This document shows, in pieces, positions 1 to 64,000 of a stretch of 64,000 nt of DNA. The notes below the pieces were generated by a model, which was not told the origin of the DNA, made no database searches, and saw nothing but the letters and a program-made list of their open reading frames with translations. This stretch comes from Fibrobacteria bacterium. Lineage in GTDB: Bacteria > Fibrobacterota > Fibrobacteria > UBA11236. The stretch lies in the NCBI GenBank assembly GCA_043745805.1, contig JAYTSD010000008.1:32001-96000 (forward strand), given 5' to 3'. Position 1 is the stretch's first letter. Every line of letters begins with the position of its first letter. Position numbers and translations under genes: made by a program.

Positions 1-1
1 A

Positions 2-589
2 ACCTTTACCCTCGAAAATTCATCGCAAAAACATTTATTTCCATTGTGGGACATCAGTAGTAATGGCATATCGGGGATTCCTCCTATACCCATTGAAAAT
101 GATCAAATTCTTCTATTTGAAGGTTTAGATCAATTCTTCCCTGACTTGCCCAAAACCATACCCTATCGAAGTAAATCTAAAATCATGAGCCATGGAATTG
201 GTTTACAAATCGAAAGTAAAAGTGTGTTCATATTAAATTGTATCAATAGTATTTATCAAGAATTAGAAAAAGCCTCACGTTACTTTGACACTTTATTATT
301 GCATGCTAATAGCTTAAGCAAAAGAATGTTTTTAGAAGAAGGGCTTATGTCCATTGAATTTCTCGACCGTCAATTAAGTCGAAAAAAGCATATTTTAGAA
401 GTATTCATGCCTCAGGAAGATTTTCGGGTTTTTGTAGAAACCATTAATTACCAGGCAGAATTTATTAAAGCAAAAAAAGATCTTGAAGAAAATACCAAAC
501 GAGTGGAGCGCATGCGGCAACATGCCTCTGAGAATAATGATACAATATGCATGTTATTAGATCAATTAAGCAAAAATGATATTAAATAG
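2..589 (+). CDS. Hypothetical protein, probably 5'-truncated by the window edge; C-terminal coiled coil
   Basis: Frame of ORF 44..589 stays open back to position 2; C-terminal charged helical segment; no family recognised. Confidence 0.55.
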   Translation, partial: TFTLENSSQKHLFPLWDISSNGISGIPPIPIENDQILLFEGLDQFFPDLPKTIPYRSKSKIMSHGIGLQIESKSVFILNCINSIYQELEKASRYFDTLLLHANSLSKRMFLEEGLMSIEFLDRQLSRKKHILEVFMPQEDFRVFVETINYQAEFIKAKKDLEENTKRVERMRQHASENNDTICMLLDQLSKNDIK

Positions 590-677
590 TCTCCAAAAAA
601 TACACCTACCGCATGGCTTACCAGTCATTGTTAGTAACTATATATTAAGCCATTTTATATTGGGACTAGGCTAATCT

Positions 678-1151
678 ATGCCAACTAATGTTAAAGTAGA
701 ACATATTAATCCCTTCATCACTTCAACAAAATCGACATTTTCCACTATGTTAAGCACAGAAGTTGTTACTGGAAAATTGTATTTAAAAAAAGGCATGGCT
801 TTGGAGCATGATTTATCGGCAGTAATTCGATTATCAGGAGGTGCAAAGGGAGCGGTAATACTTGGTTTTCAAAAAATTCAGGCCTTAAAGATTGCGAGTA
901 CCTTTGCTGGTCAAAAACTTTTTGCCTTAAGAGAAGACGCAGCAGATGCTTTAGGCGAATTAGGAAGTATCATCGCCGGGTCTGCAAAAAAAGATTTATC
1001 ACAATACAAAATCAATATTTCCCTACCAGAAGTAATACTTAATGGAAACCCTAAATGCAATTCTGTGATTAATTCTGTAGCTTTAGTGATGCCATTTGAA
1101 TGTAGTTTAGGTTCCTTTGATTTAACTGTTTCATTTGTAAGTAATGATTAA
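678..1151 (+). CDS. CheX-family protein with degenerate catalytic motif
   Basis: INPFI start, S-AVIRLSG-G strand, INISLPEVI; E-x-x-N motif reads ELGS; clear paralog of next gene. Confidence 0.85.
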   Translation: MPTNVKVEHINPFITSTKSTFSTMLSTEVVTGKLYLKKGMALEHDLSAVIRLSGGAKGAVILGFQKIQALKIASTFAGQKLFALREDAADALGELGSIIAGSAKKDLSQYKINISLPEVILNGNPKCNSVINSVALVMPFECSLGSFDLTVSFVSND

Positions 1152-1213
1152 AAATTTATTGCATTTTCTAATAACCATGATCTATACTAAATCATTTTCC
1201 GAAAGAGAGCGCT

Positions 1214-1690
1214 ATGGCAAATATATCGGTGAAAGTGGAACATGTGAATCCCTTCATACAATCTACAATGGAAACATTTACTAAAATGGTGGGAATATCC
1301 GCGAAGCCGGGTAAAATCCAATTAAAGCAATCCTCCGCTTTATCATATGATATCAGTGGTATCATTGGATTATCGGGTGGGGCGAAGGGAATGATAGCTT
1401 TAAGCTTTCCCAAAGCTACCGCAATAAAAGTTACCAATAAATTTGTGGGTGTAGATAATACCGAAATGAATGATGACACCGTGGATGCTATGGGTGAATT
1501 AGCAAATATTGTAGCAGGAAATGCTAAAAAGGGCTTGAGTGAATTTAACATTAATATTTCCTTGCCTAGCGTAGTTATGGGTGAACAGCATCAAGTAAAG
1601 GAACCTAAAGATGTATTTTCATTTATTGTTCCTTTTACTACTGAATTAGGGAATTTCGATTTGGCCGTTAGCCTTAAAAGTGAAACTTAA
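1214..1690 (+). CDS. cheX: CheY-P phosphatase CheX
   Basis: VNPFIQS, DISGIIGLSG, intact GELANIVAG (E-x-x-N), ISLPSVV. Confidence 0.92.
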   Translation: MANISVKVEHVNPFIQSTMETFTKMVGISAKPGKIQLKQSSALSYDISGIIGLSGGAKGMIALSFPKATAIKVTNKFVGVDNTEMNDDTVDAMGELANIVAGNAKKGLSEFNINISLPSVVMGEQHQVKEPKDVFSFIVPFTTELGNFDLAVSLKSET

Positions 1691-1704
1691 GAGAGGAATA
1701 CATA

Positions 1705-2070
1705 ATGAAAATATTATTAGCAGATGATTCCAGCACTATGCGTAGAATACAAAAAAACACTTTATCAAAAATTGGTTATACCGATGTCGATGAAGCAGAA
1801 GATGGAGCGGATGCCGTCAAAAAAGTAGTAGCCGGCAAATACGATTTGGTTTTAATGGATTGGAATATGCCTAATATGACTGGCATTGAAGCTTTAAAGA
1901 AAATCAAAGAAATGCCTCAATACAAAACACTTCCCGTAATTATGGTTACTTCGGAATCCGAAAAAACTCGTATTTTGGAAGCAATTCAGGCAGGTGCCGC
2001 AAATTATGTGGTTAAACCCTTTCAACCAGAAACCTTGGAAGAAAAAATTAACGCCATATTTAAAAAATAA
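1705..2070 (+). CDS. cheY: Chemotaxis response regulator CheY
   Basis: 121 aa single receiver: ADD, DWNMPNMTG, MVT, YVVKPF; GAGAGG RBS; chemotaxis context. Confidence 0.93.
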   Translation: MKILLADDSSTMRRIQKNTLSKIGYTDVDEAEDGADAVKKVVAGKYDLVLMDWNMPNMTGIEALKKIKEMPQYKTLPVIMVTSESEKTRILEAIQAGAANYVVKPFQPETLEEKINAIFKK

Positions 2071-2075
2071 ATATC

Positions 2076-2103
2076 TTGCCTTAGTGATTTTTTTCTAAGG
2101 CAA
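2076..2103 (+). terminator. Inverted repeat after cheY (possible terminator or processing stem)
   Basis: TTGCCTTAG-N10-CTAAGGCAA, 9 bp perfect stem just after cheY stop; U-tract weak. Confidence 0.5.
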
Positions 2104-2166
2104 AAGTCTGTTTTGGTTGTACTAGTTATTTTATTTGACTTGATTTTTTTTGTTATAGGATAACTT

Positions 2167-2658
2167 TTGAGCGAAGAAAAAGCAAATAACCCTGAAGTTA
2201 ACCCAGCTGAAAATACTGCGGTAAATAATGCAGTGAGTCAATCAAATGAATCGCCAATCATACTGATTGTCGAAGACAATAATCTACAAATCCGAACCTA
2301 TCAGCAAATGTTTAAAGGCTCTAAGGACTTACAGAAATATAAATTGGTTGTTGCCAATGATGGTAATTCAGCTTTGCAAATATTACAGGCAAGTAAAAAA
2401 TCTGATAAACCAGTATTAATTCTTTTAGATTCAGTTATGACGGGTTTAAGCGGTCCCAGTTTTTTAGTCCATATCAAAAAAGATGCGCGTTGGAATAAGA
2501 TTCCAGTTATTATGGCCAGTAGTAATGGTGGACGTGAAGCGGTCGTTGATGCCTATAGTAAGGGTGCCGCCGATTATATCATAAAACCCATAGAGGTAAA
2601 TTTATTAATTATAAAGATTAATAAAATACTTAATAAAGTTCCTGATAAAACCCCTTAG
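2167..2658 (+). CDS. Stand-alone receiver-domain protein with N-terminal low-complexity extension
   Basis: ILIVED, LILLD, IMASS, YIIKP receiver motifs; TTG start after AGGA. Confidence 0.85.
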   Translation: MSEEKANNPEVNPAENTAVNNAVSQSNESPIILIVEDNNLQIRTYQQMFKGSKDLQKYKLVVANDGNSALQILQASKKSDKPVLILLDSVMTGLSGPSFLVHIKKDARWNKIPVIMASSNGGREAVVDAYSKGAADYIIKPIEVNLLIIKINKILNKVPDKTP

Positions 2659-2777
2659 CTTTTCCATTCTAAATTTCCAATTCATTCTCGAAAAAAAAAT
2701 AATGCTCTACATATTTTTTTATGGTCGTTTTTTTTTCCAAGGTGTAACATAAAGCGTCAATAACCCTAGGGGAAATT

Positions 2778-5084
2778 ATGTCCGCTTCCGAAATGGATGA
2801 TATTATCAAAGACTTTCTCATGGAAAGTTATGAAAACTTAGACACCTTAGATCGTGATTTTATTGCCCTAGAAGAAAATCCCACTGATAAAGATAAATTG
2901 GGTAGTATTTTTCGCACAATTCATTCAATAAAAGGAACCTGCGGATTTTTGGGATTTAGTAAACTTGAAAAAGTAGCGCATACGGGTGAAAATTTATTAT
3001 CCAAATTGCGGGACGGGCAAATGGCACTCAGTCCTCAAATCACTAGTGCTTTATTAAATCTTGTGGATGCGGTTCGCCAAATTTTAGGACATATTGAAAA
3101 TGAACATCAAGAAGGCGGTGAAGATTTTACACCACTTATTCAAAAGCTAACAGTTTTATATAGCGGTGTGGCTGTTGAAATACCAAGTGTAAAACCCATT
3201 GGAGAAATCTTAGTGGAGGGCGGGAAAATTCAGCCCGAACAATTAGCCGTGGCCATTCAAGCCCAGCAAGACGGTGACCCACGCCATGTGGGAGAAATTC
3301 TAATTGAAAAGGGTTCCGTGGAATCCGGTGCAGTAAAAGAAGCGCTACAAGAACAAAAAACTGCTCAAGGCAAGGTAACTTCTATTTCCGAAAGTACTTT
3401 GCGTGTCGAAGTAAATTTATTAGATAAATTAATGAATCGCGTTGGTGAATTAGTACTTTCTCGCAATGAACTAAATGCTCTATCAGCTCTAAGTCAGAAC
3501 CCTGCATTAGTGGCGGCCACACAAAGATTGAATCATATTACTTCTGAATTGCAAGAAGGCTTGATGAAAACTCGCATGCAACCAATTAGTTCGGTATGGG
3601 GAAAGTTTCCACGTGTGGTACGTGATTTATCTCAAGCATTGGGTAAAAATATTCGCTTGGAAATGGAAGGTCAAGAAACCGAACTTGATAAAAGTTTATT
3701 GGAAGCCATTAAAGACCCATTAACTCACATGGTACGTAACTCCGTGGATCATGGAATCGAAATGCCAGAAAAGCGATTAGCCGGAGGCAAACCATCCGAA
3801 GGTAAACTCTCCTTACGCGCCTTTCATGAAGGCGGCCAAGTTATTATTGAAATCATTGATGATGGCGGAGGAATATCTGCTGAAAAGATAAAATCAAAAG
3901 CATTAGAGAAAGGTTTAATCTCTGCTGATCAAGCGCATAATATGTCGGAAAAAGAAGCATTGGATCTTATTTTCTTACCAGGTTTTTCTACTGCTGAAAA
4001 AGTCACCAATGTTTCGGGGCGTGGCGTAGGTATGGATGTTGTGCGCACTAATATTGAAAAAATTTCTGGCTCGGTAGAAATTCAAAGTAAAATGGGACAA
4101 GGCTCAACCTTTAAAATTAAAATCCCCTTAACCTTAGCCATCATCCCTGCACTTTTAATCAAATGTCGAGCGCAATCGTTTTCCATCCCTCAAGTAAATT
4201 TATTAGAACTTATTCGTGTAGAAGGTGAGAAAATTAAACAGTCTATAGAATATATTGATGGATCTTCAGTATATCGCTTACGCGGAAATTTATTGCCCTT
4301 AATTCATTTGGAAGAAGCGCTTCAATTAGGCATACCTGAAAAAAATCCAGAAACAATTCATATTGTTGTTCTACAGGCGGATGAACATCAATTCGGACTA
4401 GTTGTAGATAAAATTTTGGATAGCCAAGAAATTGTGGTAAAGCCGCTTGATAAACATTTGGCAGATTTGGAAGTCTATGCGGGTGCAACCATATTAGGTA
4501 CCGGAAAAGTTTCCCTTATTTTAGATGTGATGGGTGTCGCACGAAAATCGAATATTTTCTCAAGTGCTCGAGGTAGGCCTAGCCTCGAAAAAAAGGAAAA
4601 CAAAGATATCCATTCGGATTTACAATCACTTTTAGTTTTCCGTAGTAAGGATGACGGGCGGATTGCCGTGCCCTTGGAAAATGTAATTCGCTTAGAAGAG
4701 CTTCCCGCCAACACCATTGAACATTCTGGGGATCAGGATGTAATTCAATACCGTGAAAGTATTTTACCCCTTTTCTTTGTAGAGAAATTGTTACCCGAAA
4801 GGCGCAAACGCGAAAGAGACAAAGCTGAACTCACGGGTGATATTCCCGTGATCATTTATCGCTTAGCTGGTAATCGTTCAATAGGATTAGTTGTAGGACA
4901 AATAGTCGACATTGTGGAAACTGCTTTGGAAGTAAAACAGCCTCCTGCTCGTGAAGGTGTACTATTTTCATCGATCATTGAAGGCCGAGTAACAGAAATG
5001 CTAGATGTAGATTACTTAGCTAAGAAAAAAGACCCGCACTTTTTTGAACGTCAAATTAAACTTTCCAATGAGGACAAAGTATGA
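2778..5084 (+). CDS. cheA: Chemotaxis histidine kinase CheA (Hpt, MshEN-like insert, dimerisation, HATPase, two CheW domains)
   Basis: IFRTIHSIKG Hpt, LDKLMNRVGELV, HMVRNSVDHGIE, GFSTAEKVTNVSGRGVGMDVV, two CheW-like domains. Confidence 0.97.
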   Translation: MSASEMDDIIKDFLMESYENLDTLDRDFIALEENPTDKDKLGSIFRTIHSIKGTCGFLGFSKLEKVAHTGENLLSKLRDGQMALSPQITSALLNLVDAVRQILGHIENEHQEGGEDFTPLIQKLTVLYSGVAVEIPSVKPIGEILVEGGKIQPEQLAVAIQAQQDGDPRHVGEILIEKGSVESGAVKEALQEQKTAQGKVTSISESTLRVEVNLLDKLMNRVGELVLSRNELNALSALSQNPALVAATQRLNHITSELQEGLMKTRMQPISSVWGKFPRVVRDLSQALGKNIRLEMEGQETELDKSLLEAIKDPLTHMVRNSVDHGIEMPEKRLAGGKPSEGKLSLRAFHEGGQVIIEIIDDGGGISAEKIKSKALEKGLISADQAHNMSEKEALDLIFLPGFSTAEKVTNVSGRGVGMDVVRTNIEKISGSVEIQSKMGQGSTFKIKIPLTLAIIPALLIKCRAQSFSIPQVNLLELIRVEGEKIKQSIEYIDGSSVYRLRGNLLPLIHLEEALQLGIPEKNPETIHIVVLQADEHQFGLVVDKILDSQEIVVKPLDKHLADLEVYAGATILGTGKVSLILDVMGVARKSNIFSSARGRPSLEKKENKDIHSDLQSLLVFRSKDDGRIAVPLENVIRLEELPANTIEHSGDQDVIQYRESILPLFFVEKLLPERRKRERDKAELTGDIPVIIYRLAGNRSIGLVVGQIVDIVETALEVKQPPAREGVLFSSIIEGRVTEMLDVDYLAKKKDPHFFERQIKLSNEDKV

Positions 5085-5500
5085 GTCGTCAATTTTGCAC
5101 ATTTTATTTAGAAGATATGTTGTTTGGCATTGACATCAATGAAATACAAGAAATTTTACGGCCCGCTGAACTTATGCCGGTTCCCTTGGCGAAAAAAGTA
5201 ATTGGAGGTCTGCTAAATTTACGCGGACAAATTTTATTAACTGTAAATCTTCGAGAAAAACTTGGCCTCTCTGCACGCGCCATCGATAAAAAACCCATGA
5301 ATGTAATTTTGCGAACACCCGATGGAGCGGTGAGTTTAGAAGTTGATAAAATTGGGGATGTAGTAGAAGCTGATGAAAAAAGACGCGATCCAGTACCGAA
5401 TCATTTACATGAAATTGTACAAAAGAATTTGAGCGAAGTTTATTTATTGCAAGATAAGCTTTTGCTCGTTATGGATACCGAACGTATTATGGATTTTTAA
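5081..5500 (+). CDS. cheW: Chemotaxis coupling protein CheW
   Basis: FGIDINEIQEI, VPLA..GLLNLRGQI; ATGA overlap with cheA. Confidence 0.95.
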   Translation: MSRQFCTFYLEDMLFGIDINEIQEILRPAELMPVPLAKKVIGGLLNLRGQILLTVNLREKLGLSARAIDKKPMNVILRTPDGAVSLEVDKIGDVVEADEKRRDPVPNHLHEIVQKNLSEVYLLQDKLLLVMDTERIMDF

Positions 5501-5545
5501 ATTCAGACTAAACAAAAAATTAATTCTTATAAAAGGGAAGTATAA

Positions 5546-7495
5546 TTGCAATTTAAAAGTATTCAAGTAAAACTTATTGTGCTTTTTGGTAGCCTAGCTC
5601 TTTTAGCACCGGCATTAGTCGGTTATTTTGCCTACCATAAAAGTCATAACAAAATACTCCAGAAAAGCGGAGAGTTCCTAACTCTCTCTGCACAACAAAC
5701 TATGGATAAGGTGGAAAGAAATTTATATGAAAGATATGGGGATGCACAATCCTTAGCTTTTTCACCACTAGCTCGCGGCAACGCTAAAGATATTGAAAGC
5801 GCTGCAAATTTTTTTGTGCAATCTTATGGCCAATATGATTTAGCTATGGCCGTTGATTTAGAGGGCAAGGTTATTGCTGTTAATACCGTAAATTATAAAG
5901 GTGAAAAAATTCCTTCCGAAACTTTGATTGGAAAAAGTGTGAAAGGTGAAGCTTGGTTTGAAGCAATTATTTCCGGCAAAATAACCAAAGGCAAAACCTA
6001 TTATTCGGATCTTTATGAAGACGCTTGGGTAAAGGATATTTATCAAAATCAAGGACTTGCCATGAATTTTTCAGCGCCAATATATGATGAAACAGGAAAA
6101 ATAATTCGTATTTGGTCTAATAGAATATCCTGGGAAAGATGTGGCATTGCTATTATGCATTCCTTGCAAGAGATGCTAAAGAAAGACGGCATTCAAACCG
6201 CAGAAACCCAGATAATTTCTAAAGATGGATTAATACTTGAAGATGAGGATCAAAGTGCAATTTTGCATGTTAATCTTAAGGAAAAAGGCCTGCAAGCGGC
6301 AACAAAAGCCATTCAAGGCGAACAAGGTTTCACTCAAGAAATGCATAAAAGAAAAAAAATTATACAAATAAACGGTTATGCTCCCTCGAAAGGCTTTGCA
6401 AGTTACCCTGGCTTAGGGTGGTCTATTTTGGTTCGCCAAAATTTACATGAAGCCTTAAACGAAATTAATGTTATTCGTAATTTTATAATTTTGATAAGCT
6501 TATTAATTGGTGGAGTGGGTATTACGCTTGCCATTTGGACCAGCCAAGGAATTATTCGACCATTAAGAATAATTGTAGAGGCGCTTGCAAAAGTAGCCAA
6601 TGGAGATTTATCCACAAGAATTAAAATTCACAGGCGAGATGAAATTGGGCAAATGGCCACGGCTTTGGATAAATCCTTAGAAAAAATTTCCGGTACTTTT
6701 CAATCTATCAATGTTAGCAGCGCACAAATGTTCAGTTCAGCGGAATCCTTAAATGCAGTAAGTCAAATGATGGGTGCCACTGCAGAAGAAACCTCTGCTC
6801 AAGCAACATCCGTCGCCAGCGAAGCCGATCAAGTTAGCACTAGTGTCAATACTATGGCTTCGGGCACCGAAGAAATGGCTGCGACCATAAAGGAAATCAC
6901 AGAAAATGCAACCTCAGCGGCTACGGTTGCCTTAGATGCTGTGCAAAAAGTACAAATCGCAAATGAAGCCATGACTAGGTTAAATCAAAGCAGTATAAAT
7001 ATTGGAGCTATAATTAAATTAATTAATTCCATTGCCGAACAAACTAATTTACTGGCCTTGAATGCTACAATAGAGGCTGCAAGAGCTGGAGAAGCAGGTA
7101 AAGGCTTTGCCGTAGTGGCCAGTGAAGTAAAAGAACTCGCTAAAGGAACAGCCAATGCCACAGAGGATGTGAATAAACAAGTACTTGCTATTCAAAATGA
7201 AGTGCAATCGGCTATGCAAATGATTCAACAAGTAAATACCACGGTAAATAAAATATCCGATTTGCAAAATATTATTGCTGAAGCAGTCGAGGAGCAAAGT
7301 GCCACCACCAAGGAAATGGGAGGAAGCATCTCACTTGTGGCTAAAGGGAGTAATGAAATTGCTCAAAACATTAAAGGTCTGGCTCAGGCAGCGCAAGACA
7401 CCTCTGAAGGAGCTGCAAAAACGCAATTGGCCTCAACAGAATTAAACCAAATGGCCCTGCATTTAAACCAACTTATTTCTGAATTTAAATGCTAA
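5546..7495 (+). CDS. Methyl-accepting chemotaxis protein, probable Cache-type periplasmic sensor
   Basis: Two TM segments around ~280 aa periplasmic domain, HAMP (DEIGQMA), [30 protein letters not shown] tip. Confidence 0.95.
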   Translation: MQFKSIQVKLIVLFGSLALLAPALVGYFAYHKSHNKILQKSGEFLTLSAQQTMDKVERNLYERYGDAQSLAFSPLARGNAKDIESAANFFVQSYGQYDLAMAVDLEGKVIAVNTVNYKGEKIPSETLIGKSVKGEAWFEAIISGKITKGKTYYSDLYEDAWVKDIYQNQGLAMNFSAPIYDETGKIIRIWSNRISWERCGIAIMHSLQEMLKKDGIQTAETQIISKDGLILEDEDQSAILHVNLKEKGLQAATKAIQGEQGFTQEMHKRKKIIQINGYAPSKGFASYPGLGWSILVRQNLHEALNEINVIRNFIILISLLIGGVGITLAIWTSQGIIRPLRIIVEALAKVANGDLSTRIKIHRRDEIGQMATALDKSLEKISGTFQSINVSSAQMFSSAESLNAVSQMMGATAEETSAQATSVASEADQVSTSVNTMASGTEEMAATIKEITENATSAATVALDAVQKVQIANEAMTRLNQSSINIGAIIKLINSIAEQTNLLALNATIEAARAGEAGKGFAVVASEVKELAKGTANATEDVNKQVLAIQNEVQSAMQMIQQVNTTVNKISDLQNIIAEAVEEQSATTKEMGGSISLVAKGSNEIAQNIKGLAQAAQDTSEGAAKTQLASTELNQMALHLNQLISEFKC

Positions 7496-7628
7496 TCCAT
7501 TTAATTAGTACTTAACAAAATGAATTAGCATATAAATCATATTGACAATATAGCAAGTCATCAAGAATAATCATTTGTGTTAACTTAAAAATTTTACTGA
7601 TTTTCAAAAATTCCAATTTGGAGTAAAA

Positions 7629-9194
7629 ATGCAATGGACAATTAAAAAACGATTATATGCTTTAAGTCTCGCTGGAATAACATTAGTTATTAGCATGGGT
7701 GTATTAGCAAATCAACAAATTAATACTATTAATAAGCAGACTAAAGTTATGCTTACCGATTTATTAGCTTCGCGCCATCATTCGATAAGTGATATGATGC
7801 ACGATGCTTTACGTGCCGATGTGTTCTCTGCTTTGCTGTCACAAAATGAAGAAGAGAAAAAAAATGCAGTGGAGCATAATAAAGATCATGCAGAAATTTT
7901 TAGACATGAGCAAGAAGAAAATCGCAAATTAGATTTAAATCCTGCTATACGTGCCCTTATAAGTGATGCCGAACCTGCCATTGAAGAGTATATCAAATCT
8001 TCAGAAAAAATCGTGGCGCTCTCCATGCAGGATGCCAAAGCAGGTCATGAAGCATTTCCTGCTTTTGATGCCATATTTAAAATGCTGGAAGAAAAAATGG
8101 GGAAAATGGGTGAGGATATTGCTGCCGCTGCGGATAAAGAAGTTAATCAAAATGACAAGGTTATCAGTAAGTGCCGAAACATTTTAATTGCATTAGGTGT
8201 TTTTGCCACCTTGCTTCTTTCTATTTTTGCGCACTTTATTATGCGCAGTATTATTCTTCCTTTAGGTAAAACTGTGAAAGTTTTAGATGAATTAGCAGAT
8301 GGAAATTTAACTACACGTTTAGACATTAATGGCACCGATGAAATTGGTCAAATGGCTAAAGCCCTTAATCGCAGCATTGAAAACATTAGGATTACCTTAA
8401 AGGCTATTGATGAGCATTCTGAAACCTTATCCTTTTCCTCCAAAGAATTAACTGAAGTCAGCAAACATATGGCCGGTAATGCCGAACATACCTCCAAGCA
8501 AATGGAAGTTGTAGCGCGCGGATCGAATGATGTAAATATAAATGTACAGTCATTGGCCAGCGGCACCGAAGAAATGGGCGCCAGCATCCAAGAAATTGCT
8601 CACACAGCCGGTGATGCGGCCAAGGTAGCCGGTGATGCTGTACAAATGGTAGACCAAGCTAATTTAAGCGTACAACGGTTAGGTGAAAGTAGTAGCCGTA
8701 TTGGCAATATTATTAAAATGATTACTTCCATAGCTGAACAAACCAATTTATTGGCTCTCAATGCTACTATTGAAGCTGCGCGCGCAGGTGAGGCAGGTAA
8801 AGGGTTTGCGGTCGTAGCGAATGAAGTTAAAGAATTAGCCAAAGAAACCGCAAAAGCAACTGATGAAATTAGCAAGCAAGTGGGTGGCATTCAAAGTGAA
8901 ACCCAAAGCACCGTTGAAGTAATGGTAAGAATTAGTGATATTATTAGTAAAATTAGTGAAATGCAAACTACCATTGCCGGAGCAGTAGAAGAACAAAGCG
9001 CCACCACCAAGGAGATTTCGGGTAATATCTCGATGGCAGCACGCGGCAGTTTGGAAATTACGGGAAGCATTGATGATGTGGTTAAAGCGGCTAAAGAGGC
9101 AAATTCTGATTCCGTTAAAAGTTTAGAATCCGCCAATCAATTTGCCCTAATGTCTGATGATTTTAAAAAATTAGTTCATCGCTTTAAGCTCTGA
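7629..9194 (+). CDS. Methyl-accepting chemotaxis protein, four-helix-bundle-type sensor
   Basis: Two TM, ~150 aa helical periplasmic domain, HAMP, conserved signalling tip. Confidence 0.95.
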
Positions 9195-9198
9195 CATT

Positions 9199-9221
9199 AG
9201 CAAATTAAAATTTAATTTGCT
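9199..9221. repeat. Perfect AT-rich palindrome between MCP and cheB
   Basis: AGCAAATTAAA-A-TTTAATTTGCT. Confidence 0.6.
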
Positions 9222-9291
9222 GCCAATGAGCTCCATAATTATCAGCCGTCTTTTATTAAAAATGAGATAAAATTTTTAAGGTTTTAAATAA

Positions 9292-10365
9292 ATGATTATG
9301 CAAGTAGAAAAAAAGAAAATATTTGTAGTCGACGATACATCCGTAATTCGAATGTTATTAACTAAAATCATTAATTCAGCCCCCGATATGGAAGTAGTTT
9401 CAACCGCCAGTAATGGGCGTTTCGCCTTAGAAAAATTAAAAAGCATAAAACCAGACTTAATCATTTTGGATCAGGAAATGCCAGAAATGGACGGCATGGA
9501 AACATTAACTCACGTGTTACAGGTATTTCCAAAAATGCCGGTCATAATGTTTAGCGCGCTTTCGGAAAAAGGTGGAAAATTTACCTTAGATGCTTTAGCT
9601 AAAGGTGCGGCGGATTATTTATCCAAGCCCGCCAATATGGGGAGCCCTGAGCAAGCCACTGAATATGTGAGTCAACAGCTTTTGCCAAAAATTCGTTCAC
9701 TTTTAAAAATGGTGAAAACTGAAGAAAAAAAACATTTTGCTCCATTAACCCCTTCCCCATTCAAATCAAACTCTAACCGTAAACTTATTAGTAAAATTAA
9801 AATTATCGCTATCGGTGTTTCAACCGGTGGTCCAAATGCATTGGCCGAATTAATGCCTAGGTTTCCCAAAAATTTATCTGTGCCTATTGTGATTGTACAA
9901 CATATGCCTCCCATTTTTACTCGTCTCTTGGCGGAAAGATTAACTACTAAATGCCAAATCCCTATTTATGAAGGCATACCGGGCATGTTACTCGAACCCG
10001 GCAAAGCCTATTTGGCCCCCGGTGATTATCATATGGTATTAGAACAAAATGGAAATAAGGTGCAAATCGGAACTCAACAAGAAGCGCCTGAAAATTCTTG
10101 TCGTCCAGCTGTCGATGTTTTATTCAGAAGTGTAGCGAAAATTTATGGCTCCTCCACTTTAGGCGTTATTCTTACGGGAATGGGGCAAGATGGCCTTATT
10201 GGATCACAACTCATTAAAGCACAGGGCGGCTATATTTTAGCGCAAGATGAGGCTAGCAGCGTAGTTTGGGGCATGCCAGGTGCAGTATCTAAGCATGGTG
10301 TTGCTGAAGAAATTTTACCGCTTAATCAAATCGGCGAAAGAGTCATGCAAATTTTATTAAAATAA
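9292..10365 (+). CDS. cheB: Chemotaxis methylesterase CheB with receiver domain
   Basis: Receiver (VVDD, LDQEMPEMDG) plus catalytic GVSTGGP, VQHMP, LTGMGQDG. Confidence 0.96.
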   Translation: MIMQVEKKKIFVVDDTSVIRMLLTKIINSAPDMEVVSTASNGRFALEKLKSIKPDLIILDQEMPEMDGMETLTHVLQVFPKMPVIMFSALSEKGGKFTLDALAKGAADYLSKPANMGSPEQATEYVSQQLLPKIRSLLKMVKTEEKKHFAPLTPSPFKSNSNRKLISKIKIIAIGVSTGGPNALAELMPRFPKNLSVPIVIVQHMPPIFTRLLAERLTTKCQIPIYEGIPGMLLEPGKAYLAPGDYHMVLEQNGNKVQIGTQQEAPENSCRPAVDVLFRSVAKIYGSSTLGVILTGMGQDGLIGSQLIKAQGGYILAQDEASSVVWGMPGAVSKHGVAEEILPLNQIGERVMQILLK

Positions 10366-10382
10366 AAAATCACTGCGCCAGT

Positions 10383-11984
10383 TTAATACTTAAATCCTGA
10401 AACAGCTTGTCCTAATTCACCGGCAAGATTATCTAATTGCTGAATGCTTTCTTGAATAGTTTTTGCACCTATAGAAGTATTTTTGGCCAGATTACTAACC
10501 GAAATAAAACTACCGGAAACTTCTTCAATCCAATTCGACGTGCTGCGTAAATTTTCATTCATAATATGTGAGGATTGATTTACCGAATTTAAATTAATTG
10601 AAACTTCATTCACCGTAGAGCTTTGTTCATGTACCGCTGCCGCAATGATACTGGCAATACTATTTACCTGTTCAATAATGCCGGCTATTTCTTGAATCGC
10701 CATCACGGATTCCGATGTATTGTCCCTAATGAGTTGAATAGTTTTTCCAATTTCATTAGTCGCTTCAGTAGTTTGCTTGGATAATTCTTTAACCTCCTTC
10801 GCAACCACGGCAAAGCCCAATCCAAATTCACCTGCACGAGTAGCTTCAATTGTTGCATTAAGCGCGAGTAAATTTGTGCGATTAGCAATGCCGGAAATAA
10901 CTCCCAGCACCTTACCTATTTCTTCGCCGGCTTTTTCTAAACGACTTACCAGTTTTTGAGCTTGCTGCGCTTTATCATTTGCCAAAGAAGCAATTTGGGA
11001 TTCTTTTTGACAATTTTCCGAAACTTCATTCATGGAAGCATTCACTTGAGTGAGTGAATTAGTAATGATATCAACGTTTTGAAATATTTTTTCAACACTT
11101 CCACTGACTTCGCGCATTTTAGTTGTGGCTTCACCTGCTGAAGCAGATACTTGCGTCGCTGACTCCGACATTTTCTCAGAATCTGAAACCATTCTACTGG
11201 AGTTTTCCGATAATAAACTGGAGGCACTAGTTAAAGTTGTAGTTTGTTTTGCCACCAAACTAATAATGCCTTGTAACTTAGCCAATACACTGTCGAATAG
11301 ACGCGCCATGATTCCGACTTCATTTCCAGAAGTCATGCCAATGCGTTTACGCAAATCACCTTCCCCTTGGGCAATATCTTCTAATTGCCGACTAACCTGA
11401 CCCAAAGGACGTATGACAATACTTTTTAATACTAAAACTAATGAACCTGCTATTAATATATTTAGTAATAGTGCAAATCCAGCGCAAAAATAAATTAATT
11501 GGCGAACTTGTTTTTTGGTTTGCGTTTCCATTTCCGAAATTTTTGTTTGTAAAATTTTTTCGGATAAGCCTAAAGTCAAAAATGCTAATGGAGCGCCTTC
11601 ACCAAAGGCTACTGGCATTTTAAATTTTATAAGTGAAGCCGTATCTACAGTTGAATCGGATTTTTTAGTAAACACATCTTTATCCGCTACATTGCGAATG
11701 GAAACATATACCGCTTCGGGATCAGTAAATAATTCGGTGGCAAACCCATTTAAGGCAAATTGGTCATCGGTAACCACGGCTTGAAATGATATTTTTGCTA
11801 AAAAACTACCCAATAAATTTCCTTTTTTATCTAAAGCTTCGCGCAAAAGTCCTGCTTCGCGATAGTTGGCTGAAAGCATTTGTTTTTTCATTTGTTTGAT
11901 GGAAAATATCGCAGAAAAAATAATGATAGTACTCAAAATTCCTGTACTAATTAATAAAAAACTGGCCGATAATTTAAGCTTCAT
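10383..11984 (-). CDS. Methyl-accepting chemotaxis protein with small periplasmic domain
   Basis: Two TM, HAMP (GEGDL...NEVG), [30 protein letters not shown]. Confidence 0.92.
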   Translation of the reverse strand: MKLKLSASFLLISTGILSTIIIFSAIFSIKQMKKQMLSANYREAGLLREALDKKGNLLGSFLAKISFQAVVTDDQFALNGFATELFTDPEAVYVSIRNVADKDVFTKKSDSTVDTASLIKFKMPVAFGEGAPLAFLTLGLSEKILQTKISEMETQTKKQVRQLIYFCAGFALLLNILIAGSLVLVLKSIVIRPLGQVSRQLEDIAQGEGDLRKRIGMTSGNEVGIMARLFDSVLAKLQGIISLVAKQTTTLTSASSLLSENSSRMVSDSEKMSESATQVSASAGEATTKMREVSGSVEKIFQNVDIITNSLTQVNASMNEVSENCQKESQIASLANDKAQQAQKLVSRLEKAGEEIGKVLGVISGIANRTNLLALNATIEATRAGEFGLGFAVVAKEVKELSKQTTEATNEIGKTIQLIRDNTSESVMAIQEIAGIIEQVNSIASIIAAAVHEQSSTVNEVSINLNSVNQSSHIMNENLRSTSNWIEEVSGSFISVSNLAKNTSIGAKTIQESIQQLDNLAGELGQAVSGFKY

Positions 11985-12040
11985 AAAGCAAGTAACTCCT
12001 ATAAACGCTCATTCATGTTTGCAAAGACGATCACATTTTG

Positions 12041-12076
12041 AATTGGCACCTTCGCGGAAAAACGAGAGTGCCAATT
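12041..12076 (-). terminator. Intergenic stem-loop between binding-protein gene and MCP
   Basis: AATTGGCAC...GTGCCAATT 9 bp stem extended by inner pairs; no strong U-tract on the minus strand. Confidence 0.5.
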
Positions 12077-12092
12077 TATTATACAGGATGGA

Positions 12093-12506
12093 TTATTTTA
12101 TATCCAATGCTTTCACACTAGCATCCACTTCTGCTTTATCCACATAGCCTATCGCTCCAGGAATAGCCGCTACCATGGCTTTTACCGCCTTGGAATTTTG
12201 CTGCATCATAGGAGGCACACCGTTACCTTTAACCTTTTGTTCCACCCAAAACTGCTTATAATCCGCAATACTTTGGCCCAAAACATCTTTGGCAAATTCT
12301 ACTTTAGCCGCATTATCATCGGATAAATTAATAGGTGTAACTTTTTTACCATCAAAGTCGGTTAGCTTGCCGGTAAAGAGGCGTTTTAACTCTGTTTTAG
12401 AAATAGCACTTGCTCCCGTGGAGGAATTTGCAATGACCACAAAATCCCCTGCAAAAGCCGATACGCTTACAAGGAGTGCTGCTGAAATGATATTTAGTTT
12501 TTTCAT
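12093..12506 (-). CDS. Small secreted periplasmic-binding-protein-like protein (PstS/PBP2-like single lobe)
   Basis: Signal peptide (VSAFA), VVIAN, ELKRLFTGK, VAAIPGAIGYV C-terminal motif typical of this family. Confidence 0.75.
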   Translation of the reverse strand: MKKLNIISAALLVSVSAFAGDFVVIANSSTGASAISKTELKRLFTGKLTDFDGKKVTPINLSDDNAAKVEFAKDVLGQSIADYKQFWVEQKVKGNGVPPMMQQNSKAVKAMVAAIPGAIGYVDKAEVDASVKALDIK

Positions 12507-12526
12507 TTGTTTATTCCCCTTTCTAA

Positions 12527-13927
12527 TTAAAATGCTATGGCGAATTGGCCGCTAAAGGAACTAATGTCTAAGTCAGAGTCTGAATATTTGTTAGTTGAAT
12601 ATGGAAGTAAAGGCGCTGCATCAAGCTTTTTTATTTTTGCCATACTATATTCGAACTTCACATATAAATTTCCATATAATCCAACATTTACACCACCAAT
12701 AAAGGAGTCAAAGCCTTCCATCGGTAAATAGCCTAGGTCATGTGAGGCTCCACTATTTTTAATATTTTCCCATGAAATAGATTCATACATGAAGTAAGGT
12801 GTAACTGAAAGCCATTCTTTTGCAGGTAACTTATAACCAACAATACCATAATAACCAAGATATTTGGATTCTGCATCATTCATTAATTCATTTTTTGTGG
12901 TACGTTGATTAAATTCTGCCTGGATGAAAGCGCCTTGATAATCCAAACGTAAATCGACTCCTAAAGCAAGATGTCGATCTTGTATAGTTGCTTCATTGTC
13001 AAAAATATTTTTATCGTCTCCGGGAGGTAACATTAAATAATTTCCGTATTTAATCCCATTGAAACCTGTTGAGTCAAAAAAGTTTGTTATTGCTGTCGTC
13101 CTTTCACCCACAATGGTAAATGGCGATTTGCGTGAAATCCCACTATATCCTGAAAGCCCAATCTTTGTTTTAACCGGTAAATCAAGCTTTAACCCAACAT
13201 GGCTTCCTCCTGAAAGAAAGCTGGCATCTTTTACCACATTGCCTTCTGGATCTGATCCAGTACTTACATAAACGGAGTAATCATAGTCATTGTCTCCAAA
13301 AAAACCATTTCCAAAAACCGTTATTCCCTCTTGTCTTACTGGAAAAATTGGAATAAGTGTGGTTTGATAAGGTTGTTTAATCGGTAAAATAACTGGTGAA
13401 CCATGATCCACATTCCAAATTCCAGCCGGTGTAATAAATCGACCTATTCTGAAATTCACATATTGATCGAGCATCACTTCAAAATAAGCTCGATTAATTT
13501 GGGGAAGTCCAATTTTTGATTCTGCTTTTGCCTTGAAAGCAGTATCAACTCTTGTTGCAGTTACTCCCCCGAGAGTTAATCCAGCCTTTACCGTAGCTGG
13601 AAGCTGATCGTAACCAGCTAAATGCGTGACAATAATTCTCTGGTCAACAGCATCACTTAAGGTTTTATTATCTGCAAATCCCATTTCTAATAAAGCACGT
13701 GTTTTGCTATTTGGCTTCCAATCACTATAAATATTAAAGTGATTTAAGCCATAATGAAAATCATCTGTAACAAAATTGTACAGAAAGCTATTTTTTTTAA
13801 TCGTTGATTGTGAAAAACTTGCATCCGCAAACCCATATACATTAAAACTACTTTCTTCTGCGCTAGCCTGCTGTATTCCTAACAGTCCCAAGCTCAAGGT
13901 TAAAGTGGCAATTCCCATTCTATTCAT
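12527..13927 (-). CDS. Outer-membrane porin-like beta-barrel
   Basis: Signal peptide, VYGFAD start, RIGRFITPAGIWN motif, C-terminal FAIAF aromatic. Confidence 0.75.
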   Translation of the reverse strand: MNRMGIATLTLSLGLLGIQQASAEESSFNVYGFADASFSQSTIKKNSFLYNFVTDDFHYGLNHFNIYSDWKPNSKTRALLEMGFADNKTLSDAVDQRIIVTHLAGYDQLPATVKAGLTLGGVTATRVDTAFKAKAESKIGLPQINRAYFEVMLDQYVNFRIGRFITPAGIWNVDHGSPVILPIKQPYQTTLIPIFPVRQEGITVFGNGFFGDNDYDYSVYVSTGSDPEGNVVKDASFLSGGSHVGLKLDLPVKTKIGLSGYSGISRKSPFTIVGERTTAITNFFDSTGFNGIKYGNYLMLPPGDDKNIFDNEATIQDRHLALGVDLRLDYQGAFIQAEFNQRTTKNELMNDAESKYLGYYGIVGYKLPAKEWLSVTPYFMYESISWENIKNSGASHDLGYLPMEGFDSFIGGVNVGLYGNLYVKFEYSMAKIKKLDAAPLLPYSTNKYSDSDLDISSFSGQFAIAF

Positions 13928-13968
13928 CTATCTACTCCGTGGTTTAGTGGATGGCTTATTATATCATG

Positions 13969-14037
13969 TGTTACAATAGTTGCAACAAATATTTTAATTT
14001 TTAACAATTTATAACAGAAACAAATCAATTTATAACA
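13969..14037 (-). promoter_or_regulatory. Candidate operator region of the porin-PBP-MCP operon
   Basis: Imperfect palindrome TGTTACAA-TAG-TTGCAACA (13969-13987) and exact direct repeat CAATTTATAACA at 14005 and 14026. Confidence 0.45.
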
Positions 14038-14070
14038 AAAAAAACAACTATCAAAATGACAGTTGTTTTT
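14037..14070 (-). terminator. Intrinsic terminator for the 14109-15164 gene
   Basis: Minus strand AAAAACAACTGTC-ATTTT-GATAGTTGTTTTT stem running into a long T tract. Confidence 0.65.
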
Positions 14071-14108
14071 ACTTAAACAAGTATTTAAAGTGAACTATAT
14101 TTTTATAG

Positions 14109-15164
14109 TTACCGTATCACACCGGTCAATCGACCGGCTAAGCCAATATCCATAAAGTCGGCATGCGTAGCATCCGAAAATAATCCGCCTTCGAAAATAG
14201 CACGTCCAAACAATGTTTTTTTACCATATAAATTAAAAAATACCGGCTTATCTTTTTTGTCAACTTGTCGATTAGGATCAAATTCAAATTCAATAGCTGC
14301 GGCATCTAATAATTTCCAGAAAGGAAAAGTAATACCAAACATAGTCGGAATCTGATCGTCTTGAATATTTGCTTGCTGAATTAAACCCGATTCTATATAG
14401 GCGATGCAATTGGTCGTGATCACATAATTCGCTCCAAAATCGAATCGATTTAAAATATTTTCATTTTCATAATAAAATTTATCGAACAAATTTGATTTAT
14501 AAGCAATGGAGAGCTTTACGGCTTCTAAGGGATGGTATTTCACATACAGTCGAATAAAGCCACGATTCAAATTGGGATCATTGGTTCCCAACATGGCCGA
14601 AACCGACAAGTTACCCTGAGAATTAATACCTTCCACGGCATTATGTGTGGCATTGCGCCCTTTAAATTGTCCATTTTCACTTTGATCTACATAATTTCCA
14701 AAATGTTCGGAATTAGTTTCCTTGGTTTCAAAACGCCCTACCCTTAAGGATAAAAGTGGCGTGGTATATTTCACCCAAGCATGATTGATTTGTACTTTGG
14801 AAACGGAACTCGATTGAGTTTTTACACTGCCTTGTCCTAAGGTATCAAAGGTAATTCCGGTTAAGGAAGCATAACCAAACCCTTCGGGGTAAATACGAAT
14901 ATTAAATTTGGATTCCCATTCACTATCATGGGTTTCGGCTCCAATATTTAACCTTCCCCATAAAGCATCTAAATTGTTACCCCATTTATCGGTGTAAATA
15001 GATTTTTCGCCTTGCATTTCAATATTACTTTTCCATTGTAAGTCATCTTCAGAAAAAGCCTTTCCCCCTAAGAGCAATGGAAAAATAGCAAGGCATATTT
15101 TAAGCCAAGACTTTTTTGCTGTGGTAAAAAATAGAGTAACAAATAGGGCTGGAACAAATCGCAT
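14109..15164 (-). CDS. Hypothetical secreted or outer-membrane beta-barrel protein
   Basis: GGAGG RBS before ATG at 15164; signal-like N-terminus; INHAWVKY...LRVGRF porin-like strands. Confidence 0.6.
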   Translation of the reverse strand: MRFVPALFVTLFFTTAKKSWLKICLAIFPLLLGGKAFSEDDLQWKSNIEMQGEKSIYTDKWGNNLDALWGRLNIGAETHDSEWESKFNIRIYPEGFGYASLTGITFDTLGQGSVKTQSSSVSKVQINHAWVKYTTPLLSLRVGRFETKETNSEHFGNYVDQSENGQFKGRNATHNAVEGINSQGNLSVSAMLGTNDPNLNRGFIRLYVKYHPLEAVKLSIAYKSNLFDKFYYENENILNRFDFGANYVITTNCIAYIESGLIQQANIQDDQIPTMFGITFPFWKLLDAAAIEFEFDPNRQVDKKDKPVFFNLYGKKTLFGRAIFEGGLFSDATHADFMDIGLAGRLTGVIR

Positions 15165-15306
15165 TAAAACCTCCACGAACTGCAAAAATTATCCTATGTA
15201 GTCCTTATTAAGTCAAGGCATGACCGCTTATGCATCGATAAAAATTCCTTAGCGGGAAATAATTACTATCAGATTTAGAGGAAGTGCTTCTTAAAGTGAA
15301 GGTAAC

Positions 15307-16185
15307 TTAAATGTTACCTTTATCAAAGCGACCAAATAGCTCATTGACTTGCAGCAGCCCGGAAAAAAAATTTTCCGATAAAGAAAGCTTGCGTAAACTC
15401 TCTCCGGCACTCGCAATATTTTCTTCAATGTCTTCCGGCAATTCAATTATAAAATTTTTATTGCGTGGCGAGGCAATGGATTTACCTGAACAAAATTTCG
15501 GATTGGAATAACTATAGAACATACGGCATGAAAAAGGGCGGGCAGCATATACTCCGCAACGCCCATCGCCTTGCAGAAAGGGGCAGCTTTGGTTTTTTAA
15601 AAAATAACGATAAAGCGCTATGTCTTCAGCTTCTTCAGTCGGCTTTTCATTTTGCAGTATTTGATGATAGATGCTTGCCCGTTGGTGTAGGGAAAATATT
15701 AAACCGGAATACTCGGGAAGCTCACGTATATGCGCATGCACAAAGAGCAATTCAAAAGGTTCCACCGAGGTTACATAATGGGAACAGCAATGCGAACATC
15801 CTTTTTGACATTGCACCGGTGACTCGCCGGTAGCCAAAAGCGCCGCGATATACTCATCATAAGCCATATAAAGTGAAGGTAAACATTCTTCTATTTTGTG
15901 AAGTATGTCATTAAAAGGAATTTCTTTTTTTGACGATACGCTATGAGTATTTATTTTTTCTTTAAGAAGTAAAGATTCACTTCTTAATTTTTCTTCGGCC
16001 AGCAATACCTTTTTATCCTTAAACTCAAATTTTGGACCGTTCATTTCAGGCCGTGTGAGCCTATTCGAAACGACAGGGGGCAAAGGCGATGATTCTGCAA
16101 TAGAGGCAGTAGAGGCGTATGTTTCGGGTTTTGAAAATTCAAATTTAATGCTTTTAGAATTATGTTGACCAATTGTGTTTCCCAC
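15307..16185 (-). CDS. YkgJ/CxxCxxCC-family cysteine-cluster protein
   Basis: CQKGCSHCC and CPFL...CGVYAARPFSCRMF; start uncertain. Confidence 0.8.
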   Translation of the reverse strand: MGNTIGQHNSKSIKFEFSKPETYASTASIAESSPLPPVVSNRLTRPEMNGPKFEFKDKKVLLAEEKLRSESLLLKEKINTHSVSSKKEIPFNDILHKIEECLPSLYMAYDEYIAALLATGESPVQCQKGCSHCCSHYVTSVEPFELLFVHAHIRELPEYSGLIFSLHQRASIYHQILQNEKPTEEAEDIALYRYFLKNQSCPFLQGDGRCGVYAARPFSCRMFYSYSNPKFCSGKSIASPRNKNFIIELPEDIEENIASAGESLRKLSLSENFFSGLLQVNELFGRFDKGNI

Positions 16186-16206
16186 CCCTAGAATCTAGGA
16201 AAAGTA

Positions 16207-17583
16207 ATGGAGTGTGCGATGCAGAAACTATCATCATCTTGGAGAAATGGGTTCTTTTTAATCCTAATCGCCATAGCGGGCTGTAATGTATTTAATCCCA
16301 GTGGTGAAGGCGATGCGGGTAATTCATCGGAGGGACAATTAGCCGAAGGGGAAGCCCAATTTCGATCCTTAAATTTCAAAGGGGCTATGGAAGCCTATAA
16401 AAAAGCCATCGATAAGGATAGCACCAATGCCATGGGTTATTATGGCTATGCAAAATCAGTAATGCAATATTATCAAATTAATGCGGCGTCCATGTTGGCT
16501 CAAGTACAAGGCGTAACTGGCGCGCAAAAATCTATTCCTTTCATTGGCGAAACTGATGGACAGCTCACTTATTATTTACAAGCGGGATCAAAGGTTAGAA
16601 AAGCACTCAGCGCTTTAACATTGAGAGATACGCTTACGCAATGGTTTAATTATGCACAAAATCCTAATGCTAAAAGCACATTAAAAGATCCTTTATCCGC
16701 AAAAAGAATTGCGTTCATTAAAAATTATTTAGCCGATGCCGAAGCAGGCAAATTAGGAAACTATAAAGCGAATCAATTTCCGTTGAGTGATTTTTCCATT
16801 TCCTACTCGAAAATAATTGCGGATTATGGATTTGTGGAATTGATGTATGCTATGTCGCATATCCGTGATTTAGATGGAAACGATACTATTGACTCGCGTG
16901 ACGATTTAATGAAGAAGTTAACCTTTGGATTAGATCCTTCAAAAGGTTTAAAAATTGACAACTTTAAAGATATTCAGGCGGACTTAATTAGTAATGACAC
17001 TACTCGGCAAAATTTAAATCAACTCATTCAAAATGTATCCGCAGGTGTTAACTCAGCAAGCACGGTTATAAATCTACTAGGCATTTCATTACCCGGCAGT
17101 AGTGATTCGGGTAGCGATACACTTTCAAATAAACAACTCACTGATAAAGTAAGTGGCAATGTGGATAGCGTTATCGGGTCCTTGGGAAGTGCTATTACTT
17201 TCTATCAATTTGGCGATGGCAAAGACAATGATGGCGATGGCTGTATCGATGAAGAAATATTAGATGGTAAAGATAATGATGGCGATGGTTTTACCGATGA
17301 AGATGCACGCGTGATCAACCCTCCCCTTCCCGATAATGTGGATAATGATAATAGTGGGACCAAAGATTTATTTGACACCGACGAAGCTTTGGACCCAAGC
17401 TTTCTATTACTTTTTACTAAGCACACTGATTTTATCACCGGACCCAAATATAAAGATCAAGCCTTTCGTATACGTATTCAAGCCGATTCCCTTAAACCAG
17501 GAATAGTTTTAAGTACGCATTTAAAAGCGGAACTCGATTCAGCTAAAGCGCAAGTTGGCGGTTGCTGGAACAATTATAAATAA
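16207..17583 (+). CDS. Lipoprotein with N-terminal TPR-like helix pair and C-terminal acidic DxDxDG repeats
   Basis: Lipobox IAIAG-C; AMEAYKKAIDKDSTNAMGYYG TPR-like; DGKDNDGDGCIDEE / DGKDNDGDGFTDED; start may be 16219. Confidence 0.7.
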   Translation: MECAMQKLSSSWRNGFFLILIAIAGCNVFNPSGEGDAGNSSEGQLAEGEAQFRSLNFKGAMEAYKKAIDKDSTNAMGYYGYAKSVMQYYQINAASMLAQVQGVTGAQKSIPFIGETDGQLTYYLQAGSKVRKALSALTLRDTLTQWFNYAQNPNAKSTLKDPLSAKRIAFIKNYLADAEAGKLGNYKANQFPLSDFSISYSKIIADYGFVELMYAMSHIRDLDGNDTIDSRDDLMKKLTFGLDPSKGLKIDNFKDIQADLISNDTTRQNLNQLIQNVSAGVNSASTVINLLGISLPGSSDSGSDTLSNKQLTDKVSGNVDSVIGSLGSAITFYQFGDGKDNDGDGCIDEEILDGKDNDGDGFTDEDARVINPPLPDNVDNDNSGTKDLFDTDEALDPSFLLLFTKHTDFITGPKYKDQAFRIRIQADSLKPGIVLSTHLKAELDSAKAQVGGCWNNYK

Positions 17584-17597
17584 TCAGAGGGCATCAA

Positions 17598-18824
17598 ATG
17601 AAAAATCCAAAATCTTCGCTATGCTCATTATCCTTAATGAGTTCAATGCTATTAAATCTTGCTGTGCCACAAATTATTTTTGCGGCAGGCGGTCCATTAC
17701 ATCGTACTTTAAGGCCTTTAGCGATGGGTAACGCTTTTGTAGCAGTATCCGATGATAAAGATGCCATGCATTATAACCCTGCGGGGCTTAATTTAATGGG
17801 GCGTTTAGGGAATAAGGATAAACGACCGGAAATGGCACGTTACCCCTCCGATCGTTTTGATATGCATATGGACTTTTTTGGCACAGCTTTGCCGGTTAAT
17901 GAAGCCTTTGATATTTTAAACTTTTGGGAGAAACATCAAAAAGCATTTACTAATGTAGATAGTTTAAAAAATGATCAAAATTTAAGTTCCGACTTGGCCT
18001 TATTTGATAGGCGCCCAGTTAAAATAGAAGTGATGCACGGTGGTGAGCTAGCTATGCATAATTTTGGTATGGCTTATTGGGCCGATGCGCAAATTGCACC
18101 TTATGCTGATGTGGGCGTTTTGTTACCCCAAGCCGGTGTAGAATATGTACAATTAGATGTGGTGGGACAAATTGCTGGCGCAACAAGTTATTTTAATGAT
18201 CGCTTAGCAGTGGGATTAGGCTACGTCATGGCCAAACGTGATCATATTGGAAATTGGCAAATCGCCTTGACCGATTTACAAGCCTCCAAACGCAAAGCAT
18301 TGAGTAAAGAAATTTCCGATACCTTGGATACAAAAATGAAAGGCCTTAGCGACCTAAGTACCATTGGCCATGGTGTGGACATGGGCGTACTATGGCAACA
18401 AAATCCCAATGTGCGTTTTGGTGCCGCTTGCCAAAATACTTTTATGGTACTCAATCACGATATGGTAACACCTAGGTTAACGGTTGGTGTGGATTATGCG
18501 CCTATGCTTTTACAAAATAATGGGCATTGGAAACGTAAAATTAATTTTGCCTTCGACTTAGAAGACTTATTAAATAATGAACGAAACTATAAACCCTTAA
18601 GCAAAGTAGATATGGGTGCCGAATGGGAACAAACCCTTATTCCTTGGGTGCTTAAAGGACGGCTATCGGTAGGTATGAAGGGCGGCTATGCAACAGCTGG
18701 CTTGGGAGGAAATTTATTTAGTGTTTTTTGGTATGAATTTGCCACTTGGGCGGAAGAAGGTGGCTACTATACCGGACAAATTGAAGATCGTTATTATGTA
18801 ATGAAATTTGGTATCGGCATTTAA
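17598..18824 (+). CDS. TraF/PorV/FadL-like outer-membrane barrel
   Basis: Signal peptide; RPLAMGNAFVAVSDD...YNPAGL motif; C-terminal amphipathic strand MKFGIGI. Confidence 0.75.
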   Translation: MKNPKSSLCSLSLMSSMLLNLAVPQIIFAAGGPLHRTLRPLAMGNAFVAVSDDKDAMHYNPAGLNLMGRLGNKDKRPEMARYPSDRFDMHMDFFGTALPVNEAFDILNFWEKHQKAFTNVDSLKNDQNLSSDLALFDRRPVKIEVMHGGELAMHNFGMAYWADAQIAPYADVGVLLPQAGVEYVQLDVVGQIAGATSYFNDRLAVGLGYVMAKRDHIGNWQIALTDLQASKRKALSKEISDTLDTKMKGLSDLSTIGHGVDMGVLWQQNPNVRFGAACQNTFMVLNHDMVTPRLTVGVDYAPMLLQNNGHWKRKINFAFDLEDLLNNERNYKPLSKVDMGAEWEQTLIPWVLKGRLSVGMKGGYATAGLGGNLFSVFWYEFATWAEEGGYYTGQIEDRYYVMKFGIGI

Positions 18825-18840
18825 ATGTATTTTTTTGAGC

Positions 18841-19353
18841 ATGGATGAAATGCTCATACAAGTTACCGAAAATGATGAAATCATTGGGGCCGTGCCCCGC
18901 AAGCTTTGTCATGGAAACCCCACGCTTATTCACCGCGCGATTCACATTTTGGTATTGAATCAACAAGGCCAAATGCTTTTACAAAAGCGTTCCCAAAACA
19001 AAGACACCGAACCCGGTAAATGGGATTCTTCAGTTGGCGGGCATATTGGCTTTGGACAAAGCTATGAAGAGGCGGCTATACGCGAGGCACAAGAAGAAAT
19101 TGGGGTTACCTTGGAGTCACTGCATTTTCTCTATGACTTACGCATTCGCGATGCCTTTGAAAGTGAAAATATTAAAAGCTATCTCGCTTTTTCCGAGGGA
19201 CCATTTGTGCCTTGCCCTCATGAATTGGAGACTTTACGTTTTTGGTCCAAGGCTGAAATTTTATCTTGCTTATACGACGGCACTTTCACGCCCAGTTTTG
19301 CCATGGATTTTAAACGCTTTCTACAAACGCCATGGGCGATTAAGTTACAGTAA
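18841..19353 (+). CDS. NUDIX hydrolase (YfcD/Idi-like)
   Basis: HRAIHILV, LLQKRS..K...PGKWD, GGH...AAIREAQEEIGV; ATG at 18841 likelier start than 18808. Confidence 0.85.
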   Translation: MDEMLIQVTENDEIIGAVPRKLCHGNPTLIHRAIHILVLNQQGQMLLQKRSQNKDTEPGKWDSSVGGHIGFGQSYEEAAIREAQEEIGVTLESLHFLYDLRIRDAFESENIKSYLAFSEGPFVPCPHELETLRFWSKAEILSCLYDGTFTPSFAMDFKRFLQTPWAIKLQ

Positions 19354-19424
19354 CACAATCGTTACTTCTCAGTAAGTTATTTTAGGAAGCTACTTTAAAA
19401 AGCGAAGCGTTTCTGCCAATAAAC

Positions 19425-20090
19425 TTAGCGGGTTTGATAAAATTCCACTCGCCGATTTTGCATTCGACGTTCCGCAGTATTATTAGGAGCAATAGGTGTG
19501 CTACTTCCAAAACCAGTGGCGTGTATTCTATCGGCCTCTATACCTTTGCGTAATAAATATTCACGTATTGTTTCTGCTTGGCTCTGTGTTAATTGCATAT
19601 TTTTCTTTGGCTCCAAAACGTTATCATTATGTACTTGGATTTCCCCTTCAGCCCCAGGATTAGCTTGTAAAACCCGCGCCAAACTGTCGAGTATGGGCAT
19701 GGCTTCGGATATTAATATGGATGTCCCACGGCGAAATATAATGCCTTGTACAATGCCGTTGCGTATGGGTAATGGCTTTTCATCCGGACAGCCATCCTCA
19801 TCTTTATAAAAGTTTAAAGTTTCCGCTTCGGTAGGACATTTATCCAAGGAATCGGCAATTCCATCTTTATCCCTATCATTTTCAGGACAACCATCAAAAT
19901 CGTCGATTCCATTTTTGGTTTCCATTTCCTCAGGGCAATGGTCTAAGGCATCGGGAATACCATCATTATCGCCATCCATTAAAGCCTCGGTGCCTGTTAA
20001 TAAAGGGATGGGAGGTGTATCGGCCAACAAGGGCCGAGTCATTCCCACGATTAAAAACACCGCCCAAATCCAATTACTAAAGTTCAACAT
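19425..20090 (-). CDS. OmpA C-terminal-domain protein with thrombospondin type 3 repeats
   Basis: Signal peptide; DGDNDGIPDALDHCP / DRDKDGIADSLDKCP; GFGSSTPIAPN...NRRVEF. Confidence 0.88.
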   Translation of the reverse strand: MLNFSNWIWAVFLIVGMTRPLLADTPPIPLLTGTEALMDGDNDGIPDALDHCPEEMETKNGIDDFDGCPENDRDKDGIADSLDKCPTEAETLNFYKDEDGCPDEKPLPIRNGIVQGIIFRRGTSILISEAMPILDSLARVLQANPGAEGEIQVHNDNVLEPKKNMQLTQSQAETIREYLLRKGIEADRIHATGFGSSTPIAPNNTAERRMQNRRVEFYQTR

Positions 20091-20135
20091 GCAAATTCAC
20101 CTTAAGATATTATGCAAATATTATAGCTTTATTTC

Positions 20136-20840
20136 ATGTCCGAAGAATATTGGTTTACTGAAACAGATTCCACCATGGAAGCCGCTAAACAAAAATTAAA
20201 CGAACAAGATTTTATTTTAATAGTTGCTGAAACGCAAACTCAAGGTCGAGGAAGTCGACAAAGAGTTTGGCAAAGCCCTGCTGGAAATATTCATCTCACT
20301 ATCGCATTAAACAAGAAGTTTTTTTCGCCCGAACGTCTAGCCTTATTTCCATTAGAAATGGGGATAATTCTCCACAAAACTATTGCTCTTCAAATTGACA
20401 AAAAACATCTTCCCCTTTTATCTCTCAAATGGCCTAATGATTTATTAATGGATGGAAAAAAAATATCCGGCTTATTGATGGAAATGACCGGCCAACATTT
20501 ACTAATTGGTATTGGTATTAATGTAGCCGCAGCCCCACCGTTAAACGATGGCGGTTCACTCAGCGCATGTTTGCAAGACTATGGCATGAACCCTGGCTTT
20601 AAAACGCAATTAATCCGAAACCTTTTTGCAGCGACCAAAGCGAATTGTATAAACCCCATGCTTCCCGAAGAAGCCCTCACCCAATGGCAAAGCAAAGTTA
20701 ATTGGGATTTACCGCTACGACTGCGCGAGCGGCCCGATCAGTCTATTGTAAAAGGTTTAGGGATTAATACCCAAGGGCATCTACGCATTCGACATCACAA
20801 TGGGCAAGAGGAATGGCTTATCTCCGAATATTTAGCGTAA
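20136..20840 (+). CDS. birA: Biotin-protein ligase, monofunctional (no HTH)
   Basis: TDSTM, QTQGRGS, LKWPNDL, KKISGLL, IGIGIN. Confidence 0.92.
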   Translation: MSEEYWFTETDSTMEAAKQKLNEQDFILIVAETQTQGRGSRQRVWQSPAGNIHLTIALNKKFFSPERLALFPLEMGIILHKTIALQIDKKHLPLLSLKWPNDLLMDGKKISGLLMEMTGQHLLIGIGINVAAAPPLNDGGSLSACLQDYGMNPGFKTQLIRNLFAATKANCINPMLPEEALTQWQSKVNWDLPLRLRERPDQSIVKGLGINTQGHLRIRHHNGQEEWLISEYLA

Positions 20841-20860
20841 CCTTTTTGTTACGATATCCA

Positions 20861-21961
20861 TTACATAATAATTAATTCGGCATTTAAAGCGCCTGCCTTT
20901 TTAATAGCTTGGAATATGGCAATAATATCCCTTGGACTAATTCCTAAAGCATTTAAGGATTTCGCTAAATCATTGACATTACTATTAGCCGGAATCACGC
21001 GCATTTCATTTTTCGCTTCTTCCACTTTCATGTCTTCACCTTCTGACTTTGTTGTTTGCTGCGCAGCTTGTCCTTGAGAAATGATGCCTTGAGTTTGGCT
21101 TTGTTGATTTTGTTTTATTTCGACCGTAATACTTCCCTGTGACACGGCCACTTCCGAAAGGGTCACATTACCCCCTGCCACCACGGTTCCCGTTCGTTCA
21201 TTCAAAATGACTTTTGCCACCGTAGAAGTTTGAAAATCAACATTTTCCACTTCCGCCATAAATTCAGAGGTTTTGTTTTTAAAATTATCAGGTATAGTAA
21301 CATGCACGGTACCTGGATCTAACGCTTGGGCCACTTCTTTTTGGTATTTAGCATTTAAAGCTTTTGCCAAAGCCACAGCTGAACTAAAATCGGGATTATG
21401 CAAAGCAATATCCAAACTACCTTGCGGAAGGGCATTCAACGGACTAGCTTTTTGTACAATGGCTCCGCCCGGAATATCGCCGACCAGAGTATAATTTTTT
21501 TTAAAAGAGGAATGTCCACTTTCTCGCAAAAAACCACCGACACTTAAACTCCCCTGAGCTAAAGCATAAATCTCTCCATCCGCAGCTTGCAAAGGAGATA
21601 ATAATAAAACACCACCTTCTAAACTTCGTGCATCACCAATACTCGATACCGAAACATCGAGAGCCGCACCTTTTTTACTATAGGGCATTAAGTTACCGGT
21701 AACCATAACGGCGGCTACATTGCGCAACTGAATTTTATCTTGCGGAACTTCAATTCCCATATTACGCAACATATTAATAATACTTTGCGTAGTGAATTGC
21801 GTACGGTTTCCATCTCCTGTGCCTTTTAAGCCCACTACCAAACCATAACCAATTAATTGCGTTTCGGTCACGCCCTCTAGTTTGGCCACATCTTTTATAC
21901 GTGTAGCAAATAAAGTTTGGCTAAAACAAAAAAAACTGATCAATAAAATTTTGCGGCGCAT
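20861..21961 (-). CDS. flgI: Flagellar P-ring protein
   Basis: RIKDVA..G...QLIGYGLVVGL.GTGD, NVAAVMVT, NERTGTVV, AGALNAEL. Confidence 0.97.
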   Translation of the reverse strand: MRRKILLISFFCFSQTLFATRIKDVAKLEGVTETQLIGYGLVVGLKGTGDGNRTQFTTQSIINMLRNMGIEVPQDKIQLRNVAAVMVTGNLMPYSKKGAALDVSVSSIGDARSLEGGVLLLSPLQAADGEIYALAQGSLSVGGFLRESGHSSFKKNYTLVGDIPGGAIVQKASPLNALPQGSLDIALHNPDFSSAVALAKALNAKYQKEVAQALDPGTVHVTIPDNFKNKTSEFMAEVENVDFQTSTVAKVILNERTGTVVAGGNVTLSEVAVSQGSITVEIKQNQQSQTQGIISQGQAAQQTTKSEGEDMKVEEAKNEMRVIPANSNVNDLAKSLNALGISPRDIIAIFQAIKKAGALNAELIIM

Positions 21962-21969
21962 TTTTACTC

Positions 21970-22563
21970 CTAAAAAACCCAGTTAAATAATCGTGCAAAC
22001 CAACCTGGTCGCGCGGCGTTATGAATATCTCCTTCGCCCGTATATTGAATACGCGCATCGGCAATTTTGGAAGACATGATGGTATTGCTGGATGAAATAT
22101 CTTCGGGACGTACAATGCCCGAAACTCTTAAAATTTCTTTTTCATTTTCGATTTCTACCTCTTTATTGCCTTCAATCAATAAATTTCCATTCTCGTATAC
22201 CGCCACAATACGCGCCGACACCGTGGCCCGCACTTCCCCTTGGCGAGCTGTTTTACCTGATCCATCATAAGCTTGTTTTGTACTACTTCCCAATCCCATG
22301 CCGGGCATAAAATCTAATTTACCCGTTCCAGTCTTCATGTCAATACCCACATCTTGCCTTTTATCCGTTTGTGTTTTACTGTCATTTGTGGCATGCGCAC
22401 TTTCTATTACTAATACAGTAATCACATCTTCTACCTTTTTGGCTTTCTTATCAGTATATAAAGAAAAGTTTTTAGGCAAGGATTGGGAAAAATTTAGGCT
22501 TAGGGGAAAAAGCACAATTCCCAAAATCATAGAATATTGACCTTGTTTAAAAATAGTTTGCAT
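21970..22563 (-). CDS. flgH: Flagellar L-ring protein
   Basis: LYTDKKA...D.ITV, NGNLLIEG.K, SGIVRPEDI, KIADARIQY, PGWF. Confidence 0.93.
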   Translation of the reverse strand: MQTIFKQGQYSMILGIVLFPLSLNFSQSLPKNFSLYTDKKAKKVEDVITVLVIESAHATNDSKTQTDKRQDVGIDMKTGTGKLDFMPGMGLGSSTKQAYDGSGKTARQGEVRATVSARIVAVYENGNLLIEGNKEVEIENEKEILRVSGIVRPEDISSSNTIMSSKIADARIQYTGEGDIHNAARPGWFARLFNWVF

Positions 22564-22593
22564 AAATACTCCTATAAGAGGGTTTTCCTGTTT

Positions 22594-23607
22594 TTAAATT
22601 CCTTGCTTTAATTCAAAGCTTTGTAACGGTTCTAAGAGCCCTTGAGCCAACACTTTCCCTCTAACTAATTTTTGTGTGGCTAAATTTTTTGCGCTAATAA
22701 TTTGTCCGGAAATGCCATCCTGCCGACTAATGCCATCGGTGGTGATTTTAACATTACCCTTAGTGTAAAGTAATTTTACTTCTTGTCCGCGTTTGATTAA
22801 AGGCTGCATAACCAGCATTCGAGGAAGCAAAATACGTCCCTGTGCAATACTTTGTTTGGCTAAAGTTTTTTCATTAATAGGAAATTCCATTAAAGGCGTT
22901 TCTATTAAGGGCGTGGTTTCGCGAATTTCCCAATTAAAGTCGGCAAGTGAAATTAGGGTACCTTGATTGATTTTATTTTTGGCTACATAAACATTTTCGA
23001 ATACGCGAATATTTATTTTCAGTGGAATTTTTCGCAGAATTTTATCCGCTTGCGAAACCAGCAAAAACAATTCAGTATTGCCTTTGTTTTTTTGATTAGC
23101 ATAACTTATTTGTAATTGAGCTTCTTCCAAAGGGATATACAGTGAATCGGGGGTTTTTACAATTTCATATTGGCGGCTTTCGCCTGGCTGTTTATTAAGA
23201 TTGGCAAAAAAACTATCCAATAATTGGATCAGAGAATCTTTAGCTAAAATTTTTGCTTCTGTATTTACTTTTATGATTATAGGATTATAGGCAATTTGAT
23301 ATTTATTGGTCAGAGGCAAAAGGTATTCGGCATATATTCTATCGGCATCCAACGAACGAGTCAAACCAAAATGCGCCGCAACAGCCACATTTTTATTGCG
23401 TAACAATTCAATTAATGTTCCTTCGCCACGGATTTCTGCAATATCACGAAACAGAATTTGCGAGGTTTTAACCGACACCTTTTCAAAGAAACGAATGTTG
23501 AGCGGAGGTAAACTCGCGGAATTTTTAACGGATAAGGCACTGTCATTTTGCAGCATTGCAAAACAAGGTAAACTCAATAATAAAAATAGTCCTCCTGCTA
23601 ATTTCAC
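22594..23607 (-). CDS. flgA: Flagellar P-ring assembly chaperone
   Basis: SAF-like C-terminus (LIKRGQEV...QDG..GQII.AKN); between flgG and flgH. Confidence 0.85.
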   Translation of the reverse strand: MKLAGGLFLLLSLPCFAMLQNDSALSVKNSASLPPLNIRFFEKVSVKTSQILFRDIAEIRGEGTLIELLRNKNVAVAAHFGLTRSLDADRIYAEYLLPLTNKYQIAYNPIIIKVNTEAKILAKDSLIQLLDSFFANLNKQPGESRQYEIVKTPDSLYIPLEEAQLQISYANQKNKGNTELFLLVSQADKILRKIPLKINIRVFENVYVAKNKINQGTLISLADFNWEIRETTPLIETPLMEFPINEKTLAKQSIAQGRILLPRMLVMQPLIKRGQEVKLLYTKGNVKITTDGISRQDGISGQIISAKNLATQKLVRGKVLAQGLLEPLQSFELKQGI

Positions 23608-23608
23608 A

Positions 23609-24397
23609 TTATCCTTTTAATTGATTGGCAATTTGTAACATTTCTTCTGCGGTTTTAATGGCCTTGGATGACACTTCGTAAGCACGTTGCGCCACAATCA
23701 TATTCACCATTTCTTCCACCATTTCCACATTCGACGCTTCTAAATAACCCTGCATAATCGCGCCAGTACCATTTTCACCCGGTACTTCAATTTCCGGTTG
23801 TCCACTGGCCGCAGTGGCTTGATATAAATTGTTACCTAAACTTTTTAAGCCACCCTCATTTACAAATTTGGCCAATTCAATTTGACCCACATCTTCAAAA
23901 GTACCACTATTATTCATTATCACGGCGACTTTACCATTGCCATCAATAGTCAACTGCTGCGCGCCATCAGGTATAGTAATATTCGGTTCAATTAAATACC
24001 CATTAGAAGTTACCAAGGTTCCATCCGAAGATATTTTTAAAGATCCATCACGACTATATGCCGTTTCTCCATTGGGCATTTGGACTTGGATAAATCCCGA
24101 TCCTTGAATGGCAATATCTAAATTATTGGTGGTTTGTTGCAAACTGCCTTGCCCAAATATTTTTTGATTCGATACGCTACGTGTTCCCAAGCCCACCTGC
24201 AAACCAGCAGGTGCCTTTGCACCATCGGCATTACCCGATCCAGGCTCCACCATGGTTTGATAAAGTAAATCTTGAAACTCAAGTTTTGATTTTTTAAATC
24301 CCGTAGTATTCACGTTAGATAAATTGTTAGCAATATTATCAATATATAACTGATTTGCTTTCATGCCGGTTGCGGCGGTGTATAAACTACGTATCAT
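23609..24397 (-). CDS. flgG: Flagellar distal rod protein
   Basis: MIRSLYTAATGM, IANNLSNVNTTGFKK, YLEASNVEMVEEMV. Confidence 0.97.
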   Translation of the reverse strand: MIRSLYTAATGMKANQLYIDNIANNLSNVNTTGFKKSKLEFQDLLYQTMVEPGSGNADGAKAPAGLQVGLGTRSVSNQKIFGQGSLQQTTNNLDIAIQGSGFIQVQMPNGETAYSRDGSLKISSDGTLVTSNGYLIEPNITIPDGAQQLTIDGNGKVAVIMNNSGTFEDVGQIELAKFVNEGGLKSLGNNLYQATAASGQPEIEVPGENGTGAIMQGYLEASNVEMVEEMVNMIVAQRAYEVSSKAIKTAEEMLQIANQLKG

Positions 24398-24417
24398 TTT
24401 TGTTACTCCTTAAAAAA

Positions 24418-25152
24418 TTAAATGCGGCCCACATCGTTTACGGCCTTAGTTAAAGTTTCATCAATGGCATGAATCACTCGCTGATTCGCTTCATAATTTT
24501 TCGATTGTGAAATCATTTTTACCATAGTAGACACCACATCCACATTCGATCCTTCTAAAAACCCTTGCTTAATTTCGGAATGTGTTGCGGGATCGGGAAT
24601 ATTTTCTTTTGCTTGCATATTACGAAAAATTCCATCCCCACTGGCTAACAGTTTTTTGGGATTAGGAAATTCGGATAAAGCGAGTTTCGCTATTTTAATA
24701 CCATCGACAAATACTCCACCATCTGATTGGAATTGGGCATTTTGTCCTTCAATGTGAATAGGATTATCATTATCATCGAGTACTTTTTTTCCAGTGAGGG
24801 TAACCAAATCGCCTTCGGCATTTAAGGATAGGCTTCCATTGCGTGAATAACCGATTCCTTCAGGAGTTTCTACATGAAAAAATCCGGATCCAGTGATCGC
24901 CAAATCCAAATGATTTCCAGTTTGTACTAATGGTCCTTGCGTAAAATGCGTATACACTTCATCTAAATTTTGTTTTTCCGCTTGATGTAATTTCTGTTCA
25001 TCATTTTTATCGATAGTCACTACGCTGCGTGTTGCAAGTTCAGTAATTTTAAATCCCGTGGTATTGGCATTTGCCAAATTTTGCGCGTTCACATCTTGCT
25101 TATTCATAATATTCATCATGCTACGCGATGCGGTATATAAACCATTGACCAT
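24418..25152 (-). CDS. flgF: Flagellar rod protein FlgF
   Basis: GGAGAG RBS before ATG at 25152; NLANANTTGFK, QTGNHLDLAI, LEGSNVD. Confidence 0.9.
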   Translation of the reverse strand: MVNGLYTASRSMMNIMNKQDVNAQNLANANTTGFKITELATRSVVTIDKNDEQKLHQAEKQNLDEVYTHFTQGPLVQTGNHLDLAITGSGFFHVETPEGIGYSRNGSLSLNAEGDLVTLTGKKVLDDNDNPIHIEGQNAQFQSDGGVFVDGIKIAKLALSEFPNPKKLLASGDGIFRNMQAKENIPDPATHSEIKQGFLEGSNVDVVSTMVKMISQSKNYEANQRVIHAIDETLTKAVNDVGRI

Positions 25153-25198
25153 GGACTCTCCAAAGTTTACTTCAATCTGAAGCCAGTAGAAGAAAGAG

Positions 25199-25215
25199 AG
25201 CAAGATTAAGGCCAA
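25199..25215 (-). promoter_or_regulatory. Sigma54 -24/-12 promoter of flgFGAHI
   Basis: Minus strand TTGGCCTTAATCTTGCT: GG-N10-GC, about 47 nt upstream of flgF ATG. Confidence 0.75.
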
Positions 25216-25360
25216 CATTTTCGAAAAAATTTTTTGCTAGATAATTTTGAGTTGTTTTAAAGTTTGTTTAAGCAGGAGCCGAATAAGATTAAAAACGCGG
25301 CACTCTTAAGACCCGTTAAGGATCCAATAGAGATCCAAAATCAAAGTGAAAATTAATTTG

Positions 25361-25437
25361 AAGTTAAAGTTTAACTTTAAGTTTTACAACTATTGGAAAA
25401 ATCTTCCGAACCTAAAATCTATTGGGCAATTAATGCC
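25361..25437. promoter_or_regulatory. Candidate enhancer sites for a sigma54 activator
   Basis: AAGTTAAA-G-TTTAACTT palindrome; GGAA-N5-TTCC (25395) and GGCA-N5-TGCC (25425) 30 bp apart. Confidence 0.5.
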
Positions 25438-25443
25438 ATACTA

Positions 25444-26250
25444 TTATTGGGCATTCGTTTGATTTTGTAATTGCAAAAAATACTCAATGGCCTCAGCGCC
25501 CTTTACACCTAAGTCCTCGGTAAAATGGTTAACATACAAAGCAATATGCTGTTCCATAACCTTGCGTGTAAGGGTTTGCGAATACTGTGCACATAAATCT
25601 ACCGCAAGATCATGATGCGCATAGGCCCATTGCAAGCTTTCGCGAATATTTTCCACAATTTTTGCCGCCAACCCAGGAACGGATAATTCCAGTGATTTTT
25701 TTAAGATCGCAGCGCCCAAAGGAATTGGGTAACCTGTATGAGACTCCCAATATGCACCTAAATCCTGCACTAAATCTAAATCATCGTCGACATAACTAAA
25801 ACGCTTTTCATGAATCACCACGCCTTGGCTTTCGACTTCATTTTTTAGTCTCTCATATAATTCATCAAAGGGCAAAAATATTTTTTTAATCTGCGGGTAT
25901 TTTGCCTTGGCAAAATAATCAAATAAAAAATTAGCCGTGGTAAATTCTCCTGGAATATACACCGGTTTACTGGGATTCCATGCGGCTTGATGCGTCAATA
26001 ATAAAGGGCCACAATTATTTCCCAAGGCTCCTCCACAAGGCAAAAGCGAGTAGGACTGCGCACAGAATTTATAATTCGCATAACTTATTTTTACAACATC
26101 TAAAACTTCATTTTGTGCCCGTTGATTCAACGTTTCAATGTCTTCAAAAACAAATTCCCACTGTAACGAAGGATTGATTTTGTTTAAAATTAAACCACTA
26201 TAAATAAAAATATCATTGGGGCAAGGCGAAATGCCGATTTTAATTTTCAT
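25444..26250 (-). CDS. mqnD: 1,4-dihydroxy-6-naphthoate synthase (futalosine menaquinone pathway)
   Basis: ISPCPNDIF, DIETLN, GGALG..CGPL, VIHEKRF, PIPLG, HIALYVN; ATG at 26250. Confidence 0.93.
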   Translation of the reverse strand: MKIKIGISPCPNDIFIYSGLILNKINPSLQWEFVFEDIETLNQRAQNEVLDVVKISYANYKFCAQSYSLLPCGGALGNNCGPLLLTHQAAWNPSKPVYIPGEFTTANFLFDYFAKAKYPQIKKIFLPFDELYERLKNEVESQGVVIHEKRFSYVDDDLDLVQDLGAYWESHTGYPIPLGAAILKKSLELSVPGLAAKIVENIRESLQWAYAHHDLAVDLCAQYSQTLTRKVMEQHIALYVNHFTEDLGVKGAEAIEYFLQLQNQTNAQ

Positions 26251-26920
26251 CGATATTTCTAAAGCAAGGGGTATCTTGTAAATACGCTTGTAATTTTTGC
26301 AAAGCAATTCGAATATTTTCTCGCCGCATATCTCGCGAGGAAGCGTAATTACTAATCGCACGAATTTCACAAACGGGAATGCCAAATTTTTGGCCTACCA
26401 AACAAATCGCCGCGCCTTCCATCGTTTCAAAATCAACTTGAAATAATTTCCGGCGTTTTGCACCTGTTTCTGGCGTGCCGGCACAGGTATTCACGGTGCA
26501 ACCTTTTCCCAGTTTGGGTTGGGCAAGTTTAGTGGGTAAAAGTTGAGAATCAAACTGTAAGGCAAAAGGTTTGGCTTGATCGGGAGGACAAAATGGACTG
26601 CGGCCGATGGGCGTAAACCCTTGTGCCTCTTCAAAACCAATATCGCCAAAGACTTCGGATTCGGCAATAACAATATCACCTAAAGCGGCAGTTCCCCCTA
26701 CATAGGCTCCGGCAATACCAATATTTAATATTAAAGCAGGACGAACTTTTTCTAATACCGCGACCATATTTAAAACCGCAAGCGGTATACCAATCCCTGT
26801 TAACGCTAAAGTTACTCCGCCTTGACCGGTAAATTCCTTGCCTGATGGAAAATCTTTGGGAATCGCTTCCCAAGCATTTAATTCCAGAGCCGTGGCCGCA
26901 CAAACTAGCAATCGCGACAT
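26240..26920 (-). CDS. mqnB: Futalosine hydrolase
   Basis: PNP/UDP fold: TGIG, NIGIAGAY, ETMEGAA, EIRAISN; overlaps mqnD. Confidence 0.88.
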   Translation of the reverse strand: MSRLLVCAATALELNAWEAIPKDFPSGKEFTGQGGVTLALTGIGIPLAVLNMVAVLEKVRPALILNIGIAGAYVGGTAALGDIVIAESEVFGDIGFEEAQGFTPIGRSPFCPPDQAKPFALQFDSQLLPTKLAQPKLGKGCTVNTCAGTPETGAKRRKLFQVDFETMEGAAICLVGQKFGIPVCEIRAISNYASSRDMRRENIRIALQKLQAYLQDTPCFRNIDEN

Positions 26921-26921
26921 A

Positions 26922-27866
26922 TTATCCCGCCTGGTTCCCTATAACTATTTCTTTATGCACGGTTTTTGATAAAATATGTTCAAAATCAATGCTGGAAAAA
27001 TCACCGGGCAAAAGCGATTGGCAACTGGCTACACCCATAGCCAAAGCTTGCTTGGAAGCGTCACACAAACTTTCGCCACATAGCAAAAAATGCAGTAACC
27101 CAGCAGTTACCGTATCACCTGCACCAATGGGATTTTGTAAAGGCATAGCCGCTGGCAAAATAAATTGCCAACGAGGACCACCCTCTTCCCACAAAATTGC
27201 CGGTTTAGGGCCTTCCGTAACAAGAACTGGAGGGCCGACTTTATCCCAACCCTGCTCCATATTTTTATTTAATTCATCCCATTCCATCCGATTTATTTTC
27301 AAGCAAGTCATTTCCTGCAAAAAATCATTTTCTAATTCTCTATAACCATCGAGCAAAATGACCTTTGCATTTACACTTTCTAGGATATCCATAAACACCC
27401 ATGGCGGACAACCCTCAGGGACACTGCCACAGAAAACTAATCCGGTAAACGATTGACTCTTTGCATCGCTCCCACCTGTCTCATTACGGTTAGGTAACAA
27501 GGTTGTTAACAAGGCACTCCAATCATCTTCCGGCACAGTAAAAGGCTCAATCAGCTCGGTGGCTTGCCCTCTAGAGTCTAATAAGGTGACACAAGTTCTG
27601 GTTTCTCGGGCTACTTTTACATGTAAACTTTTTATGCCTTCTGCGGCACATGCCTTTAAGCATAATTCACCCGCATTCCCGCCTAAAATCTGCAATAAGG
27701 AAACGTCATGCCCTAATCGTTTCAAGACTTTAGCGGTATTAAAACCTTTGCCGGAGGCAAATTCTTGGGTTTCGACCGCGCGATTCACTTCGGCCATTTT
27801 TAAATGATTAAAGCGATAAATTTTTTGCCAAGCGGGATTTAAACCCACAACCAGTATTACTGCCAT
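26922..27866 (-). CDS. PfkB/1-phosphofructokinase-family sugar kinase
   Basis: GLNPA, SGKGFN, ETRTC, NPIGAGD. Confidence 0.87.
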   Translation of the reverse strand: MAVILVVGLNPAWQKIYRFNHLKMAEVNRAVETQEFASGKGFNTAKVLKRLGHDVSLLQILGGNAGELCLKACAAEGIKSLHVKVARETRTCVTLLDSRGQATELIEPFTVPEDDWSALLTTLLPNRNETGGSDAKSQSFTGLVFCGSVPEGCPPWVFMDILESVNAKVILLDGYRELENDFLQEMTCLKINRMEWDELNKNMEQGWDKVGPPVLVTEGPKPAILWEEGGPRWQFILPAAMPLQNPIGAGDTVTAGLLHFLLCGESLCDASKQALAMGVASCQSLLPGDFSSIDFEHILSKTVHKEIVIGNQAG

Positions 27867-27935
27867 GTCTTAAAATCTAGAACTATTTAAGACTTATCTC
27901 AGCGCTTAAATTTCACGGATTAATCACATACTTTA

Positions 27936-30152
27936 TTAAGCATGACGCATTTGTGAGTAAAAACTGACTTGATTACGACCCGCTTCCTTACTGTGATACA
28001 TCGCTTGATCGGCATGGTCAATTAATTCCTGTTTTAACATTCCATCGGTTGGAAAAGTCGCGCTACCTACGCTTACGGTAACACTTAAGATTTTACCTTC
28101 ATTAGGAATTTGTAAGGTTTCCACTGCTTTGCGCACACGCTCCGCTAATATTTGCGCTTGCCGTTCATCCGTTTGCACTAATACAACCACAAACTCTTCC
28201 CCACCATAACGCGCGCAATAATCGGTATTGCGTATTGATCCTTCTAAAGCCTTTGCCACCCGCTGCAAAACTAAATCACCCACCGGATGGCCATAGGTAT
28301 CATTGAATTTTTTGAAATGATCAATATCCATCAAAAGCAAAGTAAGGCTACCCGTATAACGTGAAGCACGCTCTAATTCGGTACTTAAAATATCTTGGAA
28401 ACGTCGATGATTTGCGATTTGCGTCAAGCCATCAATGGTAGCCAAGCGTTCCATTTCCACAAAATTGCGGGCATTGCTTAAAGCCGTCGTTACATTGGCC
28501 ATAATCGTTTTAAGCAAACGTAATTCACCCATCGCATAAATACCCGCTTGATTTGACTCTATACCCACCACCGCAAAAACTGACTGCTGACTATCGAGCA
28601 CCGGCGCTAATAAAATATTTTGTGGACGTAACTCGGAGGGTTCCTCACAGTCGAAACGTACAAAACGTGTTTCCTCTTTAAAAGCTTGAGTCACTACGGC
28701 GCGTCGATTTTTAAATACGCTACCATATAAACTTTTGGGATTGTAAATATCAAATTCTTGTCCCATTTGTAAATGACCCGCATCTCCAATTATTTTCCAA
28801 ATAGTGCCTTTGGTCGTTGCGAAATTGTAAGTACAAATCACAATGCGATCATTCTCAAAGCTTTGCATTAAACTTTGTAGTAGCACGTCTATCACTTCAT
28901 CCGGCTTTACTACTTCCGAAAGTTTTTTGGCAATTTCATATTGATTGTCCGCTACACGTGCTTCGCGGTCCGATTTATATTTTAATTTCACATTGGTAAT
29001 CATCGCGCAAGCAATTTGTGTAAAGCGATACATCAACTCTTTATGCTCATCGGTGAACGCTCTTATATTCTCCGAATCCACTAATAATAGACCTTGCAGC
29101 TTTTTACTTTCGGTATCCATAATTCGCATAATCATGATGGAATTAATATTTTCCGCACCTTTATAATATTCTAAGCTACCCGTATAGGATTTTAAATTAC
29201 CGGTAATAAAACCAGCCGACTTAGTCACTGCCCCGCCAATAATTCCCTTACCCACTTCGATCACGCAATCATAATTCAGGTTTGGGCTTTTACTAACTGC
29301 CGAATTAATCACCATTTTATCGCCCAACTCACTCACTAAAAAACCTGCGGAGGTATAAGCGCGGAAGTTTCGGCTCATAAAATAAACCACCGAATTCAAA
29401 ACATCTTTCATGTCTTCCAAAGCCTGATTGCCTTGTCTTTCCAAGTACATGCGACTAAACAATGCGGAGGCCGAAGGATCAGTTAAATCATCGCGATCAT
29501 GATAAGATGCCGCCAAGGCAATCACTTGCGAATCCGAGGCTTTTCTTTCGGCTAAAGTCATTTCCGTATTGGAAACGGATTCCATTTTCAATTTATTTAA
29601 ATTATTGCCTGCCGCATTTGTTGTCCCTTTAGGACGTTTAATTTTCATTAACAATAATTGTAAAATCGACATATTGAAAAGTGGGTAAGCAATGGGCAAT
29701 ACAAATTCAACAATATTTTTTTCCGCACTAAACGGCGCACCTGGAAGAATACCCAATAAATGATTCGCAATATAAACTAAGGTTGCGAACCAAGCGACAA
29801 TCAATATGTAAATATTATTATTTGCGGGGGCAGCTATACCAATAATCACCGCAGGAATAAAAAGTAAGACTTGATTCCACTGATGCTGAATGCCCCCTAA
29901 AAAGAAAAGTCCCAGCCATGCTAAGGTGAATAGCCATAAAGCTTGGGAAAATTGGGGAAGTAAAATTGGACCCGTGGCTTTGTTTGCAATACCTAAAAAA
30001 AGTATCCCCATTAATAAAATAATTAGGGTTAGGTAAATTTTATAATGGCTTAAGCCCAATGCGGGAATATAGTTGCTTCCCAAAACGCAGAGCAAAAAGG
30101 CTACAAAAATTTGCAAAAAAGATATTGATCGATTTAAATTCATGGAAGCCAC
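27936..30152 (-). CDS. Membrane-anchored GAF-GAF-GGDEF diguanylate cyclase
   Basis: Several N-terminal TM helices, two GAF-like regions, DIDHFKKFNDTYGH, RNTD I-site, RYGGEEF. Confidence 0.9.
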   Translation of the reverse strand: MASMNLNRSISFLQIFVAFLLCVLGSNYIPALGLSHYKIYLTLIILLMGILFLGIANKATGPILLPQFSQALWLFTLAWLGLFFLGGIQHQWNQVLLFIPAVIIGIAAPANNNIYILIVAWFATLVYIANHLLGILPGAPFSAEKNIVEFVLPIAYPLFNMSILQLLLMKIKRPKGTTNAAGNNLNKLKMESVSNTEMTLAERKASDSQVIALAASYHDRDDLTDPSASALFSRMYLERQGNQALEDMKDVLNSVVYFMSRNFRAYTSAGFLVSELGDKMVINSAVSKSPNLNYDCVIEVGKGIIGGAVTKSAGFITGNLKSYTGSLEYYKGAENINSIMIMRIMDTESKKLQGLLLVDSENIRAFTDEHKELMYRFTQIACAMITNVKLKYKSDREARVADNQYEIAKKLSEVVKPDEVIDVLLQSLMQSFENDRIVICTYNFATTKGTIWKIIGDAGHLQMGQEFDIYNPKSLYGSVFKNRRAVVTQAFKEETRFVRFDCEEPSELRPQNILLAPVLDSQQSVFAVVGIESNQAGIYAMGELRLLKTIMANVTTALSNARNFVEMERLATIDGLTQIANHRRFQDILSTELERASRYTGSLTLLLMDIDHFKKFNDTYGHPVGDLVLQRVAKALEGSIRNTDYCARYGGEEFVVVLVQTDERQAQILAERVRKAVETLQIPNEGKILSVTVSVGSATFPTDGMLKQELIDHADQAMYHSKEAGRNQVSFYSQMRHA

Positions 30153-30208
30153 CTTAGTTAAGGTGAGTTTTCCCCTTCTGATTATTAACTTTTACTATTG
30201 TATTATTC

Positions 30209-31276
30209 ATGATGCAAAAAATTCTAGCTCAAAGGATTCGAATTGCAAAAAAATGGCCTTTTCGACTCCTTAATTATTGTTCTCTTTCTTATCAAAAAGC
30301 TTTCTTAATCCGCAAAACGGGTAAAAAGGTTTTGAAACCTTTTGATTTAGCCGCTACACTTAATTCCTGTAAAAAGATAATACTGGTTGCCCCGAATACT
30401 TTTCAAGAACAACTTATCGCTTATCCTCTTTTACATACTTTAATCCAAAATTTACCCCCGCAAAAATTAGTGGTTATCACTCCTCAAGAGCATTTGGCCT
30501 TTCTGCAAGTGGTTTTACAAAACAATAGCAGCCCAGTGGAATTTATTAGTTATGTTGAAACGGATTTGTATTGGGGCGAGAAAGCATTTGAAGCCCTTAA
30601 ACAGCAATTCAGCCACTTACAAGGCGATGTGATGATCAACCTGCAAATGTCCCAGCCACCTTTATTAGCAGCCATTTTAAGAGGAATACAAGCCAAACTG
30701 TCCATCACTTTAAGCGAAGATGAGTTCTCAACGGCAAATATTACGCTTTTACCTAAAAATCCTTATAATTTACTCCGCCATTATACTCAAATTCTCGACC
30801 TTTGGCGCTTTGTCGGGAATAATTCCCCTTTAATTTGGCCTCTTATAAATTCTGAATCAGATAATATTAACGAAGCGCAAAATCGTTTTCGACAAATTGG
30901 AGTGACCCCAAAACAGGTAGGGATTTTTCTATGGCAAAATGAAGCCTCTGAAAAACAAAGAGAAGCTTATACACTCGCCTTAAAAGATATGCATGCCAAA
31001 GGTATTCGAGCCATTCTGGTATTTTCAGGTAATACCAGTCCCGAAGGACCTATCGAATTTAAAACCTTGCCGCAATTAGGCGCAAGTAGTTTAGGAAAAA
31101 TGTTAGCCTTATTCTCGCAAGCCGCAGAAGTCTATGGTGTGAATTGTGATTTATTGCATTTAGCCAATTTATCCGGAGTGCCCGTGCAAGGCTATTTTTT
31201 AAGCGAAGACGCGCCTTTTGATACCTCTTTTTTTAACCCACGATGTGAAGTTCAATATTTGAGCGTTAATGCTTGA
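30209..31276 (+). CDS. Divergent glycosyltransferase family 9 (heptosyltransferase)-like protein
   Basis: KKIILV...YPLLHTL, D.MINLQ, VYGVNCDLLHLANLSGVPV.G.F resemble GT9 layout. Confidence 0.55.
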   Translation: MMQKILAQRIRIAKKWPFRLLNYCSLSYQKAFLIRKTGKKVLKPFDLAATLNSCKKIILVAPNTFQEQLIAYPLLHTLIQNLPPQKLVVITPQEHLAFLQVVLQNNSSPVEFISYVETDLYWGEKAFEALKQQFSHLQGDVMINLQMSQPPLLAAILRGIQAKLSITLSEDEFSTANITLLPKNPYNLLRHYTQILDLWRFVGNNSPLIWPLINSESDNINEAQNRFRQIGVTPKQVGIFLWQNEASEKQREAYTLALKDMHAKGIRAILVFSGNTSPEGPIEFKTLPQLGASSLGKMLALFSQAAEVYGVNCDLLHLANLSGVPVQGYFLSEDAPFDTSFFNPRCEVQYLSVNA

Positions 31277-31287
31277 GTTTGGATCAT

Positions 31288-31320
31288 AAAAAAAATCCTA
31301 GGCATTGCCCTAGGATTTTC
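31288..31320. terminator. Bidirectional intrinsic terminator
   Basis: AAAATCCTAGG-CATTGC-CCTAGGATTTT between convergent genes with A/T tails. Confidence 0.75.
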
Positions 31321-31341
31321 CAAACATGATCGCTTTTACTT

Positions 31342-32421
31342 TTACACAAACTTCTGCAATTTCTTTTCCTTTTGCACCTTCTTCACCAACTCTTTTAAGT
31401 TTGGGCAGTAGCGCTTATCCACCACGAGGGTAACACCGCGATGCTGCACAATTAATAAATTTTCTACTCCAAAAGCAGCAACCATTCCACTATCACTAAA
31501 AAAAGTACAGTCTTTGGTCGATTGAAATACCGTTTGCCCAATGGCGCGATTGCCTTCGGTATCCGCTTTATGTAAGCGATCGAGAGATAACCATGAACCA
31601 ATATCATCCCATTTAAATTCAGGAATAATCACACGAATGTCCTGCGCTTTTTCCATTAAACCATAATCGATGGAAACTTCTGGAAGTTGTTTATAAATAG
31701 CTTTCAATTTATTCTTAAAACTAGCACTGCTCGAAACCAAACTTTTTTCTTTATCAAAAGGCTTGGCGGTTTCGGGTAAATGTTGTTGAAACTGTTGCCA
31801 TAAATAATCTACGCGCCAAGCAAACATACCACTATTCCAAAAATGTTTTCCCGAATGCAAATAAGCTTCAGCCCTTTTGGCATCGGGCTTTTCGTGGAAT
31901 TGCTTGACTTTAAAAGTGGATAATCCACCTTGCTTAATCACTTGACCTTGCGTTTCCACATAGCCAAAACCCACTTCAGCTCTATCTGGCTTGATACCAA
32001 AAGTGACCAAGCTTTTTCCTTCGGCAGCGACATCCGCAGCGGCTTGCATAGCCTGTTTGAATTTTGCCGGAGGCGTGATAGCATGATCTGCCGTTAACAC
32101 CAGCATTACCCCCTGCGGATCTTCTTTCTGAATTAAACGACAGGCCAAAGCAATAGCGGCAGCGGTATTTTTTCCTTGCGGCTCGGTGATAATGCGCACG
32201 CGCTTATCTTTTTTAAACATCGCCTTAATGGGTTTTTCCAAATTTTGGCTAATCACCATATGCACGAGCGCATTTTTCTGTAAATGCCGAATATTCGCGA
32301 GCGTATCTTCCAGCATAGTCTTTTTGGTCACCAGGGGCAGCAATTGCTTGGGCCGTTGACTATGACTATAGGGCCAAAATCGTTCACCTTTTCCACCGGC
32401 AAGAATAACTGGATATATCAT
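31342..32421 (-). CDS. manC: Mannose-1-phosphate guanylyltransferase
   Basis: VILAGGKGERFWP...PKQLL, EPQGKNTA, FHEKPD, WNSGMF, SIDYGLME, WDDIGSW. Confidence 0.93.
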   Translation of the reverse strand: MIYPVILAGGKGERFWPYSHSQRPKQLLPLVTKKTMLEDTLANIRHLQKNALVHMVISQNLEKPIKAMFKKDKRVRIITEPQGKNTAAAIALACRLIQKEDPQGVMLVLTADHAITPPAKFKQAMQAAADVAAEGKSLVTFGIKPDRAEVGFGYVETQGQVIKQGGLSTFKVKQFHEKPDAKRAEAYLHSGKHFWNSGMFAWRVDYLWQQFQQHLPETAKPFDKEKSLVSSSASFKNKLKAIYKQLPEVSIDYGLMEKAQDIRVIIPEFKWDDIGSWLSLDRLHKADTEGNRAIGQTVFQSTKDCTFFSDSGMVAAFGVENLLIVQHRGVTLVVDKRYCPNLKELVKKVQKEKKLQKFV

Positions 32422-32654
32422 AAATCCCCTTAAAATTCAGAAATTTAGTTTTGCCTAGCGTGAAATCCCAAAGAAAAAGGGAATAGGTTGAAATTCGAGA
32501 ATTTGAAATTCGAGCAAACAAATTCAGATACATGTAGTAATCTGTTTCGTATTGCATTATTATCAATATGTATCTTTGAGTTGAAAGGTTAAATTTTGGT
32601 AAAATATCGGTTTGGCTCACAACTGGTTTTTTCTCCCTAACTTTAGATAAATCA

Positions 32655-33539
32655 ATGAAATACAGTAAATTTTCAACCTCCATGCGCAATGCCTGCAAAC
32701 CCCAAGGTGAGTTTGTCGATTTGCATATGCATAGCACCTATTCTGACGGTGCCTTAGGGGTAAAATCGCTGATTGACTTTTGTATGGAACAGAGCTTAAG
32801 CGCCATTGCCATAACGGACCATGACAATATCGATGGTTATGCCGAAGGCCGAGACTATGCCGAAGAAATGGGCATTGAATTTATACCGGGTGTCGAGATC
32901 AGCTCTTCTGTAGGCGGTTGCGACATACATATTTTGGGGTATTATTTTGACCCGACCCATTTAAAACTCAATCAAACACTTTTGCAATTACAAGCAAAGC
33001 GCAAAGTTCGCGCTATGGAAATTGTGCGTAAACTCAATGAAATCGGTATTGATATTACTTATGAAAAAGTAAGCGCTAAAGCTAAAGACGGCAGTATTGG
33101 TCGAGCGCATATTGCCACCTTGTTAGTCGAAGAGGAATACGTTTCTTCCTTTCAAGAAGCTTTCAATAAATATTTAGGCAATAACGTTAGTTTTATTGCC
33201 GATTTAGATCCTGTCAAAATGACACCTATTGAGGCTATACAATTGATTATTGAAGCCGGTGGTGTTCCAGTCATGGCACATCCTTCCAAAACGCGACGTG
33301 ATGATCTAATTTCCAGCATGGTAGAAAATGGTCTTAAAGGCATTGAAACCTATTGCCATAATCAAAGCAATTCCTGTTATCAAAAATATCGTGACATTGC
33401 TCGCAAATATGATTTGGTTTGCTCAGGCGGAGCCGATTTTCATGTGAAGCGTGAAGATGGTAAACATGCTCCTGGCAGCTTAAACGTACCTTACAAGGTG
33501 CTATCGATGTTCAAAGACATTAAAGCACATTACGCTTAA
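32655..33539 (+). CDS. PHP-domain phosphoesterase (TrpH/YciV-like)
   Basis: DLHMHSTYSDG, AITDHD, GVEIS, HILGY, AHP, GGADFH. Confidence 0.9.
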   Translation: MKYSKFSTSMRNACKPQGEFVDLHMHSTYSDGALGVKSLIDFCMEQSLSAIAITDHDNIDGYAEGRDYAEEMGIEFIPGVEISSSVGGCDIHILGYYFDPTHLKLNQTLLQLQAKRKVRAMEIVRKLNEIGIDITYEKVSAKAKDGSIGRAHIATLLVEEEYVSSFQEAFNKYLGNNVSFIADLDPVKMTPIEAIQLIIEAGGVPVMAHPSKTRRDDLISSMVENGLKGIETYCHNQSNSCYQKYRDIARKYDLVCSGGADFHVKREDGKHAPGSLNVPYKVLSMFKDIKAHYA

Positions 33540-34422
33540 TATTTTCTCCCATTTTCCAAATAAATCGATAGTCGGGTTGTAAAACTAAAGCCTGATCACC
33601 CATTTTGCCATTTAAAAAAAAATCTGTATCCGCTTTTTCACACGCTTGTAAATAAAGCTCTCCAGGCTTCATTTGCAAAGTAAAAATCAACTGCGAATTA
33701 TCGAATAAACCATCACCCAATTCTACTTTAGGTAAAGATCCATTTTGAATCCAAAATGCTTCTTTCTGTGCATAAATTTCTAGCATATTTTTTTTTAAAC
33801 TGTTCACACGAAAATGTTGTTCCGAAGGAAAATACCGAAAAAAAGTACAGCACAGGGAAAGAAAGAAAAAAGTAAATCCAATCAGTGCATAAGGACGTTT
33901 ACTTGCGGTATGTAATTCCTGTTTATTCGTCTCGAAGGCCATAGCCAAGCTACGAGCATTGTCCAGTTTTTCTTTAACTTGTTCCTTTAAACCAAAAGCG
34001 ATTAGCCATTGTGAGCGCACGATCCAATAAAAAATAAGATTCCAGAGTAAAAACTCTATCCAAATACTGCCTTGAAAAGCTTGCAGCTTATCGCTTAAAA
34101 ATAAAATGAAATCGAAAATAGCCAAGAAGATTAAACTGACATTAAAGATCAAATTATTACGAAAAGTACTTTGTGAATTAATAGGTAGTGAAATCCCCGA
34201 AAGACGCGCATAGGATTCTGCCATTATTTCTAAACTTTTTTGACTATTAAAGGACCAGAAGCGAATAAAAAGTATAGCGCCAAAACTTAAGTAAACACCC
34301 TTTAAAGCAAATGCCGAAGCCATTCCCCAAAAATGAAAATTTTGTTTATCGAGGCCATAGCTTATAATTGGCAGACTAGCCATCAATAAAAACCAAAAAA
34401 GAAAAACGATGATTCTTTGCAT
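33520..34422 (-). CDS. Hypothetical multi-pass membrane protein
   Basis: About five hydrophobic segments, soluble C-terminal domain. Confidence 0.6.
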   Translation of the reverse strand: MQRIIVFLFWFLLMASLPIISYGLDKQNFHFWGMASAFALKGVYLSFGAILFIRFWSFNSQKSLEIMAESYARLSGISLPINSQSTFRNNLIFNVSLIFLAIFDFILFLSDKLQAFQGSIWIEFLLWNLIFYWIVRSQWLIAFGLKEQVKEKLDNARSLAMAFETNKQELHTASKRPYALIGFTFFFLSLCCTFFRYFPSEQHFRVNSLKKNMLEIYAQKEAFWIQNGSLPKVELGDGLFDNSQLIFTLQMKPGELYLQACEKADTDFFLNGKMGDQALVLQPDYRFIWKMGENIKRNVL

Positions 34423-34541
34423 ATTTGCTTATAATCCTATCACCTGCCCAAAAAATGGGCAATGACAATGTCAAACTTCAGCTAAAAGCACCCTTTCTCA
34501 CCATTTTTTTTAGATTGATTCCTCTTCTCTAAAAGGATTCC

Positions 34542-35522
34542 ATGAGCTTGGGGCTAAACATTACTTTTTTAGAAAAAATATTTGCCAAAGTGTTCAAATT
34601 GGTTGCAGGCAAAGACTATTTGATCTGCTTTCATTGGAACTTACAAAGTAGCACTCAGTTTATTCCACTAAGTAAAACCGTTAAGCAAATTAGTTTGGCC
34701 ATAATAGCCTTTTTGTCGATTGGATTAATTTCACTTTTTGCCGAGTTAACTTATTACAGCTATTATCATTCTTTTTTTCGGTATCATCAAAAACAAAATT
34801 TTTCTTTAAAAGAAAAGCTTAAAAGCAATATCAAACAACAAGAGTTTATCCATGCCCGTATGGATAGCCTAAGTGAAGTGGAAGAACATATTCGCGCGCT
34901 TTATGGCATGAATGCCTTAAATACCAATCTAAATCAATTTTCAGAAAATGAAAAAATCATACCTTCCGATTCCCTTAAATTTAATGATCCAGTTTTTGAA
35001 AAAGTGCAAAAGGCTGCTTTACTCAACACTCAACTGCAAGGCAAAATTAATTTTGAGCAAGAAAGCTTTCGACAAATTCAAGATTTTGTGAAATATAAAC
35101 ATCATTTATGGGAACATACGCCCTCGATTATTCCGGCCAAAGGACAATGGACTAGCCCCTTTGGCTATCGTGTTCATCCGGTAACCGGGCAGTTTGTATT
35201 GCACGAAGGTTTAGACATTAGCAATAGTATGTGGACACCCATTTATGCTACGGCGTCGGGTACTGTGCAATCGGCTGGCGAAAGCGGTTTTTTTGGTAAC
35301 CTCATTGTGATTGACCATGGCAATGGATATATGACCAAGTTTGGGCATTGTTCCAAAACCCTAGTGAATAAGGGTCAACTGGTGAATCGCTACACTTTAA
35401 TTGGTTATATGGGCAATTCAGGGCGGGCCACGGGAGTTCATGTGCATTATGAAGTTCATCACGACGGTAATTTGCAAAATCCGGAAAAATTTATTTTGCC
35501 CTCGGGCATACTTGTAGATTAA
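34542..35522 (+). CDS. M23-family metalloendopeptidase
   Basis: TM plus coiled coil; HEGLDI and HVHYEV zinc motifs. Confidence 0.9.
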   Translation: MSLGLNITFLEKIFAKVFKLVAGKDYLICFHWNLQSSTQFIPLSKTVKQISLAIIAFLSIGLISLFAELTYYSYYHSFFRYHQKQNFSLKEKLKSNIKQQEFIHARMDSLSEVEEHIRALYGMNALNTNLNQFSENEKIIPSDSLKFNDPVFEKVQKAALLNTQLQGKINFEQESFRQIQDFVKYKHHLWEHTPSIIPAKGQWTSPFGYRVHPVTGQFVLHEGLDISNSMWTPIYATASGTVQSAGESGFFGNLIVIDHGNGYMTKFGHCSKTLVNKGQLVNRYTLIGYMGNSGRATGVHVHYEVHHDGNLQNPEKFILPSGILVD

Positions 35523-35531
35523 AATCAAGCG

Positions 35532-36578
35532 ATGCTAAATCGCTTTCACAAATATTCAAAAGTACTTTTACTCTGCCTAGCTTACTTTGTTGGCCTTAAT
35601 AATTTACATGCCGAAAATTTTGTGGGTGAAGTTTATTTAATTGGTAATAGCGTGGTAAATAATGGCAGCGCAAGTACTATTCCTTCGCAAATTTATTCGC
35701 CCACGCAATATTTAGATTTCCCCGCAGAAATGAGCGAGCATAAAATTTACAGTGTCGAAATCGCTACCCTACCCACTTTCGCGTCCTTATCGCAAATTTA
35801 TAATGCCTCAGTGGCATTTTCCTTGGAATCCCGTAGCCAAATTAATGCCTTTTATGGCATGATCACCACCCCCAACATTCTCGAACGCCCTTTATTACAA
35901 GGCAGCAAAGAAGAACGTTTAAATGATCCCACTCTGCGTCCGGGAACATGTGATTTTTGTAATAGTTTACGAGATGTTGTGTATTTAGCCAATATTAATT
36001 TTATGCATCAATACGATTTTTTATTACCGCGTCTCGACATAGGCTATCGCCCTATCCCCATGCAATTAGGCTTGGGAGCCACCAGCAAATATTTTTATGA
36101 GGAATTAGAAGGTGGTGATTATACAGCTCAAAATTTAAATTTGGACGCTGGCCTTAGCTTAAAAATATTTTGGGGGTACAATCCTGTGGATAAAAGTTCG
36201 GATCGAAATTTAAAATTTCAATTCAATGGCTTTGAATTATTACCCACCAATCAACGTAGTGCTTTTGCCAATTCCAAAGTGGATGAAACCTTGCGATTAC
36301 GTTGGCATTTTGCTTTTAGTTGGGAAGAATTTTTTCCTGACTTGCAAAGTAAATGGACTGTGGGCATTCAACAAAAACCCGAATTAGGCAAATATCCTGC
36401 ACTGGGCAGTGAATGGGGGTTTCGCGATGTGCTTTTTTTAAGAGCTGGCTACGATGGGAATTTTATCAGCGCGGGTGCAACGCTCGCCTATCGCTTTATG
36501 GCCTTGCATTATGCCTTTATGCATCATGATTTAAATAACACCCTTTATCAAGTCTCCCTGCAATTGCAATGGAAATGA
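35532..36578 (+). CDS. Hypothetical outer-membrane barrel (PorV/FadL-like C-terminus)
   Basis: Signal peptide; LGSEW...LFLRAGY...AGA...YAF...YQVSLQLQW strand pattern. Confidence 0.55.
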   Translation: MLNRFHKYSKVLLLCLAYFVGLNNLHAENFVGEVYLIGNSVVNNGSASTIPSQIYSPTQYLDFPAEMSEHKIYSVEIATLPTFASLSQIYNASVAFSLESRSQINAFYGMITTPNILERPLLQGSKEERLNDPTLRPGTCDFCNSLRDVVYLANINFMHQYDFLLPRLDIGYRPIPMQLGLGATSKYFYEELEGGDYTAQNLNLDAGLSLKIFWGYNPVDKSSDRNLKFQFNGFELLPTNQRSAFANSKVDETLRLRWHFAFSWEEFFPDLQSKWTVGIQQKPELGKYPALGSEWGFRDVLFLRAGYDGNFISAGATLAYRFMALHYAFMHHDLNNTLYQVSLQLQWK

Positions 36579-36803
36579 TTTTCTAAAAACCAGCCCATCC
36601 ATTGTCGGTATCCTTTACATTTTTTTTGAGATTGCCTAAGTTAGCACACTTAAAGTGAGGGTAAAGATTTCATTCTAGAACGGTTAAAACCATTGTGACA
36701 AAGAAATGATTTATATTTTAAACAGCTTAGGAAACAGAGCTTAACTCTCCTAAGATCAATAAAATCAATTCACTTTTTAAATGGATGCGGGAACAGTTTA
36801 CTC

Positions 36804-37610
36804 ATGCTAAAAAAAATTGCGTGTCTGCACATTTTATTTGCGACCTTGTTGTCAACTATTACGATCGCAGCTACGCCAGCAAACTTAATGGGTCCCCACA
36901 CCTTAGGCATTGATTATGACTTTACCATGCTTGGCCAAAATCTTTATACTTCAGCCACACCAAGTCATGAATATGCGCACACTTTAAATTTCCATTACGC
37001 GCCAGTAGAATATTCCTTATTTAGCGTAGGCTTAGGTCTCAATAAATTATATGTAGAAAGCATGCAAAAAAAATCCTTTGAAGGATCTTATGAATTCTGT
37101 CCTTCTTTTGGTTTAGACTTATATTCGCCAAGATTTTTGAATGAGGTATTAAAGGTAAGCGCCGGTGGACATTTTCTTTATCTAAACAATTCAAATCGGG
37201 CTAACTTTAGTTATGCCGGCTCACTTCTTAATCCTTATTTGGGAATAGTGATAGCCGCCAATTCAATTTTAGACATTGAATTAGGGGCTCGTGGGAATAT
37301 GTTTTATGGAACCATGGATAGCTCAGGCTTTAATGAAAAAGAAGTAACGAATTCTCAATTATTTCGCGGCTATTTTTCCCTTACACTTAAATCCCCTCAA
37401 GAAGGGACCTATTTAATTTTTGATTTTGATATGTCACCCGACACCAAACCCAATTGGAATCGTGGTCCGGTAGAAAGCAAAATTAGTTTTGCCATAGGTT
37501 TTTTAATCGGCAATGAAGGCTTGCAAAAAAAAGAACCCGAAAGCAAAATTTATTTTCCCGCCTACAATGACATGAAAGAACGCGAAAAACAAATGGCTGA
37601 GGAAAACTAA
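36804..37610 (+). CDS. Hypothetical secreted or outer-membrane protein heading the pilin operon
   Basis: Signal peptide, alternating beta-strand pattern; 3 nt upstream of pilC. Confidence 0.55.
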   Translation: MLKKIACLHILFATLLSTITIAATPANLMGPHTLGIDYDFTMLGQNLYTSATPSHEYAHTLNFHYAPVEYSLFSVGLGLNKLYVESMQKKSFEGSYEFCPSFGLDLYSPRFLNEVLKVSAGGHFLYLNNSNRANFSYAGSLLNPYLGIVIAANSILDIELGARGNMFYGTMDSSGFNEKEVTNSQLFRGYFSLTLKSPQEGTYLIFDFDMSPDTKPNWNRGPVESKISFAIGFLIGNEGLQKKEPESKIYFPAYNDMKEREKQMAEEN

Positions 37611-37613
37611 TTC

Positions 37614-38852
37614 ATGCCGAAGTTCAGCTATACGGTTCGTAATCGAGATAACCGCGTGGTTACGGGTCATACCGAAGGTGCGAGCCTAGACGAAGTACTT
37701 GATCGTTTGAGTGCTAAGGATTTTTTACCCATAGCAGTGAGCGAATTAAATTTTGATGGCAGTGACAGCACTAAAGATTTTAAAAAAAGTTTAAAATCTG
37801 CTTTTACCGGCACCAAAAATAAAGTGCCCTATAAAGAGGTGGTATTCTTTACCCGTCAATTAGCGACCTTGGTGGGTGAAGGTGTGCCGCTGTCGAGAGC
37901 TTTAGAGCAATTAGGCAAAAGCGAACGCCCAGTTTTCAAAAAAATAATTAATGATATTGCGGCAGATATTTCTTCAGGAAATACATTCAGCGATTCCATA
38001 GCTCGGCATCCTGGCGCTTTTAATAATATGTATGTGGCCGTTAGTAATTCGGGTGAAATTGCCGGTGCCTTAGATAAAGTGCTGGATGAAATGGCCACTT
38101 ATATGGAAAATGTGGAAATCATGCGTGGTAAAGTAAAAGCCGCTATGCGTTACCCCATTTTTATTGCCTGTTTTGTTACCCTAATGATTATTGGTATCAT
38201 GTGGAAATTAGTGCCTACCTTCGAACAAATTTATTCGGGTTTAGGCGCAAAATTACCTGCCCCGACAATTATGTTGATTAGTGTGTCCCATATCTTTAAG
38301 CATAATATTGCCTTGGTTTTTTTGGGCATGATTTCACTTTTTGGTCTTTACAAGTACTTACTCACACAGGAAAATTTCAAATTCATTTTTGATAAGTACA
38401 GCTTACAAGTCCCCGTATTTGGATCCATTTTAAAAAAAAATATCTGGGCCAATTATTGCCGTACTATGGCCTTACTTATGGAAGCCGGTACACCTATCCT
38501 TAAAGCCACAGAAATCTCCGGTGCCGTGGTGAGCAATAAACTGTATGCTAAAAGCTTAGAGGGAGTTTATAATCAATTAAGACAAGGTGAACAGCTTAGC
38601 TCTTGCCTCGAAAAAACCGGGCTTTTCCCCAGCTTAGTTATTCAATTAGCAAGCACCGGAGAAATGAGCGGAAGCGTCGACAGGCTCTTACGTAAAGCAG
38701 CAGAGTTTTATGAAAGAGAAATACGAAATACGGTAGATGGTTTATCCTCCATTTTGGAGCCTCTTCTTATAATTGTTCTAGGAACTATAGTTGGCTTTGT
38801 AATGCTAGCTTTATACTATCCCATTTTTAAAATTGGTTCAGCTATTAGATAG
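37614..38852 (+). CDS. pilC: Type IV pilus / T2SS inner-membrane platform protein
   Basis: FTRQLATLV..GVPL, GEIAGALD, AMRYP, GEMSG, LEPLLI, LYYPIF. Confidence 0.92.
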   Translation: MPKFSYTVRNRDNRVVTGHTEGASLDEVLDRLSAKDFLPIAVSELNFDGSDSTKDFKKSLKSAFTGTKNKVPYKEVVFFTRQLATLVGEGVPLSRALEQLGKSERPVFKKIINDIAADISSGNTFSDSIARHPGAFNNMYVAVSNSGEIAGALDKVLDEMATYMENVEIMRGKVKAAMRYPIFIACFVTLMIIGIMWKLVPTFEQIYSGLGAKLPAPTIMLISVSHIFKHNIALVFLGMISLFGLYKYLLTQENFKFIFDKYSLQVPVFGSILKKNIWANYCRTMALLMEAGTPILKATEISGAVVSNKLYAKSLEGVYNQLRQGEQLSSCLEKTGLFPSLVIQLASTGEMSGSVDRLLRKAAEFYEREIRNTVDGLSSILEPLLIIVLGTIVGFVMLALYYPIFKIGSAIR

Positions 38853-38902
38853 TGACAATAACCGAATAAAAAAATTACTTTACATTTAAGCAAGGAGAAA
38901 AA

Positions 38903-39316
38903 ATGAATATCCAAACACGTGCCACCAAAAGCCTACAAAAAGGTTTTACTCTGGTTGAAGTTATAGTAGTGGCAGTAATTATCGCTGTATTGGCTGGTGT
39001 GGCTGTTCCCCTTTACTTGGGATATGTTGAAGATTCACGAGAAAATTCAGCGGCAAATGCAGCAGGTGCCATTGCAACTTTTTGTGGTGCGTGTCAAAAT
39101 ACTGCTGGAGTACTTGCTTTTGCAGGCTCAAACGCCGCTCCAGCAGTGCAAATAACATGCACTCCAACCACAGGCTCAAATGCTACAAGTATTCTTAAAC
39201 CGCAGGCCATTATAATCAACATCACTCCACCAACGACGCCAGGAGGCACAGGTTTGGTTACAGGTAAGCATTCTGCCAGTCCAAGCGCTACTCTTGCTTC
39301 CAGTTACAATTACTAG
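38903..39316 (+). CDS. Type IV pilin, likely major pilin
   Basis: KG|FTLVEVIVV prepilin site with E5 and P22; strong AAGGAG RBS. Confidence 0.9.
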   Translation: MNIQTRATKSLQKGFTLVEVIVVAVIIAVLAGVAVPLYLGYVEDSRENSAANAAGAIATFCGACQNTAGVLAFAGSNAAPAVQITCTPTTGSNATSILKPQAIIINITPPTTPGGTGLVTGKHSASPSATLASSYNY

Positions 39317-39328
39317 CCATAAAAAAAT

Positions 39329-39682
39329 ATGCTGACGAAAACCTCAAAAAGAAAATCTTTGGGGTTTAGTTTAATTGAAATTATTGTTGCAGGTGCCATT
39401 GTAGCCATTTTATCTGCGGTGGCTATTCCAATGTATACAGGTTATGTGAAAAATGCACAAAAAGAATTAGCTGCAAATCTTGCGCGCACCGTAGCAATAT
39501 CTGCCAATGCCTATCAAAGAAACCCCTCAAATCCTGCACTTCCAACCAATACAGATTTAAAAGGTATTTTAAATATTTTTTTACCGAATGCCGCAAATTT
39601 TAATGTCATACTTACCACATCAGATTCAATTTCAGTAACTGATATCGCCAATGTAATTACCGTCAAATCTGCTTATCATTAA
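39329..39682 (+). CDS. Type IV pilin (PilE-like)
   Basis: G|FSLIEIIV...AIPMY. Confidence 0.88.
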   Translation: MLTKTSKRKSLGFSLIEIIVAGAIVAILSAVAIPMYTGYVKNAQKELAANLARTVAISANAYQRNPSNPALPTNTDLKGILNIFLPNAANFNVILTTSDSISVTDIANVITVKSAYH

Positions 39683-39700
39683 AACGTAAAGTTTAATATT

Positions 39701-40150
39701 GTGGCAAGCGTCAAACTAAACTCACAATCCGGATATACACTTGCTGAATTATTAATTTCGGGTGTTTTATTATCACTCACAATTCTTGCCCTAATCACAA
39801 TGATTCAAAAAGGTAGGGATTTGCAATTAGCGGATTCGCATCATCGATTGGCGCGTATAGCATTAATGAATGAATTAGAAAAACCAAAATATTTTAGTAG
39901 TGGAGCAAATTACACAGCATTGACATCTGGAATACCTAGCTTCAATGGCGAAGTACCAATTATCATCGATTCTTCAGGCACAATACCGTTGCTGGGTAAA
40001 TTAAACACGGCTTTCTTGGATCCCCCGGTAGATTGCCCAAATGAATTAATCGTCGCGAATAAATGTCAACAAGTTGTTTTGACATTGACATGGGATGAAA
40101 TTGGCATTCAACAAGAAATAAAATTAGACAAAATATGGGCACCGTATTAA
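39701..40150 (+). CDS. Minor pilin (PilV-like)
   Basis: SG|YTLAELLI; C-terminal V.LTW. Confidence 0.8.
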   Translation: MASVKLNSQSGYTLAELLISGVLLSLTILALITMIQKGRDLQLADSHHRLARIALMNELEKPKYFSSGANYTALTSGIPSFNGEVPIIIDSSGTIPLLGKLNTAFLDPPVDCPNELIVANKCQQVVLTLTWDEIGIQQEIKLDKIWAPY

Positions 40151-40659
40151 TGAAAACCCAATTAGGATTCACACTAGTTGAAACTCTTATTGCAGGTGTG
40201 TTATCAACTATTGTAGCAGGAGGGTTGCTTACCATTTTTTATGTGCAAAAAAACGTAATTGCTGAAAGCACCTCCTCACTTTGGCTTAATAATCAAGCAG
40301 ATATCGTTACACAAGAAATTATTAAGCAAGTCCATCAATCCAATTTTATCTTAAAGTATGTGGGTGAAATGCCACCAGCAGGAACGCAGGATACGACTTT
40401 TGTAATGTATTTACAAAATAGTCTAGGTATTTTTGGCGGTTATAAAATTGATAATGGAATTTTAAAAGAATATAAAGGCGGAACTTTCAATACTTTTAAG
40501 GTGGGGCCAGATAGCGTATTTATCGATGCAGGAAGTTATTTTACACTAAATCCAACGCGAAACCGAATGACCATTAAATTTAATTTTCATTTTCCCTACG
40601 ATAGTAAATCCGTACTTTTACAATTTCCTGAAGTGAATGTTGCATGCCATCAATTCTAA
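40150..40659 (+). CDS. Minor pilin (PilW-like)
   Basis: G|FTLVETLI; TAATG stop/start overlap at 40148-40152. Confidence 0.8.
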   Translation: MKTQLGFTLVETLIAGVLSTIVAGGLLTIFYVQKNVIAESTSSLWLNNQADIVTQEIIKQVHQSNFILKYVGEMPPAGTQDTTFVMYLQNSLGIFGGYKIDNGILKEYKGGTFNTFKVGPDSVFIDAGSYFTLNPTRNRMTIKFNFHFPYDSKSVLLQFPEVNVACHQF

Positions 40660-41099
40660 AATCATCTAAACTAAAGAACCAAAAAGGATCGATACTTGTT
40701 ACCGTATTAACGTTTTGTTTAATCATGATTATTGGGGCAAGTGGCTATTTATTAGTTATAGTCAATAAATTGCAAATTGAAAATCAAAATTCAAAAAATA
40801 TGTATGCTCTACATGCTGCTGAATCAGGTGCGGTGATGGCCGCTGCTATATTAAAAAATCGAGTTCCAGCCTATACCAATTCCGTTCCGCTCCTTATTGA
40901 TAAACAATGGACTGATTATATGTTAGTTACGGTTATCGATAGCGTTGGTACAGATCGCTGGATTGTTTCTAGAGCTTATGATGCTGGGTCTTTTGACAAA
41001 TCAATGGCTTCAGCAGGACCCCTTCTTAAAGTAATTCGTTGGAAGCTCGTAATTGTACCAGGAAAAGATACTCGCTTAACCGATAGAGTCGAAGACTAA
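40644..41099 (+). CDS. Minor pilin (PilX/GspK-like)
   Basis: NQKG|SILVTVL without E5; ALHAAESG motif. Confidence 0.8.
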   Translation: MPSILKSSKLKNQKGSILVTVLTFCLIMIIGASGYLLVIVNKLQIENQNSKNMYALHAAESGAVMAAAILKNRVPAYTNSVPLLIDKQWTDYMLVTVIDSVGTDRWIVSRAYDAGSFDKSMASAGPLLKVIRWKLVIVPGKDTRLTDRVED

Positions 41100-41114
41100 T
41101 TAAAATCAAAAGCC

Positions 41115-44100
41115 CTACCGCGAAATCACCAAAGTATTTCTCTTTGTACTCAAGGTATTATAATTAACCGTTTCAAAATCCGCTTTGCGTCGCACTTGCA
41201 CTTGATAAAAATACACCCCATTGGCTAATAAATTATTCCATTCATCCCGTCCATCCCAATGCTGACCGGACCCCGAAAGATGATCTAATTTCCGCACTAA
41301 AAATCCGCTTTGATTATAAATACGCAACTCAAAACTTAAACTGTCTTTACTTTTATCTTGCCCTAATTCGCCTTCCGCAGCCGGTAGTACCGAAGCGAAA
41401 TAAAAAGTGGTGCCATTGCGTTTCATGGGATTGGGGGAATTATAAACCTTAATTAAGGCCAATGAGCTGTCGCTGCGAATATCCATTTGCAGTTGTCTTT
41501 GGGTAATATTTCCATACCCATCACGTGCCGAAACTTTTAATAAATGTATTCCGGGTTTAAAATTTTTAGCATCCACATTAAGCTTATAGGTTTTGCGCCT
41601 CAATTCATCATCACGCGGCTGCGGATGAAACGGCTCTAGTATGCCTGGCACTTCAAAAGTTGTGCCTTGATCAGGGCCGTCGCCATTTACCGGACCACTT
41701 AAAGAATCGGTCACTTGTACTTCCAAACAATACGGTAACGATAAAGTTACCTTCGAACCAAAATCTTCGGAAGCCGTTTGTGCCCCATTGCATCCGGTAA
41801 TAATAATTTTGGGGCCGTCATTATCTTCTCCACCACAATTTTTGGCAACGCTGCCTATGCGAATATTTTGTTTAGCTACTGACCCTTCCATTTCCTGACT
41901 GCCATCCCAAGCAAAGGCAGAAATAAGCGCCGTAGTATCTCCAAAAGGCACCGCTTTAGGAAATAAATATTCGGCATCAAAAGTGAAGTTTTCATAGGCA
42001 ATAACGCGTTCAAAAAGAATATTACCGCGCTTAACAATGCTTTGAGTTTCCAAATTTCCGGGGAAATAATCTTTAACTGTACTTCCTCCAAAAATTTTTA
42101 TTTGCACAAATCCCTTGCCACTACCGCCTTGAATTTTTCCTTGAATGTGTCCGCAACCTAAGGATTGTAGGGTGTCGGGAGCTTGCGTAAAAGCAATATG
42201 CAAAGGAGGCTTACGCAAAAGCAAAACCGGTTCGCCCAATAGATTATATTTAGCATCGTTATTTCCGTTGAAAGAGCCCTTGCCGTTTTTTGCATTTCTT
42301 AAAGCATCGCCAACGGTTATGGCAGTATGCAATGAATCCGGCCAAAAAATATTTGCATAGAATGCGGAGGCTAAAGCAATATTGGGATCGGGAAAAGATT
42401 CGCGAGTAGAAGATACAGCGGATATTGCACCGACACTCGGCGCGCGCACAAATTGTTCGCTCAATCCATCTTTCTTTACCAAATCATAGCGGCCCACAGT
42501 ACAAGAAAAAGCATTGATCATAAAATTTTTCCCAACATTATTTAGACGGGATAAAGCATCTGCGGACTGCAATAAGCCTTCATCGGCCCAAACCTCTTCG
42601 GATCCATGGCCCACATAATTTACCATGAGCGCTCCTTTATCTTGATTTAATAAATTCAAAAGGTCTTGCGCCGCCTCGGGCTTTTGTCCTGCAGCATTAG
42701 GAACATAATCCAGTAAAGAAATTTTATCCAAAGTTAAACCAGGATCATTTGCTTGCACAATTTTGGCTAATAACTCGGATTGATTATTGTGTCGGCCTAT
42801 GGGATCTTCATTATTTGGTCGTCCGCGTTGACTAGCATCATCGGCGGTAAATACTACGCGTCCTCGCCATTGTCCATTGGGTTTTCCCGCTTTAATTCCA
42901 TATACTTGAGGATCTTCAAAGGCTTTTATTTTTTCAAAAATATTCTTCCATTGATCTAAGTTTTCAATAGGGATTCTTCCGATGTTTAAAGACAATAGGG
43001 AGGTTCCCCACGTCGATGTGGAATCAAACCATCCATAAAAATCATCACTCACTTCGGTATACCATTCATAAGGAGGAATGAAGTTTTTTTTGTCTGAAGA
43101 AACAATAATGTTACGGTAATCGAAATGTCCATCCCCCAATAGCACCACATATTTAAGCGGATTATCAGCCGCCGATTTACCCCCCCATTTATTCAAAGCA
43201 TATTGCAAAAAATCACGAATCGCTACGGGCGATAAACGCCCTCCAGAAAATTCACGGTATATATCTTCGGTTCTAACAATTGCTGTTTTTAAAGGGAAAG
43301 CTCTTTTACCATCATTGCGAAAACTTCTTAATTGCTGCGCAGCTGAAAAGAAAACATTGGGCGTAATAATTAAATACTCGGGGTTAACCCCATCACTCGT
43401 TCCTAAATTTCGGATAGCCGAGTTTCCGGACGGTAAATTTTCCAGCGAAATATTGGACTTGGCGAAGATTAATTCATCTTTACCTTTGCGGTAAAAATAA
43501 TAGCGGACATTTTCATCTTCTGCTACGCTATCCGAAAAATCTCCAGCAATACTTAAGACTATTTCATTTGTAGCTACGCCGTCAACCACTTTGAGACCTT
43601 GTAAATCAGAAGGACCGGTCACATGATAGCTCAATCTTATCCCTGTATTGGGAGGGAAAATCCAAAAAGGTTTGCTTACATATTTATTCTCGCGATTATA
43701 TACAAACGTATAGCCTTCTAATTTTTTACCGTTAAACCAATATACTGAATCGAATTTGAAGCGATTTAAAGTGCTTGGGCCTGGTAGAGAATAGTAACTT
43801 GCTCCGTTTTGCATTTTATTAATAGCTGTATTGTAGATAAATGTTTTTTGATTTAAAGTTGGAGTAAAATTGTTTTGAGTAGAACGGGGTAATACGCTCA
43901 ATCCCACATAAAGCGAATCTTCTTTATAAGCAGAAATTGTATCTAGTTCTTCGCTAAATAACTGATTGCCAGATAGAGTGCTTGGCTTTTCTCCAGAACA
44001 CGCCGGACTACCTTCACCCGCTCTCATAAACCAAAACCAATTGATTCCTGTCGCAGAATCAGTTCCCGGTGATGGATCACACTCAGCTATTGCCACTACT

Positions 44101-45272
44101 TTTTGCGCACGCAAATAGGTATATGACGAGCTTAAAGAATTGGAACTTGCTGATGGTATAGCCGTCAAGCGTTGGGCTGTAGCCGCATTCGTAGCAGAGA
44201 AGTTTAAATAATAAAAGTTTTTTAAGGAATACGGATCACTATTAAATTCAAATTGAATTTTGCCATTGCCTTTAATTTTTTTCCATGTACTCGTTCCATG
44301 TCCATAGAAATAAATTGTGTCGCCGGCATCAAAGTTGGTATTAGCATTTGCATCCACCACGCGAATAGGTATTTCATGCAAATTGGTTGAATCGGGAACG
44401 GTTCCTTTAGGTTGGGCTTTTAATGTATCATTGGGGCCTGTAAATACTCGTATTTTATTCACTGATAGTCCTACAAATTTACTGCTGATAGAATCTGCGA
44501 GATCAAGGAAAGGAATCGCATACATACCATCTTCAGCAAAACCATCGATTTGCCTATCCCCTACGGAAAGCTTTATGTAAGCGTCGCCTATGTTTATTTC
44601 GGAACGGCCATTTATTTTTCGTAAGGCATGACTAGTTTGGTAATTAAATCGTCCACCTAGCGGGTTTTTGATTCCCCACAAAAACATTTCGGGTAATGTG
44701 GACGTAGCGGGTGCGTTTTTTAGGTTAGAGAAGGTTACCGTAACATGTATTTTTTTAAGTCGAGTTAAAGTTTTATTTTCCTGCGCCCATAAAGCTAAAG
44801 GTAAAGTAATCGTGCGACAGGGCACACCGCGTAACATTTGTATCTCCCCTATTTTAGGGCTTAATATATTAGCCGCCGAATAGTATTGCGCATCGACTTT
44901 ACTTTCAAATTGTGTGGTGGTTTTGTAAGTGCGTACGGGAGCCAATACCTTTGCCAAAACACTATTTTCCGAACTAACCACATCAATCTGAACTTGCGGC
45001 ATGGCATCGCCAGTAATAACGCGAAAACTGTAAATGGGTAATTGCGGAGCGCCTTGTCGATTTTCTGTTTCGCAACCCAAACAGGAAATGGCTAATCCGC
45101 CATCGAGCGAAGTCAGGCTGGCATTCGGTGGTGTAATTTCCAATTCCAACGCTCCGGCAACATCGCGAAGTACTTTACCAAAATCTGCATTGGCTTTATG
45201 ACTTAAAATCAATAGGCAAATAAGAGTTAAAATTAAGCGCGAGGATATTTTATGCGCTAAAAAATATTTCAT
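41115..45272 (-). CDS. porU: Type IX secretion sortase PorU (peptidase C25)
   Basis: YFYGHG, EYLIITP, IYREFSGG, LLGDGHFDY, GRIP, catalytic NYVGHG and FSCTVG, YNLLGEP; C-terminal YNSPNP...WDGRD...LANGVYFY. Confidence 0.88.
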   Translation of the reverse strand: MKYFLAHKISSRLILTLICLLILSHKANADFGKVLRDVAGALELEITPPNASLTSLDGGLAISCLGCETENRQGAPQLPIYSFRVITGDAMPQVQIDVVSSENSVLAKVLAPVRTYKTTTQFESKVDAQYYSAANILSPKIGEIQMLRGVPCRTITLPLALWAQENKTLTRLKKIHVTVTFSNLKNAPATSTLPEMFLWGIKNPLGGRFNYQTSHALRKINGRSEINIGDAYIKLSVGDRQIDGFAEDGMYAIPFLDLADSISSKFVGLSVNKIRVFTGPNDTLKAQPKGTVPDSTNLHEIPIRVVDANANTNFDAGDTIYFYGHGTSTWKKIKGNGKIQFEFNSDPYSLKNFYYLNFSATNAATAQRLTAIPSASSNSLSSSYTYLRAQKVVAIAECDPSPGTDSATGINWFWFMRAGEGSPACSGEKPSTLSGNQLFSEELDTISAYKEDSLYVGLSVLPRSTQNNFTPTLNQKTFIYNTAINKMQNGASYYSLPGPSTLNRFKFDSVYWFNGKKLEGYTFVYNRENKYVSKPFWIFPPNTGIRLSYHVTGPSDLQGLKVVDGVATNEIVLSIAGDFSDSVAEDENVRYYFYRKGKDELIFAKSNISLENLPSGNSAIRNLGTSDGVNPEYLIITPNVFFSAAQQLRSFRNDGKRAFPLKTAIVRTEDIYREFSGGRLSPVAIRDFLQYALNKWGGKSAADNPLKYVVLLGDGHFDYRNIIVSSDKKNFIPPYEWYTEVSDDFYGWFDSTSTWGTSLLSLNIGRIPIENLDQWKNIFEKIKAFEDPQVYGIKAGKPNGQWRGRVVFTADDASQRGRPNNEDPIGRHNNQSELLAKIVQANDPGLTLDKISLLDYVPNAAGQKPEAAQDLLNLLNQDKGALMVNYVGHGSEEVWADEGLLQSADALSRLNNVGKNFMINAFSCTVGRYDLVKKDGLSEQFVRAPSVGAISAVSSTRESFPDPNIALASAFYANIFWPDSLHTAITVGDALRNAKNGKGSFNGNNDAKYNLLGEPVLLLRKPPLHIAFTQAPDTLQSLGCGHIQGKIQGGSGKGFVQIKIFGGSTVKDYFPGNLETQSIVKRGNILFERVIAYENFTFDAEYLFPKAVPFGDTTALISAFAWDGSQEMEGSVAKQNIRIGSVAKNCGGEDNDGPKIIITGCNGAQTASEDFGSKVTLSLPYCLEVQVTDSLSGPVNGDGPDQGTTFEVPGILEPFHPQPRDDELRRKTYKLNVDAKNFKPGIHLLKVSARDGYGNITQRQLQMDIRSDSSLALIKVYNSPNPMKRNGTTFYFASVLPAAEGELGQDKSKDSLSFELRIYNQSGFLVRKLDHLSGSGQHWDGRDEWNNLLANGVYFYQVQVRRKADFETVNYNTLSTKRNTLVISR

Positions 45273-45348
45273 GGAATTCGCTCCATTGGGGAAATGCTAA
45301 TAGTGTACAAAAAAGGTGACCAAGCAAAAACCCAAATAACTTCAGAAG

Positions 45349-46254
45349 TTAGCGCCACATAAAAAAGGAGCCTTGCCCCAAAATAGGCGCCGCTTTTTCA
45401 GCTAATAATGAAAGCGGTGATTTCGCGTTTTCCGTTAAGTTTTCCACCCAATTTTTAGCAGGAGGTTCTTGAATATAGGACGCATCTGCTCCTAATTGAG
45501 TTTGTGTTTCTAAATATTGCTTCGCTTCCGAAAGTCCCCCTAAAGTGTCTACCAAGCCTACGGCATAAGCTTGTAAACCAGTCAAGACTCGGCCATCCGC
45601 TACTTTCAATAATTCTGCACGTTTAATTTTCCGATTAGCCAATACATCCCCCACAAACTGTTCATAGGTATTGTCAATAACGCTTTGCAAATAGCTTAAT
45701 TCATCGGGCGTGGATTTACGCGCATAATTTCCAACATCTTTTAATGCGCCGCTTTTAACCGTAGTTAAATTAACTCCAATTTTTTTCATGAGTTCGGACG
45801 CTTCGGGAAATTGAAAAATAACGCCAATGCTACCGGTTAAAGTTCCGCGATTGCTAAAAATTTTATCGCCTGCTAAGGAAATGTAATAGCCGCCCGAAGC
45901 GGCAATATTTCCATAACTCACCACAATGGGAATATGTTTTTTAACCTTTAAAGCTTTAAGTGCGGAATACACTTCTTGTGAAGCGCCTACGGCTCCGCCA
46001 GGAGAGTCCATACGCAACAGGATACCTTTGCAGTTATCGCCTTTGCTAATGCGCTCTATGCTTTTTAAATAGGTTTCTCCCGAAAGGATAGGGCCTTCAA
46101 TGCGTAAGAGCACTAAATGCGGTTTGTTCTCCTCACCCATATTAGCCACATTGTCAAAATGGCCAACCATCTTCACAAGGGCTGTCGCGAAAAACAAAAA
46201 GGCAATGATTATTAAAAGGCAAAGGGCTATGAATATTTTTACGAATCTGGTCAT
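45349..46254 (-). CDS. sppA: Signal peptide peptidase SppA, short type
   Basis: RMDSPGG, AASGGYY, TGSIGV, DGRV.TG.QA...GLVD. Confidence 0.93.
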   Translation of the reverse strand: MTRFVKIFIALCLLIIIAFLFFATALVKMVGHFDNVANMGEENKPHLVLLRIEGPILSGETYLKSIERISKGDNCKGILLRMDSPGGAVGASQEVYSALKALKVKKHIPIVVSYGNIAASGGYYISLAGDKIFSNRGTLTGSIGVIFQFPEASELMKKIGVNLTTVKSGALKDVGNYARKSTPDELSYLQSVIDNTYEQFVGDVLANRKIKRAELLKVADGRVLTGLQAYAVGLVDTLGGLSEAKQYLETQTQLGADASYIQEPPAKNWVENLTENAKSPLSLLAEKAAPILGQGSFFMWR

Positions 46255-46278
46255 GGCCAGAATATAACAAGTGAATGT

Positions 46279-48399
46279 TTATTTGACCCGAATTTTAGTG
46301 CCAGCTTTTAACACGGAAGGCATGGGAGCATTTAAAGCTTTAATTTTTTCCACTGTACTCTGAAACTTTACAGAAATGTCCCATAAGCTATCTCCCGATT
46401 TAACCACATAAAATTTTTTCTCGGTGTTTATTAAAGGTTCGGCTTCGGCCGACGTAACTTCAGCATGACTGTCCTTAGCAACCTTTGTAAGCCCTTGCAC
46501 CTTCAATTTTTGTCCCGATCGAATTTGATTTCTTTTCAAATTATTCCATTTCGATAAATCACTCATGGACACATTTAATTTATTCGCAATGGAAAAAAGC
46601 GTTTCCCCATCCATCACTTTGTAGGTGCTGAATGCACCATTTTTAGTCTTCTTGCTACTGGAGATATTTTGTGTCTCTAAAGAACCCGCTTCTTCTGCTG
46701 CCACGGGCTCTATTTTACAACAAGCCTTTCGGGTAGCTTTGCGCAAAGTCAAGCGCTGACCAGCCCGCAAATGGCTGTGTGAGGTTAGTCCATTAAGTTG
46801 CATAATCTTTTTTACAGAAATGCCCGTTTTACGCGAAACATCATAAAAATTATCTCCGCGTTTTACTTTATAAGTAAAAGCTTGGCTTTCACTCGGTTCT
46901 TCTTCGGATCCCTCCAAAGAGCCTGTTGATAAGGCATCCAAATCCGCACCATTCTCAAGTGAAACCGGAATTAATAAACTTTGTCCCCGCTTTACGTTTT
47001 GGCCTTTTAATTTATTAGCTGCTTTAATTGCGGCTACCGAAACATGAAAGTGTTTAGCAATACCCGCCAAACTTTCGCTTTTCCCTACTATGTGATGCTG
47101 CCAATTCACTAATTTGGTTTTATCCAAGGCTTCATAATTTTTAATAAAAGTTTCGCGTGTTCCCGAAGGTAAATAAATCACATATTGGGATCGATTAGGA
47201 GGTGTACACCAACGGCGCAAGGCAGGATTCAAAGCTGTGATCTCAGCTTCTTTAGTTTCTGCAGCACGTGCAATAGTGGAAAAAGCTAAGCAATGAAAAA
47301 CACTCACCGTATCGAATAGTAATGGAGGTTCAGGATTATCAATAGTAAATCCATATACCTCGGGATTATGTCCGATGATCATCGCTGCCAAAATTTTAGG
47401 CACATAATAACGAGTTTCCTTTGGTAAGGCCATATCCCAATAGGATTGACTGCTGTCTTGTGCTAATAAACGGCGTACTCTATTTTCTCCGCAATTATAG
47501 CCCGCCATAGCCATATTCCAATCTTGGAATTCTTCATGCAAATCATTCAAATAATTTAAAGCCGCTTCCGTTGCTTGCACAGGATCTCGACGCGGATCTA
47601 TCCACCAATCATCGGCTAAACCATAGCGACGACCCGTTCCCGAAATAAATTGCCATATTCCACTGGCTTTAGCTTTGGACCATGCCTTGGGATTAAAGCC
47701 ACTTTCGACCATAGCTAAATACAATAAATCACGCGGCATTTTTTTCTCTGCTAATTTAGCTTGAATTATTTTTTCAAAACGCGAACGGCGATTTAACCAA
47801 CGCGAAAAGTAACCGCGTCCGGGTCCCGTAAATACGGCAATGGCCTGCACCACTCTTTCATCTAAAGGCACGCTAATGGGTAAATCATATTTTTTAAAAT
47901 CGATATGATGTGTGATAGAGTCAATCCGATGCACCGAAGAATCACTTAGCTGATCCAGTTCTTCATCAAAATACGCGGTCCAAGGCACTACATTGCCCAT
48001 TGTATTGGTGCGTGCAATAGTTTTTAACAATAAATTTTGCACGCTGTCTTGATAGTTTTTTATCGCATAGGCAAAGTTGGGGCCTAAGGAGTCATTGGCT
48101 TCGAGGGTGGAGAGATAAGTTAATGCACTATCAAAATTTTCACTGGCTTCAAACCATAAGGAATCTTTAAGATTATCCAAGCCCAAATTGGTGAACTCAT
48201 TCACCTCCGAAAAAAGTACTTCTTCGTCAACACTAATTTTTTTTAAGGGAAGTGTTTCCGTTTTACCGGCAGTCTTATGTCCAGCACAACCAAATTGCAA
48301 AAATAATATCCATAAAAAAGCAAAGGCTTTAACCCCTTTGCTGAATCTATGTTTAGCTAAATGCGACTTATCCCATACCCTATTTGCCATAGAGGCCAT
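46279..48399 (-). CDS. mltD: MltD-like lytic transglycosylase lipoprotein with LysM repeats
   Basis: Lipobox QFGC; LAMVESGF, SGIWQF, AGYNCG, ETRYYVPK; four LysM-like repeats. Confidence 0.88.
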   Translation of the reverse strand: MASMANRVWDKSHLAKHRFSKGVKAFAFLWILFLQFGCAGHKTAGKTETLPLKKISVDEEVLFSEVNEFTNLGLDNLKDSLWFEASENFDSALTYLSTLEANDSLGPNFAYAIKNYQDSVQNLLLKTIARTNTMGNVVPWTAYFDEELDQLSDSSVHRIDSITHHIDFKKYDLPISVPLDERVVQAIAVFTGPGRGYFSRWLNRRSRFEKIIQAKLAEKKMPRDLLYLAMVESGFNPKAWSKAKASGIWQFISGTGRRYGLADDWWIDPRRDPVQATEAALNYLNDLHEEFQDWNMAMAGYNCGENRVRRLLAQDSSQSYWDMALPKETRYYVPKILAAMIIGHNPEVYGFTIDNPEPPLLFDTVSVFHCLAFSTIARAAETKEAEITALNPALRRWCTPPNRSQYVIYLPSGTRETFIKNYEALDKTKLVNWQHHIVGKSESLAGIAKHFHVSVAAIKAANKLKGQNVKRGQSLLIPVSLENGADLDALSTGSLEGSEEEPSESQAFTYKVKRGDNFYDVSRKTGISVKKIMQLNGLTSHSHLRAGQRLTLRKATRKACCKIEPVAAEEAGSLETQNISSSKKTKNGAFSTYKVMDGETLFSIANKLNVSMSDLSKWNNLKRNQIRSGQKLKVQGLTKVAKDSHAEVTSAEAEPLINTEKKFYVVKSGDSLWDISVKFQSTVEKIKALNAPMPSVLKAGTKIRVK

Positions 48400-48454
48400 A
48401 GGGGGGGTTCCAAAACAGGTAATACAATGAATGGCAAGCTACCTGTGGTTCTGA

Positions 48455-48658
48455 TTATTCTTCAAAATCCAAATCTTCGGCATAGTCTTTCCAAATATCC
48501 GTTTTCTTAAACTTCGGATTATCGAAATCAACTTCTTCGTTTTCATCTTCATCATCATCGTCAGCAGAATCTTCATCTTCGTTTTCTAGTGGATCTAGAT
48601 CATCGAAGTCATCATGTTTAGGGCGTCTACCGCATTCCCAAATTTCTTCACGATTCAT
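48455..48658 (-). CDS. Small highly acidic hypothetical protein
   Basis: AGGAGG RBS upstream of ATG; 67 aa, D/E-dominated. Confidence 0.7.
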   Translation of the reverse strand: MNREEIWECGRRPKHDDFDDLDPLENEDEDSADDDDEDENEEVDFDNPKFKKTDIWKDYAEDLDFEE

Positions 48659-48697
48659 AACAACGAACCTCCTATTGAGTATATCATAATTTTTGCA

Positions 48698-48725
48698 AAT
48701 ATATCTTGGGAACCATAATTGTCAA
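48698..48725 (-). promoter_or_regulatory. Putative sigma70 promoter
   Basis: Minus strand TTGACA-N16-TATATT upstream of the acidic ORF. Confidence 0.5.
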
Positions 48726-48782
48726 GCATTTTATAAAATTAACGGTACATAAGCTGTTAAAAATGGATAATACTCATAAATT

Positions 48783-50384
48783 TTATTGTTTCTGCACAAA
48801 TTGCACTGGAAATGACACCGGAATATCCACATTCGAGCCCGGATCTTCGCGAAACTTCCAATGCTTAATATTTCGCAAAATTTCCGAGTTAAACCCTTCA
48901 TTTGTAATGGTACTCTTTTCATTTACGATTTTTGCGTCTTTAACTTCTCCCTTGGGATCAACTAACATACGCACAGTGATTTGACCTTCAAAGGCCTGAC
49001 CTTTTCTTAACCACTTTTGATATACAAACTCTAACTCCCCATGGTTATTCTCAATGGTGGCAAAAATGGATTCTTGTCGCATGGGATCAGCATGAATCTT
49101 TGCAGCTACATGCTTAGGAGGAGCTATAGTCGGTTTCAATTTATTTTCTAATTGCAAAGCCGCCACTTTAACTTCTTCGTCTTTATCGCCTTTTGTTTTT
49201 TTGTCTTGGCCGCGCAAATCAGCAATTTGAATGTCTTCCAAGTTTTCCATCTTAGCGACTTTATATTCTTGTAAGGAATTGGCCTCATGACTGACCATAC
49301 CAGCTCGCGTTTCTTTCGGTTTCGAATCGTCTAGTGATTTTAAAGTATTGATGAATTTAAAATCTTGATACTGTTCAATTTTCTTAAGCGCCGCCTTGGT
49401 TAAATCCGAATCATTCACATAAATTTTACCTAAAAGGTAAAGGCGTCGATTCGCTTTTTTCGCCGTATTTGAATTTGGATTTTGCGCAATAATTTGCCGG
49501 TATTTTTGTACCGCTTCATTTTCCATGCCCATTTCTTCTTGTGAACGTCCAATTAAATAATCCCCTTCAAGGACTTCACTCGGAATGGTTTTCTCATCCG
49601 CAACAACCTGTTCTAAAATTTTTATGGCTTCTTGATAATTGGCTAAAAAAAACATTTGCCTACCTTGGCTAAAAGGGGTTTGCGGCAAAGCGCGGGCTTC
49701 GCGAATTTGATCTTGCAAACCTTTAAGAATATCGATGAGTTTTTGGGCCACATGCGCGTCTTCACTACCCGGCACCAAATCTATTACTTTTTTGAACTGT
49801 ACAATAGCAGGATCGTATTGCCCCAATACACTGGTACAAAATCCGATATGTAACACTAAAGTAGCCTGTAACCCCTCGGTTAAGTGCGTATCGCTTAAAC
49901 GGCTTTTATAAACCTCAATAGCCTTTTCGTATTTACGCGCACGTTCATAGAAATAGGCCACTTCCAATTCCTTTAACATATCGGGAGGTAAATCAATTTT
50001 CACTTTTTTCTTCCCGAGAATAAATTCCACGCCACCAATAAGTGTTTGGATTAGTTTTGAAGAAAAGGATTGTATAGGAACTTGATTGGTAATTAATTGT
50101 TGCGTCGCTAAGGATTGTAAACGCACTTCTAAACCACTTTCATCATCTTCCGGTGCAGCTTGTCTTTTTTTGATCAGTTCAAAGCGCGCTAACATATTCA
50201 AAGAATGATTGCTATTATAATTTTGCGATAGCGCCACCATACTTTTATTGAATTCTTCCATGCGGAATTGAATGATACTCTCATTCAAATACAAGCTGAG
50301 AAACAAGAAAAAGCCAATCAACACTAAGGGTTGAATGGCAAACCAAAAATTAGATAGGCCGGATATTTCCCTACCCTGACTCAA
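48783..50384 (-). CDS. Membrane-anchored TPR protein with C-terminal TonB/AgmX-like domain
   Basis: N-terminal TM, TPR repeats, C-terminal YQKWLR...EGQITVRMLVDPKGEV...WKF...SFPVQF. Confidence 0.75.
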   Translation of the reverse strand: MSQGREISGLSNFWFAIQPLVLIGFFLFLSLYLNESIIQFRMEEFNKSMVALSQNYNSNHSLNMLARFELIKKRQAAPEDDESGLEVRLQSLATQQLITNQVPIQSFSSKLIQTLIGGVEFILGKKKVKIDLPPDMLKELEVAYFYERARKYEKAIEVYKSRLSDTHLTEGLQATLVLHIGFCTSVLGQYDPAIVQFKKVIDLVPGSEDAHVAQKLIDILKGLQDQIREARALPQTPFSQGRQMFFLANYQEAIKILEQVVADEKTIPSEVLEGDYLIGRSQEEMGMENEAVQKYRQIIAQNPNSNTAKKANRRLYLLGKIYVNDSDLTKAALKKIEQYQDFKFINTLKSLDDSKPKETRAGMVSHEANSLQEYKVAKMENLEDIQIADLRGQDKKTKGDKDEEVKVAALQLENKLKPTIAPPKHVAAKIHADPMRQESIFATIENNHGELEFVYQKWLRKGQAFEGQITVRMLVDPKGEVKDAKIVNEKSTITNEGFNSEILRNIKHWKFREDPGSNVDIPVSFPVQFVQKQ

Positions 50385-51701
50385 TTAACTACTCCGTTTA
50401 TCAATGGCATAATTACTACCATCAACTTTCTTTACATACTTTTTCATTTCTGCTGCAATAGAAACAATTTTGCGATGATCGGAAATAGGTTGATAATGAT
50501 TACTGGCCACGGCTAAAGAAATGGACATTAAGGGGAAACGTACACGTTTCCCTTGTCTATCTACTGAATCAATAAATCCTTGCTTGGCATCCACTTCATT
50601 ATAAAATTGATTGACGCCACTATCGAAGGTACTGACAATGCCCTTGCAAACAGCCTCCCATGAGGTATAGGAAGTAACGGTTACAAAATCATCACCCCCT
50701 TCATGGCCTACAAATGTGGTGTCATCTCCAAATTTTTTAGCCGCTTCTAAAAAGGCATCGCGTGTATATAAAATGGCATCATCGCCTTTGGAAAAACCAT
50801 ATTTATCATTATAGGCTTTGAAATTATCTAAGTCGCCATAAATAACCGCAAATTCCACGCCCTTACTAATACAATTTTCAATTTCTTTTACAATCACATT
50901 ATTGCCAGGCAAACCAGAAAGCGGATTCGCGCCTTTCGCTTCTTCGCGAATGCGTACAAGGTTCAATACCATTTCTTGAAATCCCGAAGCGAGCATTCCA
51001 ATTTCATCATTTTGTTTCACATCAATAGTTTGATTAAAGTCGCCTTTAGAAACGGCATGGGTAATACGTTCTAATTTGGTTAAGGGAATAATTACAATTT
51101 TACGCAAAAACATGGCAAAGATAAATTGCAAAACCATCACAATAAATGTGACCAGTAAGCATAAACGTAAAAGCACGTTCTTATCTTCTTCCAAGCCCTT
51201 AATCGTTAAGGGGAATTTGAAAACCACGGTTTCCCCACTTTTAGGCAAGGCCATAGGAATATATAAGCTGATTAAATGACTTTTAATATCAATGTCATGA
51301 TAAAACTCCTTATCTTCTAATTCATATTTCGCAATGCTGCGGTTTACGATTACTTTTTCTTCGGGAGGAACCGCGGGTGATTTGCCTGGACCTTTATAAT
51401 ATAGCGGCTCTCCAGCTTCGGAAAAAGCCATCATCTCTTTAATATTTTCTTTAGTTACGGCGGTAAAAATTTTTTCGTAGGTAGCTTGGTCTTGCTTATT
51501 CACCATATCGCCGCTAACCTTTGCGATGAGTTGGCGCATTTTCACAGATTGATTTTCGGCAACAACCTGTTGGTTACGGGTAATCAAATCACTTTGATTT
51601 TCCCAAATAATAAAATTGAATACCGATGATATCAAAACCGTGAGGATGATATAAAGGATACTGGTCTTATAAGAAAGGGAATTTCGGCGTATCCCGAGCA
51701 T
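50385..51701 (-). CDS. Membrane HAMP-GGDEF protein (GGDDF variant)
   Basis: Two TM, HAMP (DEIGMLA), NPLSGLPGN, DLDNFKAYNDKYG, GHEGGDDF. Confidence 0.87.
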   Translation of the reverse strand: MLGIRRNSLSYKTSILYIILTVLISSVFNFIIWENQSDLITRNQQVVAENQSVKMRQLIAKVSGDMVNKQDQATYEKIFTAVTKENIKEMMAFSEAGEPLYYKGPGKSPAVPPEEKVIVNRSIAKYELEDKEFYHDIDIKSHLISLYIPMALPKSGETVVFKFPLTIKGLEEDKNVLLRLCLLVTFIVMVLQFIFAMFLRKIVIIPLTKLERITHAVSKGDFNQTIDVKQNDEIGMLASGFQEMVLNLVRIREEAKGANPLSGLPGNNVIVKEIENCISKGVEFAVIYGDLDNFKAYNDKYGFSKGDDAILYTRDAFLEAAKKFGDDTTFVGHEGGDDFVTVTSYTSWEAVCKGIVSTFDSGVNQFYNEVDAKQGFIDSVDRQGKRVRFPLMSISLAVASNHYQPISDHRKIVSIAAEMKKYVKKVDGSNYAIDKRSS

Positions 51702-51710
51702 TAAACCTCA

Positions 51711-53249
51711 TCAGCTAACTTGGCGTCTGTCAAATCCTACAATCACCTGAAGTTTATCGAATAATTCCCTCTGAGTGCAAGGTTTTTCTATTAAAGTAAA
51801 TCCTAGGAAGCGACGAATCTCTTTATCTTCGGCTGGCATTTTAGCATCTATCAACAAAGCACACCGCGCTTCCGCACTTAATTGGCTTAAAGCCAACAAA
51901 TAATAATCCCGTCCAAAATTTTCTAATTGGGAGTTTTCATTAATTAAAATGAAATCCGTACCCGAAATACCGACTTTATTCCAAGTTTGCAAGGAAGTGG
52001 CAAAATAATCCATTTGCACATGCGGTAAAGGTTCGGATGCAGCAAGGGTTTGTAATTCAGGAAAGTCTTGGGCAAAGTCTAGCAATAAAATTCTTTGTTT
52101 AAACTTGGCTAATGCCATTTGTTTACGTTTTTCTATGGGCAAATGCATAATGAAAATTGAACCTTTGTGGCGGGTAGATTCCACAAATAATTTACCACCA
52201 TGTAATTCGATAAACGATTTACTAATGGCTAAACCTAAACCATGGCCTTTGCCCTTAATATTACTTCCGCCCCCAATTTCAAATTTATCGAAAATGGTTT
52301 CCATATCGGCTTGGGAAATGCCCGGGCCAGAATCTTGTATGGAAAAAACCAAGGCATTGCCTTGTTGATCGGTACGAATAGTAATTTTGCCTTTGGCTTT
52401 GGAAAATTTAATGGCATTGCCTAATAAATTAGTGAAGACGCGACTTAATTTTTGCACATCTAAATACATATCGGGCACCGATTTGAGCTGTAATTCAATG
52501 CCAATAGATTTGGTATCGGCTAAACCTTTAAGTGAGTCTACCGCTAATTCCACTTCGCGAATAAAATTCACTTTTTCCAATTTAAGCTGTAATTTACCTG
52601 CCCCAATTTTTGCCGAATCTAATAAGTCGGTAACCATATCAATGAGAAATTGACAATTACGATGAATGGTGCGAATCGGTTCTAACTGCGAAGCTTGCAA
52701 GTTACCTAATACACCTTCCATCAATAACTCGGCATAACAAATCATGGCCGCTAGAGGCGAACGTAAATCATGCACGGCCATTTGTAAAAAATCATTTTGA
52801 TAATTGAGATTCGCTTGTTGTTGACCAATGCGTGCATTTAAACGATGACTAATAATTTGATGCGAAAGTATTTTAGATTTTAAAGTTAAACGCGATTCCA
52901 AGCGTGATTTAAATAGTTGTCCATCGTCTTGGGCATCCCAAACAAAGGCAACGCCTTGTTCATAGCGCAAAACTTTTTCGGCAACCGAAATGGGCGTGAG
53001 CTGCACTAAAAAAGTATTGGGTAACACGACGGTTTCCCAACCTCCGTTAATCATCGCTTGATTAAAAAAATCAAATTGATTGGCATCGATTAAAAAAACA
53101 TGTGCAAAAGCGGACTGGTCCAAAGTGGGCAAGTCGGCAAATGCCAAAGATTGCATGGGAAAGGCCTCTAAAATTTTCCGCACATGGGATTCCACATCGC
53201 GATTTTGCGCGAGCAAATAAATTTTAGGGAGAATTATTTCCGTGGCCAT
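51711..53249 (-). CDS. Cytoplasmic histidine kinase flanked by degenerate receiver-like regions
   Basis: HDLRSPL H-box, NLLGNAIKF, DSGPGI, GHGLGL. Confidence 0.87.
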   Translation of the reverse strand: MATEIILPKIYLLAQNRDVESHVRKILEAFPMQSLAFADLPTLDQSAFAHVFLIDANQFDFFNQAMINGGWETVVLPNTFLVQLTPISVAEKVLRYEQGVAFVWDAQDDGQLFKSRLESRLTLKSKILSHQIISHRLNARIGQQQANLNYQNDFLQMAVHDLRSPLAAMICYAELLMEGVLGNLQASQLEPIRTIHRNCQFLIDMVTDLLDSAKIGAGKLQLKLEKVNFIREVELAVDSLKGLADTKSIGIELQLKSVPDMYLDVQKLSRVFTNLLGNAIKFSKAKGKITIRTDQQGNALVFSIQDSGPGISQADMETIFDKFEIGGGSNIKGKGHGLGLAISKSFIELHGGKLFVESTRHKGSIFIMHLPIEKRKQMALAKFKQRILLLDFAQDFPELQTLAASEPLPHVQMDYFATSLQTWNKVGISGTDFILINENSQLENFGRDYYLLALSQLSAEARCALLIDAKMPAEDKEIRRFLGFTLIEKPCTQRELFDKLQVIVGFDRRQVS

Positions 53250-53255
53250 ATTTTT

Positions 53256-54596
53256 TTAATCGTCATGAATTTTATATTCATTCAATTTATTCCGCAAGGT
53301 GCGAATACTGATATTCAACATTTCTGCCGCCTTGGTGCGATTGTCACCACAAGCGTCTAGGGTTTTTAAAATAAGTAAACGTTCCGCCTCGGCAACACTC
53401 ATTCCCGCAGCCAAAGGAGAATCCATGGTGGATTGGGTTTTTAGTACATCCATTTTCAAATGTTCTACGTTAATATCTTGGCATTTAGCAAATACTACGG
53501 CGCGTTGTACCACATTTTCTAATTCACGCACATTGCCAGGCCAAGCATGACTTTTTAAACGCATCATCGCTTCAGGTCGAATGCCTGCCACAGTAAATCC
53601 ATTCTCTTGATTATAACGATTGATAAAGTGTTCCACTAAAGCTTCTATGTCACTCATTCTTTCCCGCAGCGGAGGTACCGCCAAAGGGATTACATTTAAA
53701 CGATAATATAAATCTTCCCGAAAACACCCTTTCGCCACTTCTTCCTGCAAATTTCTATTGGTTATGCAAACAATACGAACATCGATAGGAATTTCATCAC
53801 TGCCTCCAATTTTGGTAATTTCTCTTTCTTGCAAAACGCGTAATAATTTACTTTGCGCATAAAGTGGCATTTCCCCTATTTCATCTAACATTAAGGTGCC
53901 GCCATTGGCTAATTCGAATTTCCCTATACGCGTTTTAATGGCGCCCGTATAAGATCCTTTTTCATGCCCAAATAATTCGCTCTCAATCAAACTTTCAGGA
54001 ATAGCTGCACAATTAATCTTTACAAAGGGGAAACCCGCACGTTTACTTTTATTATGAATAGCCTGGGCCATTAATTCTTTGCCTGTCCCACTTTCGCCGG
54101 TGATCAATACCGTAGAATTAGAAGCCGCAATTTCGTCGATAGTATGCATTAAAGTGGCTACTGACGGGCTTTGTCCTACAAAGGCATAACGGCTCGATAA
54201 GGTTTCACGCAAGCGACGATTTTCTTTTTGCAAACCACGGATTTGCAAAACTTGTGCCACCGTATGTTCTAGAATATCGATTTGAAATGGTTTCTCAATA
54301 AAATCTTGCACACCTAATTTCATGGCTTTAACCGCTGTTTCAATTGTGCCATAAGCGGTCATAAGTATCATGCATAAATTAGGATCCATGCCCAATAATT
54401 TTTCCGCTAATTCTAATCCATTCATGCCTGGCATTTTAAAATCGGAGATCACCAAATCGGTTTTACCCGGCTCAAAGCTTTCCAATAAGTCCTGGCCGCT
54501 GCGCTTAGTTTTAACTTTATAGCCTTGGCGCGTTAAGCTCGTGGAGATTAAATCTCGCATTAATTCTTCATCATCTACTACAATTATTTCTGCCAT
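53256..54596 (-). CDS. Sigma54-dependent response regulator (FleR/FlrC/NtrC family)
   Basis: Receiver, GESGTGKE, GSYTGA (GAFTGA-like), WPGNVRELEN, Fis-type HTH. Confidence 0.93.
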   Translation of the reverse strand: MAEIIVVDDEELMRDLISTSLTRQGYKVKTKRSGQDLLESFEPGKTDLVISDFKMPGMNGLELAEKLLGMDPNLCMILMTAYGTIETAVKAMKLGVQDFIEKPFQIDILEHTVAQVLQIRGLQKENRRLRETLSSRYAFVGQSPSVATLMHTIDEIAASNSTVLITGESGTGKELMAQAIHNKSKRAGFPFVKINCAAIPESLIESELFGHEKGSYTGAIKTRIGKFELANGGTLMLDEIGEMPLYAQSKLLRVLQEREITKIGGSDEIPIDVRIVCITNRNLQEEVAKGCFREDLYYRLNVIPLAVPPLRERMSDIEALVEHFINRYNQENGFTVAGIRPEAMMRLKSHAWPGNVRELENVVQRAVVFAKCQDINVEHLKMDVLKTQSTMDSPLAAGMSVAEAERLLILKTLDACGDNRTKAAEMLNISIRTLRNKLNEYKIHDD

Positions 54597-55852
54597 ACAC
54601 TCCCTCGAGAATCAATGCGAATTTCAAACTGGGTGCAAATCCCTAATTCGCTAGTCACTTTAATATTGCCCCCATGTAATTCAATAATTCGTTGAACTAT
54701 GGCTAGGCCGAGGCCAGTGCCTTGTTCTTTAGTAGTAAAAAAAGGATTAAATATTTTATCCAAATTTTCTTTGGGAATACCTTTGCCATTGTCTATAACG
54801 GAAACCAATAAAAAATCATCGGCATCCAAAGCCACCTTGATAGTCAGTATGCCTTGTGCTTCAATGGATTGAATCGCATTAAAAATTAAATTGAATAATA
54901 CTTGTTGAAATTTCTCCGGATCGATTTGTGCTTCTAATTTAGGAAAGCTATAATCGCGCTCAATAGCAATATTTTTTCCATCTTTAGCTATTTCCAATTC
55001 GGCATAACGCAAAATATCTTCCACCCATTGAATAATATCTAGGCGTTGCAATTGCAATTCCATCGGACGGGTAAACACTAATAAATTGGAAACAATTTTA
55101 TTCAGGCTAGAAACCCCTTGCACAATTTTGCGTACCAAATTGCGACGCGGATCGTCACTATCCAAATCGCGTTCTAATAAACCAGCAAAGCCACCGATAC
55201 CCGCCAAAGGATTACGTATCTCATGCGCTACCGTAGCCGCCATTTCCCCTAAAGCTGCCAAAGTTTTGGCATGCTGCATTTGTTTTTCCATTTGCTTCAT
55301 GGCCGTTAAATCGGTGGAAACTTCTACCGCGCCCAACAGTTCCCCTTGCGAGCCGCGCACCAATTTAGTGGTATAACCCACCGGTTTAAGCGAAGCGCCC
55401 ACTTTCCAATATTTTTCATGCCCACTTAAATTGCGTTTGCTATCAAGTGATTCTAGTAAGGGAAAATGATTTTCGCCCATGGCATGAAAAACTTCGGCAT
55501 AAGGTTTACCCAAGGCTTTTTCGGTCGGCATCGCATAAATGCGCTCTGCGGCCTGATTATAAAGAGTAATAGTTTTCTCTGTATCAATCATGATCACCGA
55601 GGTGTCCAAACTTTCAAGCACGGATCGCATTTGATTTTCTAGGCGTTCCGTTTCTGCTAAGGATTGAATGAGCTTACGATTTTTATCTTCCAATTCTTGG
55701 CTGATTTTATCGAACTTGACGCCAATATCTTTATAAGCCGTCTCTAATTTATTAACCGTGGTATTAAACCATTCGAATACTTCGTGCATTTGTGTTTGCG
55801 CTTCAGGAGGCAAATCACGTCCCAACATGTTCAAGGGATTCGTGGCGCTCAC
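54584..55852 (-). CDS. Cytoplasmic PAS histidine kinase (FleS/FlrB-like)
   Basis: N-terminal coiled coil, [33 protein letters not shown]; no TM. Confidence 0.9.
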
Positions 55853-56256
55853 TTCATGCCACGATAAAGATTTAAACGCTCTTCAAGCCCTGCTGGAGGC
55901 AGTGGCGCAGTCTCAAATGAATCCGCATGTCGTACTTGTATCCCTTGCGCTAAGGTTTCTAATTCCGCGAGTAAAGTTTCCGCTTCACCCATTAAAATTT
56001 TTTGACGCTGAGTTTTTTCGAATTGAGAAAGTTTTTCAAGCAGCGGGCGAAGCGCATTTTTTTTGGCTTGCAAGGTCTCGGTAGCTAAAGTGAATTGAGC
56101 AATTAGTTCGGTTAGGCCTTCGGAGGAGGATTGCTGAGACTTTTGTAAAAATTGCACTTGCAAAACTTCGAGTCTACGAAAGGATTGCACATGCTCACGC
56201 AATAGGCTGGTAAAAAGCGCGAGTGGGAAAATTTTTTCAATTTCCAATTCCTTCAT
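55849..56256 (-). CDS. Helical hypothetical protein, possibly FlgN/FliT-like chaperone
   Basis: ATG at 56256 overlapping upstream stop; all-helical; C-terminal LNLYR; flagellar-regulator context. Confidence 0.45.
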   Translation of the reverse strand: MKELEIEKIFPLALFTSLLREHVQSFRRLEVLQVQFLQKSQQSSSEGLTELIAQFTLATETLQAKKNALRPLLEKLSQFEKTQRQKILMGEAETLLAELETLAQGIQVRHADSFETAPLPPAGLEERLNLYRGMK

Positions 56257-58384
56257 ATTGCTTTCGCCAAATTGTATCCTCTCTTTGCCATTTAGCCTGA
56301 GCGGCCCAATAACTATAAGGGTAATTATCAATTACCACCTTGTACTCGTTCAAGGCCATTTCGTAATTACTGGTTTCTTTATAGATGTTTGCCAATTGAT
56401 AGTGCACCCAAGAGCCGTCCTTAAAGCGTGGATCACGTTTAGCAATAGCCTGATATTCTTTTTTAGCCTCGGCCCAATTTTTATTTTTGAATTCAAAATC
56501 AGCGATTTGCACTTGTGATTCCGAACAAATGATATTCAATGCGGAATCGGTACAGTCATTGGAAGCCTTGCGAAAAAATTCTAAACCCTTTTCGGTATTC
56601 GCCGAACGCATATGCAAAGCCCCTAACTTGGCCCAAAGCTTTGCCTTCTTGTGCCTTTCGGTGGCGCTTTGAGCAGATTTTTCCAAATAACCGACCCACT
56701 TTTTAATATCCTGCGAAAGCTCCCCTACTTCCACCAAACGATCCTCTAAATTTTCATCTGAAGGCCCACCGGAACGCTTCGCTTTCAACCCATTCAGTAA
56801 ACGCTCGGCTTTTTCCCATGATTTTTTTTGCAAATGTGCTAAAGCTAAAAGGTATTGCGTTTGCGAGTTCAATTCGGAATCGGGAGTTAAGGATTTTAAT
56901 AATTCTTCGGTTTGTGCCAAGGCATTATCGTTTAATCCTAGTTGCAAATAGATGGTGGCCATATCTAAAGCTGCCACATCGGCGTATTCCGAGCCCCCAA
57001 ATTGCAAAATAATTTGCTTGAATTGATTAATCGCTTTTTCAAATCTCTCTTGTTTGTAGAGCTCTACCGCTTGATCTAGAGAGCCTCTGGCCTTACTCGC
57101 ATCATTCACACTATAAAACAAATAGCCTTCAACTGGCTTTGCGTGTGCAATCCGCAAAGTTAATTTTGCTACCTGCGATTTTGCCGATGGCAATTCCGTT
57201 TTCAACTCTGCATTCTGTTCTGTTTCGGATTTTATTTCCTCGGCATTATTTTCACCTTCTCGGTGATCCTTAGCCTTTTCATTTTCAGCAGTTTTTTTAA
57301 CTGCGGTATTTTCCGTGATATGTTCATTTTTATCAGCTATCGACTCAGTAACATTTGTGTTACCATGCAATTCTTGTAACCAAGTCTGCACTTGTTGCTT
57401 TGCATTTTCATCCGTGCTCACTTGCAAATATTTTTGATATTCACTTTCAGCCGCTTTTTTTTGTTTTTGGTTTTGATAAATTCGCCCTAAAAAATAATGG
57501 ACATTTTTGCCTTTTTCGGGATAAGCCTCACTGCGTTTAAAATTATATAAGGCCTTAGCATAATCGCCTTCTTGAAAACGAATTAAGCCACCCACATAGA
57601 ACGCACCGGCATGGCGCGGATTTTTATTCAAACATTCGCGTAAAGCTTTTTGTGCTAAATCCGTTTCGTTGGCATGATAATGCTGCAAGGCATTTGCAAA
57701 CTCTGGGCTGGCATAGACGCCCGTTTGCTGCGGTGCGGATAAGTTTGCGTCAAAAATAGTTTGATTATTTGCCGAAGGCTTTGCTTGTGGTAAAGGGTCT
57801 TCGCTTGCTTTAATTTTGGGCAACTCTTTAGACTTAGGCGTTTTATTCACGTCCGCTTTTATCGGCTCAGGATGATTGTCTTTTGCAGGAATCGTTTTAG
57901 CTTCAGGTGGTGCGTGGTCTTCTTCGGCTGCGACACCCTGATAAGGTGGACTTTCGATATTCGCAAATCTTTTTTGCGCACGATTTTTTTGTGCTGGATC
58001 TTGACTTAAATCGATTAATTTTCGCCACTCTAATTTGGCTTTATCTTTATCGCCATTTTTTTCATAAACCTGTGCTAAAGCTTCTTGAACATTTAATAAA
58101 CTCGGTTTTTTCTTAAGCGCTACTTTATAATTATCAGCAGCAAGCTTATAATTGCCCTGCTGCATACGGATTTTGCCAATTTCAGCATAGATCTCAGCTG
58201 CATCGGGATGCTCGCTTAAATAAAGGCGATACTCTTGTACCGCCTTATCATAATTTCCTTTTTCAATCCATTTTTGCGCAGACTCTAAACGCACATCGTC
58301 TTGTGCTGCGAAACTGGTTGTGCAAGCTAAGGCTAAACAAACCAGTATCCCAAAAAAATGCGAAGAGATCTTAACGCTTGTCAA
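56237..58384 (-). CDS. Secreted multi-TPR protein
   Basis: Signal peptide (TSFA), many TPR repeats with low-complexity linkers; TTG at 58384 likelier start. Confidence 0.8.
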   Translation of the reverse strand: MTSVKISSHFFGILVCLALACTTSFAAQDDVRLESAQKWIEKGNYDKAVQEYRLYLSEHPDAAEIYAEIGKIRMQQGNYKLAADNYKVALKKKPSLLNVQEALAQVYEKNGDKDKAKLEWRKLIDLSQDPAQKNRAQKRFANIESPPYQGVAAEEDHAPPEAKTIPAKDNHPEPIKADVNKTPKSKELPKIKASEDPLPQAKPSANNQTIFDANLSAPQQTGVYASPEFANALQHYHANETDLAQKALRECLNKNPRHAGAFYVGGLIRFQEGDYAKALYNFKRSEAYPEKGKNVHYFLGRIYQNQKQKKAAESEYQKYLQVSTDENAKQQVQTWLQELHGNTNVTESIADKNEHITENTAVKKTAENEKAKDHREGENNAEEIKSETEQNAELKTELPSAKSQVAKLTLRIAHAKPVEGYLFYSVNDASKARGSLDQAVELYKQERFEKAINQFKQIILQFGGSEYADVAALDMATIYLQLGLNDNALAQTEELLKSLTPDSELNSQTQYLLALAHLQKKSWEKAERLLNGLKAKRSGGPSDENLEDRLVEVGELSQDIKKWVGYLEKSAQSATERHKKAKLWAKLGALHMRSANTEKGLEFFRKASNDCTDSALNIICSESQVQIADFEFKNKNWAEAKKEYQAIAKRDPRFKDGSWVHYQLANIYKETSNYEMALNEYKVVIDNYPYSYWAAQAKWQREDTIWRKQYEGIGN

Positions 58385-59558
58385 AGCGTAGTACTCGCAC
58401 TTGCACCACATTGCTGATTTTTTGTAAAGATTCCAACAGAGCATTTGGCAATTCCGCTTCTAAATCAATAATATTATAGCCTATCTTACCATTGCTTTCA
58501 TTGGTATATGCTTGAATATTTAATCCGGCTCCACCCAAAACCTGAGTAATATGCGCAATCATATTAGGAACATCTTTGTTTATCACAATAATACGTGTTT
58601 GCGTGCTTTGTTGGGGAAACACTTCTATTGTTGGAAAATTCACTGAGTTATGCACCACGCCGTATTCCAAATACTCTTTGGTTTGCTTAACCGCCATCAC
58701 CGCACAATTTTCTTCGGACTCCGCAGTGCTTGCGCCCAAATGCGGTGTGCAAATTACTGCAGGATTTTCAATTAAGGTTTTAGTAGGGAAATCGGTAATA
58801 TAAGCCGAGACTTTACCACTAGTAATTCCTTTGAGCACCGCCTCATCATCATAAATCCCTTTGCGTGCATAGTTCAAAAGAATGGCGTTGCCTTTTAGTT
58901 TTGCGATGCGTTCATCATTGATTAAATGTTTGGTTTTATCGCTTAAAGGAACATGCACAGAAATGACATCACAATGCTGTACGATATAATCAACCGTATG
59001 GGCAATTTCAACTTTAGGATTGAGTAAATGCACATTAGCAATGGTAGGAAAAGGATCGTAGCCAATGACATTCATCCCATGATCAATTCCATAATTCGAA
59101 ACCAATACACCAATTTTTCCTAAGCCAATAACGCCTAAAGTTTTGCCGGCCAATTCCATGCCAGTATAGTTTGCTTTACCCTTTTCCACTTTTTCGGAAA
59201 TTACTTTTTCATCGGTTTCTTTAGCCAAGGATAAAGTAAACTCCAAACTTTTATGAATTTTACGCGCGGCAATACCCATCATAATAAATACTAACTCGGC
59301 TACCGCATTCGCATTGGCTCCAGGCGTATTGAAAATACAAACCCCTTTTTCGGTAGCTTTATCAATAGTGATATTGTTAACACCTGCACCTGCTCGAGCA
59401 ATTGATATGGCCGTAGGAAAATTATCCGTATCCACCAAAGCACTACGAACCAAAATTGCATCCGGTTGGCTTTCTTCTGATTGCACCGCATAACCCTCAC
59501 CAAATAGTTTTAGGCCCTGAGGCGAAATATTATTAAGGGTTTTAATTTTATACGGCAT
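58371..59558 (-). CDS. serA: D-3-phosphoglycerate dehydrogenase with ACT domain
   Basis: RAGAGVNNI, NTPGANANAVAEL, GLGKIG, TPHLGAST, NKDVPNMI. Confidence 0.92.
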   Translation of the reverse strand: MPYKIKTLNNISPQGLKLFGEGYAVQSEESQPDAILVRSALVDTDNFPTAISIARAGAGVNNITIDKATEKGVCIFNTPGANANAVAELVFIMMGIAARKIHKSLEFTLSLAKETDEKVISEKVEKGKANYTGMELAGKTLGVIGLGKIGVLVSNYGIDHGMNVIGYDPFPTIANVHLLNPKVEIAHTVDYIVQHCDVISVHVPLSDKTKHLINDERIAKLKGNAILLNYARKGIYDDEAVLKGITSGKVSAYITDFPTKTLIENPAVICTPHLGASTAESEENCAVMAVKQTKEYLEYGVVHNSVNFPTIEVFPQQSTQTRIIVINKDVPNMIAHITQVLGGAGLNIQAYTNESNGKIGYNIIDLEAELPNALLESLQKISNVVQVRVLRFDKR

Positions 59559-59745
59559 AAAGCTTCCTTTGCTGATAACTATCTAAGAACTTTGCGAAAA
59601 GTAAAAGTCTTGAGCCCGATTTAAAGGGGATTTACGAATTTTCATGTAATTAAATGTCTCCGGAGGCCTTACCTGTAAACTCTGGTCATTTGATCGTATG
59701 ACTAGAGCATATTGAACGAGTTTGAAGTAAAGAAAGTGGACTCTA

Positions 59746-59782
59746 AAACAAAAAAGAGTCTCAAGCAATGCTCAAAACTCTT
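59746..59782 (-). terminator. Intrinsic terminator after 59836-60549 gene
   Basis: Minus strand AAGAGTTTTGAGC-ATT-GCTTGAGACTCTT 13 bp stem (with G-U) then TTTTGTTTT. Confidence 0.7.
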
Positions 59783-59835
59783 CTTCGATTTTTTTTAGGT
59801 ACCCAGATAACTTTTAAAAAACTCTTTAAAAATTA

Positions 59836-60549
59836 TTAGGGATGAACTGGAGGCTGGCCAACCACATCGGTTATGGTAGTTACCGGTGGAGCGGGCTTGG
59901 GTTTTAAATAATCATAAGCAAAATAACCAGCACCACCTAAAATTGCCATAGCCAAAGGGAATTCCCAATAGAAGGCATTATTTTTACGGGTGATTTTATT
60001 TTCCAAACGCTTATTCCATTTAAAGGCCATGGTTATTACGCCAAAATCTTCTTGCACTTCGTATTCCAAATCAAATGCTGTGAAAAGTGTAACGCGCACC
60101 ACATCGCGTAAATCAGGCTTCATACCTTCAACATCTTTATTTAAATCCAGCTTAAACAATTCCACGGTGCTATTGCTAATGGGATGTTCATGAATCGCAT
60201 CCATTATACTTTCACCGATTTTTGTATCGTAAAAATCAAATACAATAGCCTTTTTAATGGGATCATAATAGTTGAAATAGGCGGAAGGTTTTTCGGTTAG
60301 TAAAAAAACCACGCTTAGTTCTTTAGAGTCGGGAGTGGCGCCAATTTTTTTATTGAATTGTACCCCTTCAATGGTACAAATAACGCCTTGTTCATCCTTG
60401 GTAATTGTTGGAGCTTCGGGGGCATCGACTAAATCTTCGTATTGAGCAAATGAAGTAGCACAAAAAATGGAAGCGACTAACCCTAGAATTTGTATCGGCT
60501 TTTTTAACACGACCAACCTTTCGATACTGTTTAATCTAAAATAGGCCAA
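59836..60549 (-). CDS. Secreted protein with AMIN-like domain, C-terminal TM and Pro-rich tail
   Basis: Signal peptide (TSFA), IVFDFYD...VVRVTL strands, LAMAILGGAGYFAY TM, KPKPAPP...QPPVHP; start uncertain. Confidence 0.6.
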   Translation of the reverse strand: MAYFRLNSIERLVVLKKPIQILGLVASIFCATSFAQYEDLVDAPEAPTITKDEQGVICTIEGVQFNKKIGATPDSKELSVVFLLTEKPSAYFNYYDPIKKAIVFDFYDTKIGESIMDAIHEHPISNSTVELFKLDLNKDVEGMKPDLRDVVRVTLFTAFDLEYEVQEDFGVITMAFKWNKRLENKITRKNNAFYWEFPLAMAILGGAGYFAYDYLKPKPAPPVTTITDVVGQPPVHP

Positions 60550-60642
60550 TAATCGACCCTGTCAATTGATTTGGCTTTAATCCACGCTTTTAAGATAAAA
60601 ATTCCCGTCAAAAAGAAAGGCTAACCCTAGCGAAAAGGAAAG

Positions 60643-60672
60643 AAAAAATCGGGTAGCCCGAAAGGACTTCCG
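60643..60672 (-). terminator. Intrinsic terminator after the Ig-heme gene
   Basis: Minus strand CGGAAGTCC-TTTC-GGGCTACCCG followed by ATTTTTT. Confidence 0.55.
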
Positions 60673-60704
60673 TTTTTGGAGTTTAAGGAAGGAAAAATCA
60701 AAAG

Positions 60705-62198
60705 CTATAGTCCATTCACAGCCAGCCACTCATTTAAAACAGCCAATGTTGCTGGTGTTAATTGCCCTGAAGGAGGCATTGGAATTGTTGAAGAGTTAAT
60801 TCGACTTTTAAAATTTACAACGTCCGCCCTTACAATTGTTTCATCAGCCCAACTTTTTTGCGGGGCACCAGAAGGAATATTTCCCACGTGGCAACTATTA
60901 CAGCTTACTGAAGTAATTGCTGCCACATCCGCAAAATTAGCCTTCACGATCACACTAAAAGCATTTGTCTTGGTGCCATCAGAACTCGTAGCTGTTACTG
61001 TGGCACTTCCTCTAGACTGGCCATAATACAGCGTCCCGCTAATAAGCACGGATGCATTGCTGCTAGCGAGCGAATAGCTCGTATTTGTTGGGCTCGAAGG
61101 ATTCCAAACAACTGAAGTGTTGTGCCAACCATCGGCATGAACAATCGAAGTCGCTCCGGATACCGTCAAACCAATAACCGGCGTAGTCACCGTAACATTA
61201 AAGCTACTCGCTGCCGTACCCGTACTATTATCAGTTGCCGTGATGGAAACGGAAGTATTCACCACATCGCAAATTCCGGTTATAGTTTTAGCTGCATTGT
61301 CCACAATCACACAATTCGATGAACTTACCATACTAAAAGTTTGATCTGTGCTGGCAGATGGCAAAATAGTAGGCGCAATTACCAGACTCGAGCCGCCTTT
61401 AAATAAACTTTTTGCAGCTACCGTAATACTCGTGGGATGAATAGGCTGCACCGTGGCATTAAAAGTTCCGGTGACCGACCCACTTACTGAAGTGATAGTA
61501 ATTAAAGTGGTTCCCACGCTGACGCCGAAAAGATTATGTCCCGAAACGGTTACCCCTGCCCCACCACTCGCAAGCGTATAAGCGATATTGGTGGCATCAC
61601 TGGGCGCTACGGTTACCGCGGGTGTTACAGTTTGCCCAACAGCCAAAGAAATGGGTGACGCCGAAACCGACGTGACCGGAACGAAGGCCGCTTGCACGGT
61701 AACTTGAAAAGTACTTTGTGCACTTCCATCATGGGAACTTATGGTGATTTGCGCATTGCCCAGATTAATGGCCTTTAAAGTGTCGCCAGCAATAGCAACC
61801 ACAGATAAATTGGAACTAATGAGCGAATAGGTTTTATCGCTGGCTGTGACAGGAAGAACTCCAATGGCAGGAAGTGTATCTTGCCCTTTAATCAAAACCA
61901 TATCTAAAGCCGAAAGTGACGCCACAGGAACAGTAACCGTAATCACATGCGCCGAAAAAGTAGTTACCCATCCCCTATCATTAGTGGTAAGGGTTATAGT
62001 CGCCGTGCCTTGTTTTACACCGATTAAGGAATCGCCCTTTATGGACACTATAGAAGAATCGGAACTCGTTAAGTTATAACTTTTATCAGTAGCATTAGTA
62101 GGTGTAAAGGAAATGCTGGGCAAGGCGACTTGCCCGAGATTAAGATTTATGGATGCAGCAGAGACACTAGTTAGGGGGTAAAAAAAAAATCTATCCAC
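60705..62198 (-). CDS. C-terminal part of Ig-repeat / c-type heme protein (five Big_2-like repeats plus one CxxCH module), out of frame with upstream part
   Basis: Repeats with P..A(T/S)(D/N)K motif; CNSCH...IPMPP; no RBS or signal peptide; starts at the T10 run. Confidence 0.8.
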   Translation of the reverse strand: MDRFFFYPLTSVSAASINLNLGQVALPSISFTPTNATDKSYNLTSSDSSIVSIKGDSLIGVKQGTATITLTTNDRGWVTTFSAHVITVTVPVASLSALDMVLIKGQDTLPAIGVLPVTASDKTYSLISSNLSVVAIAGDTLKAINLGNAQITISSHDGSAQSTFQVTVQAAFVPVTSVSASPISLAVGQTVTPAVTVAPSDATNIAYTLASGGAGVTVSGHNLFGVSVGTTLITITSVSGSVTGTFNATVQPIHPTSITVAAKSLFKGGSSLVIAPTILPSASTDQTFSMVSSSNCVIVDNAAKTITGICDVVNTSVSITATDNSTGTAASSFNVTVTTPVIGLTVSGATSIVHADGWHNTSVVWNPSSPTNTSYSLASSNASVLISGTLYYGQSRGSATVTATSSDGTKTNAFSVIVKANFADVAAITSVSCNSCHVGNIPSGAPQKSWADETIVRADVVNFKSRINSSTIPMPPSGQLTPATLAVLNEWLAVNGL

Positions 62199-64000
62199 TG
62201 GACTATTTGATTGATATCTTTTTGGTCCAGCCGCTTCTGCGGTTGAGGTGGCATGATACCAGGAGTTCCAGAAGCTTTTGAAATTCGGTTCTTAATAATA
62301 TCTGCTCGAGACTTATCCAATAGACTAGTTGAATCTGTGGCATTAAAACCATTATTTGAATTACTATGACAAGCCGCACAATGCGCTTCCATTAAAGGAA
62401 GTATGGTTTCTTTAAAGGATATAGGCTTTACTTTTACCGTAAAATTTTTACTAACTAATCCATGAGCGACAGTAACCGTTGCATTACCGGCTTTTTTTCC
62501 CACTAGTCTTCCGCCAATTAAGGTCACGAGAGCGGTATCGGCTGTGCTTAGTGTGTAGGTTCTTTCGGAAGTGCTATCGGGGATCCAAATAATATAGGGA
62601 TGTAAAGTATCATCCACAGTAATGCTCGTATCCGCTATATTCAATCCAGTAAAAGCTATGGATTTCGGATTTAAAAAATTCTGCAAAATAAGCGAATCAT
62701 GTTTGTTTAATTTTGCATTAATCGGCATAAATTTGGGATCAGTATCGACTAAACCTAAGCGCTGCAAAATAATGGATTTATTATTCATTAGAGTAGCCGA
62801 ATCGGTATAATCCTTTGAAGTAGATGGACCATGGCAGCGCCCGCAATTGTATTGAACTATCGGCGATATTTGGCTATTGAATGTCGGCAAAACAATATTA
62901 AAAATAAAATTACTTTTTACGCCTCCATCTTTACTCGTCGCTTCAATTACCGTTTTACCCAATTTCTTAGCAAACAAATGATCATTCTCTCCCACTACTG
63001 TTACTTTTTGTGCATCAGCGGCATTCAAAAAGCTTAAGATGAAGTTTTGATTGCTGGCATCAATTGGAGTCCAACGGAAGGTGGGCTTTATAGTATCCCC
63101 TAATACAGCAAATGTATCTGGCGCAAAAAAGGAATTCACTTTGATGGAACGCCCGCTAATCCACTTTACCACAATGGCTATTTCGGCATCGGTAATATCC
63201 CCATTAATTGCTTGGTCGGATTGTACGGGCATGCGGCCATTATTTGCTACTCCACGTGGGCGAGTAATTCTATCCGTGATATTTATTCCATATTGCAAAA
63301 CCGCCAAGGAATCTTGCCAGTTTAAAAGCGAGGAGGGAGTATGACAAGGAAAACATTTTAAAGTGGTAATGGGTAAAACATTTTTTTTGAAATTCACTAA
63401 AATAGTCACTTTAAAAGTTGTATGAATACTGCTATCCATTGCACTAGTTACCTGAATAGTATCTACACCAAACCCTTTGGCCACTATCGTATCATTAGCA
63501 ATAGACACCAAGGAAGAAGTATTTAAATTTTTAAAAATCATCTTACGATTCGAGGCGTCGTTGGGTATTAAAGCAAGATTAGCTTTTAAAGTGTCTCCCA
63601 AATAAATACTGGTATCACGAACCGCGATTTTGGTTAATGTTACCAAATTATCATCTTTCGCGAAAACTTGGAAAAAACTATTGGCATTTCCATCCGCACT
63701 AATGATTTGCACCGAGTCTTGACCCGCACCCAAAGCTGTTATTTGATTACCCGTAACTTGCAAGATACCATTGATTTTGACTTTTAAGGTAAAGAGTTTA
63801 TTGGAGGCTGTGTCTGGTAAAATTTTTACGGTTGGCGATTTTAATTCGCCCACATTTAAACGCAGCGTGTCCGCGGAAATATTTTTTACTAAAACTTTTA
63901 AATCTTTGCCCACCGAATCGATTGCCTTATAACCGGAATACTCAAATTGTTTATCATAAACGATGCCACCATTTTTTAAGCCAATGACTTTGACCGAAAA
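62171..64000 (-). CDS. N-terminal part (truncated at window edge) of Ig-repeat / c-type heme protein: four Big_2-like repeats and three CxxCH modules visible
   Basis: Frame open to 64000; CFPCH, CGRCH and CAACH, each followed by an MP motif. Confidence 0.85.
   Translation of the reverse strand, partial: FSVKVIGLKNGGIVYDKQFEYSGYKAIDSVGKDLKVLVKNISADTLRLNVGELKSPTVKILPDTASNKLFTLKVKINGILQVTGNQITALGAGQDSVQIISADGNANSFFQVFAKDDNLVTLTKIAVRDTSIYLGDTLKANLALIPNDASNRKMIFKNLNTSSLVSIANDTIVAKGFGVDTIQVTSAMDSSIHTTFKVTILVNFKKNVLPITTLKCFPCHTPSSLLNWQDSLAVLQYGINITDRITRPRGVANNGRMPVQSDQAINGDITDAEIAIVVKWISGRSIKVNSFFAPDTFAVLGDTIKPTFRWTPIDASNQNFILSFLNAADAQKVTVVGENDHLFAKKLGKTVIEATSKDGGVKSNFIFNIVLPTFNSQISPIVQYNCGRCHGPSTSKDYTDSATLMNNKSIILQRLGLVDTDPKFMPINAKLNKHDSLILQNFLNPKSIAFTGLNIADTSITVDDTLHPYIIWIPDSTSERTYTLSTADTALVTLIGGRLVGKKAGNATVTVAHGLVSKNFTVKVKPISFKETILPLMEAHCAACHSNSNNGFNATDSTSLLDKSRADIIKNRISKASGTPGIMPPQPQKRLDQKDINQIVQWIDFFFTP
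62174..62189 (-). repeat. Homopolymer T10-A-C5 at the frameshift junction
   Basis: Plus strand GGGGG-T-AAAAAAAAAA. Confidence 0.9.

Follow-up and report, generated by a model that had tools for sequence, protein, structure and literature searches.

Mono-heme domains strung along one polypeptide are known from PgcA of Geobacter sulfurreducens, described as 'hemes on a string' and as an example of heme-tethered redox strings (PMC10570954). PgcA has a lipobox, a structured N-terminal domain and several mono-heme domains along its chain. Its three hemes have variable axial ligands and lie too far apart for a fixed wire, and its linkers are unstructured Pro-Thr repeats. A second group comprises Cbp2D and Cbp2E of Cellvibrio japonicus and TERTU_2913 and TERTU_3803 of Teredinibacter turnerae, which bear X183 c-type cytochrome domains (PMC10916295). 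Cbp2D and TERTU_2913 are published as extracellular, multi-domain c-type cytochromes (PMC8981238, PMC10916295). As described, the group is secreted by polysaccharide degraders and carries several small c-type cytochrome domains along the chain, with no known partner. There, flexible linkers and CBM, X122 and X132 domains accompany the cytochromes, an Ig string does not figure, and the proteins are not described as lipoproteins.

The 64,000-nucleotide stretch analysed here (the window) comes from a Fibrobacterota bacterium from sediment and encodes a protein of related design. Like PgcA, the protein has a lipobox, a structured N-terminal domain and several mono-heme domains too far apart to form a fixed wire; it differs in phylum, in its invariant Met-Pro and in having folded Big_2-like Ig domains as linkers. 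The sequence features are most consistent with a lipid-anchored redox string in which Ig spacers keep the His/Met hemes apart; a short three-heme form would be made and possibly also a long four-heme one. We give this reading a probability of about 0.6. The earlier note on this DNA knew of no family with such an architecture. This holds for the Ig-spaced form, since literature searches found no Ig-spaced heme lipoprotein family, but the heme-string design itself has precedents in the proteins above.

Two overlapping frames on the reverse strand encode the modules. ORF1 (62171..64273, 700 aa) extends past the window end by 273 nt of its 5′ part, which leaves its in-window portion (62171..64000) open at the 5′ end; it stops three codons past a run of ten T (T10). 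ORF2 (60705..62198) lacks a signal peptide of its own, and its frame continues after T10 for 494 codons with no stop. ORF1 contains the lipobox, an N-terminal beta domain, Ig1, Ig2, heme1, Ig3, heme2, Ig4 and heme3, and ORF2 contains Ig5-Ig9 and heme4. Across both frames, the domain order proposed in the earlier note (Ig-Ig-heme-Ig-heme-Ig-heme-Ig x5-heme) is correct. A terminator-like hairpin with a T run (60649..60661, reverse strand) lies about 45 nt past the ORF2 stop, whereas no such site was found past the ORF1 stop. The best explanation is that both frames belong to a single gene, whose product would be a lipid-anchored protein of the envelope about 1190 aa long, given the uninterrupted frames of its relatives, the openness of ORF2, the intact fourth heme module and the terminator-like site past ORF2 only. 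The joint reading of the two ORFs thus stands as regards one gene; in-frame contiguity does not, because the frame changes between them at T10.

The four CxxCH motifs lie exactly where they had been placed, at 63341-63355, 62831-62845, 62366-62380 and 60888-60902. The underlying pattern TGY-N6-TGY-CAY occurs 11 times in the window, against 3.13 ± 1.72 in shuffled sequences (none of 100 shuffles reached 11), and among the stop-to-stop frames of at least 100 aa in the window, CxxCH is in frame in those of ORF1 and ORF2 only. On the reverse strand, heme modules 1 and 2 (63125..63409 and 62639..62899) are of the internal type, with Met-Pro at ORF1 residues 348-349 and 516-517. Module 3 (62174..62434, Met-Pro at 674-675) scores best with an HMM of the relatives' C-terminal modules, and module 4 (60708..60956, Met-Pro present) is of the C-terminal type. 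Six residues, C, C, H, D, M and P (the CxxCH, a downstream Asp and the Met-Pro), are invariant in all 30 aligned modules of the family, and module 4 keeps every one of them. The CxxCH motif is therefore conserved in homologues, and the invariance of the Met-Pro fits the proposal that its Met acts as the distal ligand.

As to the c-type cytochrome identity of the modules, module 3 exceeds the Pfam thresholds for Cytochrome_CBB3 (45.5 bits within the protein and 35.5 alone; cut-off 27) and Cytochrom_C (31.8 bits; cut-off 21.3). It is the only module to do so; modules 1, 2 and 4, scanned alone, fall under the Pfam cytochrome cut-offs. A profile of the 30 modules matches PDB sequences of CcoP (E 1.9e-5), hydrazine synthase alpha (2.5e-4) and cytochromes c6, bearing out the assignment, and the Met-Pro aligns with that of CcoP. 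The predicted structures have four helices (pLDDT 86.9 for module 2 modelled alone). A Foldseek search of the PDB with a single-module model gave no significant match. The top three rows from VIA-align are all c-type cytochromes (PccH, Z 6.3; FoxE, Z 5.7; YhjA, Z 4.7), a Z of about 6 being in the range that the tool itself grades as possibly unspecific. Fold likeness to PgcA is weak (domain 2, VIA-align Z 3.2; domain 1, Foldseek E 5.7), as is that to TtX183A (VIA-align Z 2.5). We infer that each module, about 80 aa long, is a divergent domain of the class I cytochrome c type, with the CxxCH His and the Met of the Met-Pro as the probable axial ligands. Its length, the four helices of the models, a CxxCH towards the end of helix 1 and a Met-Pro that would sit in the loop ahead of the final helix recall CcoP domains and cytochrome c6; unlike those proteins, this one has three to four copies of the domain within an Ig string of at least 1000 aa.

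The modules had also been compared with planctomycete-type domains. PSCyt1 proteins have a similar overall module pattern, and the module profile finds more distant, PSCyt1-bearing proteins such as P0018 (E 7.5e-29; 254 bits to PSCyt1). However, the PSCyt1 model (PF07635) itself gives no hit to either ORF up to an E of 1, nor to any of the four modules up to an E of 10, and PSCyt2 and PSD1 domains are absent here. With MtrC, OmcS and similar cytochromes, the protein has in common heme c and a possible redox role in the envelope or outside the cell. Such stacked multiheme cytochromes pack many hemes within tunnelling distance, with one CxxCH every few tens of residues. The Ig-heme protein instead has one heme per module, a conserved Met and whole Ig domains in between, and its CxxCH motifs are 155-170 aa and then about 500 aa apart, in keeping with the contrast to closely stacked nanowire cytochromes that was drawn from the start.

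The spacers are nine Ig-like repeats of about 83 aa each, delimited with a repeat HMM whose E-values are not independent, since it was built from those very repeats. All nine peptides by which the repeats had been recognized were found again, at residues 153, 237, 403 and 565 of ORF1 and 33, 116, 199, 280 and 367 of ORF2. Again on the reverse strand, the Big_2-like repeats 1 to 4 occupy 63647..63895 (ORF1 aa 127-209), 63389..63643 (aa 211-295), 62894..63145 (aa 377-460) and 62417..62659 (aa 539-619). Repeats 5 to 9 fill 60933..62183 (ORF2 aa 6-89, 89-173, 172-254, 254-338 and 341-422). Pfam Big_2 (PF02368) matches ORF2 over three stretches at 27.5 bits, above its cut-off of 22.8; ORF1 stays under that cut-off at 15.8 bits, but in alignment its repeats correspond to those of ORF2; among relatives the score rises to as much as 85 bits. 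AlphaFold2 predicts beta-sandwich domains at the repeat positions, although the 700-aa model has a pTM of 0.44 and its inter-domain geometry is unreliable. The repeats, the Big_2 match in ORF2 and the beta-sandwich models together bear out Ig-like spacers between the heme modules. Foldseek matches to the whole model are multi-Ig and S-layer proteins (SbsB, Sap, EA1, cadherins). Big_2 adhesins and Ig-string S-layer proteins likewise have tandem Ig-like domains of about 83 aa, but no description of a matched structure mentions cytochrome modules between the Ig domains. The Ig string may form a rigid stalk exposed at the surface.

Recovery of the N-terminus beyond position 64000 revealed a lipoprotein signal. 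The first codon of ORF1 is at window coordinate 64273, and the sequence that follows, judged by eye, shows a basic n-region, then a hydrophobic core and the residues W-S-A-C, in which the lipobox Cys is residue 29. The N-terminal beta domain that follows is about 95 aa long (ORF1 aa about 30-125) and bears the family motif LDS..VGKFDS; its C-terminal end is at 63899..64000 on the reverse strand, while its remainder and the lipobox lie beyond the window, up to 64273. All 12 full-length relatives have lipobox-like motifs, and in an alignment of 15 relatives at least 90% have the Cys. A few positions past it come acidic residues, which we take to resemble the surface-export signals of related phyla.

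The architecture recurs within the phylum, in 13 of 31 genomes of one family-level Fibrobacterota lineage and in none of 264 elsewhere. The family has 16 cluster representatives besides the two ORFs of the window. These relatives are single ORFs of about 950-1150 aa with three heme modules, whose CxxCH motifs are about 160 aa and then 405-510 aa apart; their best matches fall in single open frames of 958-1163 aa without stops. Their genes sit among housekeeping genes, and the sole recurrent neighbour is a 232-aa TPR-like protein encoded upstream in four of nine related loci. The family is small, undescribed and, as far as searched, confined to this one lineage.

The frame changes at T10 (62180..62189 on the reverse strand, T on the coding strand), where one extra T, or a -1 slip, would join ORF1 to ORF2. 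Past the run, the ORF2 frame reads Y-P-L-T-S-V, which puts Pro-Leu 7 and 8 residues after the conserved Trp of the module, as in the internal modules of the relatives. A sequencing or assembly error in a gene that is truly one uninterrupted ORF could produce the same picture, since homopolymers are error-prone and the relatives are uninterrupted; split or masked frames in three of nine related MAG loci, which may be assembly faults, add to this suspicion. Against it, T10 stands without indels in the contigs of all four sequencing runs, which are from one study, include two that are possibly the source of the assembly, and as contigs hide minority variants. Two of these runs represent a variant strain with three SNPs, two of them synonymous in the ORF2 frame. 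Homopolymers of at least 10 nt number only 25 in 3.95 Mb, and T10 alone among them joins two long frames. These observations place T10 in the DNA, and an error is quite improbable.

A truncating mutation is the simplest reading of the frameshift itself, since no relative has the T run and no hairpin lies at the usual distance. The relatives show neither a T run nor a split at the junction (the closest available has 41% local identity), and no hairpin was found 5-9 nt from the slippery run, the nearest being 44 nt away. If T10 were a fixed mutation, only the 700-aa three-heme protein would be made and ORF2 would be a young, untranslated remnant. The persistence of T10 in every run, variant strain included, agrees with this, as does the end of ORF1 just past a complete module 3 of C-terminal type, which would give the short product the family's usual three modules. 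Other features fit such a remnant poorly: ORF2 has remained stop-free over its full length with each invariant residue of its heme module kept, and both SNP-differing strains share T10 and an open ORF2. In many bacteria, nine consecutive A or T residues are already prone to slippage (PMC1088944), and T10, at the exact junction, exceeds that length. A plain truncation is a real prospect, with the odds somewhat against it. Under the two-form reading, standard decoding would yield the 700-aa short form. The long form with four hemes would arise through slippage during transcription, through ribosomes slipping by -1 on the U run, or through a change in tract length between T10 and T11.

The lipid-anchored redox string would be exported by the Sec route and then acylated at Cys29. 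CcsA and ResB, the system II maturation genes expected of a cytochrome c producer and indeed found in the genome, would attach one heme c to each CxxCH, making every module a one-electron carrier. One Ig domain would part neighbouring internal modules and five would precede the terminal one. With an Ig domain measuring about 4 nm in length and electron tunnelling in proteins limited to about 1.4 nm, neighbouring hemes in a straight molecule should not exchange electrons directly. The protein would thus be a string of tethered redox carriers at set distances from the membrane rather than a stacked-heme wire, and electrons might pass by hinge bending, contacts between neighbouring molecules, or soluble or solid partners.

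In other bacteria, membrane-anchored cytochromes c shuttle electrons between respiratory complexes, and the protein may likewise face the periplasm, as a lipoprotein of the periplasm-facing leaflet whose His/Met modules serve, for example, the heme-copper oxidase or the many di-heme peroxidase-like enzymes. The genome encodes that oxidase, two CCP_MauG peroxidases and several DHOR proteins, along with small cytochromes c and a cytochrome that has five CxxCH motifs and matches of the Cytochrome_C7/c3 type. Among solved structures, the modules are closest in sequence to a CcoP domain of a cbb3 oxidase, heme attachment is periplasmic, and the sequence offers no proof of passage across the outer membrane. 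Yet by our estimate nine Ig domains and four modules, extended, far exceed the width of the periplasm, no oxidase or peroxidase gene adjoins the locus here or in relatives, and the acidic residues after the lipobox Cys may be a hint of export to the surface; a periplasmic carrier is unlikely. Most of the chain is an Ig string of the sort seen in adhesins and S-layer proteins, and the protein might also serve in adhesion or in a surface layer, its heme modules sensing redox state, gases or ligands, storing heme or filling a structural role instead of carrying electrons. A sensor would be in line with the genes immediately upstream here, which lie on the same strand and encode a PAS histidine kinase, a receiver protein and an Hpt protein, but these are not conserved beside the relatives' genes. 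The known role of class I cytochromes is electron transfer, and the invariant residues amount to a working class I pattern. Adhesion or sensing as the main function is accordingly very improbable.

Beyond the redox string as such, Ig-spaced heme strings might form a class of envelope redox proteins not recognised so far, whose folded Ig domains act as rulers that set the heights of the His/Met hemes above the cell, with side-by-side layers passing electrons laterally or taking them from Fe(II), humics or partner cells, and with slippage at T10 setting the ratio of short to long form, the tip heme of the latter about 20 nm further out. This extension is distinctly unlikely in its full form.

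Fibrobacterota have been studied as polysaccharide degraders. Literature searches turned up no publication on comparable envelope redox proteins from the phylum, and no LPMO_10 gene was found in the genome. An Ig-spaced heme lipoprotein conserved in this sediment lineage would suggest redox chemistry in the envelope or outside the cell. Its presumably rigid spacers, set against the flexible linkers of PgcA, would be another way to tether hemes beyond tunnelling distance. Should the modules bind no heme, or the protein simply carry electrons in the periplasm, the interest would be modest. The annotation gap may be wider than the family, since the module profile finds regularly spaced hemes with other Ig-type spacers: at least five other uncharacterised proteins show this design, their spacers being of fn3, ASH/HYDIN-like or Big_7 type. 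This suggests that the combination of hemes and Ig-type spacers may have been invented repeatedly.

Two overlapping minus-strand frames encode the string of Ig-like and heme modules: ORF1 (62171..64000 in the ORF listing, open at the window end) and ORF2 (60705..62198). Their four CxxCH motifs lie exactly where the earlier note had placed them, in full agreement with DNA pattern matches. The CxxCH-coding pattern occurs 11 times in the window, compared with 3.13 +/- 1.72 in shuffled sequence (0 of 100 shuffles reach 11), and among the window's stop-to-stop frames of at least 100 aa, ORF1 and ORF2 are the only two with the motif in frame. All nine peptide motifs that had been read as Big_2-like are present, each in a repeat of about 83 aa; four of these repeats belong to ORF1 and five to ORF2. 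A repeat HMM was built from these same nine repeats, so its E-values show mutual resemblance only. Against Pfam Big_2, ORF2 scores 27.5 bits, above the cut-off of 22.8, and ORF1 15.8 bits, below it. The AlphaFold2 model places beta-sandwich domains at the repeat positions (mean pLDDT 78.5). Foldseek of the 700-aa ORF1 model returns multi-Ig and S-layer proteins and no other matches, as expected for an Ig string; in the ESM Atlas the nearest clusters to ORF1 are generic Big_2 or c-type cytochrome, with scores of at most 0.87. The order Ig-Ig-heme-Ig-heme-Ig-heme-Ig x5-heme is correct as first described. The observation is confirmed and its interpretation partly supported. A second protein of the host genome, a 785-aa minus-strand frame on contig C4, has eight repeat-HMM matches (E 1.2e-76) and is absent from the genome's heme-module HMM matches at E up to 1; it therefore resembles a paralogue of the rod that has the Ig repeats alone.

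Reading the contig past the window end puts the start of ORF1 at window coordinate 64273 and gives a full length of 700 aa. The recovered N-terminus carries a lipoprotein signal, a feature that the earlier note had proposed to look for; by eye, basic residues and then a hydrophobic core lead up to a W-S-A-C lipobox with Cys29. The lipobox is followed in the AlphaFold2 model by a beta domain, about 95 residues long, whose motif LDS..VGKFDS is conserved among relatives. ORF2 is without a signal peptide and alone could not reach the heme-attachment machinery.

The assignment of the heme modules as c-type cytochrome domains holds in Pfam for module 3, which passes both Cytochrome_CBB3 and Cytochrom_C, but not for modules 1, 2 and 4, which fail when scanned alone. 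The suggested likeness to PSCyt1 is not borne out by the Pfam scan, which finds no such match for either ORF or any of the four modules; PSCyt1 is carried instead by more distant proteins from the heme-module profile search. An NCBIfam scan gives far sub-threshold rows only. The shared CxxCH...MP pattern stands: across 30 aligned modules, both Cys, the His, an Asp some ten residues on and the Met-Pro never vary. A profile of these 30 modules matches solved structures of a CcoP domain (E 1.9e-5), hydrazine synthase alpha (2.5e-4) and cytochromes c6, and the Met-Pro of the family modules aligns with that of CcoP. Modelled alone, module 2 forms four helices (pLDDT 86.9); Foldseek of this single-module model finds no match in the PDB at E up to 0.001. 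The top rows of an exhaustive VIA-align search are all c-type cytochromes (PccH, Z 6.3; FoxE, Z 5.7; YhjA, Z 4.7), at Z values that can be unspecific. Complex prediction for heme modules 1 and 2, each with a 10-row alignment, gave a score of 0.01 and a mark of 0.32. Taken together, these results point to class I cytochrome c domains of divergent sequence, probably with His/Met ligation.

A word-indexed search recovered a single full relative, the 1119-aa P0002 (28% identity, 97% coverage), plus one Ig-only protein. A profile built on the four heme modules, searched against 1.84 billion cluster representatives, matched 3039 proteins with an E-value of 0.001 or less, 13 of them at 1e-30 or less. 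At least two Big_2-like repeats together with CxxCH occur in 18 of 152 collected proteins, ORF1 and ORF2 being counted among the 18. Twelve full-length family members of 949-1147 aa all have a lipobox-like motif, three CxxCH motifs and 7-9 Ig repeats, with the motifs spaced by about 160 aa and then by 405-510 aa. One relative bears the JGI name 'uncharacterized protein YjdB'. The lineage agrees with the earlier assignment to Fibrobacterota, since the nine related loci of the species-genome collection all come from MAGs titled Fibrobacterota, Fibrobacteria or Fibrobacteres. Within the window's family-level group the gene was found in 13 of 31 genomes (12 of 30 without one unpublished genome); among 264 genomes from 20 other families of the phylum it was found in none.

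Identity to the nearest relative is no more than about 30-41%. Two features set the window copy apart from the rest of the family: it has four modules, and no other copy is split at a T run. In class-specific HMMs, modules 1 and 2 side with the internal modules of the relatives, and modules 3 and 4 with the C-terminal one, so that ORF1 alone already contains the family's usual three-module set. At three of the nine related MAG loci (L011, L012 and L013), the family gene is likewise split between frames or broken by masked bases, through either assembly faults or real frameshifts.

ORF1 and ORF2 overlap at a run of ten T (62180-62189). Three codons past the run the ORF1 frame meets a stop; the ORF2 frame continues directly with Y-P-L-T-S-V and stays open for 494 codons, and one extra T or a -1 slip at the run would join the two. 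Homopolymers of at least 10 nt number 25 in the 3.95 Mb genome, and this is the sole one that joins two long frames. The two ORFs belong to a single gene. The Pro-Leu of the ORF2 frame falls 7 and 8 residues past the module's conserved Trp, a spacing also found in the linkers after the relatives' internal modules. The relatives' best matches are single open frames of 958-1163 aa without stops, encoding proteins with three CxxCH motifs. A terminator-like hairpin lies 3' of ORF2 (60649-60661), with no terminator-like site 3' of ORF1, and the upstream 232-aa ORF runs 4 nt into the start of ORF1. Promoter-like sites (25 found, 21.4 expected) are not above chance.

A sequencing or assembly error in the run would account for the split, yet such an artefact is improbable. 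Over 61700-62700 the run is covered without an indel in contigs of all four public runs compared, which come from one study labelled sediment metagenome; two of the four are possibly the source of the assembly and so do not count as independent. The remaining two contain a variant whose ORF2 differs by three SNPs; in the ORF2 frame these amount to two synonymous changes and one Thr-to-Asn, in a very small sample. Contigs, unlike reads, would hide T9 or T11 present in a minority, which makes a T10/T11 mixture possible. Runs of nine A or T are reported to cause transcriptional slippage in many bacteria (PMC1088944), and on that account some long-form product is plausible here. No frameshift stimulator lies at the canonical distance from the run, the sole good hairpin being 44 nt further on, with a z of -2.8 relative to mononucleotide shuffles. 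It is plausible that a fraction of a four-heme long form would be made through slippage at the run.

The protein reads as a tethered-heme string with Ig spacers, and the T10 frame junction is a further twist of the window copy. The key inference is geometric: hemes kept apart by whole Ig domains would leave a straight molecule without heme-to-heme conduction, and transfer would take other routes, through bending of the molecule, neighboring molecules or external partners. The AlphaFold2 model of the 700-aa protein (pTM 0.44) is unreliable as to domain arrangement. The principle is shared with several proteins. A 2023 paper gave PgcA the description 'hemes on a string' (PMC10570954): this lipoprotein has an N-terminal domain, and Pro-Thr stretches connect its three mono-heme domains. 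TERTU_2913 and Cbp2D (PMC10916295, PMC8981238) are secreted proteins of several domains, in which more than one c-type cytochrome domain is carried on flexible linkers. In contrast to these linkers, the spacers of the present family are folded Ig domains, and the family is a separate lineage. The earlier note's remark that it knew of no described family with this architecture fits the Ig-spaced form, of which literature searches, passages of PMC11495043 included, found no description; the tethered-heme principle itself was already known.

Genomic context points to no functional partner. On the minus strand the cytochrome gene is preceded by genes for an Hpt protein, a receiver protein, a PAS histidine kinase and a 232-aa TPR-like protein, and followed by those for a 237-aa unknown protein, a 2-hydroxyacid dehydrogenase and a large TPR protein. 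Recurrence is limited to the 232-aa protein, at 4 of 9 loci; its nearest ESM Atlas clusters are hypothetical or TPR-like. Relatives have a different setting, with a thiolase and a 3-hydroxyacyl-CoA dehydrogenase upstream; downstream come an unknown protein of 274-288 aa, an Rrf2 regulator, succinyl-CoA ligase and malate dehydrogenase (one locus by Pfam scan, the others from ORF maps). The Hpt, receiver and double-PAS histidine kinase genes, upstream on the same strand and past the window end (window coordinates 65110-67540; 7110-9540 of stretch L004), are absent from the relatives' loci. Two genes downstream, the 735-aa TPR protein (56237-58444, minus strand) scores 36 bits for TPR_Slam, just over the cut-off of 35.2, and 38.7 for the CcmH/CycH TPR domain, just under the cut-off of 42; TPR models cross-match, which makes these scores a weak lead.

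Cytochrome c maturation genes, on which the earlier reading depended, are present in the genome as CcsA (two matches) and ResB. CcsA occurs in all 31 relatives' genomes sampled and so does not discriminate between those with and without the family gene. The genome also encodes a heme-copper oxidase, a three-CxxCH class I cytochrome, small cytochromes c, a five-CxxCH cytochrome with Cytochrome_C7/c3-type matches, and two CCP_MauG peroxidases along with DHOR proteins. LPMO_10 was not found in the genome, at 99.19% completeness, which makes an LPMO partner of that family unlikely there. Adjacent 514- and 538-aa frames at C8:361570-365422 (L027, L028) have two CxxCH each and a signal-like N-terminus, and match nothing in Pfam at an E-value of 1e-5 or below. 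Seven two-CxxCH frames lie at C20:197750-203182, C33:1592-7306, C44:37674-44719 and C43:108736-110133 (L030, L032, L033, L034); all four of those scanned match DHOR (di-haem oxidoreductase, putative peroxidase), three of them with N-terminal extensions of about 500 aa without a Pfam match.

Among the heme-module profile matches, the uncharacterised proteins P0016, P0085, P0112, P0121 and P0120 have CxxCH motifs whose spacing is regular in part or throughout. P0016 has a spacing of about 297 aa x5 and P0085 one of about 328 aa x7; for P0112 and P0121, with 7 motifs each, it is mostly about 214 aa. Their Ig-type spacers vary among fn3, Big_7, Kre9-like and ASH/HYDIN-like, and the design of Ig domains plus single hemes may recur in several lineages. 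Another protein, P0031 (749 aa), has seven stretches matched by the heme-module profile and a C-terminal type IX secretion sorting domain (Por_Secre_tail), which hints that modules of this kind may be exported to the surface in related phyla.
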